This document shows positions 1 through 64,000 of a stretch of 64,000 nucleotides of DNA, in pieces (positions within the stretch are counted from its first letter, which is position 1; each line of letters starts with the position of its first letter). Under the pieces are notes generated by a model, which saw only the letters and a program-made list of their open reading frames with translations, was not told where the DNA came from and did not search any database. The DNA is from Mytilus edulis (Eukaryota): contig NC_092344.1 of assembly GCF_963676685.1 (NCBI RefSeq), forward strand, positions 4,092,001 through 4,156,000, read 5' to 3'. Made by a program: the position numbers and the translations under genes.

Positions 1-294
1 ACAAAACTAACAGCAAATAATTCAGACTTGACAAAATCCATATTGCCATATCAAACATGTGAACAATATAATTTGAAAAAAGTGACTCTTAGTTTTCTAT
101 TAAAAAAATCAGTACGAATTTTCTTAGTTACCCAGTTAATACTTTTTAAATTTTTTTCCACGATGAATTCATGAATATTTTAAACTTTTCCGATATCATG
201 GTTATATATTACCTGTAAAATGGCGCAAATGTATATTTTAAATTTTTTTTAAGCTAATGAAGAACTGGATGTTTGTTCAAATTGGCAAAAAGCA

Positions 295-1185
295 ATGAGA
301 TCCGGACAATGCAAATTATGCACCATCCAAATATGTAAGTGCTTTGAATTTGATTTAACGTACAACTTAGAAAATTGTACTGTTTCTTCGACAAGAATGT
401 CGTGGAGAAAACTTCATATCAGAAATCTAAGAGTTGCATGCGAACGCCTTCGTGAGTGTGTAATAAAATTCAAGCATCGAAAATTCGATTTGTGCAACAG
501 GGAAGTAAGTTTCACATGTAAGACGGTCAACCAGAAAGGCATGACAACCGGTGACTAGTAGGTCGAAGTGATACAAAAATAGATAACAGCTCTCTCAATA
601 ACATCGCAATTTTGTTTTAGGATATTCTAAAAATAGCTAATCCACAAACAAGATATCAAAAGAGAGAAAACTTTCAGATTGGAGAACAATTAATAGAAGG
701 CAAGAGTGCGTTACAAACCACACCAGTGACCACGTTTCCAAATTCAACTGACCAGTTCATTTTGGATACGGATGTTTATGGCCATACAAGCAGAGTTGTT
801 GCAAGTGCCAAATGGTATTGAAAATGTGTTGGCCTAAAGGACATTCACTTATTTCACTCGCGCAGCGTAGTTATTGCAAAAAGCAGACAGAATTGTTGGC
901 AGAAATTTGATTCAACTATTCTATAAGGCCGTGAATTTATTATATAATTAGAATAATTGATAATGGAATTTGGGCATATGTCAAAGAGACAACAATTCGA
1001 CCAAAGAGGAGATAACAGCCGAATGCCATAAATGGTTCTTAAACGCAGCGAGTTTACATTGGCTTGCACATTTTTAAGAAGAACCGAAGACGCTATCGGT
1101 TGACTAGAGGTTTTATGCCAATACCATATGAAATTCTAACATCTCACAGGAAGACATGTTAGTACAGATGCTTTGTCTTGGCTCA
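295..1185 (+). mobile_element. Highly degraded Ty3/Gypsy pol remnant (end of RT and RNase H)
   Basis: HIRNLRVACERLRE..KFK..K..L...EV.F resembles the Gypsy RT C-terminus. ILDTD at ~759 is the RNase H start. A (W)LEVL..Y...I.H..G.H...DALS-like motif lies at ~1095-1180. Many stops and frameshifts. Confidence 0.65.
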
Positions 1186-1679
1186 GTTGGCTGAATGCTG
1201 AAAAAAAAACTTTTTGTGTATCCATAATCTCCATCGGGCGGTAGATTGAAGTATTATGTCCATGAAAGGTCGAAGGAATTCATAACAATTGCAATTAATT
1301 AAAACCGTTGACAAATCATACTTAATCGTGTTCATTTCGACAATAAAATATGATCCTTTAGTTCAGGATTTTTTATGGCTTATGTATTATTAATCTTTGA
1401 CATTAATACATTTAATTATGTCCCAGGTCAGTCATAAACTTATAGTAGGTATTTAGTTATTTCGTGACGACAATGACCAGGTGGATACTATCATTAACTC
1501 TGTAGACAGCGCATCTGTACTTAATGAACTGTAACGGTTTTTTTTCTCTAAAATTCACCGTTGATGATTTAAGAAATAAAAAAGGCCCTATCTGCGTCTG
1601 GTTAAATTGACCTTTGATCAAATGAGTTATTTTTAGGTTTCTATTGGTCATAATTCTTTTGTTTGTTGTTCTAAAAAAT

Positions 1680-2650
1680 TACCTAAAAGAGTTTGAGCAC
1701 ATATATATATATATTTATTCGCATTCTGATTTTTAAATGCCGATTTAATCAGCTATGTGAATTTTGTCTTAATAAGAATATGAGGCAAAGTGGTATATAG
1801 GGTAGAAAAATCAAACCTTTGATCAGATTCAAAATCACAAATATATGCATGCAATTTATCAAGTACTTTCAAAGAATTTTTGACACTATCAAAGAAATTA
1901 ATTCCACTATTTTCAAAAACCTTATTTGAACATTTTATTATCAATGTTTTAATTGTACCATGCGTGCTAGTAAGTAGAATATACAGTTTAGTAGTGGAAC
2001 AATGGCGTAAAGACGAAATAAATCTATATTTGTAAGGTGTTCTGTGCAGTTTTGAAAGCCAGTACATAGTTGAAACTTTCATTGTATATGGTTCTACTTG
2101 TGAAGGGGTTTCTTAAGGTTTATGCTTGTTACAGATGTCAATTTCCGAAAATCGAGTTGGTTGGAATGTTGGTGACTTGGTGTTTTCCTTTTGCAGAACA
2201 TCAATGTAAAATTTACGTCAAAGAAGAATGATATTATTAGCAGCTTTATCGGCTGGGACAAAACAAAAGTCTTGGCGAGTTCTTTTGGTTTATATTTGAA
2301 ACGAGAAATAAGGTTAGTATGGCTGTTGTTAGGAGTAAAATAGTCTTTAAAATGATGCATACGTATATCAATTATGTAATATTACAGAATTAAAAAAGAG
2401 TCCAAAGATTTTTGTCACCTTTTTCTCGTTTTATCAATTGCAAGCAGTAAGTACGGAGTGAGTCGTGGATGATATAACGACACTTATTCCAATTGATAAT
2501 TGACGGGGGACATTTACTGAGGAATGATTTCAACTCTCGAACACGAACAATGTAAAGGTTTCCTGTTATAACATGGGAACTGGGGCCATAAATGTATTCG
2601 GAATGACTGCAGTTACATGACGTAGGTGTATTGTCATGTGACCAGGTGGA
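1680..2650 (-). mobile_element. Penelope-like element RT fragment (N-terminal RT region), degraded
   Basis: MYWLSKLHRTPYKYRFI..CSTTKL..LLT and FDFSTLYTTLPH (PLE RT motif A) in ORF 1753-2082. Upstream C.C..S.Y.YGP..HVITGNL segment in ORF 2390-2746. Confidence 0.8.
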
Positions 2651-3168
2651 ATAAGGCTCAGATAAATTGAATGCAGAACGTTCATATATTTTAATAAATA
2701 TAACATAGAAGGCAACGACAGATCTGAAATAAACAGATAATGACAAATAAATACAACTTTACATATAAATGCATATGAATATATCTTTTTGTAGCAACTA
2801 ATGTATATTATGTTTAATTACACAATTGCAAATAATTCTAATATGACGTCCTTATTAAGCTTTGTAAACAAAGCCGTGTTCTAATGAGCACAAAATATGT
2901 TTGTCACATGCGCACGAACTTACTGTTTATATTAACGTTATTTACATCGTTATTCTTTACAATATATACATTTAAGCAGCTAACATAAACTTTTATTATA
3001 TATTTTTATGAAACAACATACATTTACCCTGCTCGTAGTTTTTAGACTTATTAAATATGAAGTGCAATGAACAGACTCCTCGAGGAGGAAACGGGGACAG
3101 CCAAACATTTTTACGGTTATTTCGTACGCTTCGACCTATAAAACTACTGTATTTGTCCTATTAGAATC

Positions 3169-3330
3169 GAAATAATTCCTTCATGTCATGCCCTTTGCTC
3201 ATTTTAACATGGGTATGCATTATATTTGACCACATTTTACACCTCGCTAACGCTCAGTGTAAAATATCGACAAATATAATGCCTACCCATGTTAAAAAGA
3301 GCATAGAGCATGACATGAAGGAATTATTTC
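3169..3330. repeat. 162-bp near-perfect palindrome (foldback non-autonomous element)
   Basis: gaaataattccttcatgtcatg... pairs with ...catgacatgaaggaattatttc. Arms of about 74 bp surround the loop ctcgctaacgctca. Confidence 0.85.
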
Positions 3331-3989
3331 TTAAATAATAATGCAAAATACAGTTAAATGAACACTCTGAATGTAAACAATTTGTTAATCAATGCTAATG
3401 AAAACTGTTCACTAAAGTAAGTTGACTATATAAAATACTATACGACATTGAAAGTTAATTACAGGTAAATAAGAAAATATAAAGTTTGAAATGCAATTAG
3501 CAAAGTAAATGAAACTAAATAAAATATTAAAGTCAAAAACATTTAACCATAAACTAATTTGAAAAACCCTTAATTGTAAATACCTGATAATGCTGGCTAC
3601 GGCTCTTAGTGTTGTTTCTGGTGTTTCTTATTCTGCATTGACAATAAAGTTAAAAAGTACAATATATATAGTCAAAAGGTGAACTGTTAACTAGATAGAA
3701 CCAGATAAAACAACTGTTAAGTAAAGTGTCCAATAGCCCAAAAAGAGTATTTTGGATTCATTGAACCATATAATACAAAATATGTTCAAAATAGTAAGAT
3801 CATTATAGTAAAGGGTAAAATAGATATAAACTAAGTACAAAGTTGGGAATAATATCAAATAGATAATATGTATATAGATGAAATTGTGCACAGTCACTTA
3901 TATTCACATTTTTACACTTTTGGCTATACCTTAACAAATATAACCGGGTATATATTTTGTTAACATAACAAAAGAGAGGGAGTTGTGTA

Positions 3990-4170
3990 GTATGACGTCC
4001 ATTATCACTTTAATTTTAACTAGTATACATTTTAAAGGGGCCAGCTGAAGAACTCCTCCGGGTGCGGGAGTTTCTCGCTACATTGAAGACCCATTGGTGG
4101 CCTTCGGCTGTTGTCTGCTCTATGTTCAGGTTGTTGTCGCTTTGACACATTCTCCCTTTCCTTTCTCAAT
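3990..4170 (+). repeat. SINE-like interspersed repeat fragment
   Basis: GC-richer island. Related sequence occurs in reverse orientation at ~970-1050 (tgtcaaagagacaacaa...aacagccgaa..cc). Family not verified. Confidence 0.45.
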
Positions 4171-5215
4171 TTTATTATCAAAATATTCAGGAATTTGTTC
4201 TTTAACAGAACTGTTAATGATCAATATTAATACCGGCTTGTTTGAACGTTACGAAAATATCTGTATGTTGCATTTCTGTACACATAGACAATGCAATTTA
4301 CCGTAGGGACTTCTTTTAAGGCTAAAACTGTATCACTTTTATTATATAATTTTAAATATAAATCCTGGAATGGACAGCTTATTTGCACAACTATTTTTTT
4401 TCAAAGGTCAAACTATATTGTTGTGATGCACATTATCAACACGTATATGTTCCTAACTTCTAAGAGTGTTAACTCATACTTAAATAACGGACTACCCCTA
4501 CTTTAATCTTGTGTCTAACTCAGTAGTCAAGGCGGCCGCTAATAAATGTTAATTTATACAGGTGGTAACATTCTTAAGTTATATCTCTATGAGAAGATAC
4601 GTAGAGATCATATATAGGAAACCGTACGTAATCAAACTATATATGAAGAGACGTGGTTTGTGAAACAGCTGTATTTACTAAGTAAACCTGTAGCCACAGG
4701 TAACGACCATGTTGTCGTTATTAACATGTTAATTATTATATTTTCAATAAGTGAACGCAAAATATAATAAAATGCTCCGCGGAATGAAGGTTGTAAAAGA
4801 ACCGAATAGTCCAGACATAAGACAGTTATTGCCCAATACATGTATAAATTGTCTTATTTCAGTATGATAAGACCTGTACAAGTCTCTGGAACAACATATG
4901 AGAAGAAAAACAAACGGGAGTCTAAACATAAATTTAAAGTTCAAAGGGAAATAATTTTAGGCATTCTAGGGTAAATGAGTGAATGACTATATGTGAATAT
5001 TTTGGTTAACACTTAACTCGAAAACAACATGGATTTTATTTAAGATCAAAAGGGAGACTTCATGAAAATTCCTGAAAACATTTTCGAGTTAAAGTCTAAA
5101 AGTATCATTAGCAGCATAAAAAGTGATAAAACTGAAGCAGCTAGGAACCGCTCATCTTCCAATTGCATGTAAATCATCCTCGGTTTTAAATAGAATGTGA
5201 TTTGCTTTTGAATTA

Positions 5216-5545
5216 TTTTTTGTCGACTTGCGACTTTTGTCGGAAAAGCGAGACATGACGATCCTATATTTTGTCGTCGTTGTTGGCCACGGCGATGGCG
5301 TCAACAAATATGCTTGTTCTTCCATTTAACATTACATATAGTCTGCAGTTTTAGTGTTTAAAACATTTATTATTTCATAAACCATCCAGGATTTTTACCC
5401 AACTTGGGCAGAAGTTTCTTACAATCAAAAGGATAATATCTAGAGGAAAATTATTAATAATGTTTTTTCATATTTGTGTTGAGTCTGCGACTAACAGTAA
5501 AAGTAGGCGAGACACTGGGTTCCGCCAAACCTTTACGAATATTTG
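5216..5545 (+). mobile_element. Helentron-associated non-autonomous element (HINE-like)
   Basis: Starts in a T-run. Has a 5' subterminal inverted repeat/hairpin, a (gtc)n microsatellite and a 3' gcgagaca + short hairpin, ending in a T-run. Confidence 0.55.
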
Positions 5546-6823
5546 TTTTTCTAATGCCTTTTCATGATTGAAATATTCTGTCTTTTCTATTGTAATATTT
5601 ATCCTTTGTAATGAAAGCGGTCGGTGTTTTTTTAGGCATTCAGATTATATCTAATCGTAGAATTAGATAATTCACTAATGATTTATAAACAGGTGAGACC
5701 AGAAACATCTATTAAACTTTATAAAATTTAATAAAAGCAATACGCATGGTTTCAATTGTGGAACTGTTAATCTTCTTTCTAAAAGAGTTTACGTAGCTTT
5801 ATAAGTGGAGTAGCTTTGATGAATCCTTGGTTTTCTGTAAAATCTTTCTCGACAGCTTTATGTCAAAGTTTCTTTTTTTTTTGGTCATTGTTCCCTTGGT
5901 ACTTGTATTTTCCTAGCTTTGAAATATATAAGGCTCATCCACTCAGAAATAATCCAAATATTCACAAAGTATATCTATGTTACGGTGCATCTGAACATTA
6001 TTGCATGTTGTTTTCATCCAAATAGAGTGAATTATCTGAAAAGAATAAAACAGAAATATTTGTATGCCAAATATGTCATGCAATGTTGTTTTGTTTTTTA
6101 TTTAAGATGTTAAATTCAGCCTTATTTCTAATTTTGTTTTTATAATGAATGAATGTTTTACTCTTATTACGTTAAATAAGAACAGTATTAACGTGCAAAA
6201 TGTTTGTTGTATCTGACGAAGGGAGAAGAGAAAAAAGTTAAGGAAATACAAGCTTCACAAGATGTACTAGTTGTATTGCAATTATAAGACAAATGTAAGT
6301 AGTAAATGGAAATTAAGGAACCAAATATCAAGCTATACACTACTACAAAACAATGAACCGCCAGAAGTCAACGTTATTTCTTCAAAGTTAAAACACCAAC
6401 GACTTTCAGATGTGTCAAATGCATCAGGAAATGATCGCAGTTGCTACCGTCACCAACATGACACCTAATTATTTATGGAATATTAATCATCAATATGACC
6501 GTGAAGTGGGAGATAACAAATGAACAGTGGCTTGAAATTGCACTTTCTTTCAAAATAGAACGAGAAATTAATTAATTCATTGTTTCAATGACGTATGAAA
6601 ACTTCAACTATCTGAAATCAATTCCCATTTATTTTTGTTATTTGGAAAGGGCAAATGTTACCTTGTAAGGACTATTACTCTAGCAGTGAACAAACCTTTG
6701 AGTATCGATCAACATGAAGAAGATATTAATGCAATAGTTTGGGCCTTTCCTGGTTTTAAATGTACATTAAAGGTCGTTCGTTACGCTCGAGTACATTCGA
6801 AGCAAAATGAAAATTAGAATATA

Positions 6824-7052
6824 CTGTAAATTCAGAAATTATTGCGTGCATTTATTATTGCAATTTTTTAAGAATGAATAAAAACGAAAGATTAACTATT
6901 GAAATTTCAAGAAGATGTGCAAATAGACATTTGTATCATGTATTAAAATGCGAGTTATTATTGCGATTCTCTCCTAGTCGCATTATGCGCAATAATAAAA
7001 ACCCCGATAATGCGCAATAAAAAAAAAACCGCAATAATTTCAGAATTTACAG
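6824..7052. mobile_element. MITE with TA flanks (Tc1/mariner-type)
   Basis: TIR ctgtaaattcagaaattattgcg / cgcaataatttcagaatttacag, with TA on both sides. Confidence 0.8.
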
Positions 7053-7400
7053 TAGATCTCTCAAGTGAAAAAAAATATGATCAAAACTATGAAATCTATC
7101 TCTTTTGATCACCGATGAAAAAGATATCTATAATTGTCTGTAGTAGGAGCTGAGTAATGATTCAAAAACTACAGGAACCAGAGATAACAATACTTTCCTT
7201 TCACTCCAAGACAGACTAACAACCTGGCAGAATTAAAACTGTTCATTTGAAATCAAAGAGAACGCCAATGGAATGATACAGAAATTTGGAATGCACAATG
7301 CATGATGAGTCTGAGTAGGAGTCATGGTGACTAAATATGTTGACGTTTTGGTGTTTGCAGTACCAATGAGTATAACTGGCATATACAATGGATCCTTCAA

Positions 7401-7545
7401 NNNNNNNNNNNNNNNNNNNNNNNNNNNNNNNNNNNNNNNNNNNNNNNNNNNNNNNNNNNNNNNNNNNNNNNNNNNNNNNNNNNNNNNNNNNNNNNNNNNN
7501 NNNNNNNNNNNNNNNNNNNNNNNNNNNNNNNNNNNNNNNNNNNNN
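7401..7545. other. Assembly gap (N run)
   Basis: 145 N characters. Confidence 1.
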
Positions 7546-8188
7546 TAAAACTTACTTTAAAAGGTTTATTTGATATGTTGGTTTTCTGCATTACAATTTC
7601 TTTATTCATTTATACAGATCTTATTAAATTCAGGGCTGAGAATTAATAAGAGTAAAATATTTGTTTTAATGAATATTATACAGAACATATTGTGTTGACG
7701 TAAACTGACATTACAGTCGTGTTCATAGTGTTACCAGTATTATACAGAGGATTAATTATTCCAATTAAAATGATAGTAAAATCGTATTGATAATATTAAG
7801 GACAATTATACAAAGAATTAATCACATTGCTGCAATAAAGGAAAGATTAACGCATGAATACCGGTATGAAAAGGTTAAGTGGTTAATTAATAATTTTCTA
7901 TAAAGACAAATGTCATAGCTTTACTACATTCTTATGTGAACGTATTGCTAACGTCAGGCGGAAGATACCAAAGGCACTTTTGTATCATGAGTTTTGTTAA
8001 CCTTTTTGTAAAATAGATTGATATAATTATACTCAAGGGATTCATTATATTCCGTTGCTGAAACAAAGTCACATTTATAAGTTTATCTGAAACAATTTTT
8101 TTTAAATTCGCCAGATCGTATTACGTAAAAATGTTCATTTTTTTATACTATATATATATATATATTTATTTGCCCTCGGATAAGTATC

Positions 8189-8600
8189 ATATATCCCAGT
8201 GAACTTGAAATTAAGGATACAAATGATAGAAGGACTGCTTCCTATCTTGATCTTTTCCTCAATATTGACACAGATGGACGACTTCACACTGAAATATATG
8301 ACGAACGGGATGGTTTCAACTTCCGAAATATCAATTTCCCATTTCTCAGCAGTACCATACCCTCTACTCCGTCGTATGGTGTTGAAATATCTCATTTGAT
8401 ACGTTATGCTCGTGCATGTTCACACTATACGGACTTAATATAGAGGAGTGTGCTCCTAACGCAGAAACTGCTCCCAAAAAGTTATGAGGATGACAGATAA
8501 AAAATAACACTCTGTAAATTTTACTGACACCATCACAAATTGGTTGATCCATACGATGTGTCTTTGTCCAAATAATTAAGGACATTTTTACCACGTGTTA
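8189..8600 (+). mobile_element. Penelope-like element RT C-terminal/thumb fragment
   Basis: Frameshifted translation IYPSELEIKDT..ASYLDLFLNIDTDGRLHTEIYDERDGFNF..INFPFLSSTIPSTPSYGV.ISHLIRYARACS is typical of PLE RT thumb regions. Confidence 0.8.
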
Positions 8601-9019
8601 GATTGTGGTTTGTCATTTCGTCGTCTGATCTTTTAATTACCGAACGTGACTTATTCCCGATGGTGACTGTTTTGCTGAGTGTGGATTCGGGTTGCTATAA
8701 GACGTGTCACGGTATTTTTCTATCCAAAATTCTTGTATTTAGTTTTAATGTTATATTTGTTATTCTCATCGGATTTTGTCAAATGTCTTATCGTTTGTAG
8801 TTGTAAATCTTATTTTGTTCTGTTGTATTCGTGTGTTATGGGAAAGATAATTAATCACCCAGTTCATTTGTTCGATTGTAGTTTGAATCAACTAAATGTA
8901 TACGATATATTTGTTTTACAGTTTAATTCAGAAGAAACACCGACAAAGCTAGATAATACAATTAATTATCTAATTACTATCACAATTTGATATTAATTAG
9001 TTTTGTAAATTTCATTGGC

Positions 9020-9520
9020 ATTCCACAAAACCAGGTTCAACCCACCATTTGTTTCTTAAAACGTCCTGTACCAAGTCAGGAAAATGGCCATTGTTATACT
9101 ATAATCCGTTTCTGTGTGTGTTACATTTTAATGTTGTGTTTCCGTGGTGTCGTAGTTCTCTTATATTTGATGTGTTTCCCTCAGTTTAAGTTTGTAACCC
9201 GGATTTGTGTTTTTTTCTCAACCGATTTATGAATTTCGAACAGCGGTATACTTCTGTTGCCTTTATTTATTGTAATGTTATTTGTGTATTTCTCTGTGCT
9301 GAAAGCTCTTGTGTTTATTTGTACTGTAGTCATGTTGTAATTTTAGCGTTATATTTAACATTGCCATAAAAGCGCGAGGTTTGGCTAGCCGCAAAAGTAG
9401 GTTCAACCCAACAATTGTTTTTAAAATGTCCTGTACCAAGTCATGAAAAAGGTAGTTATTTTCACTCAATCGATTTATGATTTTCGAACAGTGGTATACC
9501 ACTGTTTCCTTTATTTAACT
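9020..9520 (+). repeat. Interspersed repeat with two related modules (aggttcaaccca..ctgtaccaagtca..cgatttatga.tttcgaacag.ggtata)
   Basis: Two internal copies. Reverse-complement fragments occur at ~30190-30350, ~34200-34300 and ~45540-45630. Confidence 0.6.
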
Positions 9521-9619
9521 TTTGGTTCACAATTTACAAAAAAAGCCGTATGTTATTCCGAAATAAGAAATTTATAGCGTATGCTACCATGATAATCATC
9601 AGTGTATCTTAAGTTAAAT

Positions 9620-9900
9620 GACCTGGCTTCATTGGTCTTTTTACTCTGACTCATATGCAGAGGTCGGTAAGGAGAGGTGCACAATTCGTTCACATAGGAA
9701 TGTCGACAATTTGTAGTAATTTCAGACCAATTATACTTGAATTGTTTGGTCGGTCATGTATTAACCAAGATTATCTGATGAATAATTTCATTTGTGAAGT
9801 TGTCAAGTATTCAACGATTCAGTTCACAAAAACTGTTATGAGAAAAATACTAGAACTTCATCAACATTTCAATGTTACTTATGATCATATTTAGTCGTAA
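9620..9900 (-). mobile_element. Short Penelope-like RT remnant
   Basis: Minus-strand QIVDIPM*TNCAPLLTDL matches the PLE RT motif Q..GIPMGTNCAPLLADL. Confidence 0.6.
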
Positions 9901-10831
9901 GACGTTTTTTAAAAGGAGCCACAGACTTGTCATATAATAAAAAAAAAAATTGTAGCTAATGCATAATAAGAACTATCTTCCTCTAAGACAAATCAGATAT
10001 TAAACAAAAAAGGTTTATACATATGTACATACATAATGTTATAGATGAATTTTATCTTACATGTCCATAAAGAAGCTCTACGTCTTTAGAACTTAAAAGC
10101 CGACATGCACTCAAGCTAATAAATAAAATGTGCCCCCACGCTTATAGATATTTTACAACCCGACTACGCGAAATATTGTTGTATGTAATACAAGAGTAGA
10201 AATGGAAAGATTTAATAGATTAAGCAGCTATAGAACCTTGTAGATTGTTTAGTAATTAAAAATAAGACCAAAGTCTTCCGCTGCTGTTTTAAATATTGTT
10301 TTTTTTTATTATTTCTTAGAGCATCTATACTTCTACATACATAACTCATTCAGGATTTATGGTGCATAAACGTCTTCGTCCTAGAAATATGTCAATATAT
10401 AAATCGTAATAATGCTGGAGGAAGTTATGTTTTTGAAAGGATACTGTTATCCAACTAATCAAATTCGTAATGATCTACCTATGTTTCAAGGAATGTTGAT
10501 ATTTTTTCTTCATATTTTTCATGTTGGAATTGTTCGATGAAAGAGGATAAATTTGATTTATAATTGTTTTACCACCAAGCGGTATTTGGTGAAAAGAAGA
10601 TGATGAATTCGGGTTTTTTTTGTGGGTTTGTTTTATATAAATTCACCCAAAGTCAAAATAATTAGGTTGTATCTGATTGAACGATAATGCATAGATACGT
10701 TCTCTAAACTAATTTCATATTTTCCAGTTTTATTAGTAGTTAAAATTAAAAAATCGCTGCGGTTTTTGTATCCTGAATCATCATTATACTAGAGTTCGGC
10801 CTGGTTTTTTTTTATAAATAGCTCTACTTAA

Positions 10832-11416
10832 GGGCATACTATACAGTTTTGATCCCATATAAAATTTTGATGAAAATTTGCAAATATACTATTTTTTACC
10901 TGCTTAAATCAAATATGCGATTAAAAAAAAATATCTTCATGTGCTATTTTTTTAGTAAATTGAGGTCGAAATTTCAGATATATGCTCAAAATTCAGACTG
11001 GGGATGTATTTTTCCTTCCGACAGAAATGCATAACTTTTTTTTTTAAAGACAAACACAAGCTGTTTTTTGTTATATTATAGATAATTTCTCTTTTACCTA
11101 AGTATGCTATAAATTCATGAAATTTTTGTTTAGAAATAACTAGAATTTGTCAAATGTTAATGAATGTAGAAAAAATTAAAAGTATTTTTTTGCTGTATAT
11201 TTATCAAATTTGAAAAAAATGCATACTTTTTCATGAAATAATCTTCATACGTAATCAAACCTAATGTCATTTTAAAAAAGAGGGGTCCCTGAACTCGTTT
11301 AAAAGTTTAATCAGTTTGAATGATATAAATGTCCCGATATGTCACAGTTTGACGTTGCGAAATAACATTTTACGTTAGCAACGTCATTACCTCCGATGTA
11401 ACTGTATCGTATACAC
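10832..11416. mobile_element. Kolobok-like non-autonomous element (possible solo LTDR)
   Basis: TTAA-gggcatactatacagtt ... aactgtatcgtatacac-TAAA; imperfect 17-bp TIR. Confidence 0.55.
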
Positions 11417-13147
11417 TAAATAAATGGCAGTGTTCAATAAAAATAGAAAAAAAGAAAACAAAAATAATTCACAATGTGTTTTATTAACTTCTGGGAAGTA
11501 TTGAAATTAATACACCGAAGCTGAGAAAAGAGATTATCTTATGGAAATAAATTTGCCTGTCTGCAATAAATTTAAAATAGATAATATGACATAATTGAAA
11601 AAAAATCCCTACAAATAAATTCTAAAATACTTTTTCATGTTAAATATCGGTGCGAAAATAAAAAACCAAAACAAATTATATTACTACGTTTTATGTAAAC
11701 CCAAGAGTATACGGGCCCCACACGACATGAATCGAATTGAGGTGGCTCCAATTTTTTGTATAACATTTAGTCATTCTCAAGCTTTGCACGGGAAATCTGC
11801 AAAATTCGTATTTTTTTTATTAAAACTACGTTGTTTTTTTTTTTAATGTATTCAATTTATTTTTGCAGCACGGATGGAATCTATATCGACGTGCATAGTA
11901 TACAGCTTAGACGTCGGAGCTTCCATTATTTATTTTGATTTAAGTTTCTTTCCACAAATTAAAGTTCTATCAAAGATTTGTTGGACGTTATATTATTGGG
12001 AGGTCTTTTTCTATATTTAGTACGTATGTTTATAGGTGACATGGTAATGATGTTATGATAACAAATAAATAAAAATAGGTTCTATGACTTTTGAAAAGCG
12101 GTATACTACTGTTGCCTTTATCTATCTCTGTATTAACCTTTGTCAATTGTAAGATGTTCACTGTTTGTTTTGTTATCAATTCGTTTCAGCTTTTGATTTT
12201 GTCATTTCATTAGGGAATTTCCGTTTAGAAATTTCCTCAGAGATCAGTGTTTTGGGGGATTTCACTTTTCGTGTCGAATACATATACACATAGGGCAGAT
12301 CAACATCAACCCACTTGTAGCTTTTACAAGATTGCATTGTCGGACAACACGCGGATGTAGTTGTAGGATGACCTGACCAGTTACATATGTTATGTCTGAC
12401 TAATATGAGTTTATAGAACAGTTGAAGTCTTTAATAGTAATTAACAAAGACCTTGTTTATATCTGACCCTATACGTGTGGTCTGCATCTATCTGTTAAGT
12501 CCTTCTGTGACATAGGCATTTCTGAATCTTTGCACATAAAGAGCAGCAATATAACTTGTTTACCTGCAAAATATGATTAACATATACTGTAACATCAGGA
12601 TTTCTTCTTGTATTCATCCGTCCCATATCCTTATTATAAGATATTTTATTGTGCTGGCTTGATTATTATGACCTTTATTTATGTAACTACTTTTTTGTCT
12701 ATTTTTGTCAATCTTTAATTGTCCAGTTCTTCTATCGTTTGATGTGGTAATTTTACAATAGTTGAGGTTGATGATGCCTGGTTAGAAGAAAATGTCACTG
12801 GTAATTACAGTTACAGATATTAAGCGTTTCCGTTTATTAAAAGACAAAATTCGTGATAAACTTTAATAACTGCAGCTTTCGTATCAGGATGAAAATGTAG
12901 TCCATAATTAATGACATAATGGCTTTATATTATACCTGTAAAGTTAGCATATGATAGAATAGAAATCTGCCTTTATGTGCGTTATGGAAAGTACAACTTT
13001 TCAGTTCATCAAATTACAAAATATAAACCTGGGGTTTAAGATCGCAAACCCTTTCATTAACACTTGGCAATTAGGGGGACTGATTCTTCAATAATGTACA
13101 GAACAACTTGTCATGTATGTTTGTCAAACTGATTCCATCATAAATTC

Positions 13148-13261
13148 GAATCGTACTCAAACATTACATGTGTTTGTTGATTAAAGAATCGTACTCAAAC
13201 ATTCCTCATGTTTATTGATTAAAGTATCGTACTCAAACATTCAACGTGTTTGTTGATTAAA
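13148..13261. repeat. Tandem repeat, 3 x 38 bp
   Basis: g(a/t)atcgtactcaaacatt...tgttt(g/a)ttgattaaa units start at 13148, 13186 and 13224. Confidence 0.9.
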
Positions 13262-13787
13262 TTATAGTCTGAGTTCCTGACACAATATTTGCAATATCTA
13301 AAACCGTTCTATATATATACATATGAAGTGGAGACTGCGAAATCAAAAATATCTCTCTAGGATAAAGACAATTTTTCCTGTAAGAAGTATATGTTGAGAA
13401 AAAAGTATAAATACTCATGAGAGCAACCGGGTCATTTATAATTGTATTTGAGTATAGTTGATTGAATTGACATCAAGCGATATCCAATTATCTTTTCAAT
13501 TCTATAATTATCAGTTATCAATTATAAAAAAAAACCCATCGCCATGGCTAAAATGATCTAAGGAAAGACGAACAAGTCCATAAACATAACATAGTATAAT
13601 TAGAAAAAAAACTAGACAACACGAGCCCCACCTAAAAATCGGTGGTTAACATGGGTGCTCCTGGAGGGTTAGAAGTCCAAATATATCACCCTCTGTGCTG
13701 CTCGTGCGAAATTACAGATCCGGTGATAGATCAAAACCGACGGGAAAAGGTCCAGATTGTGGGTACGACAGTTGTCATCTGTGACAC

Positions 13788-14085
13788 TGTTAGGAATCTT
13801 CAACTCCTCTGACTTTACCTGTAACTCCGTTTGAATATAATGTAATTGAACTCCGTTAATTGTTTAATGACTCCTGTAATTGTATGTTTTCTTTGTTATT
13901 AACTCATTATAAAATCGTGCATCGGAGATAACGGAGATATATTTTACAAGAACATTGATAATATTAAGGAGATGTTAACAAATAATAAAATGCTGTAACA
14001 TGATACAAATGGATTATTAAAGGATATATTATTCACTTCAGTTTGTGTTTTATTCTAATGTTAGTGTAACGAATACTTCACAACA
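13788..14085 (+). repeat. 5' LTR (298 bp)
   Basis: tgttaggaatc...cttcacaaca. Differs from the 3' LTR by 3 substitutions and 2 small indel events. Confidence 0.97.
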
Positions 14086-14090
14086 TTAAA

Positions 14091-14108
14091 TGGTGCCGGA
14101 ACCCGGGA
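14091..14108 (+). promoter_or_regulatory. Primer binding site complementary to tRNA-Phe 3' end
   Basis: TGGTGCCGGAACCCGGGA versus TGGTGCCGAAACCCGGGA expected for eukaryotic tRNA-Phe(GAA), 1 mismatch; 5 bp after the LTR. Confidence 0.85.
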
Positions 14109-15283
14109 ATTAAGTCTATACCGAAATTGGATCTTAATTCAGGAAATTCAACGTGTCAAATGTGCGTTTCCCCAAAGGTGTGCGAAAAAGGTACAGTATT
14201 CAGACAGAAATACTGAACGGGAAGCACATATTATCCTCGGAGGTAGATAAACTCGACGAACAACGTTTTGTGTTGGAGGCAACGAAATGTGCGGACAAGC
14301 TGAAGATGTATTCCGAAAAATTAGAAATTCAAAGTGGGAAACTTGCTAGTGCTTTGGAAGATGAAGGGGAAGTCATAGATGATATTGGTGGGTGAAGAAT
14401 GTGAGCTGTGTTCAAGTGTGATGGATTGTTACTTGGATCTGATACAATTTAAAGAAAGGTTAGTTGACTTTATTAAAAAGGAAAGCATAGAAGTTAAAGA
14501 AAACGAATTCTCTAGCCAAATTGTAGAGTTACATAGGGAAATTTCAGATTTTATTAGGGCGCAAAGCGCCCGAAATGAAATATTGATTGTATGATAAGAT
14601 TAGAGCGAGATATAATAATGCATTGACCTTCAATTCTAATCAAATAACAGCTCTTTAAAGTACACCCCTGAATAAAAAATGTTACAATCCAGTTAATACC
14701 TTACTTCGCATGCCCATAGGTAACATCGTATACTTCGGGCTACAATAGATTGACTTTCAATGAAGCCAAACCTTCAACCTCAAACAATTATGTTTGATAT
14801 AAAACAACAAAACCAATATCTGTACCAATAAAATATCATGTTCTTGTTCAAAAGATCTGATACGAAAGTAACCGATTCAGTAAACATTGGATATAGTTCA
14901 CCATAGACATATTTCTATGCATCTGGATAATGAATAAACAAATTGACACCCAAAATACTAATTATCAGTTCACTAAGCAAAAAGCAAAATCCAGCATCTA
15001 AAGTCATCATATTCCGCCACACTGCTGCAAAACTGCAATTATTGTTTGGAATACCAGTCATATACATGTTCATCCAACTCTATCCTTTCTGAAAAATTTA
15101 ATGATATAGATGTATATTTCCAGTTTGCATTCGAGAATAAACATTCTGTGTAATATTTCATATTTTATTGAATACTGTTTAGAAATACTTAGATCAAGAG
15201 TCGTCTTATTGTTATCATACCACATCTATTTGCAATGTATTTAATTTCTCTATAATAATGCATTTGGGTGGGATGGGTGGGAA

Positions 15284-15402
15284 ATGCATTATTATATCTC
15301 ACTCTAATCTTATCATATAATCAATATTTCATTTCGGGCGCTTTGCGGCCTCATAAAATCTGAAATTATATTTCTAAGATTTTCGTGAGATATAATAATG
15401 CA
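15284..15402. repeat. DIRS internal complementary region (ICR)
   Basis: Its reverse complement reads right end (..cttagaaatat)-AAT-left end (ttcagatttt..), which is the circle junction. Confidence 0.95.
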
Positions 15403-15425
15403 CGTTTAATGCAAGCTTACCATTT

Positions 15426-16372
15426 CTAAAACTTTATCTGCAAAACCCGCTTTTTCATTAGTCCTAGTCTAGTGTTGGACCAATCTGCCATGGACATAAT
15501 ATCATCCATACTGATGCCACTCATCGCTGCCTTGCTAGTTGAGACCATGCGACAAGAATGTGCTTGAAACAATGAGATGTCGATTCCTGCCTCCTTCATA
15601 ACCCATTTAATCCAATTTACAACTGTCTGTGAAGATAGACCTTTAAAAGGTTTCTTAGTTGACCTTAATAAAGGATCAGGTTCATGTTTACTAACAGGCC
15701 TTAAATGTTCCGTTTTCAATTCATATTCATGTATACAAGAAATAACACATAATTTTTCTTTGAAAATTTGCAGTATTTCACTGATCTGTTATTGCAATCT
15801 TTTTGTGTTTTAAACAGACCCGGTAAATGAAAAATTATACTACTTTTGTTTCTGGACATGAATCTTCTGTCTAACCTTGAAATTTCAGATATCCTTTTAG
15901 GCGCTGCCAAGCCAATAAAATTGATAATGTTTACCTAAAACTGAAAAATCAAGTTTTTTGTTTATTGGTAAAGCGGATAAATATTTAAGAACAATATCCA
16001 AATCCCATGAAAATTTTAGTATTTTGGTAAAGGTGGGTTATTTTGTAGAACACCTTTCATTAATTGTTTTACTATAGGTTATTGACCAATTGGGACACCA
16101 TCGATATATGGCAGGACTGAAGATATGGCCGAACGGTGAACATTTAAAGTTCTGTATTGATACCCCTCTTTATACATCCAAGTCAAAAAATATAAGATAG
16201 CGGCCAAAGGTGCTGAAAAGGGATCAATTTCCCGTGAGTTACACCAGCTAGACCACTTATTCCAGGCACTGTCGTAAGAAGATCTTGTTCCCGATTTCCA
16301 AGATCCAAGGAGTAATTCTTTAGTTTCCTCTGAAATTCCAATTGCGTTAAATGATCTCCGGAGACCGTCCAC
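15426..16372 (-). pseudogene. DIRS tyrosine recombinase (frameshifted pieces 16079-16372, 15716-15910, 15426-15719)
   Basis: SW..GT..SY.SAW.KW..WC; YRTLNVHRSAIS; KRISEI (catalytic R); AHSCR (HxxR); MADWS. The Tyr-containing tail is not seen in frame. Confidence 0.9.
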
Positions 16373-18441
16373 TCTGCTTTAATGTTTAGTTCAGAATCAG
16401 TGAGTGTGGCTCTTTCATGGGAGACAATACAGTGTTGTGACTCATGGGAAGTAACACTGGATAATCTACTGACATTTGAAGTAACAGAGGGTACCAAGCC
16501 TGGGATTGCCAAACTAGAGTTATCAGAATTATCTGACTGTTTTCCTCCCGAACTTTCGCCAGACACGTACTTATTAGACAGAACGGGGGAAAAGCATAAC
16601 CCTTTATCCCTCTCCAGGATTGGAGAAGGGCATCTACCGCTTTCGCTTGGGGATCTGGCTTCCAGCTGAAATATTGATTCAGGTGAGTATTTGACCTGTC
16701 TGCAAACAGATTTACATTGCAAGGGCCTATGCGTTTCATGAGACTTTTGAAAAGTATCGGACTTAACCGCCAATTGCTGAAATCCGCATAATGCCTGCTT
16801 TCCCAGTCTGCTATAACATTGCTTTTTCCTGGGATGTAGTCCGCAGTGATTGTTAATTGCCTTTGAAGACACCAATCCCAAAACTGATTTGTTAGGGAAT
16901 TTAGTCTTTTTGACATCGTTCCCCCCATTTTTTTTACATATACAATTGCTGTTGTGTTGTCCATTTGTATAAGAATATGCTTGTTTTGTAGATTTTTGGC
17001 ATAAAATTGTACTGCGAACATTGCTGCTTTTAGTTCGAGTTGATTTATATGGAGGAATTTTTCCTCGTCTATCCAAAGCCCACCTATACTTATCTGTTGA
17101 CATGTTACTCCCCATCCCGACAGACTTGCATCCGACTGAATGGTTAAATGGGGTTCTGGTCTTAGTAACGCTTTCCCGTTCCAAGACCCCAGCTTGGTTA
17201 CCCACCAATGCAACTCGTTCTGAATTTCCTCGTTTAACTGGATTTGGTGATCGTAATGGCCCCCCAAATGCAGGGTTTTGTTTTCAATATTTGTAAACTG
17301 CGATAATGCAGAGGATCTGGAAGGACAGCTTGATTGGTTGCTGTAACTGACCTATCAACTGAGCTAAATCTCTTGCTGACACTTTCTTGTGTTTTAGCAT
17401 TAAATTTGAACTGTTCTTTATTTTCTCTACCTTCTTTTTCGGGAGAGACAAAGTCAACAACTTTGAGTTTACTGAATAACCCAGAAACTCCATTGTTTGT
17501 GAAGGTTCCATTACGGACTTGTTTGTATTGATCAGAAAACCTAAGCCCCTTAATATTGACAAAACTGTTGAGAGATCTGACAAAATTTTCTGATTTGACT
17601 GATTCATTATTAGAATATCGTCTAGGTAAACTATCAGACGTACACATAAACGTCTCAATAAAGTCATGGGTACCTTCATTAGTTTTGTGAATATTCTTGG
17701 GGCTACTGCAATCCCAAACGGGAGGGACCTGAATTCCATTATGTTTCCCTGCCAAAAAAATCTGAGGTATTTTCTGTGTTCTTTTGCTATTTGCAATGTC
17801 AAATATGCATCGGTTAGGTCTTTTTTTTACCATCCAACCGTTCTTCAAAGAAGATCTTTTAACAAATGAATTTCCTCCATTTTGAAATGTTCGTAACGTA
17901 AAAAAACATTTAGGCCTTTTAGATTTATAACAGGTCTTTGACCCCCTCCCTTCTTTGGTACCGGAAAAATGTTGCTTATGAACGAATCCTTTGTCAGGAA
18001 AGACTGTGTTATGGCCTTCTTGTTCAAAAGTCCTGTTATTTCTTTGTTTATCAAATCCTGATTCTCTTGATTGAAAAAGGCTTGATTTGGTATTTGATTT
18101 TGGTAAGGTGTTGCTAAGAAATCTAATTTTATTCCTTTTACACACTGGAGAACCCAAGGATCTTTTGTAATTGAGTTCCAATGCTGTAGGAAAAGACTTA
18201 CTCTTCCCCCTACAGGAATAGAATTTTGATTGATAATGCAATTCATTGGTAATTGGAAATAGTTTTGTATATGACTTAAAGTTTTCTCTTGACCTACCCG
18301 TTCTATCGATTTGCATGTTTCTTGAACACTTGGTTGTTCTGAGGTTGAGTCTGGATTTGGTTCTGGGTCTGGTTCTGGCGTTGATTCTGGCGCTGACCAT
18401 AACTGTTCCCCTGTCTGTTCTGTGACTGGTTTGCCTGCCAA
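16200..18441 (-). pseudogene. pol: DIRS pol: RT, RNase H and Dam-like methyltransferase (frameshifted)
   Basis: IFPVPKKGGGQRPVINLK; LPFGIAVAPRIFTK; IVYLDD; SDASLSGWG; HINQLEL; DNTTA; NVIADWESR; NLFA; YAFPPF. Confidence 0.93.
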
Positions 18442-19576
18442 GGTCTCTTCCCTGAAACTTGTGGATTGAGAGCTTGTCTGCCGCCCACAGACTGCAGGTT
18501 GTTTGTGGGCCCCTGCTGAAAAAACTGATCATTTTTTCTATTAAAATGAGGTTTACCAGCATGTTTTTTCTTGTTAGAAAACAACAACATTTCTCTAAGT
18601 TCTTTGTTATCCTTGTTGTCTGTAGCAAAAGACTTTAGAAATTTATTACCAAAAAGTTGACCCTTAGATTTTGCCAAAGCTTTCTTGCCTTTCTTCTCAA
18701 ATCTAGACTATCTGGCATTGTTTTAACTAACATTGCTTTTCTCCTGTCAGTGTTATAAACATAGTGAGCATTACCTGCTAGCACAATAGCCCTCTGTGTT
18801 AACTGAATTACATCAGAAGGGTCCATACCTTGATTATCTTTCTTAATCCTATGTGCTTCAGACCATATACGGGACAGAGGACCCATAACATCTAGAATGC
18901 GTAGCTGTGTGTTAATTTTACTTCTCTCTAATCTAGCATTCCATTTTCTACCTTGAAAATAATTTCTCTTAAAAAATCTATCTGTTTCAAGAGCCTTTAA
19001 TCCTTTAAACGAAGGAATAGGCCAATTCAAAGACATATCTTGTCTCGTCTTTTTACTTATACCCTTTAGAGCATACTTCTCTATATATTTGGTTACATGA
19101 GATGGTACGTTTTCTTTTTTATCTTTAGACAAAGAAGGTTCTGGGTCAAACGCTTCATTGTCTTCTGAACTCTCTGATTCAGAGTTACTAGAAGATGACT
19201 CACTGCTACTAGTATTTTCAGAGGAAATGCTAGAATGATTAACAACTTTCCTGTGTTTAATCTTACCTTTTCTGCTAGGTACGGAGTCGTCCCGTTTCCG
19301 TTTAGGGTTTTTGGTATCCAAGTCAGACCAGCTCTGTCTGACATCTTCTTCTGTCCCGTCGACTAACGACATTTCATCATCTTGAGGAGAAGAGATATTT
19401 CTCCTCGCCTTGTTAGAAGAGCCCAAAGACTCGACTACCTGATCAGTTTCTACCACCACTGCAGTAAAACTTACATTTTCACCAATGACCCTATGGTCTT
19501 CCGAATCAAGTGCACCGCTCTCTCGAGACGGTGGAGCCATCCCTAACGGAATGTCATTGAGTTGGGCGTTAGCCAT
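18303..19576 (-). pseudogene. gag: DIRS gag-like ORF1 (frameshift near 18660)
   Basis: ATG at 19576, just inside the ITR. QLRILDVMGPL..IW and QRAIVLAGNA..N..RRK motifs, then LFG..F and a Q/N-rich tail in ORF 18303-18677. Confidence 0.85.
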
Positions 19577-20935
19577 GCTAACTAAAATAATAAACCGAAT
19601 AACCTTTAAATAATTTGGAAAAAAACGTCTTTACTCAAAGAGAGCTAAATTGAAAGTCAATCTATTGTAGCCCGAGGTATACGATGTTACCTATGGGCAT
19701 GCGCAGTAAGGTATTACCTGGATTGTAACATTTTTTATTCAGAGGTGTACTTTAAAGAGCTGTTATTTGATTAGAATTGAAGGTCAATGCATTATTATAT
19801 CTCACGAAAATCTTAGAAATATAATGAAAGATATTATGCAAAGTCAAATAAAACAATAACATGAAATCTTTAAGAAACAGTCGATAAATGAAAAAGAAAA
19901 TTCTACCTGTTCTATAAAATTACCAAAATTAGATCTTCCTTGTTTAATGGTGATAAAATAAAGTGGATGGAGTTTTGGGATTCATTTCAAAGTCCCGTAC
20001 ATGCAAATACAAAGTTGACAGATATCGAGAAATTCAATTATGTTTGGAGCAAGCTACAAGGAGACGCTAAACGTGCAGTGTCTGGTTTAACTTTATCTAG
20101 TGATAATTATTCTTTGGCCATTAACATATTAGAGGAAAGATTTGGAAACAAACAAGATGTGATTGATATTCATTATAATCAATTAATAAATCTTCCAACG
20201 CCATCGAACATAATTTCTAGTTTGAGAGATTTTATGGATATATTTAACAGACATATTCGAGGTCTGGAAGTTTTGAAACAAGACGTGAACCAAGACGTGT
20301 TTGTATCAATTATCAGATCTAAACTACCCGAAGATGTGTTGCTTCAATTAGAAATTCAAAAAGGAGCTAAGGCGAAGTGGAAAATATCAAGTCTTTGTGA
20401 AAAATTACAAGATTAAGTTGTAGCAAGAGAAAATCTGATAAAACAGAAACGGAAAAGGATCGTTCAAACTCACAAGGGAGTTTTTTAATGTATCATTTAA
20501 TTCCCACAAGCCATGGCAGAATAAGAATGGAAAACAAAACGGAAATTGTAGAAGTGGAACACAAAATAGAAATATTAATTCAGCAGAAGCCTTAGTCGCT
20601 TCGACAGAACGAAATGTTAGTTATTTCGATAAGTGTAGATATTACCAGGAGCAACATTGGAGTGATGAATGTAAAAAATTTAAGAGTGTTGAAGATAGAA
20701 AGCGCAATTAAAAGGCTGTTGCTTTAAATGCCTGAGACATGGTCAAAAATCCATTGATTGCAAGAAAGGAAAAGTATGAGTTCATTGTGGCGAAAAGAAT
20801 TCGCATCACCGGAGCTTATGTCCAAAGAAATTCAAAATGAAAATGACAAGTGTACATTTATCAGAAGAAAACAGTCATAGTTCTATCGAAGAATTAAGAA
20901 GACAGAAAGAATTTCTGTAAATATGGAAAGTAATG

Positions 20936-23510
20936 CAGTCGGAAACCAGGTTGAAATAGAACAAAAGAATCGAAGCTCTCTATTAGAGAAGGCGATAAAT
21001 GTTTACTGTATTGTTTACTATAGTGACAATTTTTTAAAAAGTTAATAGAAACAAACAAAACTGCAATTTTCTTCTCAATTACGAGGTGTTTTATTTCAAA
21101 AACACCATTTGCGTAAGTTTTCAATTTATCTAGTACATAGTTAAGCAGAACAATTAGATATCAAGTCGACGACATGGGTGTCTTTCAAGTTGGATGACAA
21201 AAATGCATAACCTCCGATTTTTTTGAAAAAATTACCACGGACGGAAAAGATATCAATCTATTAGTTCAGTAATTTTCGTGTCTGCCCTTCCATTATGTGA
21301 CTGAAGAAAAAATTCCAAAAAATAGGTAACAATTGTATCGAAAAGAGAAAATCGAGTGCACCTTTTTATGTTAGGGCGTGTTTGAGTTGAGTATTTAGTC
21401 TTGATATCGTTCAAAGTAAGAATATTTCATACATCGTCTCGCTTCAGATTCTATCATTTTTATATATTAAAGCTACCGGTTGACTTTATAACCCAAAAAG
21501 TAACAGTTGTCAGAATTTTCTCAATTGAAGAAAGCTTTACCAAAAGAATGGATAAACATTTTAAGACAAGAAAATTCAAAGAAAACTCAAGTAAAAACAG
21601 ATTATGTTTTATTTATTAAGAGAAATTGTAATTATACAGAAACATTAGACAAGTTAGAAACCAAAAAAATTTATAACACATTCATTCAGAATGAGATTCA
21701 AATTCCTGTTGGTTTTAACCGATGGAAAACAGTGTTAAATATTGAGTATATTAAGAGTTCAGTCTGTAATATATTGAAATTTGTTCACCATTATTTGAAA
21801 GAAAATAGGTATAAAGTGTTTCGTTGGAAATTGTTACACTTTATTCTACCTTGTAAAACTTTATTAAAACAGTGGAATATCTGCAATACTTCAAATTGTA
21901 ATTTTTGCAATACCACTGAAGATTATGATCACATGTTTCTGAAATGTCATTTTCTTGATGACTTCTTTAGTAAAATTAAAAATCTTTTTGGAAAACTGAA
22001 TATTGATAATAATATTCTAACATTGAAAAATCTAGTATTTGGTTATAAAATTAATGATGAACAATATTATGAAATAAATTATTTGATTACATTAATAATG
22101 TTTTGTATATATAAAGCTTACTACATGTCTGAACAGAAAACAGAAGCTATAAATGTTTATGCTGTATTTAAAGCAGAATTTATGTATAGTTACAAATTAC
22201 AGGCAAAATGTAAGACTACACATTGTAATTGTTTCCTAGAAAAAGCTTTCAAATTGTTGAAATAATTTTTTGTTTGTTTGAGAAATATATGATCTAGCAA
22301 AAATAAATGAAAGAACTTAATTAAAGATATAAATTTTTAAAATTACATATCAGGAACTGATGAAGTAATATAAATTTTACTGTTCACCGCCACATTAAGA
22401 TTAATATCGAGGCTATTTATATCAATGTACCGTTACAAAAAGAAGATTTGAAAAAGAAACCAGTCTTACTCTTGATCTTCTTTACACTATTGATAAATTT
22501 TGATTTAGACATACCTGTTATAATGCTATATCACATCTGTTTGTTCTATTTTTAAAGTCGCATAAACCGGTGTGACAATTTTGTTTCAAACCAGGAAGTT
22601 ATTCGATAGACAAACAATGCACACGTTAACGGAGAAAATATGGAAAGTTTCCGGAAACTATACTCAAAAATCATTTATATTGCTAGATGATATCCAAATA
22701 GTATTTTTTCCTATTTATATGTATAGGTAAACAAATAAATCTCGCTGATATTTACTTGTTTATTATTTCATTGCTGATTATTTTATAACTTAGCTGTTAG
22801 ATTATAATACTAATGTTGATTTAATATATTGATGCTTACCAGAAAACAACCCTGGATTTCTGGTATTAACAAACAGGGACTCTTCACTGGTATGCTGGAC
22901 TGGTGAGGTATATTGTTAACAGCAGAAAGTGCAATTTGTTGTTGAATAAAAAAAAAAAAAAAAAAAATAACAGTACTAAAAGATGAAATATATGGGTCAA
23001 GTGAAATACCTATCTAATGAGTCACAAAAACAGGGAAGGTGTGTTCGAATAGCTATTTTTTTACTGAAAGTACTTGACGACAGTCTTACAAGTTGGATGA
23101 TGAAAATGCATATCTTCGAAAAATTCTAATTTTTTGTGTGTGATAACAAGGGTTTATAGTCTTCAACCACTAAAAAAATCTAGTCTGCCCTTCCACGAAA
23201 TATTTAATTAGATTTTTTTTAAATGTTTATGATTTTTCGAAAATTCCACCTAACAACCGATTAGACAATAGTTTTAAGTTGAATCAATGCAGACAAGATC
23301 ATTAACTGATGCTCATTAGCTAGTTGATACATTTGTCTTTTAAAATATAACTGACATATAAGGATCGTATTGGTGCAATGTGGATAAATTTATCGGTTTC
23401 AAAGAGCAAAATTGGTAGCGCGTCATCGCTACAATGGCTTCCATTTTTACGATTGTGAAAATGAACTGGCGTCATGGGGAGATAATTTTGACGAAGTAGG
23501 ATCCTGACTG
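20936..23510. mobile_element. Non-autonomous TIR element with 5-bp TSD (hAT5-like), containing a LINE insertion
   Basis: TAATG-cagtcggaaacc ... ggatcctgactg-TAATG (TIR 9/12). Removing it restores the BEL frame RISVNMESNEDPTENMLVSS. Confidence 0.7.
21508..22967 (+). mobile_element. 5'-truncated L1/Tx1-type LINE with ORF2 C-terminus, 3' UTR and poly(A)
   Basis: Open 252-aa frame with zf-RVT-type CNFCNTTEDYDHMFLKC. AATAAA runs into a 20-nt A tail. 7-bp TSD TAACAGT at 21501-07 and 22968-74. Confidence 0.9.
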
Positions 23511-26500
23511 TAATGAAGACCCTACAGAGAATATGTTAGTTTCATCAAATGGTACTTATGCAAACAGCAAAAACAGATGTGGTCAATCCAAAGAATAAGG
23601 AAAAGGTGGAGACAGGAATTTTGTTTGACTCAGGATCACAAAGAACTTATACTTCTCAAAGTCTTGCATCAAAGCTGAATCTGAAAGGAGACAAAGAAGA
23701 AGAATTGAAACTTGTTACGTTTGGAAGTGAGAAACCTAAAATTGTGAAAACATCATCGACGAATCTTTCGATCAAATTGAATAACGGGAAGAATTTCAAC
23801 CTTGTAGCGAACATTGTGCCAGTGATTAGTCGATGTGTACATATGAAAAGTCTAGATGCTTCAGCAATGGAATATTTAAAACACTTTGTGAAAGAAGTTG
23901 AACTGGCAGATGAATTACCATTTCAGAATGAATCATCGTCCATTGAACTTTTAATTGGAAATGACCATTACCTTGATTTGATTCTTTCGAACAAAGTAGA
24001 AATTCGACCAGGATTATATCTTCTAGCTTCAAAACTTGGATGGATTGTAACTGGTAGGACTCGTGAAACATATGAAGAGAAATCAGAGACTGGTTTGCTT
24101 ATTCTTTCCAACACTAGCTCCTTCGAAATATCGGACATTGAAAACCCAGATCAGTCGATTGTTGTCCAAGCAGGTATATGTGATTTATGGAACCTTGAGT
24201 CGATAGGGATTATTGAAAATATGGAGACATCTAGTGACAAGAAAGCTATGGAATATTTCAAAGAAACTTTAAAATTCAAAAATGGAAGATACTATGTTAA
24301 ATGGCCATGGAAGGAAAATACGCCAGAACTTCCGGACAATCGTGAACTAGCTCCTGGTAGATTGAAGTCATGTGTAGCTCGTATGAGAAAGAAACCTGAC
24401 CTATTAACAAAGTATGACACTATCATACAAGATCAGATACAGAAAGGTATTGTTGAAGAGGTGAATGAGTTTAGGACTGATGGAAAACATTATATACCCC
24501 GTCATGCAGTGATAACCCCTATCATCATTAGTGGTAAAATGTTTGTACAAGATCTATGGAAAAGAAATTTGCAATGGGACGATGAACTGTCTACAGAAGA
24601 CCTTTCAAAATGGATTAACATCAGTACTGAGCTAGAACGAGTCTCTGAGGTTTTCATTTCTAGATGTGTGTATTTGCATTCAGACTTAAATGATAAAACA
24701 TGCAAACTTCTGTATTTCTGTGATGCATCTGCCAGAGCTTATTCAGCAGCGGTTTATTCACATCAAACTTGTGGACAATCATCTAGAAGTGATCTCATCT
24801 TTTCGAAGTCTAGATTAGCACCAGTGAAGGAGATGAGTATTCCCCGACTGGAACTTATGGCCGTCTTGATTGGTGTTAGGAGTTTAATATTTGTGAAAAG
24901 TGAATTAAATATTTCCATTGAGGAAATGTACTTATGGAGTGATTCTCAGTGCGTTCTCAAGTGGATTTCTACTAAGAAAGAACTAAATGTGTTCGTGAAA
25001 AGTAGGATAGCTGAAATCAAAGCGCACAAGGATGTCAAAATCATGTATGTCAATACAATGGAGAATCCAGTTGATGTAGCTACAAGAGGAACTACAGCTT
25101 CTAAACTTAAAAATGATAGTCTTTGGTGACATGGCCCCAAATGGTTAAATTATGATACACAGAATTGGAAAAATGATTCTTTTGGAGACAATTCGTCTGT
25201 GGAAAAAATGTATCAATCTGAGATAAAACGTGAAAAGAGTAGATATAGTACCTTACTTTGTAATCAGATCGAGGAAGAAAACACCACCTTTTGGCATAGA
25301 CTGCAGAGAGTTTTCGTCTTACACAAAAGTAATACGTGTAACTGCCTGGATCCAAAGATTTGTTTCAAGGATGAAAAAAGACAAATGCAGTACTGGAAAA
25401 GTGTTAACATACAAAGAATTGAAAGTTGCCGAAATGAATTGGAAAAAATATATTCAAAGGAAACATTACTTAGATGTTTTGAAGCAATAAACGAGCACAA
25501 AAGAAATAATCTACAAAGACAGATTGGGTTGTTCATTTTTCAAGATGGAATTCCGTGTTGTAGAGGAAGACTGGAATATGGAGATATTTCTGAATCTGCT
25601 AGACTACCTATTCTTCTTCCCCGTGTGGAGGAACTCACGCGGTTTTTCATTGAAAAGATTTATAAGGAACAACTTCATTGTGGTGTGTCACAGACCTTGA
25701 GCAAAGTCAGGCACGGGTTTTGGATACCACAAGGCAGATCAACTGTGAGATAAGTTCTGAGACACTGTTTGATTTGTCATAAGCATGAAGGAGGTCCTTA
25801 TCGAATGCCTGATATGCCTCCGTTTCCAAAATCAAGGGTTTCACAGTCAACTCATTTTTCTTCAACTGGCTTAGATTATTTAGGACTCTTGATTACAAAG
25901 TCAAACGGTGACAACAGCAAAAGGTAGATTTGCCTTTTTACATGTTAAGTTACACGAGCAATACACTTAGAGGTTATCAATGATATGACTACAGAGGAAT
26001 TCATATATGCATTTCGAAGGTTTATCTCGGCAAGAGGTACCCCGAGTACAATAATAAGTGATAATGCAACTCAATTCAAATTAGGAAGTGAAACATTAAA
26101 GTCAGTATGGAATCATGTGATAAAAAGTGAAGATGTTCAAAATTTCACCATGAATAAAGGATTATGTTGGAAATTCATTACAGAATTAGCTCCCTGGATG
26201 GGAGATTTTTATGAAAGGTTAGTCGGAGTTGTGAAACGTTCTCTTAGAAAATCTTTGAATAAAAGACTCATAACTGATGTACAGATGAGAACTATTATTA
26301 AGGAAATCGAAGCTGTTGTAAATTCCAGACCATTGATTTACGTAGGAGAAGACATCAATTCTAAAATAACGTTGACACCAAGTCATTCTTTAACGTTGAA
26401 TCCAACCACTGGGATACCAGACGTTGATTTCGATCTTGACGATCAAGATTATTCACCTTTAGAAAGTTCAAAGGAGAAGTTATTAAAAGCTTGGAAAAAA

Positions 26501-26914
26501 GTACAAAAACTCTTAGATTCATTCTGGAATTTATGGAGAAACGAATACTTACTCAGTTTAAGAGAAAGAACGCAAACAAAGTTGAAGAGTTGCAGAGTCG
26601 AGTCATCATTTCTACCACAAATTGGAGATGTTGTGCTTATAAAAGACAATTTACCCAGATCAACATGGAGAATGGGAAAAATAGTGAAACTTATATCAAG
26701 TAATGATGGTGAAATTAGGAGTGCAAAAGTACAAGCGTCTACTGGACTAATATCAGGAAGACCATTAAATCTTCTTTATCCTCTAGAATTGGATTGTCAT
26801 ACTGAAAATAAGGAAGTTAAGAAATTTGACAAAGATCAAGTTTCAATTGCTAGACCTAAACGATTAAGTGCAGAAAATTCAAAAAAGAAAATTAAATCGA
26901 TATTAAAGCAATAA
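23511..26914 (+). pseudogene. pol: BEL pol: protease, Pao RNase H, integrase; RT deleted
   Basis: LFDSGSQRTY; FCDAS.RAYSA; KSRLAP..SIPRLEL; WSDSQ; NPVDVATRG; H.GVSQT..FWIPQGRS..C..C; GLDYLG; SDNATQF; APWMGDFYERLV; RPLNLLYPLE. Confidence 0.93.
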
Positions 26915-27130
26915 GTACTCAATTCTGAGATGGATTTCTTGGATTTCGTATTATGTGTTTGATTCGTAATTTTCATTTAGAATGAACGTGTTATGTTTAT
27001 CATTATTACATAATATGATAACAAATTGGAATAATATTATTATAACTGATTGAATTGTGTTTGAAAAGTTTTTCAAGTTTACCTGTGTATTACTATTGTT
27101 TAAATTTACCTGTATTGAACTGTGTAGTTC

Positions 27131-27177
27131 AACGGAGCCTTTAAGTATTCAACGGAGCATTTAAATGTTTAACGGAG
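27131..27177 (+). promoter_or_regulatory. Three AACGGAG motifs at exact 20-bp period, putative internal promoter/enhancer
   Basis: aacggag at 27131, 27151 and 27171. TATA-like tatatat at ~27228. The same heptamer occurs 3-4 times in each LTR. Confidence 0.5.
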
Positions 27178-27246
27178 TCGTTCCCGCTCGTGTACGTGCA
27201 ACTCGTGCACTGTTGTTATTTAGATAGTATATATTGAGTCTTCCCA

Positions 27247-27975
27247 ATGAAGTTTTATCAGTTTGAAATCAAAAGAAAGATGGCATACAAATGTGAATTC
27301 TGTCCAAAGATATATAAATATAGGAAAAATATGTTGAGACACGTTAAAGAAAAACATGCTAAAACATATGAATATTGGAACTGTCCAGAAGCAGGATGCA
27401 GCACACAGTTTATACGTAGAGAATATCTGTTTCGTCATCTCATAAATACGCACAAGATGGAGGAAAGTACAGCAAGAGTTAAGGCTATCAACTCTTCCAG
27501 AGGCGATACTCATCGGGAAAGCTACTATTCTGACGTGAGTGATGATGACACCATTCTGGACTTACTGGATGATTTTAGTAAAGTGGACGATACTGGTAAT
27601 CATTTTGATGTTGATGATTTTTTATCCACAGTAGACGAAAACAATAATATAGAAGACAAATGTGATGATGATTCTATAAATTCAGAGATGGTAGACATCC
27701 AAGATGATTCTATAAGTTTAGAGATGGTAGACAACCAGAGCGAAAGTGATGATATTATTATAATAAGTGATGTTGAAGAAAATACAAAAAACAGAATAGA
27801 ACATTTTATTGGGTCGACAAAAGAACAAACTGTAATTTTAACTTTTAAAAGAACCATTATTACTGTAAGTGGATGTGAATATGTTATGAATAGGGACTTT
27901 ATATGGGATTGTTATGAAGAGACAATTAGAGCACTTTCTTTGGTCGGGAGTGTTAGGAATCTCCAACTCCTCTGA
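27247..27975 (+). CDS. Accessory ORF of the BEL element: two C2H2 zinc fingers and an acidic region
   Basis: YKCEFCPKIYKYRKNMLRHVKEKH and WNCPEAGCSTQFIRREYLFRHLINTH, followed by a D/E-rich middle. The likely start is the second ATG (27280). The frame runs into the 3' LTR. Confidence 0.8.
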   Translation: MKFYQFEIKRKMAYKCEFCPKIYKYRKNMLRHVKEKHAKTYEYWNCPEAGCSTQFIRREYLFRHLINTHKMEESTARVKAINSSRGDTHRESYYSDVSDDDTILDLLDDFSKVDDTGNHFDVDDFLSTVDENNNIEDKCDDDSINSEMVDIQDDSISLEMVDNQSESDDIIIISDVEENTKNRIEHFIGSTKEQTVILTFKRTIITVSGCEYVMNRDFIWDCYEETIRALSLVGSVRNLQLL

Positions 27976-28252
27976 CTTTACCTGTAACTCCGTTTGAATA
28001 TAATGTAATTTAACTCCGTTAATTGTTTAATGACTCCTGTAATTGTATGTTTTCTTTGTTATTAACTCATTATAAAATCGTGCAACGGAGATAACGGAGA
28101 TATATTTTATATATAAACAAGAACATTGATAATATTAAGGAGATGTTAACAAATAATAAAATGCTGTAACATGATACAAATGGATTATTAAAGGATATAT
28201 TATTATAGTTTGTGTTTTATTCTAATGTTAGTGTAACGAATACTTCACAACA
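27951..28252 (+). repeat. 3' LTR (302 bp)
   Basis: Preceded by a short PPT-like ggtcgggag and followed by the TSD GACAC. Confidence 0.97.
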
Positions 28253-29859
28253 GACACAGATATTTCATAAATAAACCATACGCGTCCTGTCGGACCATAT
28301 GATTATTAAACTCGTTTGGTTATCAACGGTCCAGACCATATCAGTATTTAGACCATATGGGTATGTTTTCGGATGAAATTAAGCTTCCTTCACAGGATAC
28401 ACAGATCATTTTTTGAACCGACTACGGCAAAAGTAGTTAACTGAATGTCTCAATATTGTCTTCGACTAGTAGACTTAATTAAAAGAGTCTTGCTGCTGTC
28501 GACCACCCGTCCGTAGAGCCACATTTCTTCTTATATCTTCATATTTCAATTTATTGCACGTAATTTTGCTCCTGAGTATACGATCTTACTGTTATTGTAT
28601 TCTAATTTTATTGAAATTTTGATTTAATAAAAACTAATTTAAACAACAAAGTAATTGAAAAAAACAAGAGAACTGCGAGCTACGGCTCACTTATGATACC
28701 CTCGCCCAAATATTTCGGTAAACAGGAAATTGTCAAGAGATGTATCTGAAAACGCGCCACAAGGTAAGGCTGATAAATATAAACCCTGAAACCAAATTTC
28801 GAAAATTCTTGTATTGTAGTCCCTACGAAAAAGGTGACGAAAATTTCAACTTGGCTTTCATGTGTTAGATGAAACAAGTGCTCGTTAAGCAGGAAGTTGT
28901 TGAGTGGTGAATCTAAAAATGCATCACACGGTATAGCTGACTTATATAAACCCTGAAACAAAATTTCAGAAATCCGTGTCATGTAGTTCGTTAGTAAAAT
29001 GCGACGAAAACAACGATAATCTTAAGCTTATGATTGAATAAGTCAAATTTCATTTTTAGACAATCTTTAAGTTACGCCACACCTATTTGACATTCATCAT
29101 CATGCAGTAAATAATCGGACTATACGAGAAAATACACACAAAGTCATGACCATACGCGTATGGTCCAAATACTTATATGTCTGAAATGTCTACATTGTAC
29201 AAAGCTGCATAGGAACATAATATTTAAGATAATAGTTTCAGTTTTGATCCATTTTGAAACTCTAAGTACTAAATATTTTACAACCTACGTGCACTAAAAC
29301 TTAATGAATATAGCCCACACACTAATACGTTGTTTTGCAATATGGTTCTCAAAAATCTTTATATAATCTATCAAAACAGATGTCTTTAGGAATACAAAGA
29401 TTTGACATTACTTAAAGCACTAATGACAGCCGTGGGATTCTACATTCACTTCTTAAAAAATGGAATGATTTATTACGAATATTGTTACTTTTTTTTTCTC
29501 GAAGCATTCAAATTCGTATCTATTTTGAAATGCCATGGTAAACCACGTGAAAATATATGAGGAAATTCTGTATTTAGTAATTCATTTCATAAGAACAGAT
29601 TAATAACACGTCTGTATCCTATATTTAATGATGGCCTTGAGACACGAAATTCTTTGATTTCTCAACGTCAAAGTAAACAGACCTAATTTAATGTCAATAT
29701 CAACTGACTTTATTTCATTGTCAATATCAACATCATCTTATTTCGACGTAAATATTAATACAAATTTTTTGATAATTTAATGTAGTTTAAATGGGATAAA
29801 CAACCACGAAATATAACGATTTTCAATGTCTATGTAAGCCGATCGTATTACAACGCCAA

Positions 29860-32800
29860 TTTAAACAGACCTTATTACAACGTCAGTATCAATAAACCTT
29901 ATTAAAATCTCCGTATCAATGGACTTTTTTACAACATCAATATGAAACAGACCTTAATACAACGTCAGTATCAATTGACTTCATTACAACGTCAATATCA
30001 ACAGACCTTATTACAACGTCAATATCAACATACCTTATTACAAGGTCAATATCAAACATACCCGATTTGTTGGTCACTATCAACAGACATTAATACAATG
30101 TCAATATCAATAGACCTTATTACTACGTCAATATCAACAGACCTTATTACAACGTCAATATCAATTATACCCGATTTTAACGCCACTATAAAAAAAAAAG
30201 TAAAGAAAAAAAATACTGAATTCCGATGAAAATTCAAAACGAAAATTTCCTAATAAAATGGCAAAATCAAATAATAAAACACATCAAACGAATGGACAAC
30301 AACTGTCATATTCCTGAATTGGTACAGGCATTCACATGTAGAAAATGGTGGATTGGAACCTCTCCTTGTATGACAGTCACATCAAATTCCATTATATTTA
30401 CAAGATGCCTGAACAAAACAGACCTTATTACAACGTTAACATCAACAAATATAAAGTAAGAAGATGTGGTATGATTGCCAATGAGACAAACTTTATTACA
30501 CCGTCAATATCAACAGACATTATTACAACGTCAATGTCAATGGAGCTTATGATAAACGTAAATATCAACAAAACTTATTCGAACGTCAATATCAACAGAC
30601 CTTATTACAACGTCAATATCAAACAGACCTTATAACAATGTCAATATAAACAAACCTTATTACAACGTCAATATCAATGTACCTTATTACAACGTCCATA
30701 TCAATAGACCTTATTACTACGTCAATATTAATGGACTGTATTACAAAGTCAATATCAATGGACCTTATAACAACGTCAACATCAATGGACCTTATTCCAA
30801 GGTCAATATCAAACAGACCTTATTACAACGTCAATATCAAACAGATCTTATTACAACGTCAATATAAACAAACCTTATTACAACGTCAATATCAACAAAC
30901 TTTATTTCAACGTCAATATCAATAGACCTTATTACAACGTCAATATCAAACAGACCTTATTACAACGTCAATATAAACAAACCTTATTACAACGTCAATA
31001 TCAACAAACTTTATTTCAACGTCAATATCAATAGACCTTATTACAACGTCAATATCAAACAGACCTGATTACAACGTCAATATCAATGGACCTTATTACA
31101 ACGTCAATATCAACAGAACTTATTACAGCATCGATATTTATCTATACTTTTTTACAACGTCAATATCAAACAGACCTTATTACAACGTCAATATCAACAA
31201 ACCTTATTTCAAAGTCAATATCAATAGACCTTATTACAATGTCAATATTAACGGACCTGATTACAACGTCAATATCAAACAGACTTTATAACAGCGTCAA
31301 TATCAACAGAACATATTACTAGGTCAATATCAAGAGACCTTATTACAACGTCAGTATTATACAGACCTTATTACAACGTCAATATCAACAGACCTTATAA
31401 CAAGGTCAATATCAAAACGAACCTTTTAACAACGTCAAGATAAACAAACCTTATTACAACGTCAATATCATTGTACCTTATTACAACGTCAATATCAATA
31501 GACCTTATTACAACGTCAATATTAACAGACCTTATAACAACGTCAATATCAATGGACCTTATTACAACGTCAATATAAACAAACCTTATTACAACGTCAA
31601 TATCAACAGACCTTATTACAACGTCAATATCAAACAGACCTTTTAACAACGTCAAGATAAACAAACCTAATAACAACGTCAATATCATTGTACCTTATAA
31701 CAACGTCGATATCAATGGACCTTATTACAACGTCAATATTAACGAACCTTATAACAACGTCAATATCAATGGACCTTATTACAACGTCAATATCAACAGA
31801 CCTTAAAACAGCTTAAATATCAACAGACCTTATTACAACATCAATATCAACAAACATTATTACAACGTCAATATCAACAGACCTTATTACAACGTAAATA
31901 TCAACAGACCTTATTACAGCTTCAATATCAACAAACCTTATTACAGTTTCAATATCAACAAACTTTATTACAACGTCAATATCAAACAGACCTTATTACA
32001 ACGTCATTATAAACAAACCTTATTACAACGTCAATATCAAGACCAAATGACAACGTCAACATCAACAGACCTTATTACATATCAAACAGACCTTATTACA
32101 ACATCAATATCAATGAACCTTAATACAACATCAATATCAACAGACCTCATTACAACGTCAATATCAACATACCTTATTACAACGTCAATATCAATCAAAC
32201 CTTATTACAACGTCAATTTCAATGGATCTTATTCCAAGGTCAATATCAAACAGACCTTATTACAACGTCAATATCAAACAGACCTTATTACAACGTCAAT
32301 ATCAAACAGACTTTATTACAACGTCAATATAAACAAACCTAATTACAACGTCAATATCAACAAACCTTATTACAACGTCAATATCAAACAGACCTTAGTA
32401 CAACGGCAATATCAACAGACATTATTCCAAGGTCAATATCAACAGACCTTATTGCAAGGTCACTATCAAAAAGACCTTATTACAACGTCAATATCAAACA
32501 GACCTTATTACAACGTCAATATAAACAAACCTTATTACATCAATATAAACAAACCTTATTACAACGTCAATATAAACAAACCTTATTACAACGTCAATAT
32601 CAAACAGACCGTATTACAACGTCAATATAAACAAACCTTATTACAACGTCAATATAAACAAAACTTATCACAACGTCAATAAAAACTAGTGTTGTCAAAT
32701 AGTACACGTTTGCCTAACCGGTTACTCGTATAATCGTTCGACCGATTAACCGGTTAACCGGTAGTTGAAGGCCTTATCAATAATATACCCTTCAATTAGA

Positions 32801-34100
32801 TATAAGAAGATGTGGTATGAGTGTCAATGTGACTACCTTCCATCCAAGTCATACAGTTACGTTTTTATAATACGATGAATTGGAGTTTGTCCTTTGGTAT
32901 AATAAGGCTTGACTGTGAAGATTCCTATCGAAGTTTGACTTTTAATAATCAAATACACGGTATAAACTATGGCGTTTGTACAACTTCAGATTGAAAAATA
33001 AAATATACGTCTTGATCTCGTACGTAGAATTGAAAATGTCTGAAACCGATGATTCTTTGCTTTCTCTAGTTGTCTCCGAAAATAATGTGGAGTTTAATTT
33101 AAATTGATTAATCCTGATATTCGTACCATCAAGTATACATTAATTACATTCACGTTGCCTTTTTACAGTTTTTGAGTTAGCTTTTCGTTAATTGACAAAG
33201 ACTTGCACGACGGAGATTGCACATTTAAGATGTAGGTCTACACAATATTAGATCAAAAATGAAATAAGGAAGTAAATCGTAAAATTTATTCGTATTACTA
33301 ATTGAAAGTTATTGTTAAAAAAACATGTAACTAATTATGTTTTCTTAAGATCTTGCCCCGAGCTAAGAGATAAGTTCTAATTAATTCTATATTTTTGGAT
33401 TAACAATAGCAATCAATATTCTGGACAATTGATCGGTCAAATTAATTTCCACGGCGACAATTTTTAGAGAAAACATAACTATTTAATGTTTCAATACAAA
33501 TTTATATCAAATTTATTAAAATTGAAAAAAAGTTCGGTTAACCGGTTAGCGTTTTTAGTATTCGGTATTCGGTCGTTCGAACGGTTAACCGGTTAACCGG
33601 TTAATCGTTGACAACACTAATAAAAACAAACCTTATTACAACATCAATATCAACAAACCTTATTACAACGTCAATATAAACAAACCTTATTACAACGTCA
33701 ATAAAAACAAACCTTATTACAACGTCAATAAAAACAAACCTTATTACAACGTCAATATAAACAAACCTTATTACAACGTCAATATCAACATACCTTATTA
33801 CAACGTCAATATCAATCAAACCTTATTACAACGTCAATAAAAACAAACCTTATTACAACATCAATAACAACAGACATTATCACAACGTCAATATCAACAA
33901 ACCTTATGACAACGTCAATATCAAACAGATCTTAGTACAACGGCAATATCAACAAACATTATAACAACGTAAATATCAAACAGACCTTATTACAACGTCA
34001 ATATCAATAATCGTAATCCAAGGTCGATATCAACATCTTTTTACAACGTGTATATCAACAGACATTATTATAACGTCAATGTCAACAAACCTTATTAGAA
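29860..34100. repeat. Minisatellite array, 27-28-bp unit (acagaccttattacaacgtcaatatca)
   Basis: Roughly 100 degenerate tandem copies, interrupted at ~30175-30490 and 32687-33619. Confidence 0.97.
32687..33619. mobile_element. Non-autonomous hAT element inside the minisatellite
   Basis: TIR tagtgttgtcaa/ttgacaacacta, 8-bp TSD ATAAAAAC, subterminal AACCG/CGGTT arrays. Confidence 0.92.
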
Positions 34101-34302
34101 CGTCAAGAACGAGAGTACGGAGTGAAATCGCCGGAATAGAACAGCAAACTTGTTTGAGCAATGCATACTTACACCTTATTTCAAGAAAAGTAGACAAAAT
34201 TAAAATCACAAAAACTCGGAGGAAAGTCAAACACATCAAACGAATGGAAAACAACTGTCATATTCCTGACTTGGTACAGGCATTTTTAAATGTAGAAAAT
34301 GA

Positions 34303-34718
34303 CGCCTGGCGTATATATCAAATTTGAATCCATGTATCTATGATGAGTTTATTTGCAACCACTGGGTCGATGCCACTGCTGGTGGAGATTTATTTCCCCG
34401 AGGATATCACCAGCCCAGTAGTCAGCACTTCTGTGTTGACTTGAGTTATCATTGATATGTTCATAATTATAAATTAACTGTTAACAAAACTCCCAATCTT
34501 TGCAATACTAAGGCTTTTCTACCTCAGGATTAGATTACATCAGCTGTATTTGGCAAAACTTTTATGAATTTTCGGTCCTCAATGCTATTCAACTTCGTAT
34601 TTTATTTGGCCTTTTAAACATTTTTGATTCGAGCGTCACTGGTGAGTCTTTTGAAGACGAAACGGGCGTCTGGCGTATATATAAAATTTGAATCCATGTA
34701 TCTATGATGAGTTTATTT
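34303..34718 (+). mobile_element. Non-LTR retrozyme-like unit (364-bp monomer plus 52-bp terminal redundancy)
   Basis: Direct repeats at 34303-34354 and 34667-34718 start at the hammerhead cleavage site. Non-coding. Confidence 0.8.
34634..34675 (+). ncRNA. Type I hammerhead ribozyme (minimal; core variant CUGGUGA)
   Basis: cgtca-CTGGTGA-gtctt(ttg)aagac-GAAA-cgggc-GTC-tggcg; stems I and II pair. Confidence 0.8.
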
Positions 34719-34774
34719 ACAAGAGATAACGACAAATAAAACATAATATAATGACTGTTGATCAGATTGATGTA

Positions 34775-34965
34775 CTGTAAACTAACTTATTTTCGCGGAC
34801 ACTTTATTTCGCGTTCTACCCTTTCTTGGCCACTTCGCGGCTATTTTATTTCGCGCTTTTCTTATTTACTTGAAGGAAAGATCTAAGACGATTTATATTC
34901 GCGTTATTTTTCTACTCGCGAAAGTCGCGAAAATAAATAGCTCGCGAAAATAAGTTGGTTTACAG
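34775..34965. mobile_element. MITE with TA flanks
   Basis: TIR ctgtaaactaacttattttcgcg / cgcgaaaataagttggtttacag with internal ttcgcg repeats. Confidence 0.8.
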
Positions 34966-35178
34966 TATTTTATTTTCCTAGCAAGCAATTCACACAATTT
35001 GATTTCTATTTGTTTCCAAAGCGAAAGAAGAACGCTATATTAGAATTACAGATAAAGGCAATTTGAAACAGAGTTATGCATAAATAATTCTAGTTATAAT
35101 TCAAGACATTCTTAGGAAAATTCATAATGTTTTATACTACATTAAAGGAGGGCATCTTAAAGTTAGACCCGCGTAATC

Positions 35179-35285
35179 AATTTAGAATTATCTTTATATT
35201 GTTCCACTCGATTTAGAACTATCTTTAAATTGTTTCATTCGATTTAGAATTATCTTTATATGTTTCACTCGATTTAAAATTATAG
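35179..35285. repeat. Tandem repeat, about 3.5 x 30 bp
   Basis: atttagaattatctttata.tgtttcactcg units. Confidence 0.8.
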
Positions 35286-36037
35286 CTGTCGGTCCTCTGA
35301 CAGCGACGCTTTATCATAGTTTGACAACTGATCAAGACATTAATACTAGACTATACTCATTTCTATAAGATGGGCCAATGGATTTTTTCTTGATTCTAAG
35401 TGGTATGTAACATTAACATCTCATTTCTGTTTCTTCCTTGCTATGGTTTCTATGTACTGACCATTTCTCTTTTGTGTGGAGGGCGCATTGTTTGTTTCAA
35501 ATCAATTCTTTAATTGAAAAAAAATGTTTCAGAGCGAAAGATAAAAAATATAGTTCTTTTTATTAAAAATTAGAGAAAACCTAAATGCAGTATTGCGTTT
35601 TCTAGAAAAATTTTTACACAAATATAAGAGATATGGTATGATTGCCAAAGATATAGATATCCACTATGATGCAAATTAAGTGGATAAAAGCAAGTATAAG
35701 CAACTGTTCGGCCTTCAACACTGAGAAAACCACATACCGTACAGTATTAATCAACATCATTTACGGCCAAATAGATTGTTTCATTTATTGTATTAAAATG
35801 CCTTTATCATTAACATGTATTGGCGAATAGCATTTCTGCAAGTGTGTATGACTATCAAAACACCTTCATCGGCAATATGTAGAGTCGATTAACATTAAAG
35901 TTTTATGGGAAAGGGGGAACGTCACTAGGAATATATACTTACAGCATAAATAAAATATAGCCCGTTAACGTCAAGGCCTGAACAGTCAGTGGAAAGCTGT
36001 CGACTGTGGGATTATTCACTAAGTACCTCTCCACTGA

Positions 36038-39000
36038 TTGTATACATCCAATAATATGGGGGACAATCAGCAAGTAAGCAGAGTTGGGAGAAGCTTACCA
36101 AACAAGAGACAGAACACCAAAGACTATATCATTAACATCCAGAGAGCACTAATGAGTAAGCTCGAGGCAACTAAAAGAGAGGCCCACCTTGAATTTAAAA
36201 CCACAGGAGGTGGACTGGTCAAAAATGTCGATGCTGCTACTTTCGAGCTCATAAGACAAGCAACCGCAATCTACTACAGCAGAATGACAGAAGAAAATAT
36301 CCTAATCCAAGAAGAGAAAGATAAACTAAACAACATAATTGTACAACACAGCTATACGTACAGCAACAATGATTATTGTTATACTGTTAACTTCTACAAT
36401 ACCAAGAGCAAGATATTGATAAGAGGGAAATAACAAAAAACATTTTGTTGATGTGGACCTTATAGAAATAAGACAGATGGCACAAAATGCTAAATGTGGC
36501 AATTCCAAGGTCAACTTAGCCCACCAGAACAATTTCATGAGAGAACGACTGGAACAGTCACTTGGATCCAAAACCAAACCAGTCACATGCGATAGAAACG
36601 TAAACCCTGGCATTGAATGCATAAAATGCAAAAAGAATTGTAGAACACGTAGCGCTTATTGTACAACAGGAAAGCACTGGGTCTATTACAAATGCCAAAA
36701 GATGACATCCCAGGAAATAGTGGAGATAGAATTAGAGGAGGAGAAAGATGACAACTATACATGCAAGTTATGCAATGAAAATAGAGCTATTGAGGGAGAA
36801 GAAAATAACACTCAAACCGTCCAAACATCAAGACCAACTAACGGTCATTATGAGCAGCTCGCTCTACCAACCTGTAGTAACAAATCTTGAAGTATACTGG
36901 CAGTCGCAGGTGCTGTAAGAGAGGAAGAGGTATATGAAGCCGAAACATGTGGAATTTGTGAAAATACAATACAAGATACTGCTGACTCCTGTGAGATTTG
37001 CCAAAACATAGCCCATTCATCCTGTTTAGTATGTAACGATGGTCAAACAAGCTGCTTCCCATGTATAGATCAGCATAGCCCAGGTTAACAGCAATATATG
37101 TGAACATCAAACCTATGTCAAACTGGTAGAAATACATAAATAACAGCAGACGAATATAACTGGAAAGCCACAATCCGAACCAGCAAATCAGCAGAGGCTA
37201 ACCCAAAGACAAGATCGTGTCCATCAGATGTACACATAGATGCTCCTGCTACGAAAGCCCCAAAAAGAAAACAATACCAAACAGATACATAAACGAAAGA
37301 CATGAGACAAAGCGCTCAAACTGAGAAAAGCTGAAGAGCAACCCAAAATCAGGATAAAAAAAACTCTAAAAGAAGATCAGGCAAAAGCGATACAGCTTGA
37401 AACAAGAGTTCAATACTTAGAACTCGCAGCTTCGAATTTGAATCGTTGGTAACAAACATGAGACGGCGCCTGGGGGAATTGCAAGGAAATGGTAGCACAA
37501 CTGACCATAAGCAGCAACCTAGAGAAGAACAGCCCGGTCTCTTTAAACAAATGCAGAAGAAGCTGAATAACAGAATGATGACTATACATGAAAAACTAGA
37601 ATCAATGGTGATAGACCAGTTAGAAAAGCAAATTGACGACATAGCAACGGGCCTATGGAGCACTGATAACATCACTACAAATGCAAAACAGTATGAGAAA
37701 GCATGCGAAGGTGATCCCAGTAATTACCACCATCACAACAACAATCATGAGAATCCTAAAGACGAGACAGCATCCAACTCATACGCAATGAACCTCGAAA
37801 TGAAAGACCACATCATGGATGCAAACATACATCTCCAAGTACGGCATATGCAACAATCCAAAACCAAAAATGGCAACAATATTAAAAAATCCAACATTTA
37901 CCAACCAACATATCCAATCACAACCTGGATATCTTATGTTAACCGGAATGCCATTAATATGTAACAACGTACAGCAAAGTGCTCCACTAGCGAGCACCAT
38001 CCCACTTAGAGTCTCACACCAGACAATAGAAGACAAATTGCCACCCTACAACCCAGAGCAACACACACCTGATAGAAGACACGTAACAGTTAAAGATCGA
38101 AGGTACGCTGGACACCACGTCCACAAACACAACAACACTCCAAACAACAACTAGGGTATTCATGATAGCCTCAATAGACCCAGACAGACTACAACGAGCT
38201 CTAATCAATAGCCCCTCAACAAAACCAGAACCCACAACCAGCATTTGTTATGCCAACCAAGCCAGCAAAAATCAGAAGTTAGCAAAAACAGCAGGAAAAA
38301 AAGACGTACCATTTCTGAAAAGCATATCAGTCAACTGTATTATAAAACTCAAAATCAAACACATATACGCCTTGCACGACCTAATCGAAAATAACGACAT
38401 ACTTTTGCTTAGGGCACACTGGCTGTTTCATGCACAATTACATCATCTACAAAAAAATCGGCAAATGTACCAACTATGCTGCAAAAGGTTGTGATGAATA
38501 TGACCCAATACAACCAATATTTCTACCAAAAGGACGTGGAGGGGTTGCTTTTATATGGAAAAACGAAGTAGACAGTAAAGTCAGACCATTGGACGACGGT
38601 AAAGAGAGGATCAAATGTGTGGAAATATCAGGAAAGGATAAATAATAACTACTCTTACTATCGGTCCAACGATTTACAGAAAAGAGCGACGATTTACAGA
38701 AAAGAACCGAAAAGGACCAAAAAGAACCGAAAAGGACCGAAACGAACCGAAAAGAGGATTTGTATTTATTAAATAAAGTTAAAACCATGCATATATACAC
38801 GGATTTTTTTTATATTGTTAACAATTCTTCGTAATAATAATTCAATATTTAGATTGTGCATTTATAGGGATATGTGAATTTAATAAAAAAGAAACAATAT
38901 AACTTGGTTTTTTTTAGTAATATTTTTTTAATATATGTATGCTATAATAATTATCATTTATTTTTCATCAAGGATTTTAATCTTATCATTTAAATATTTG

Positions 39001-42000
39001 TTTTTATAGATATGATAAGGTGTGAAAATTTCCTTCGATTACAAAAAAAAATCGATATCCTTTTCGGTTATTTTTGGTCCTTTTCGGTCCTTTTCGGTTC
39101 TTTTTGGTCCTTTTCGGTTCTATTCTGTAAATCGTCGCTTTTTCTGTAGGGGTAAATTAAGTAAATAAATATACGTCATCAGGGACCGCCTATTTAGGGG
39201 AGAGCTTTCTGTATAACACTGAAGGCATATGCTCTTCTGATTGGTAGATAATGTTTGTAATAAATATTTTTTGGCAGATGGACCAAAACTAGAGTTGAAA
39301 AAATAAAAAAAAAATGCTGAATGTACTAAATTTTTTTACTACAGGGTTGAAAAGTAATGGGGGTCAGTATAGGAATTCAGTGCGAATCTACATTGTTTGT
39401 AAAAAAGCCTATGTGAATGCCCAAAAATGCCGCATGACCCTATGTTTTATTAGTGCAAAAGATAGGGCTACATTTGTACTTTCATGAATGTTATATGAAA
39501 GTTTTCAATTTCTAAAGGTAAATCAGGTATCAATTTAATTCCATACATAGATTAACATTAAAGTCAATGGCAGATTTTTTACTGAATTTACCCCTGTAAG
39601 TCGTCGAAACCTTACTATCAGCGTATTTTCCAGGAGGGAGAAACAGTATAGAATATATGAATAATATATATATATAGATGAAGAATATATGGATACCACT
39701 GACCAACTAAATGAGATCATAATAAAATACCAAGATACGCATGAAATTGTAATTGGCGAAGACCTCAATGAAGATTTGGGAAATGAAGAAAGACAAAACA
39801 AGCGGGAAAAGTACGTACAACAACTCATCGCAGACTATAGTCTAGGCTACGAGAATACTGGGAGGACATTTATTAAGACAGATGGCCAAGAATGTTCTGA
39901 ACTTGACTACTTCCTACATAAGTCCAGACATATGCAGGTTGCAGAGAAAAGGGTCTTAAAGGATGTCATAAGTAACCACTCCGACCATTACCCTGTTAGA
40001 TGTGAACTTAAAATAGGGATACCAAAAATAAGTACAAACTAAACCAACAAATTACGGCAAATTCAACCAGCTATAAAATGGGACAAAGTAGACCAAGATT
40101 TATATTTGGCAATTACAAACGAGCAGGTGGATACGATAGCAGAAAGCCCAGCTGAGACAGCAGAGGACGCAAATCTTCTAATCAGTAAGATGCACCAAAT
40201 GTTAACAAAAGCAGCAACTGAGAGCTCATCCAAGAAATCAAGATATAAGGCAAAGCTAAAACTGAAAGTATGGACGCCAATCATCAAAGTAGCCTGAAAG
40301 ATATGAGAAAATGCTATGATGTATGGATTAGAAATTGGAAACCCACAAAATCAGATGACAAGTCATATCAAGACAGAATTAACAGAAAGGACTTTAAAAA
40401 GCAGGTGAAAGTTGGGCATGCTAGATAGCAAGACAGGGGAAAAGAAGGAATATTGGGGACAAGAACAAGATACAGTAAGCTCAACCACAAACTAGTAAAA
40501 AGCAGTAGGAACAGAAACAGGGCCGGTATAATGGATCTACATGTAAATGACAATTGTTACTCTGGTGACCAAGTAATCGATGGCTTTACTGAACATTTTG
40601 GAAATCTAGCATCAGCAGAAAAGTCATCCCAGCTGAAAGACCATCACTATCACAAACTGGTAGAATACTAAATCAAGTTAATCAACGACATGGTAAAAAG
40701 TAAGGAAACACCTTTGGCAAAACACAAAGAGCTTAAGAAGGTCGTAAAGTCTCTAAACAGAGGTAAATCTGCAGGCATATATGCATCACAGTTGACCACT
40801 TCATCTATGCAGGGGTACCGATGTTATGCTGCCAACTACAGAGGTATAACAGTACTGCAAGTTGTTAATAAGATAATAGAGGCAGTAATCAGGGACAGAA
40901 TACAATCAAGAGTCCTTCAAGATCAAAATCCCACCCAACGGGGCTTCACAGTAAAATCGTCGCCACTGAACGCAGCTCTGGTTGTGGAAGAAGTTTATCG
41001 TGAGAGTGTAGAGAGCAACCAAGAATTTGGGCTGGTTCTACTAGACGCAAAGTCGGCATTTGGTGTAGTGGTACACAATCACCTCATGCGACGACTCTTT
41101 CATTGCGGTAGTGACGACACTCTCTGTCGGATAATACAGAGTATGCACTGGCAATCAACTAGTGCCATCAAATGGGAAGGAATAATTGCTGACGAAAATT
41201 TCTCCGTAAGCCAATGTGTACGCCAAGGAGGAATCCTCAGCACAGATTTATATTAGGTCTATGATAACCCGTTCCTCAATAGATTACAGCAATCAACCTT
41301 GGATGCAAAATTGGGAATGTCCTATACAATACCACAGCATGCGCAGACGACATATCATTACTGGGGAAAAGACCACCTGATATGAAGGTACAAATAAATG
41401 TATCTGCCGACTACGCTGGATTGGACGGCTATAAGCTCCAACCCCAGAAGAGTGTGGCAATACACTAAACCAACCAAGAACAGTTGTGAACCAGAACAAT
41501 ATCAGCTAGGAAAAGATCCAATGCCAACTGTCACAAAATCAACCCATCTCCGTATAATAAGAACACCATTAATGAGACAAAACATCGATTCCAAGTTGAA
41601 GAAAATGTCAAGAAAGCAAAAATAAGTGCCTATGCCCTGTTTGGTAGTGGATAACATGGAGAGAACAGAATGGATCCTGAAAGCTTAAACCATTTATTTA
41701 AAACCTTCATATCACCAGTACTACTCTACGGGACGGAGCTTTAGTCACCAAAATCAGAACACTTGGAAACCCTAGAGAAGTTCCAGTAAAAGATGCTCAA
41801 ACAAATTATCTCAGTCCCCATGAGTACTCCTGATCCAGCAGTCTACATCCTAACAGGCATCTTACCAGTCGAGGCACAAATCCATGCCAAAATGGTGACA
41901 TTCTTCTGTAACATATGTCAGCAAGCAGACAACAGTGTTGAAAAACAGCTTGGTAAAATACAACTCACTATAAAATCATCAGGAAGCCACAGCTGGTATA

Positions 42001-42260
42001 TTGAAGTACAGAGGGTCATGTTCAAATACAACCTCGACAGGGCCCTGGACAAGCTAGATAATGCAAATGTGACTAAAACCACTATCAATCAAATAAAAAG
42101 ACAAATTGATAACCACTGGGCCAAAGAAATATCGGTTAATGCCAACCTGTACCAAGGGTTAAAATACCTCCAGACAGACAACTTCATGGCGGGTTGAATC
42201 CACAACATATTGAAGATAAAAAGCTACACCAACAAAAACTGTTTTAGAATTCCAATCAGC
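36038..42260 (+). mobile_element. Near full-length decayed LINE (CR1/L2 group): PHD-finger ORF1 and APE-RT ORF2
   Basis: ORF1 has C..C....C..G.HW..Y.C...Y.CKLC and a coiled coil. APE: DILLL..HWL, GRGGVA, IGEDLN, ELDY, SDHYPV. RT: NYRGITV, QRGF, LDAKSAF, VRQGGILS, CADD. Many stops. Confidence 0.88.
38663..39610. mobile_element. Mutator-like non-autonomous element inserted in the LINE endonuclease
   Basis: 9-bp TSD CTTACTATC (38654-62, 39611-19); G..C termini; TIR 13/17; internal foldback 38675-39147 built of 10-bp repeats. Confidence 0.8.
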
Positions 42261-43299
42261 TAACACATCATGCCGTTGAAACAAGTGATGTTCATGATGT
42301 CAACCATTAGATTAAGGTACAGAAACACCGTGTAGAAAGCCACATGCGGGGTGTCGGTTATGTTTGACACGGGGTGGCAATTTCGAAGCGAAGAAAAACT
42401 TTCAAAGTGAAGTGAGTTCAAGTATCATTTTTATATATTTTTTTTAATTATAAGTACCATATAATTTATAGCACGGAAGGAACTGAAACACAATATATTT
42501 CCTGCAAGCAGAAACAGTCTATTTCAGTGCTCTGTTTTTTCAAACACATCTCCCTAGTTTTCCGTGTTGCAGATTTTGAAGCTTTATATGCAAATTTATG
42601 GATAAAAAACTACTTTAGACGACTTCCCCCGTATCATTTATATAGAATTGAATTCATATCAATTCATATTAATACTAGCTTCTTACTTAAAATTAAATGG
42701 TTTTATAACTAGTTGTTCATAAAAATATAAAGTGTCGCTCGGGGTGTCAAATTTTGCGTCTCAAAGGGGTAGAGGCTTTTGATGAAAAAGAATAAATTTG
42801 TATATAAATCGGTCTTCATCTGATACTTCTAATTCAAACATATCTAATATATTATGATAACACATCAAAAATTGAAGGTACTTCATTTTGCCTGTTTTTA
42901 ATTCTTATTAGACATGTGCTTTTGATTTCATAAGTAGTCAAAAATGACTCAAAATATTTTCTTTTAAAGCTGGAAAATGATTTCTTTTCCTTTTCAGTCA
43001 CTATCATGGGCGGCAAAATGTCACGGCTGTGGCTCCATGCACCGAAACATGGAGGAACTCATAGAGCAGACCTCCATATAAGAATTGGCCGAAGCCACCA
43101 ACTGTCAAACTCCATCATTGGCATCAAAGTTTTTCACCAGGTTCCCCTCAAAAGCACTCGTGCAAACCGCAAAAGCACTCACTCCAAAATGAATTCGATT
43201 ACTCTCTCCAATGAAACACTCACCGGCACCTTTATCATCAAATGACAATACAGCTTTAAGGAGACCTGAAGACGACGACACTACTATAATTAACGATTT

Positions 43300-43900
43300 C
43301 AAAACAGCGATTCAAAATCTGAAAAAAAATTAATCTGGCTACTCATTTTCTATCTTTTATCCAAATGGTAAAAGAAATTAAGTTTCCTTTAGACAATATT
43401 TCTCATCTTCTTTACTGGAGACGATCAGATTTATGTCAAGGAGAATAACATATGAAATGTCGGGAAACAACAATTAAAGAGGTTTTGGAAAACTGGCTAC
43501 AGACTTTTATACAGAATTTTTATATTTTATGGGTTGACCAAAATGTATTGGACACATTACAGAAATCTGTGTGAGCGCGGAATGGCCAATCCCCAAGACG
43601 CAGAAATAAATTTGGCACTTCAAAGCCCTAAGATACTATCAAACTTCATCACCATGGATCTTGATATCCCAAAGTCAACTTCTCCAGGCATCGTTTATCC
43701 TGTATTGAATATGTTACGTAACCAACAAAATGATGATTTTATGTTATGTGCTGACGGGAAAAAAAGGTAACAGCAGGGGTAGATGGCAAGGTTGGAGATG
43801 TAGATATGTCGGGTTTTAAAGATTAGATAACATTTAAGGGAAAAAAACACCACTAGAAGACCAAATAAGTATTTTGAATGAAATTACTAACTTTTTACTA
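43300..43900 (+). pseudogene. Degraded coding remnant, probably from an unclassified DNA transposon
   Basis: Broken frames FWKTGYRL..FMG, NPQDAEINLAL.SPKIL, PGIVYPVL, MLCADGKK(V)TAG..GDVD. Family not identifiable by eye. Confidence 0.4.
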
Positions 43901-44237
43901 GGCAAACATTTATTGGGTACAGACAAGTTTGTGGAGCTTTTTCTTTGTAAATGGGTACATGAGGCGCTTAAGATTCCACTAAAATCAAAATATAGGACAC
44001 TGCATAAGGGAGCTACCATTTGATTTTTATGGGGGGGGGCTAGGATGAAATTTGAAAAAAATAGGCAGGACAGGAGTTTTGAGTAAAAAAAAAGAGGCAG
44101 GATGAGACACTTTGCAAAAAAAAAAGGCAGGTTGACAATTTAGGTAAAAAAAGTCAGGATAAACTAATAAAAAAAAAGGCAGGACCGAATAGAGTGAAAA
44201 ATAAAAATGCAGGACAGAGTTTACAACTAAAAAAATT

Positions 44238-44468
44238 TGTGTTATGGTCAAACCGGTTTTGGGGGTGAACACTTAATTTTCCAAAAAAATGGAGGCTTGC
44301 GTGATGACTTAATTAGTTTAAAATTGGTATGAATGAATACTATAACATATAATGCAGTACAAGCTAGTGTTGATTTGTTTTTAAACAAATTAAGTCATCT
44401 CACAGGCCTCCAGATTGTTTTGGAAAATTTAGTGTTCACCCCCAAAACCGTTTTGGCCATGACACACA
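44238..44468. mobile_element. MITE with about 45-bp TIRs
   Basis: atggtcaaaccggttttgggggtgaacact / agtgttcacccccaaaaccgttttggccat. Confidence 0.7.
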
Positions 44469-44521
44469 AATTTCAAGTTTATTTACAATTTTCACAATGG
44501 GTATATGTTAAGTATGTTTAA

Positions 44522-44794
44522 GGTGGTACCTAACACTACAGGGAGATAACTCTTTAAAGTCAGCTAAACGTTTTTATTACTCTGTGTTGTAAAAGGAATA
44601 TTAAGCTTCTTAATGATCAAAATTTGTGTTTGCAAAACTGCTCTATAACCAATGTAATTTTTCTGACAAAACGGTTGGTTCAAAATTTTAGAAATTTTTA
44701 TATTTTTGTTAAAGGGTCAATGTAAATACTTTGACAAAATTTTATGAAAATTAAACGAGCCAAATTAATTTTAGTGAAAGTGTTGGGTACCACC
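44522..44794. mobile_element. TTAA-flanked MITE (Kolobok-like), copy 1
   Basis: TTAA-ggtggtacc..ggtaccacc-TTAA; second copy at 60048-60319. Confidence 0.85.
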
Positions 44795-45118
44795 TTAAAT
44801 GAACATACGGTTTTCATAGTTTGGGACTTTATTCATTTTAGGTTGAGAAATACAGGCAAAGTTTTGAGGTTTCTGTAATGTCCTATAATTTTATTTTAGT
44901 GGAACCTTAAAGTGATAGGTCTACAATTGAAAGACTGTAAAGAGTTCGCCATACGCAAGAAATTGTGTCTTCAAAAGTTTGAAGGAATGTCAGGTGATCA
45001 GCGGATTACAGGCGTCATTTTTTCAGCTAACGGAATTTGTGGGAAATTGACTTCAAGTCTTATATCAACTCGGTTCTTTCTAGTGAAAGAGACATATTTG
45101 GAACACAATCACATTAAG

Positions 45119-45272
45119 CAGGGGCGGATCCAGCCATTTTAAAAAGGGGGGGTCCTAACCCAGGACAAAAGGGGGGGGGGGGTTCCAATTACATGTCCCC
45201 ATTCAAATGCATTGATCGTCCAAAAAAAAGGGAGTTCCAACCCCCGCAACCCCCTCTCTGGATCCGCATCTG
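45119..45272. mobile_element. Small G-rich MITE
   Basis: caggggcggatccag / ctggatccgcatctg inverted termini. Confidence 0.65.
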
Positions 45273-46774
45273 TTATAGTAATGAAAGCACAGTAGACATC
45301 TCGTATAAAGAAAACCATGTCAGCCTCATGGAACATGATGAAATGTTTCAACGTTAGAACCAAGAAATGTAAGGCAGAGGTCAGACTTCAATGAGATATA
45401 TTGGTACATGGCGATCAGACGTCTAATATTATCTTTTGGCTTGGAACTTCAAAATTAATTCCTGCGTCTTGGGGATCGGCCATTCCGCGCTCACACAAGT
45501 TGTCTACTTTTTGCGGGTCCACTCATAAATGATAAATAAAGACAACCGTTATATATCGCTGTTCGAAATTCATAAATCGATTGAGAAAAAAACAAATCCG
45601 GGTTACAAACTAAAACTGAGGGAAACTAGCCTTTGAATTTTAAATGCAACTAAGAGTACATACAATAACAAGTTATGCGAGCAACTACAAAAGTGATCCT
45701 GTATATGTTGGTGGAGGATAGTATTATTCAATATATAGTGTACATATATTCGTTCATTCATGGTGGTGGGTTTTGTTCTACATGCCGTACAGATAATGTA
45801 GCGGTGTGGTTGTCCTACAAAGGATATAAAGATTTGGAAAGAAAGAAAGAAAGAAAGAAAGGTAATAGTTTGAAATGATTAGAAAATGTTTTAAGTAATA
45901 TATTAAAGCCTTTGTTTAGTCTGTTTAATATTCAGTATCCATAAGGATTTTGACATTTTAGTCATACTTAGTTTCTTAGCTACGGTCAAGATGCGGATTT
46001 AGGGGGGCGCAAGGGCCCGGTCCCCTTTTAATTGGAATAATTTGGTTGATTATATAGGAAATCACTTAAGCATGGCTGCAGCGGCCCCCTCTTGATCCCT
46101 CTTAGGCAGGCAGTGGGTACCCTACTGTGATATAGTAGTCTCAGATTTTATAAGTTATTTTCTGATTTTTGATAGTCCATGATGTCAGGAAAATAGTAAA
46201 GGGGCACACTGGATAAGTGAAGTAGTCGAACTCGGTAACATTGAGGGTATTGGGCATATGTTTGAATATAGCACGTGTCAGGTGTGCTCGACTCCAATCT
46301 AAATTGATGACAAGATAACTTTTCCTACCGAAGCCAGGTCGTTGCTTCTCTCCGGGCACTCCTGATCACTCCTGCTTCCTCCACTAGTCCTATGATATAT
46401 GCCTTCGCATTATATTTCCATTACAACGGTTTAACGTTTTCAGTCATGCTGATATTTGTAATGATAAGTTGGCTCATTTGATTGATCTGAGTCAGAGACA
46501 TATAATACAATAATACATATGTCTCTGTCTGAGTTAAAAAAAAGAAAAAAAAAGAGGGAATTTTAAAAGACAAATAGCAAAATAGGTAAGTAGAAAATCA
46601 GAAACTTACAGAAATAGAAAAATAATGCCCCCGAGTTCATTTATTCTAGGACTAGACTTCAATCATAAAATAGAGGTGTTCCTAAATAAGGAAGCTCCTA
46701 TACGAAGAAAATAAGACGAGTAAGTTCAAGACGTAAATATTTTGATCACGTGATTGGACTTCACCAATGCTGTC

Positions 46775-46932
46775 ATGGCGGTCTCGAGCATCAACAGTTT
46801 CGATGGTTTAAATTCCATCAAAACAATGCCAGTGGGAAGTCCAAATTTACCTCGTTCAACCCTCAGTGAAATACATTCACAAGAGGAATGTGGTATTCCA
46901 TTAAATACACGATGGACATTCTGGCTTGACAA
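46775..46932 (+). CDS. EIF4E3: eIF4E-3 coding exon 1
   Basis: gtcATGG Kozak context; ends WTFWLD-AA|gt. Confidence 0.9.
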
Positions 46933-49900
46933 GTAAAAACATAATAATATTCCTCTGTGGATAAAAAGCTACCCAATCTCTTTCACCTAACGAAACTTAC
47001 CATTACTTTCAGTTTCTACACACGCTTCATTACTTATTTATTTCACCGATTTAAGCAAACACCATTGGAAAGTGTCAATTTAAAAACACTGATGACATAG
47101 TACAAAATGAAAATACAAAAATATCCTTGTGCCATTAACTATTTCAAATTTGGATTATTTGTGCTTGTCAATTACTGTATGCTCTTCATCTCAGTTGTAC
47201 AACAATACACCTTATCGCTATTTGTCCGCCATTACTAGATATCACACAGGTTCCTGTAAATTTTTGACGTCACAAAACAAAATATCTGACGCCACAATGG
47301 AAAAGTGATTGTTGTATGCGTCAAAAGTTCAAGCGGCCGGGTCACCCGGGATTAGCGATGAGGGGCGTAAAGGGAGGGTATCTGCACTGAAAAACGCAAA
47401 ATAAAATTGCCATTAAATGATGTTATTTGGGAAAAAAGTTAATTTCTATGTTCCCTTTGTGGTTTGTACTCATTGTCTATAAACGTAATTAAAGACAACA
47501 ACACCCATCAATTACCGCATGGTGATTAATTTATTGTGGTCGACATGTTTCGCCAACAAGTGTGGCGTCTTCAGGACAATATTATACATGAAATCAAACA
47601 GTGAAGTACAAATTTTGCGGTTGTGCGGTTTGCCTTAACAATAGAGGTTGTTATGACGACGTTATAGATATAAATAGAAAGTGAAAGTGAAAGTAAAATA
47701 AGAATCTAGTATAGTTCAAAGAGAAAGTTAGTCAATAAAGTTATTAACGATGTGGTTATCTCCTATTCTTGCACGTCTGTGTAGTGGTCCTCATAGAAGT
47801 TTCTAGTGGTAATAATGTAGAAATGATGGAAGTAGCTCATAAAATGTCAGTTCATTTCCAAATTGGACAACACCCCATTGGCCATCCCGTACCAATTCAA
47901 CTGGCTTCGCTCCGAGGGAGGTACTGCTTCCATTGAGTTAGTAAAAGGTGAAGTGTGTGATCACCGCAATTTTGGGAATTGTAAATCTTGGTAGATGTGT
48001 TCATAAAAAATAACTTTGCTAATAAAATGTTCGTGGATGAAGCTTTTCTTTATAAATATGGTTTGTGGTTTATGTGGTTCATCTTGGTTCTGGTTCCTTC
48101 CTTTTTTCCTAAGTAAAATGCCTGGTATTCCGAATTTCTTTGACTTTGTGTACTTATGTATGGTATGTAAATCTTCAGTGATGGACTTCTTCTTCTTTGT
48201 ATGTTTCTGTGACTGTGGTTGCTTCTGTTTCCAAATCTCTCCTTATTTTTTCTCCGTATCTGGTAATTTTCGGCAACGGATCGAGAACTCTTTAAATGGT
48301 CCGGTATTTCGTTCATGCTGTGTGGTTGTTAGGTACAACGCTAGTTTGGCAAAGGTGGATCGCAAAATTTGTACTTCACTGTTTGATTTCATGTATAATA
48401 TTGTCCTGAAGACACCACGCTTGTTGACGAAACATGTTGACCACAATAAATTAATCACCATGCGGTAATTGATGGGTGTTGTTGTCTTTAATTACGTTTA
48501 TTTGCTTTTATAGTGAAAGACAACTGTGAATACCGAGTGGTATCCACCCGCTATTACCCAACCGCACGATAACCACTTCAGGTGTTGGTTCACCATTTTT
48601 CATTGTCTATAAGTAAGTGGGTTGTTTTGTCTTGTTCTAGGGCTTCTTCTCCTTACCACACCAAAGCTTATCCTTACCACACTAAAGCAAAAATATAAAA
48701 TAAACGACAACATAAAGTTTTAATTCTCTCACTTAGAGGCTGTTTCATAGCGACAGCTTCTGGTCCGCATACTTGAATAATATCATGCAAAAGCACAACA
48801 CAAGTATCTTGCTTTTTTAGCTCACCTGGCCTAAAAGGCCAAGTGAGCTTTTCTCATCACCTGGCGTCCGTCATCGTCCGTCGTCGTCGTTAACTTTTAC
48901 AAAAATCTTCTCCTCTGAAACTACTGGGCCAAATTAAACAAAACTTGCAATTTGCCACAATCATCATTGGGGTATCTAGTTTAAAAAATGTGTCCGGTGA
49001 CCCGGCCAACCAAAGATGGCCGCCATGGCTAAAAATAGAACATAGGGGTAAAATGCAGTTTTTGGCTTATAACTCAAAAACCAAAGCATTTAGAGCAAAT
49101 CTGACATGGGGTAGAATTGTTAAACAGGTAAAGACCTATCTGCCCTGAAATTTTCAGATGAATCGAATAACCCGTTGTTGGGTTGCTGCCCCTGAATTAG
49201 TAATTTTAAGGAAATTTTGCTGTTTTTGGTTATTATCTTGAATATTATTATAGATAAAGATAAACAGTAAGCAGCAATAATGTTCAGCAAAGTAAGATTT
49301 ACAAATAAGTCAACATGACTGAAATGGTCAGTTGACCCCTTTAGGAGTAATTGCCCTTTATAGTCAATTTTTAACCATTTTTCGTAAACCTTAGTGATAT
49401 TTTACAAAAATCTTCTCCTCTGAAACTACTTGGCCAAATTAATCCAAACTTGGCCACAATCATCTTTTGGGTTACAGTGTTTTCCTTTTTTCTCTAAGGT
49501 AAGGTGGGTGTTTAAAAAAAATAACTTGCAACCAGGTGGTTTTTTTTTTAAATGTCCAACCTTTTTTAATTTACTGTGGGTGCACGTGGGGGTCACAGAA
49601 ATAAAGATTAGTATAATATTCACATTTTATGGAGTTGAACAAACATAAATAGAAGTAGTCATATTAATTGTCAAATAAAATGAAATATTCTTTGATTTTA
49701 TTTTTTCAAAAATTTATCTCTTATCTCTTCTTTCATTTACAATTTTATGCATCAGCATGGATTTAAGGCCTTTCGATCCAGGTTTCTGTTCTGTTTCTTG
49801 CTTTTGTGCCGTATTTTTGGCACACAGAACAGTAGTATCCTTCCTCTGTGACTATAAGTCATTTGAAGTCTTGCTCATATTTGTCTTCACTTGCGTGTCT

Positions 49901-52900
49901 TTTCCGTTGTTTGGTTGATTTTTGTTCAATTTCCACAACTTCAACATTACTATCAATTTTATTTAACTTATTTGGTCTAGTATTTTCTTAATCATCATCG
50001 TCATCTTCCTTTCTTTTCCCCCGATTGATTTATGAAAACATTGAAATTTGACGATTGGACGCCATCTTTGTCAATGAAAACAAGGCGGGATTAGTATTCA
50101 AATTTTAACGGTACGGAACTGAAAAAAATCCGGATTTTGAAAAAAAAGCCGACCACCTCCTAAAATCAAAAGGTGGTCATCTTTCAAAAGAAGGTGTTCG
50201 GCACACCCGGCTTAAATGCGGAATGGAAAACACTGGGTTAGTAGTTTGAAAAATGTGTCCGGTGACCCGGCCATCAAACCAAGATGGCCGCCATGGCTAA
50301 AAATAGAACATGGGGTAAAATGCAGTTTTTGACTTATAACTCAAAACCCAAAGCATTTAGAGCAAATCTGACATGGGGTAAAATTGTTTATCAGGTCAAC
50401 ATTTATCTGCTCTGGAATTTTTAGATGAATCGGACAACCTGTTGTTGGGTTGCTGACCCTGAATTGTTAGTTTTAAGGAAATTTTGCTGTTTTTGGTCAT
50501 TATCTTGAATATTATTTTTGAAAGAGATAAACTGTCAACAACAATAATGTTCAGCAAAGTAAGATTTACAAATAAGTCAACATGACCAAAATGGTCAATT
50601 GACCCCCTTAGGAGTTATTGTTCTTTATAGTCAATTTTTAACAGTTGTCATAAAATTTGTAAATTTTTACTAACATTTTCCACTGAAACTAATGGGCCAA
50701 GTTCATTATAGATAGAGATAATTTTAAGCAGCAAGAATATTCAGTAAAGTAAGATGTACAAACACATCACCATCACCAAAACACAATTTTGTCATGAATC
50801 CATCTGCTTCCTTTAATAATCACATAGACCAAGGTGAGCGACACAGGCTCTTTAGAGCCTCTAGTTGTTGCTTATAATAATAGTAAAAGTCTTAATATAC
50901 TGTGCTTAACCTAACTTTTGGAATTCTTCAACTGCTACAACATGTACAACAATAACTAAAAAATGACTTCTAGAAAAACTGTAAATGTATAAAAGTAATT
51001 GCTACTAGACCCACAGAGGGTCATTTAAGTCCATAAAGGGCTAGTTTAAACTAGCCTGTACTCTAAACTTAACCAATACCTAACACTAGCCCTAAAAAGG
51101 TACTCTTGTCTTAAACTACATGTACATTTTGTACCCTAGCCTCACCCAGCTCTTCTAGTGCTTTACATTTACCTAACTCACATTTACACTAACTACAAAA
51201 CAGGGTCCCCAAAAGTAAAGTAATTCAAAATTTGGTAAATTGCTTTTGGATTTTCAAATTTAATAATCAACATACTGATAGAATTACAAAATTAATATGG
51301 TCACATTATTAAATTAAAAATACAAAAATGTAACATGTTTTTTTCTTCAGATCAATTCCTGGTACAACTGTAGCAGAATATGAAGCAACCATTAGGAAGT
51401 TATACACAGTCAGTACAGTACAGGTTGGTATATTATGAAGATGTGCCACATGTAATGCACTGTTCATGTAGAAGTTATATATAAAGTCAATACAGTTCAG
51501 TTTGTATACTAACATGACTAAGATTGGTCTGTGGTCTCATGGCTGCTTTGGAGGGTGAGGGTAATGTGTCCTGTTAAGGTAATATACCATTGTGAAGATT
51601 GGTGCCTTGTGAAATGTGAATTAACACGCTAGAAATCAAACTCAAATTAAAGTTGGTCCAGTACAAAGTAGGGATCATATTCATATCACATCACTGATTT
51701 TGTCATGATATACAATGTTATATTTGCATCTGTACATAAAAGACTGTATCATCATCATCATTTATACAGGCTGTGAGGTTTTTTTTCTCTCACCAATATT
51801 AATCATGTTGAAAGGTATTTTTTTGGCTTATGACATTGCACACACACAATTCTGAGTTTGAAAACTATTTCTATCTAATAGAAAATTTTCAAGATATTGT
51901 TTCCATATTAATTTGATATACTACTTCCCAGCTAGCTGGGCAATTCACTTTAATTAATTTGTATCTATTTTTGAAAAATTGTTAAAAGTATAAAGACTTA
52001 ATTTCCATCATCATTTTTTTTAATTGCAAAAACTATTGAAATATTTTTTTTTTTTTAAATTTGTTTAAATTGTTATTTTAAGGGTTTCTGGAGTGTTTAT
52101 AACAACATACCGGATGTTGACAAGCTGAATGTCAGATACACTTATCATTTAATGAGGGAAGAAAGAAGACCGGTTTGGTTTGTATTATTATGATTGGTCT
52201 TATACACACCTTTACTTAATGTTTTATCTGTGTCGAATCACAAGAAGGTCAAAATGCAGTACTTATAACCAGTTAAAATTGAAGTGAAAATTCAAATGAT
52301 TGTGCAATAACAATTCGAATTTTACAATAGTAGAAAATAAATGCAAGATCGATGAATGTAGTTTCTGTAATATTTGAAATAGGACATGATTACGAAGAAT
52401 TTAAAAAAACAAGACTTTATTGTTGTGCACACCATTCTGACACTATGTAAATTTAATGCCACAAATATCATGACATAAGGTTATCATGCCAGTCTTTTGG
52501 TATTCTTGCATATATTCATGGATTATGCTGCTCTCCAAAAAGTTAACTTTAAAAGCTTGATCCCTAATTTTGAGGCTTTGGTCCTGTACTTATTTTCTTT
52601 TATCTTGAAAATTTACATTTATTTTACAGGGAAGATGAATTTAATTGTAATGGAGGAAACTGGAGAATAAAATGTCACAAGTTTGAATCTGTAAGTATCA
52701 GTTGAGGATTATATACTTAAAATGCTTGCCAGAAATATTAATTTTAAGAGACTATGATAGAACAATTTGGTTACTAAACATTTATACATTTACAGCTGTG
52801 TAATAAGTGATAATAATTAGTTTCAGAAATACTGAATTTTGAACAGATTACTGGCTTTTGAAGGCGAAAATTGCATTGAAATAACAGGTTTCCATTTAAT

Positions 52901-55900
52901 TTTTAGTCATTTTTCTGTAGATATTGAGCTGATATTTGATTTAAAATTTTATGATCATCACACTACATTACTTACTAAATAATAACTTATTTTTTTCTAT
53001 AAACATATGATATATATAGTGTGTCCATGTTTTATTTCATAGGTAAGAGTATGGAAGGAACTTCTATTAGCAGCAATTGGAGAACAGTTTTCTGATTGTT
53101 TAGCTGAAGGTAAGGAAAAAGTGTCATCAATTAATATGTTTCTTTATTCCGTCCTTTTTTTTATGCCCCATTTATGGGCATTATGTTTTTTAGTCTGTGA
53201 GATTAATTGAGATTATCATATACTTTTTAAAATAACTGGTGGGGACAGAGGTTAATACATAAAAATTGATTCATGTTTAATGCCACGTTCAGCACTTTTG
53301 TGCTATTAAGTGGCAGTCAATTTGTTTTGGTAGGAAAACTCGCAATCCAAGTCAATAAATATTAGAGTCCATTGCATTTATATTTAAAATTATTGTTTAA
53401 TCAAATCCATTTATTAATGAAAGGACAGATTAAGAATCCTATGATTAATCTATTATGGAAATTATGCAATCACAAAAATGTTCTTTGCATAAGATCTAAA
53501 AGAAAAAAGCAACATTTGATATTTCTTTTACAGACAGTTTTATGAAATTGTTTTAACCAAGTGATGCTTTGCTTCTCCGTCTGTGGTAAAACATCATGTT
53601 TAAAAGATTATCTTTGTTGTACTGTTTTGACCAATTTTGTTCCTAATCCAACGGCTTCTTCTAATGGGTCTCCCTGCCCCGAGATTCTAGCCAGCACACT
53701 TCAATGTTCTTATAAAATTATAATATCTTGCAGGTGATGAAATAAGTGGTATGAGTATTAGTGTACGAGAAAGAGATGATATATTACAAATCTGGAACAC
53801 TCGAGCTTTATTACATGAACAAGCAACAGTTATAGATAAAGTCAAAGAATTACTACCTGATGTTCATTTTCCTGCCATATTTTATAAAGGTAAATATGAT
53901 ATATATTAACATGATTTATAAGTATATATGGAAGTAATTTACAGCTTATATGAAATTCGAACTAAAGTTTTTTTAAAGAAAAATTGGGTGAATGTTAGTA
54001 AGACTAATCTGTTGTTATAGGTAATCCGTTTATGGGATGGGTCATTAATGATCATCAACATTAATTCATTCAAATAGAATCGGTCAGTCAGCAATAATTT
54101 TTGAAGAAATGGGCATACGACAACTTGGGCACAATTTGCAATGTTTACCGTAGTTTCATGGAGAAAAAAAGTAATGACAGAAAGTTGAAAACCATTATCA
54201 ACTCGTTGAAGACACCGTTTTACTTGTTTTCCGTGAAGTAAATAGCTAATTCCGACGTATTTGTCATTGACTGCCCTCAATTTTGATAAGAAAATAACAA
54301 AATCGGCCGCCATATTCAGGGATCTCCATGGATGAAAATTGAACCATGGAGGAACTTTCACCATTACAAACCTTGTCTACGCTGTACAGTGTAGCGCGAT
54401 CGGAAGTATTTTATCCCTCCATACAAAGATGGTGAACATGCTAATTCATTGCTTATTTAAATTATATTTATTTGAATTTTCATTATAGAATTAGAAGTAT
54501 CAATATTTTCATTTATTGCCGTTTTTAACCATTCAAATGCCAAGTCTTCATGGTCCCCCCTTAGTCGAGAATGACCAAAAGCTGTCATGAAGGTCCCCAA
54601 GCAGATTTCTTCTTTTTGGTAATTGTTATGGGGGTTAAAAATCATCTGATGTGGAGCTTATTTTTCGTGGACACTGTCAAATTCAGAGCCCATTACCGGT
54701 ATGGCTGATTTGCAGCAACAACAAAACAATTCGTACGGGTTATGTAAAAGGTTAAAGAGATTTGTAAAGCAAACGTTGACAAATGAAAAGGTTTTTAATG
54801 ACTTTATCTGGAAAAATTGATGCTGTGCAACATGCATCTTTCGAGTCTGAATAGAAACCGGAAACGCCGATGTATCAATTTGATTGTAATATACAAAATG
54901 AATTCGGAATTTAGATACGATATTTCTTTACAGGAAATATTTAAGTTTTTACTTTTAAACTGTTAAAGTAATTCTAAATTATCGTTACAGCAGTACTCGA
55001 GTTATTTGCGATGTAATAATATTTACTGTTTTGCGTCTTATTTTGTACTTCTTAAAAAAGGGGGATGCTGATTGCGTAAGTCAAAATAAAGCACGTGTTC
55101 GACTTGTTAAACTGTTTTCTTTGTAACTGGATTAATTTATTAATTTATTTATTTAATCTAAATGATCATAATCATTTGCTGAAACTTAGTTGATTACTTC
55201 GACAATGGATCGTCTATCCTCAGATAGTATTCTCCTGTCTGGTTTGTTGATCTACCTGTACAAGCTCAGGTACAAGTAATTAGCGATCTTAATCCGGATA
55301 TCCCTCAGGCGTTAGAACTGTATTGGATTATAACATAAAAAGCCTAAGGGTTATGCAATTACATGCATTTGATTATAATTGATAAAAAAATGGCGTCGGG
55401 CTACAAAAAAACGATGAAGTTTTGAACGATGGCGGAAGACAATTTAACGATGGCGCAAGACAATTTAACGATGGCGCGAGTCATTTGACGATGGCGCAAG
55501 ACATTTGAACGATGGCGGGGCTCCATCGTTAAACAGGCCATGGAGATCCCTGCATATTGTTGATCATATTTACATCTTCTATGTACTGTTTATAATCCTC
55601 CAAAGAAGGAGCACACCAGAATAAAGAAAGATAACTCAATCTGATTTTTTTCTAGCATTGAGTAACCCACTTAACATATTCTAAAATATGTCTACATACT
55701 TCTTGCTTAAGAATATATGTGTTTAGGTATTTTGATTTATGGGAAAAGTTAAAGAGGGTCTTAGTAGCAGTGTTGGTAGGGTGTCTTGGTCATCTTTTTC
55801 TGTATTCTTTATTTTTAATACAAATTTTCACTGTTGCTATATCCTAACATTGTGCATTTACTGAGCACAGTTGTTTGTGCTGTATTGCTGTTAAGCACAG

Positions 55901-56944
55901 CAGAGGTAGATATGTATAACTGGTCAAGTGTGTCAGACCATAGAAACAGAATGAAGCAGGTCACCTTTCAAAACATGATCTAAAAACTTGTGTGACGAGC
56001 TGCTTGACAAGTTTTTCATCCTAAAAAGTAGAAAGATAGAGTTCTATATGGGCTAATGATGTTGTTCTTGTATAACCAGTGATTCAACGAATAAACACAA
56101 TGTTTGATTAATATCTTTATTAAAACATGCCCTTTTCATATTATCATATCGCGCGTTAAATGCCCTTTTCAGGATTGGCACCCTGCCCTTTGAAAATCCT
56201 AGCTGGAACACTGCATTATGACAGGGAATTTAAGGGAAAGTTGTCTTCAGTATAGTATTTAATAATTCGATGTAAGAGGTTATACACATACACAGGAAAA
56301 GCTGCCCATTTGGGTAAATTAACACCAACAAAAATATAACATATAAAAAAAAACTTTTTGTTATGCCCCATTTATGGACATTATGTTTTCTCGTCTGTGC
56401 GTCCATTCGTCCTTCCTTCCGTTCGTCCGTCTGTCCCGCTTCAGGTTAAAGTTTTGGTTAAAGTTTTTGATGAAGTTGAAGTCCAATCAACTTGAAAATT
56501 ATTACACATGTTCCCCATGATATGATCTTTCTAATTTTAATGCCAAATTAGAGATTTTCCCCCATTTTTACGTTCTACTGAACATAGATAATGATAGTGC
56601 GGATGGGGCATCCGTGTACTGGGGACAAATGCTTATTTTATATACATCAACCTAAAAATTATATTCGATAAAATAGATTACAATGGATTAACGTCAATTC
56701 GTTGAAATTTTAACTCAAGAAAAATTCTATTTTTTAGGAATATTAAGGACATTTTACTAATACTTCTTATTTTAAGTTTTATAATCTATTTACAAATCAC
56801 ATCTATCTTCAAAACGCTGATTGTGAATGTTTTAAAAGAATATGATTAAAACTCATGTGTTGTAAAAGTTGTTTTCTGTTTTTAGCTTTCCAGACACATT
56901 CAGCATTCGAAGGTGATAAACACAAGTCAAGTTGGAAAGGATGA
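46775..56944 (+). CDS. EIF4E3: Eukaryotic translation initiation factor 4E type 3; join(46775-46932,51351-51423,52083-52177,52630-52690,53043-53109,53734-53889,56886-56944), 222 aa
   Basis: All introns are GT-AG with consistent phases (669 nt). Motifs [83 protein letters not shown] are colinear with vertebrate EIF4E3. Confidence 0.95.
47539..47577 (-). ncRNA. Minimal type I hammerhead ribozyme (PLE type), intact core
   Basis: Minus strand gtc-CTGAAGA-cgcca(cacttgt)tggc-GAAA-cat-GTC-gac; palindromic acatgt stem III. Confidence 0.8.
48403..48441 (+). ncRNA. Second, mutated hammerhead copy
   Basis: gtc-CTGAAGA-cacca..tgac-GAAA-cat-GTT-gac; stem II has mismatches. Confidence 0.65.
48813..50866 (+). 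mobile_element. Helentron-associated non-autonomous element with internal tandem repeats
   Basis: T-run start, subTIR gctcacct/aggtgagc, (cgtc)n, a duplicated core of about 0.5 kb, and a 3' hairpin aggctc-ttta-gagcct followed by ctagtt. Confidence 0.8.
49475..50235. mobile_element. TIR element with 5-bp TSD (hAT5-like) nested in the Helentron-type element
   Basis: GGTTA-cagtgttttcc ... ggaaaacactg-GGTTA. Confidence 0.8.
51351..51423 (+). CDS. EIF4E3: eIF4E-3 exon 2
   Basis: ttcag|[25 protein letters not shown]|gt. Confidence 0.93.
52083..52177 (+). CDS. EIF4E3: eIF4E-3 exon 3
   Basis: [31 protein letters not shown](W). Confidence 0.93.
52630..52690 (+). CDS. EIF4E3: eIF4E-3 exon 4
   Basis: [20 protein letters not shown]|gtaagt. 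Confidence 0.93.
53043..53109 (+). CDS. EIF4E3: eIF4E-3 exon 5
   Basis: [23 protein letters not shown]|gtaagg. Confidence 0.93.
53734..53889 (+). CDS. EIF4E3: eIF4E-3 exon 6
   Basis: [21 protein letters not shown]...PAIFYK-G|gtaaat. Confidence 0.93.
54317..55552. mobile_element. Non-autonomous hAT-like element with 6-bp TSD in eIF4E-3 intron 6
   Basis: Perfect 15-bp TIR cagggatctccatgg; TSD CATATT; five acgatggcg repeats at ~55425-55520. Confidence 0.88.
56355..56640 (+). mobile_element. Helentron-associated element (HINE-like); 5' fragment also at ~53155-53200
   Basis: T-run, atgcccca/tggggcat subTIR, (cgtc)n microsatellite, 3' hairpin remnant. Confidence 0.65.
56886..56944 (+). CDS. EIF4E3: eIF4E-3 last coding exon
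   Basis: tttag|[23 protein letters not shown]. Confidence 0.9.
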
Positions 56945-59900
56945 AAGAGAGAGAAAGAAAAACCAAAGAAAGTCAAAGTTTTTCCCCTAAGCATTCACAC
57001 ATTATGTCATAACCAGTCAACATGTGGTAATTGAGAAGATTGAATGACCTCATTATTGTGAGAAAATTAGGACTCATTAATTTAGTATGAATGATAAAGA
57101 ATACATGTTACTCAAACGTTATGAATGAATTTGATCAAAACCTTCAGGAAAGAACAGTTCTCCTATATCATGTTTATAGCTATATGTGTTTTATAAAATC
57201 AAGAAAAACTGAAAAAGGAAAGAGAAAAACACTAATATATCAAACTTTTAAAGAAATCCTAGGTATTATTGTAGATAACCTTCTTAAAAAATTAAACTGC
57301 TGTTTATGAAGTTGTATCAGATGTTATATTCATGTCCTTACGGCAACATATATATGTAAAACTGTTTTATAGTTGAGGCACAAATGTTTATCTTTAAAAG
57401 AGGTTTGTTTTAAGATTTTTACAAAGTGTTAGTTATTTTAAGACTTGTCTGTGGCAACAAATTCTTTCCAAATTAATTTAAATTATAAAACAAAGAGTAA
57501 GTTACACATTCTACTATCTTTTGAACTGAGTTATGAAAAACAAAAACAGAAAATGGGACATTAGTGTTATGACGTTAAATTAGTTATAATTAGTTCTATA
57601 TTTGACTAGATAGCCACAAATAGAATTGAAATAAATGGTTCTGGCTATTTAAGTCTCTATTTTTTGGTTCTTTATACATGATTATCAGAGTTTTTGGACT
57701 TAAATGGGATTGTTGTATTAGGAGTCCTCCCCAGATCAGACTTATGTTTAGAAGACTTTATTTCCTAGTCATCATGCACATTGTAGTTACTCATGCATTA
57801 GTATTGTACATGTATAGTTAACCATAGTGACTGTATTACAATGAATTGAAATGTAATTTTATAAATTATGTCTTTCACTTATGGAATGATAGAAATGTGA
57901 GTTTTTCTAGAATAACTGCATTTTTGATAGACTTTTGGTATGTTATTTGTAGTATTATTTATTGATATGTTGATCATATGAAGGATGAAATGTGAAATAC
58001 AAGCTTAATACACATTTTCAGGATACATGTTTTTTGGCATATTCCATTGATCGTAATATGATTTTCTAGTACAATATAATATGAATGCACTTGTTAAGTT
58101 TTCTTTAATTGTTCTGTTATGACAAACCTTTAAAAGTGTTTAATTATGTCTGGATTTAACTGATACAATATGTTCTGAAAAATAGTCTTTTCATTTAGAA
58201 AAAAAAGTTTTGTAATGTAGAGGCTTTGCCTATATTTATTATCAATCTAAATCGGCCTTTCTTTTTAATATTGCTTATTTATTTACTTTAAAGTTGTCTG
58301 TTCCTGTCTCCAAATGCAAGGTGCCTAAGGACACTATTAAAACCCAAAATCTATTTTTAACCAAATACTGCTGAAAATGAGTTTCGAACAACAGATTTAT
58401 GTCCTGGTATTGTATAGATATAAACCATGTTTAAGAACAAATCACTCATTTTTAGGGAAAATGGCTTGGCTTGAAATTGTGTTGAAATGGCTGTTTCGCA
58501 GTTTGTAAAGTGAAACATAGTTCCACAAAATTGTCTCATTAATTAAAGATAGGCAATCCTTTATGGTTTACAATTAAATCTCAATTATCTAAAATGAAGA
58601 ACAGTTGACATTTACAAAAAAAAAAATAAGGAGATGACTCAAATGTTTTAGGCAACTATCCACAAAAGATTATTTAGCAATTGATTATGCTTTATTTAAA
58701 TAACCAAATTCTACTGGAATAATATCTACAAAAGTAAGAAACATTTTAAAGGAGTTGCAAACTTAAGAGAGCTTACAACTATGAATAAAAACATCTGCAA
58801 ATAAACTTTAAAAGTTTATGACTGTTCAAGTCTAGAGGCCAAACCAAAAAAAGAGTGTTTAGTGTTTACTCAATGCTTTTTTGTCACAATTCACTACCAA
58901 AAGTACCAATTAAAACTTGAAGTATTTATTTTGAGGCATTCAATAAAAGGCCAAGTAGTGAAACATTTAACACATTTTTTATTATGGCCTCTCATTACCT
59001 GCCTCACAGCATGAACGATGCTATGATTTTTCTTGAGTGAATAAATTAATAATACTTATTTAATATTTTTATTAGATCATTGAATTTCCATTTTATTAAA
59101 CATTTTCATTCCAAACTGTACATGTTTAATACCACTATGTTATGATTTATAGTTTTCATAATCTTATTGTTGGTTTTTTCTCAAGTAATGTGTGCTAAAG
59201 CTTTACCCCTGCTTCTCTGAGGCAGAAGATTCTGTGCTTGTGTTGTTTTCTATCATTTATATTCTATTTATATACTGGTATAGTTGTATATTTTTTTTTT
59301 TTACAATTTTATAGTATCAGAAACAGTTGTACGCAAAATTCTTTGCCATTTTATTTAAAGTTGTGATATTAAAAATGAATTTGAAGTAAAAGGCTGAAGA
59401 GTTCTTTATTCAAGAAACATTAACTTTTTCCCCATCCAGAAAAGTGCTCCAGACACATAACCTTTATCAGGTGTTATTTACACTCCTCTTCAGCATAAAC
59501 TATATACTGTTTAGCTTTTCTACAACTTTCTCCATCTAGAAAGGAAAACATCAATTTTATGGTGAAATAGTTTCTGAACATTTAAAATAATAAAATTAAA
59601 AAATCGCTTTTGAAGAAGTTAAATCTAGAAAACTTTTGTTGGTTTGTATCAGTGGTTGATATTCATATTAGAATCAAATATATGTTTTTACATCATAAGA
59701 GGTAAACAATGTTCTGTATAGTAATATCTAGAGATATATGTGTGTCCTGTGTATGTGTGTCTATATTTAGAAAAATTGAAATGTGAGGAGATGCCATTTT
59801 GTGGTACTTGCATGAAAAAATGTGATAAATCAGAATACAAGTATGTCACTGAAATATTTTATCAAAAGGTAGACATTCTCATTCCATGACTGGGCAATTT

Positions 59901-60047
59901 CAAAAATAACTTTGTGCTTACTTAGCCATTAAAGGGCAAATTCAACTATCCAACATTGTTTCTCAGGTATTAGTTATTACTATTTTCTACGAACACATTA
60001 GTATGCTCAGGTTACATGTCTATTAGTACAAGTATCAGTAAGTTTAA

Positions 60048-60319
60048 GGTGGTACCTAACACTACAGGGAGATAACTCTGTAAAATCAGCTAAATGTTTT
60101 AATTACATTGTGTTGTTCAGGGAATATTAAGCTTCTCAATGATCAAAATAAGTGTTTGTCAAAATGCTATATAACCAGTAAAACGGTTGGTTCAAATTTT
60201 TTGAAATTTTTATATTTTTGTAAAAGGGTCAAAGTAAATACTTTGTCAAAATTTTAAGAAAATTAAACGACCCAAATTAATTTTAGCTAAAGTGTTGGGA
60301 AGTGGTGTTAGGTACCACC
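60048..60319. mobile_element. TTAA-flanked MITE, copy 2
   Basis: Homologous to 44522-44794. Confidence 0.85.
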
Positions 60320-61121
60320 TTAAGTCATCTTTCTGAAATACAAACCATACCCAATAAAACCGTATAGTAATAATGCAATTTTATTGCTTTTAACAAAGCA
60401 AAAATGGTGTTTGTTCACAGTTTCCATTTACGTTTTTCTGAAATGTTTAGATTTTGGGTACCCTTAACTCATTAAAATTTCTATTTAAAAACAGGATTAA
60501 AAAAAATATGAAACGAATCATCAGTTAAAAAAAGTTATTCAAGGCAATTTACATTTTGTTTTCATTTTTGTTCAGCTTTAAAAATAAAGATGGCAGTCCA
60601 TGAATGGAGTATTTTGTGTTTTTTTGTTTATCCACTGAATATTTAATATAAGCTTTCAATATGACTAAGGACAATTTGGAGCATATATCAATGAGGCTTG
60701 CTCAACTGAAAAATACAATAAAGAAAGGTGGTCTTTGACTATGCTTTAAAAAAATAACATAACAAAAATTAAAACCATTAAATACCACAGAAATAATATT
60801 TAAAGAAGAAAATTCCTTTTATTTTAGTATAATATATAATCCAACCAAATATGAATGTATAATAATTTGTAAAAAGGTTTAAATGAAATATATATTGAAT
60901 AAAGGTTCATCACAGATGCAAATGTTTTATGACTGTAGTTTTTAATTGGTGATTGAGAAAGGTGCTTGTTTAAAACAAAACTTGTTTTATTTTTATATTT
61001 TTATTATGTTGTTTGTGTCTTTTTTTTTATTTGTATCTCATCAGGCAAAATAAAATTTCAATTGTCATTTTATATTTTTTTATTTAATGAATTAAATCCT
61101 GAGTTTTGATTACAAATAATT

Positions 61122-63318
61122 GGTCCAAGGACACAGTTATCGTCCTTTGGTTTTCGTTGTCTACGAATATAGTCCCTAGTGTAAACAGTGTATAACTTGC
61201 ATGTCTTATTTGATACACTTTCCCAATTTATTTCTTGATATTAAATGCATGAAATATCAAGTAGGGGGATGTAATTACATGTAAAAAAAAATTGGGTGCT
61301 GAATCTTTATGTTAAGAAGTAAATTGGTCCAGTTCTAAAAGGTCAAATTTTAGCACGTCTGAAGCTGTCAAACTGAATTTTACACCCCCTTAACACAGAA
61401 TTGTCAATATTTTGAGTTAGAGCTGGTAGAAGTTTCTATAATTTTGATATTATTTGTCTCACTGGTAGTACACTACACTGTAAAAATCTTTTTGAGAAAG
61501 AGCAGGTGCGATTTTTTTAATTTGAATTTATTGTCTAAAAGAAATGCACTACGAAATAACTGTGTTCTCGGGCCTAAGAGATGGATTCCTGAAATCTAGA
61601 TTCTGTACTTTGGCAACTTTCCTGAATGATTTGCTGGTTTCAGTTTGTCAAACTCAATCAAAGTAAAGGATTTACATCTTTGGTTTACAGAAATTCTGTT
61701 AAAATGTGCCATTTTGGCATTCTACGGCTATAATAAGCATTTTAAAGCAGTTTACATTTTATGGCTAAGAGGCATGCTGACTTTCTATCTGACAGCTTTT
61801 TTGTTCCTGATATTTGTGTTTCTATGATTAAATCAAATTTAATTAACCATTTGTGAACTCTGGATATAGAGAAAAGTAGATTATCACAGAAAAAAAGTGC
61901 AGATATTTGTATTCACGGCCATGGTTAAACGGCCTAATAGATGTATGTAAAATGTGAAGAGCTTTGTACATCAAATCTGTAGTCCATCACAAATATTTCA
62001 CTAAATCTGTAAAAAAAGCACTTTATTATACTCAGTACACCTTACTCCTTTCATAGGCTACCATTTTTTTTCTCTGTATGACAGTAAGTGGTCCAACTTT
62101 ATGCCTATTAAGGCTAAAACTAAATGCAAGTTTTCCATTGAAAAGTGAAAAAACTGGCCATCAGACCATATTGTTTCTAAAAAAATTAAATGCAAGAGTC
62201 CTTTTGCAATTAGACTTCTTGTATCATAACGCCTTAGCATAGAAATGAGCAAAAAGTTACACATTTTCATTTCTAATAGCTTCTGTGTGCATTTTTATAT
62301 GTCAATATGGGCTACCGCCTAAATCGACTCTAAATAATTCTCAGTACTACATGGCCCAAGACCATTTTATACTCATGTGGTATGCTTTTTGACACTTTTC
62401 TATACATTTAAAGTACATTTTATATATATGAAAGAATAAATTAGGCATAAAAAACTTCAAAATCTTCAAATTGGCTGAGAAAAATGCATATTTATATAAG
62501 GCGTCCCTAAATTGGAAAATCTCTATTTTCAGGCATAGGCTTATATAAATTTAACTTTGGAATAATTACAATACATCTGATAAATAAAAGAGTGTTCAGA
62601 TGCTTTTAATACTTAATATTTGATATTCAAGAGCATTTAAAAAGCAAATTTTTGCAAAATTTAAAATTTTAAGGCCAAAATCTTGACAGTTGAAGATATT
62701 TGATTTACACGTCAAAAATAAACATTCAAATGTCTATATTAAAATGACCCTAGTGTCTCTAATATATGTCATATGGCCATGAAACTTGGCAACCTATCTC
62801 ACAATTGCCTAAGCTTAGGTTATGCAAAGTTTTATAAAGATTGGTCAAGTCTTTCTGTCCTATTAGGTCCAAGGACACAGTTATCGTCCTTTGGTTTTCG
62901 TTGTCTACGAATATAGTCCCTAGTGTAAACAGTGTATAACTTGCATGTCTTATTTGATACACTTTCCCAATTTATTTCTTGATATTAAATGCATGAAATA
63001 TCAAGTAGGGGGATGTAATTACATGTAAAAAAAAATTGGGTGCTGAATCTTTATGTTAAGAAGTAAATTGGTCCAGTTCTAAAAGGTCAAATTTTAGCAC
63101 GTCTGAAGCTGTCAAACTGAATTTTACACCCCCTTAACACAGAATTGTCAATATTTTGAGTTAGAGCTGGTAGAAGTTTCTATAATTTTGATATTATTTG
63201 TCTCACTGGTAGTACACTACACTGTAAAAATCTTTTTGAGAAAGAGCAGGTGCGATTTTTTTAATTTGAATTTATTGTCTAAAAGAAATGCACTACGAAA
63301 TAACTGTGTTCTCGGGCC
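61122..63318. mobile_element. Composite-like DNA element with two identical 453-bp TIR-bounded direct repeats (non-autonomous KolobokP-like)
   Basis: Repeats at 61122-61574 and 62866-63318, each ggtccaaggacacagttat...ataactgtgttctcgggcc. AATT on both outer flanks only. The 1291-bp interior has no long ORF. Confidence 0.85.
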
Positions 63319-63896
63319 AATTAGTCCATATGACTACCATCTATAATATTAAAGGAAGAGACCGATTTCATTCAGCCACATCTACTCTGAAACCAAACAA
63401 AGTCAGAAATATTTGTGATATGATGTATGAATGTAGTGTTTTGTACTTCCTAAACTTGTCTTTGAAACAATCTTTTTTCCACAGAAAAGCCAATTTTTGA
63501 GAAAATAACCCAATTCGGAGACCATTATCAATCAATGTCTTATACGCTTTCGTGCATGCTCAGTTGACGTAACAAATATCAAAGGGATGTTCATCTGATG
63601 GCAGCTGGAGGAGACTTTTGTATTCAGCTTTTATTTTATATGGTAAGAAGAGCTGGATTGATTGATTGTTGGTTGCTTAACGTCGAGTTCCAAATATTTC
63701 ATAATGGTAAACAAGAGCTTGTATACAGATGCTTAATGGTTTGAATTTTCTATCTGGAATATGTAAGTTGTCCATGACCACATTTTCATTGTTTAAAGAC
63801 AGCATTAAACTTCTCATTTTTTTCATCGCATGTTTTTTCCAATTATGAGTTATGGGTAAACTATATTTGATCCTATTTGGTACATAGAATCATTGC

Positions 63897-64000
63897 AAGG
63901 AATACAAACAATTAGAAAGAGTACACCTCCATTTTAACTTATGGTTTATCAATGCTAGATAAGGAATACAAACAATTAGAAAGAGTACACCTCCATTTTA
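63897..64000. repeat. Start of a 64-bp-period tandem repeat
   Basis: aaggaatacaaacaattagaaagagtacacctccatttta at 63897 and 63961; runs off the window end. Confidence 0.8.

What the first reader, a model, noticed from the sequence alone, without database searches (positions are those of the whole stretch)
27040..27975. BEL/Pao element carries a transcription-factor-like accessory gene with a phased motif array shared with its LTRs
Seen: between the integrase and the 3' LTR, where env would sit, is an uninterrupted ORF with two C2H2 fingers and a long acidic region. About 100-150 bp upstream of the likely ATG (27280) are three AACGGAG heptamers at exact 20-bp spacing (27131, 27151, 27171), two TTTACCTG motifs and a TATA-like box. 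Each LTR has the same heptamer (two inverted CTCCGTT plus one or two AACGGAG) and TTTACCTG. Established: BEL elements normally encode gag-pol, sometimes env; C2H2 plus acidic domain is an activator-like layout; YAACGG also fits the Myb consensus. Inference: an internal promoter drives a transactivator or silencing antagonist that could act on both promoters, analogous to the foamy-virus Tas internal-promoter circuit. Alternatively a host Myb factor could control both. ORF openness alone is weak evidence, because pol also keeps long open stretches.
Basis: partly seen in the sequence, partly recalled or inferred. Interest (0 to 1): 0.8.

Follow-up and report, generated by a model that had tools for sequence, protein, structure and literature searches.

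The report
Mussel retrotransposon's own zinc-finger regulator gene
A group of jumping genes in mussels carries an extra, long-conserved gene for a small DNA-binding protein, together with clusters of a short DNA signal in its own promoters, which suggests these elements make their own on-switch much as complex retroviruses do; the binding itself has not been tested.

Summary
The ORF (27280-27975) is a real accessory gene of a BEL/Pao lineage in a mussel, not a chance open frame. Four diverged families in this genome (35-41% identity) carry it between integrase and 3' LTR under purifying selection. It belongs to a family of 167 clusters with only generic C2H2 annotation. Members share two C2H2 fingers, a conserved acidic motif, a SUMO-interaction-like motif and a C-terminal hairpin. 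A GGAG-core array, a CGTGC box and a TATA-like box sit at similar distances upstream in five of six families; the array recurs in five LTR types and is absent from 40 other BEL loci. The conserved finger residues predict GGA. Corrections: the 20-bp spacing is not conserved, the core fits Myb poorly, and the closest sister insertions deleted the gene but kept the array. The same module occurs in Gypsy elements, where 2 of 6 families have GGAG arrays and 3 have a different motif. Best reading (0.5): an element-encoded, trans-acting activator or anti-silencer of its own LTR and internal promoter. Binding, transcription start and activation are untested.

The parts
13783..13787 (+). 5' target-site duplication GACAC
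13788..14085 (+). 5' LTR, TG...CA; U3 holds TTTACCTG 13814, CTCCGTT 13825/13851, AACGGAG 13930 (the second site reads ATCGGAG)
14086..14103 (+). primer-binding-site-like stretch (TGG after the LTR)
   Evidence: identity as PBS is inferred from position
15313..19764 (-). nested DIRS-like retroelement (RT, RNase H, Dam-like domain); boundaries approximate; not part of the circuit
   Evidence: (D18)
19892..20416 (+). gag fragment, DUF1759
   Evidence: E=5e-34
21504..22265 (+). nested LINE-like 3' fragment (zf-RVT)
   Evidence: E=3e-7
23540..25129 (+). protease (DUF1758) joined to RNase H region (Peptidase_A17); about 0.7 kb of RT region missing at 24519/24520 relative to sisters
25130..26914 (+). 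integrase, interrupted by stops; H2C2, rve, DUF5641
27078..27177 (+). upstream array: TTTACCTG x2 (27078, 27105) and AACGGAG x3 (27131, 27151, 27171)
27195..27209 (+).
27228..27234 (+). TATA-like box TATATAT, 32 bp before the A of the Inr-like site
27258..27263 (+). initiator-like TCAGTT; predicted start at 27260 (Inr consensus recalled, start not shown)
27280..27975 (+). accessory ORF, 231 aa; stop inside the 3' LTR
27292..27453 (+). two C2H2 fingers (aa 5-26, 35-58); finger 1 Y-1/K2/N3/R6, finger 2 R-1/E2/Y3/R6; followed by a conserved helix
   Evidence: (pLDDT 89-98 over residues 1-70)
27523..27567 (+). conserved acidic-hydrophobic motif (aa 82-96, YYSDVSDDDTILDLL), activation-domain-like (inference)
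   Evidence: S87 48/50, D89 47/50, D94 44/50
27748..27780 (+). SUMO-interacting-motif-like DDIIIISDVEE (aa 157-167)
   Evidence: I160 39/50, I162 38/50, S163 36/50; consensus from PMC8616421 passages
27817..27927 (+). conserved C-terminal two-stranded beta-hairpin (aa 180-216), function unknown
   Evidence: (pLDDT 79-90)
27939..27950 (+). polypurine-tract-like stretch before the 3' LTR, overlapping the ORF end
27951..28252 (+). 3' LTR; U3 holds 8 GGAG-core sites in the first 200 bp, including CTCCGTT 27988/28014 and AACGGAG 28084/28093 just before a TATA box at 28108
28253..28257 (+). 3' target-site duplication GACAC

Best explanation
One lineage of bivalve BEL/Pao retrotransposons encodes its own sequence-specific transcription regulator. 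SHOWN: a separate gene 3' of pol, conserved under selection, with two C2H2 fingers, an acidic-hydrophobic motif, a SIM-like motif and a beta-hairpin; upstream of it a GGAG array, a CGTGC box, a TATA-like and an Inr-like site; GGAG arrays also in LTR U3. INFERRED: a host factor at the CGTGC box gives basal transcription from the internal promoter. The protein then binds the GGAG-core sites (finger 2 Arg-1 to G, finger 1 Arg6 to G and Asn3 to A). Because two fingers read only about 6 bp, specificity comes from site density. It activates, or protects from silencing, both its own promoter (positive feedback) and the LTR that makes gag-pol RNA, using the acidic motif and possibly SUMO contacts. It works in trans, so copies that deleted the gene but kept the arrays could still move.
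For: Selection: between families A-D, pS 0.64-0.82 (saturated) against pN 0.29-0.50; integrase pN 0.25-0.29. Linkage: of 21 BEL-type places in G000, 9 have integrase upstream, 15 a family LTR downstream, 6 neither; integrase lies upstream in 5 of 7 other-host contigs. Motif: GGAG exceeds shuffles in U3 of 5 of 5 BEL families and upstream in A, B, E; CGGAG upstream in A-D. Control: 0 of 40 other BEL loci have the gene, and 0 of 40 an array (one single site); CGGAG is 0 in 26 control LTRs (6,424 bp) against 12 in five ZF-family LTRs (1,379 bp). Fingers: among 51 two-finger proteins, finger 1 (not in the search query) has N3 48/51 and R6 49/51; finger 2 has R-1 51/51 and a variable position 6. 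These read GGA by the code in PMC3668361. The model matches DNA-binding two-finger folds (CTCF Z 7.1; Tramtrack Z 6.6, rmsd 1.6 over 57). Promoter layout is positionally conserved in A-E. Two Gypsy families with the homologous module also carry CGGAG arrays (L119 U3 6 vs 0.2; L124 upstream 5 vs 0.5). A gene-less derivative is found at two independent insertions with all 21 array bases unchanged, against 85% identity in adjacent DNA.
Against: No binding, start site or activation is shown. The same paper's code gives Tyr3 to A and Tyr-1 to T, predicting NAGGAT; the observed ACGGAG misses both. A random 7-mer holds GGA on one strand roughly 10-15% of the time (my arithmetic, no call). Three of six Gypsy families (L052, L054, L120) with N3/R6 and R-1/E2/Y3 have GGGC arrays and no CGGAG in U3; L054 has the same four-position residues as L119. 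For L122 the predicted GGGG is not enriched (5 vs 6.9). Among BEL elements, gene and motif share one clade (quick tree), so 0 of 40 reflects about one gain and one loss, and many controls are near-copies. Family F lacks CGGAG and a TATA at the expected place. In family A only the window copy has an open frame. The RNA-like contigs that cover the ORF carry a frameshift at 27349. In three of six Gypsy families the module is in frame with pol, which also fits an integration role. Acidic and SIM motifs do not tell activation from repression.
Confidence: 0.5

Rival explanations
1. The arrays are sites for a host factor (Myb-like, Ovo-like, or another GGAG/GGA reader) that drives both promoters in the germ line. 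The accessory protein is real but targets something else, such as host genes or chromatin.
For: 14 of 48 GGAG sites fit YAACGG and 10 fit TAACGG (consensus motifs recalled). The CGTGC box shows that conserved host-type sites exist here. Gene-less derivatives keep the array. Gypsy relatives with near-identical fingers use another motif.
Against: 34 of 48 sites break the Myb consensus, and the family D LTR has 0 Myb sites but 4 CGGAG. The nearest ZF-less BEL lineage (13 rows) has no array. Paired AACGGAG is not more common genome-wide than its reversed control (379 vs 604).
Confidence: 0.22
2. The protein binds its own GGAG arrays but represses: the SIM recruits SUMO-dependent co-repressors, giving self-limiting copy control or latency.
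For: A SIM-like motif sits about 55-60 aa from the C-terminus (strict pattern in 15 of 29 rows tested, 1.2 expected). SIMs recruit SetDB1/Wde in transposon silencing (10.1101/533091 passages). The lineage has few copies in G000 (15 LTR matches for family A, a lower bound).
Against: The most conserved non-finger motif is acidic-hydrophobic, typical of activators (recalled). Activators and viral anti-silencers also carry SIMs (PMC3174244, search listing only). Derivatives that lost the gene are not more numerous than gene-bearing ones.
Confidence: 0.13
3. The module works after transcription: tethering the integration complex or LTR ends, or handling genomic RNA as CERV does for Cer1. The arrays would be its docking sites on cDNA or RNA, or unrelated.
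For: It is in frame with the integrase C-terminus in Gypsy L052, L054 and L119. Cer1 encodes an accessory RNA-export factor (PMC10309623 abstract). Sites also lie at the outer U3 end.
Against: In BEL and in Gypsy L122 and L124 it is a separate ORF with its own ATG, and the in-frame Gypsy forms keep a Met just before finger 1. U3 arrays occur in both orientations and cluster before the TATA box, as for a double-stranded DNA promoter element.
Confidence: 0.12
4. A captured host gene fragment riding along neutrally, with arrays produced by tandem duplication.
For: Most copies are broken; arrays lie in tandem repeats in family B; pairs with L008 have pN above pS.
Against: Synonymous sites are saturated while amino acids are conserved across four families. 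167 clusters share the layout. No TE-free intact host copy was seen among 21 places.
Confidence: 0.03

Closest known systems
Foamy virus Tas (Bel-1) with internal promoter
   Same: An accessory transactivator gene just 5' of the 3' LTR, made from an internal promoter and acting on both that promoter and the LTR (PMC8003144 passages). The layout here matches.
   Different: No sequence or fold likeness found (Pfam gives only generic C2H2 families; BFVD nothing at E<=0.001). The host element is an env-less BEL/Pao retrotransposon. Function here is inferred.
VANC anti-silencing proteins of Arabidopsis VANDAL transposons
   Same: A TE-encoded protein that binds a short motif accumulated in non-coding tandem arrays specific to its own family, with density giving specificity (PMC5735166 passages). 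Here the arrays are family-restricted and tandem-built (39-bp unit in family B).
   Different: VANDALs are plant Mutator-like DNA transposons and VANC is not a C2H2 protein (recalled). VANC motifs diverge between families, whereas the GGAG core and finger residues stay constant across BEL families. No demethylation evidence here.
CERV of C. elegans Cer1
   Same: A nuclear accessory regulator encoded by an invertebrate LTR retrotransposon (PMC10309623 abstract).
   Different: CERV comes from a spliced mRNA and exports RNA; no C2H2 pair or promoter array is described in the abstract.
Two-finger C2H2 transcription factors (Tramtrack, PDB 2drp; CTCF finger pairs)
   Same: Same fold over residues 1-59 (Z 6.6, rmsd 1.6 over 57); sequence hit E=4e-4.
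   Different: No BTB domain or TGEKP linker, and it is element-encoded. Z below 8 shows only the common finger fold, not kinship.
env-bearing BEL/Pao elements
   Same: An extra ORF between integrase and 3' LTR (recalled, e.g. nematode Tas/Cer7 and roo).
   Different: The ORF here is a soluble finger protein with no env family hit.

Membership tests
BEL/Pao LTR retrotransposon (Belpaoviridae) | LTRs with TG...CA ends and short target-site duplication | tested here: met
   13788-14085 / 27951-28252, GACAC duplication
BEL/Pao LTR retrotransposon (Belpaoviridae) | gag (DUF1759) - protease (DUF1758) - RT - RNase H (Peptidase_A17) - integrase with DUF5641, in this order | tested here: met
   RT region deleted in this copy but present as about 0.7 kb extra in sisters
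BEL/Pao named clade (Sailor, Tas, Suzu, Sinbad etc.) | RT/RNase H phylogeny with reference elements | not tested
   no reference sequences were available from the tools; the tree holds only G000 and metagenome rows
env gene | fusion glycoprotein family match or membrane-protein layout | tested here: not met
   only C2H2-type families recur across 50 members; model is fingers, disordered acidic linker and hairpin; no TM predictor was run
Classical C2H2 DNA-binding protein | C-x2-4-C-x12-H-x3-5-H fingers with beta-beta-alpha fold | tested here: met
Classical C2H2 DNA-binding protein | conserved base-contact residues at -1, 3, 6 | tested here: met
   finger 1 N3 48/51, R6 49/51; finger 2 R-1 51/51 (finger 2 helix was part of the query, so biased)
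Classical C2H2 DNA-binding protein | sequence-specific DNA binding | not testable with these tools
   needs EMSA or SELEX
Foamy-virus Tas circuit | regulator gene just upstream of the 3' LTR | tested here: met
Foamy-virus Tas circuit | internal promoter producing a separate transcript | tested here: inconclusive
   conserved CGTGC/TATA/Inr-like layout; RNA-guess contigs cover the ORF but not integrase, cannot show a start
Foamy-virus Tas circuit | homology to Tas/Bel-1 | tested here: not met
   no such Pfam family at E<=0.01 in 50 members
Foamy-virus Tas circuit | transactivation of LTR and internal promoter | not testable with these tools
   needs reporter assays
VANC-type anti-silencing system | dense short-motif arrays in non-coding DNA, restricted to the encoding TE group | tested here: met
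   phylogenetically about one event
VANC-type anti-silencing system | action in trans on copies lacking the gene | tested here: inconclusive
   gene-less derivative at two independent insertions keeps the array; dependence not shown
VANC-type anti-silencing system | VANC protein homology, Mutator-like host element | tested here: not met
   only zinc-finger families recur; LTR element
SUMO-interacting motif | hXhh/hhXh core followed by Ser and acidic residues | tested here: met
   against the consensus in PMC8616421; the paper warns many predicted SIMs are false
SUMO-interacting motif | binds SUMO | not tested
   no SUMO partner was folded or assayed
Myb binding site | YAAC(G/T)G conserved across sites (consensus recalled) | tested here: not met
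   14 of 48 sites; 0 in the family D LTR

The most novel reading that the evidence does not exclude
Bivalve LTR retrotransposons of two superfamilies (BEL/Pao and Gypsy) share a mobile, element-encoded two-finger transcription factor that binds motif arrays in their own LTR and internal promoter. It forms a foamy-virus-like autoregulatory loop and uses a SIM to engage or disarm SUMO-dependent silencing. That would be an animal counterpart of the plant VANC system and a reversal of the usual picture in which C2H2 fingers are the host's weapon against retroelements.
Probability: 0.4. Interest if true: 0.88.

Novelty: new variant of a known kind. Interest (0 to 1): 0.76.

Why it matters
BEL/Pao elements are treated as simple gag-pol(-env) retrotransposons. 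A conserved, self-encoded DNA-binding regulator with matching promoter arrays would show that complex-retrovirus-style control evolved in invertebrate retrotransposons, using the protein class best known for silencing them. The system is compact (a 75-aa finger domain, a 6-bp site, a 300-bp LTR), so how an animal LTR element switches itself on or escapes silencing becomes testable by binding and reporter assays. It also explains a family of at least 167 protein clusters with only generic annotation; the closest ones are filed as hypothetical mussel genes.

Tried and rejected
Exact 20-bp phasing as a functional feature: rejected, spacing varies. Myb as family-wide reader: disfavoured. TTTACCTG as a universal second site: present upstream in A, B, D only and in 1 of 5 LTRs. 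Finger-code covariation across Gypsy families: mixed, 2 of 6 concordant, 3 discordant, 1 not significant. Tetramer of the C-terminal hairpin: no verdict. RNA: no RNA holder listed; X21 gave 6 partial reads and X24 none, so no test of start site or strand. IMG/VR scan: 18 pattern matches, none confirmed. Prokaryote genome scan did not run. Fold searches gave nothing at E<=0.001; the wide search was filled by finger domains, so the hairpin is barely tested. ESM Atlas: only generic C2H2 or hypothetical clusters, low recognition. Earlier scan notes: nothing. The Tramtrack site AGGAT could not be confirmed in print (searches gave only a primer); it is recalled and not used as evidence. The Ovo motif was not found in PMC10473757 passages. 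Host range: 20 clusters looked up; 19 had no named member and one had members filed under a clam-symbiont MAG. ARAGORN found no tRNA in L032. The careful tree did not finish; the quick tree was used, with 4 short rows dropped (L065, L117, L084, L085).

Full report
1. Observation. The window holds a BEL/Pao element with LTRs at 13788-14085 and 27951-28252 and a GACAC target duplication, with BEL-type gag, protease, RNase H and integrase domains. It is a defective copy: nested DIRS-like and LINE-like pieces, about 0.7 kb of RT region missing relative to sisters and 4 stops in the RH-IN alignment. Three AACGGAG in 260 bp compare with 0.02 expected. The closest named homologues are Mytilus galloprovincialis (96%) and M. 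edulis proteins, so the host is a Mytilus mussel (inference).

2. The gene is real and belongs to the element. A search of G000 gave 43 matches (150 of 189 candidates scored). I grouped them into 21 BEL-type places; the weaker rest included Gypsy-linked copies. Of the 21, 9 have BEL integrase upstream, 15 a family LTR downstream and 6 neither. They fall into four families, A-D, 35-41% identical to the window protein. Between families synonymous sites are saturated (pS 0.64-0.82) while pN is 0.37-0.50 for the whole ORF and 0.29-0.39 for the first 95 codons; integrase gives pN 0.25-0.29. Corrected dN/dS is about 0.2-0.46 and rough, because dS is saturated. Within family C, pairs without L008 give pN below pS, pairs with L008 above it, on small counts. 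A profile starting at the finger 2 helix found 167 clusters at E<=0.001 among 1.84 billion representatives. Eight metagenome loci were confirmed; one equals family B, and 5 of the other 7 have BEL integrase upstream, all with broken ORFs. Their host is unknown.

3. Protein anatomy. With 50 aligned members the model has two confident fingers plus a helix (pLDDT 89-98, residues 1-70), a disordered acidic middle and a long C-terminal hairpin (79-90). Best structural matches are CTCF (Z 7.1) and Tramtrack (Z 6.6, rmsd 1.6 over 57), modest scores for a common fold. The last fits the SIM consensus (PMC8616421, passages); a strict pattern hit 15 of 29 rows that passed the script's filter, 1.2 expected, and did not hit the window protein itself. 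Of 152 proteins, 51 show both fingers; finger 1, which was not in the query, has Asn3 in 48 and Arg6 in 49, and finger 2 has Arg-1 in 51 and a variable position 6. By PMC3668361 (section 9 and passages) these read G-G-A. The same source assigns Tyr3 to A and Tyr-1 to T, which the observed ACGGAG does not match.

4. The DNA motif. The conserved core is (C)GGAG, not the Myb-like AACGG: 14 of 48 GGAG sites in six upstream regions and five LTRs fit YAACGG (sites were picked on GGAG, and the consensus is recalled). GGAG exceeds shuffles in U3 of 5 of 5 BEL families; CGGAG does so upstream in A-D, GGAG in E. In A-E a CGTGC box lies 76-89 bp and a TATA-like box 34-68 bp before the ATG, with Inr-like sites near -20; in the window TATA to Inr is 32 bp. 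F has GGAG sites and the CGTGC box but no CGGAG or TATA there. Spacing is 20, 22/20, 21/20, 39 or 38/37 bp. As control I took 40 of the 150 BEL integrase matches listed: none has the gene or an array, and 26 of them with clear LTRs hold 0 CGGAG in 6,424 bp against 12 in 1,379 bp. The quick integrase tree (49 rows, 4 dropped as short) puts gene-bearing rows in one 24-row clade with a 13-row gene-less subclade, so this is about one gain and one loss, not 40 tests. Paired AACGGAG is rare genome-wide (379, reversed control 604).

5. Sister copies. L031, L032 and L033/34 (92-95% DNA identity) lack window-equivalent 27184-27767, that is TATA, ATG, fingers and acidic region, but keep 3-4 AACGGAG. L031 and L033/34 share flanks and are one duplicated insertion; L032 is independent. 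The derivative therefore moved after losing the gene. All 21 array bases match the window while adjacent DNA is 85% and the ORF remnant 80.5% identical. This fits a trans-acting protein with a cis docking array, but also a host factor and a dispensable gene. L035 and L038 carry broken ORFs.

6. Gypsy relatives. A homologous module (hhalign 98.9% and 98.0% over the finger region) follows integrase in Gypsy elements of G000. It is in frame with pol in L052, L054 and L119, and separate in L122 and L124, with a Met shortly before finger 1 in all. L119 has six CTCCG before its LTR TATA box (6 vs 0.2) and L124 five CGGAG upstream (5 vs 0.5, in coding DNA) plus three GGAG sites in its LTR seen by eye. 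L052, L054 and L120, with nearly the same contact residues, have GGGC arrays instead, and L122 does not show the GGGG its fingers predict. This is the main evidence against simple read-out. In L119 the 7-bp repeat contains both motifs, so its match may be incidental.

7. Expression. Contigs of two runs guessed to be RNA cover 27160-28106 and 27244-28121 with zero depth over 25901-27100. That is what a separate short transcript would give, but contigs cannot show starts, and both carry a frameshift at 27349. One contig continues at its 5' side with sequence matching about 23581-23605 (my comparison), a GT-AG-compatible joint or an AG-microhomology deletion; it is unexplained.

8. Mechanism. Best reading (0.5): an element-encoded activator or anti-silencer that binds GGAG arrays in the LTR and in its own internal promoter and works in trans. 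Rivals: host factor on the arrays (0.22), self-repressor through SUMO (0.13), integration or RNA role (0.12), passenger (0.03). Shown: gene, selection, linkage, motif enrichment, promoter-like layout. Inferred: binding, transcription start, direction of effect.

9. Known systems and novelty. It works like foamy-virus Tas (PMC8003144, passages) and plant VANC (PMC5735166, passages) but is a member of neither. SUMO in transposon silencing: 10.1101/533091, passages. CERV: PMC10309623, abstract and outline. Six literature searches (listings only) showed no description of this gene. The mollusc LTR survey PMC6238403 has no occurrence of 'zinc' or 'ORF' in its main text, and PMC2836005 passages do not describe it. 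Supplements were not read, and Repbase and subscription journals could not be searched, so a prior note there is possible. Verdict: new variant of a known kind, interest 0.76.

Noticed in passing
window 15313-19764 (- strand): Nested DIRS-like element with RT, RNase H and a Dam-like methyltransferase domain, flanked by 51-nt repeats.
   Followed up: no
window 29684-33900: Long 27-bp tandem satellite with strong negative GC skew.
   Followed up: no
L032 983-1954: Mini unit LTR - about 320 bp with a tRNA-like stretch and a different primer site - LTR, in tandem before the full element; ARAGORN calls no tRNA. Resembles a TRIM-type derivative.
   Followed up: partly
L052, L054, L119, L120, L122, L124: Gypsy elements carry the homologous finger/acidic/hairpin module after integrase, fused or separate, each with a motif array before the LTR TATA box (GCCCTA, CTCCGGG, GCCCA, CGGGC/CGGTA).
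   Followed up: partly
L126 about 1500-2000: A Gypsy accessory ORF ends in a stretch that looks like a KCTD-type BTB domain (recognised by eye from recall); L125, L127, L130 and L131 carry other finger-bearing accessory ORFs. The Gypsy clade seems to hold a varied accessory-gene set.
   Followed up: no
L094 downstream of integrase: About 2.4 kb of 52-bp-period tandem repeat containing CAGGTAA in a BEL element without the finger gene.
   Followed up: no
window about 23605 joined to about 27158 (run X1, one contig, depth 3.3): GT-AG-compatible joint that skips pol and lands in the motif array: splice or microhomology deletion.
   Followed up: partly
cluster of P0031 (P0158, P0159): Family members are annotated in a Candidatus Thiodiazotropha taylori MAG on a 7.2-kb contig; probably host clam retrotransposon contamination (inference).
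   Followed up: no
L035 1453-1845: The acidic part of the broken ORF has expanded as a 54-bp tandem repeat; runs X1 and X4 show a 36-nt duplication in the same region.
   Followed up: no
G000 contig C11: Many of the finger-gene matches, BEL and Gypsy, lie on this one contig; possibly repeat clusters.
   Followed up: no
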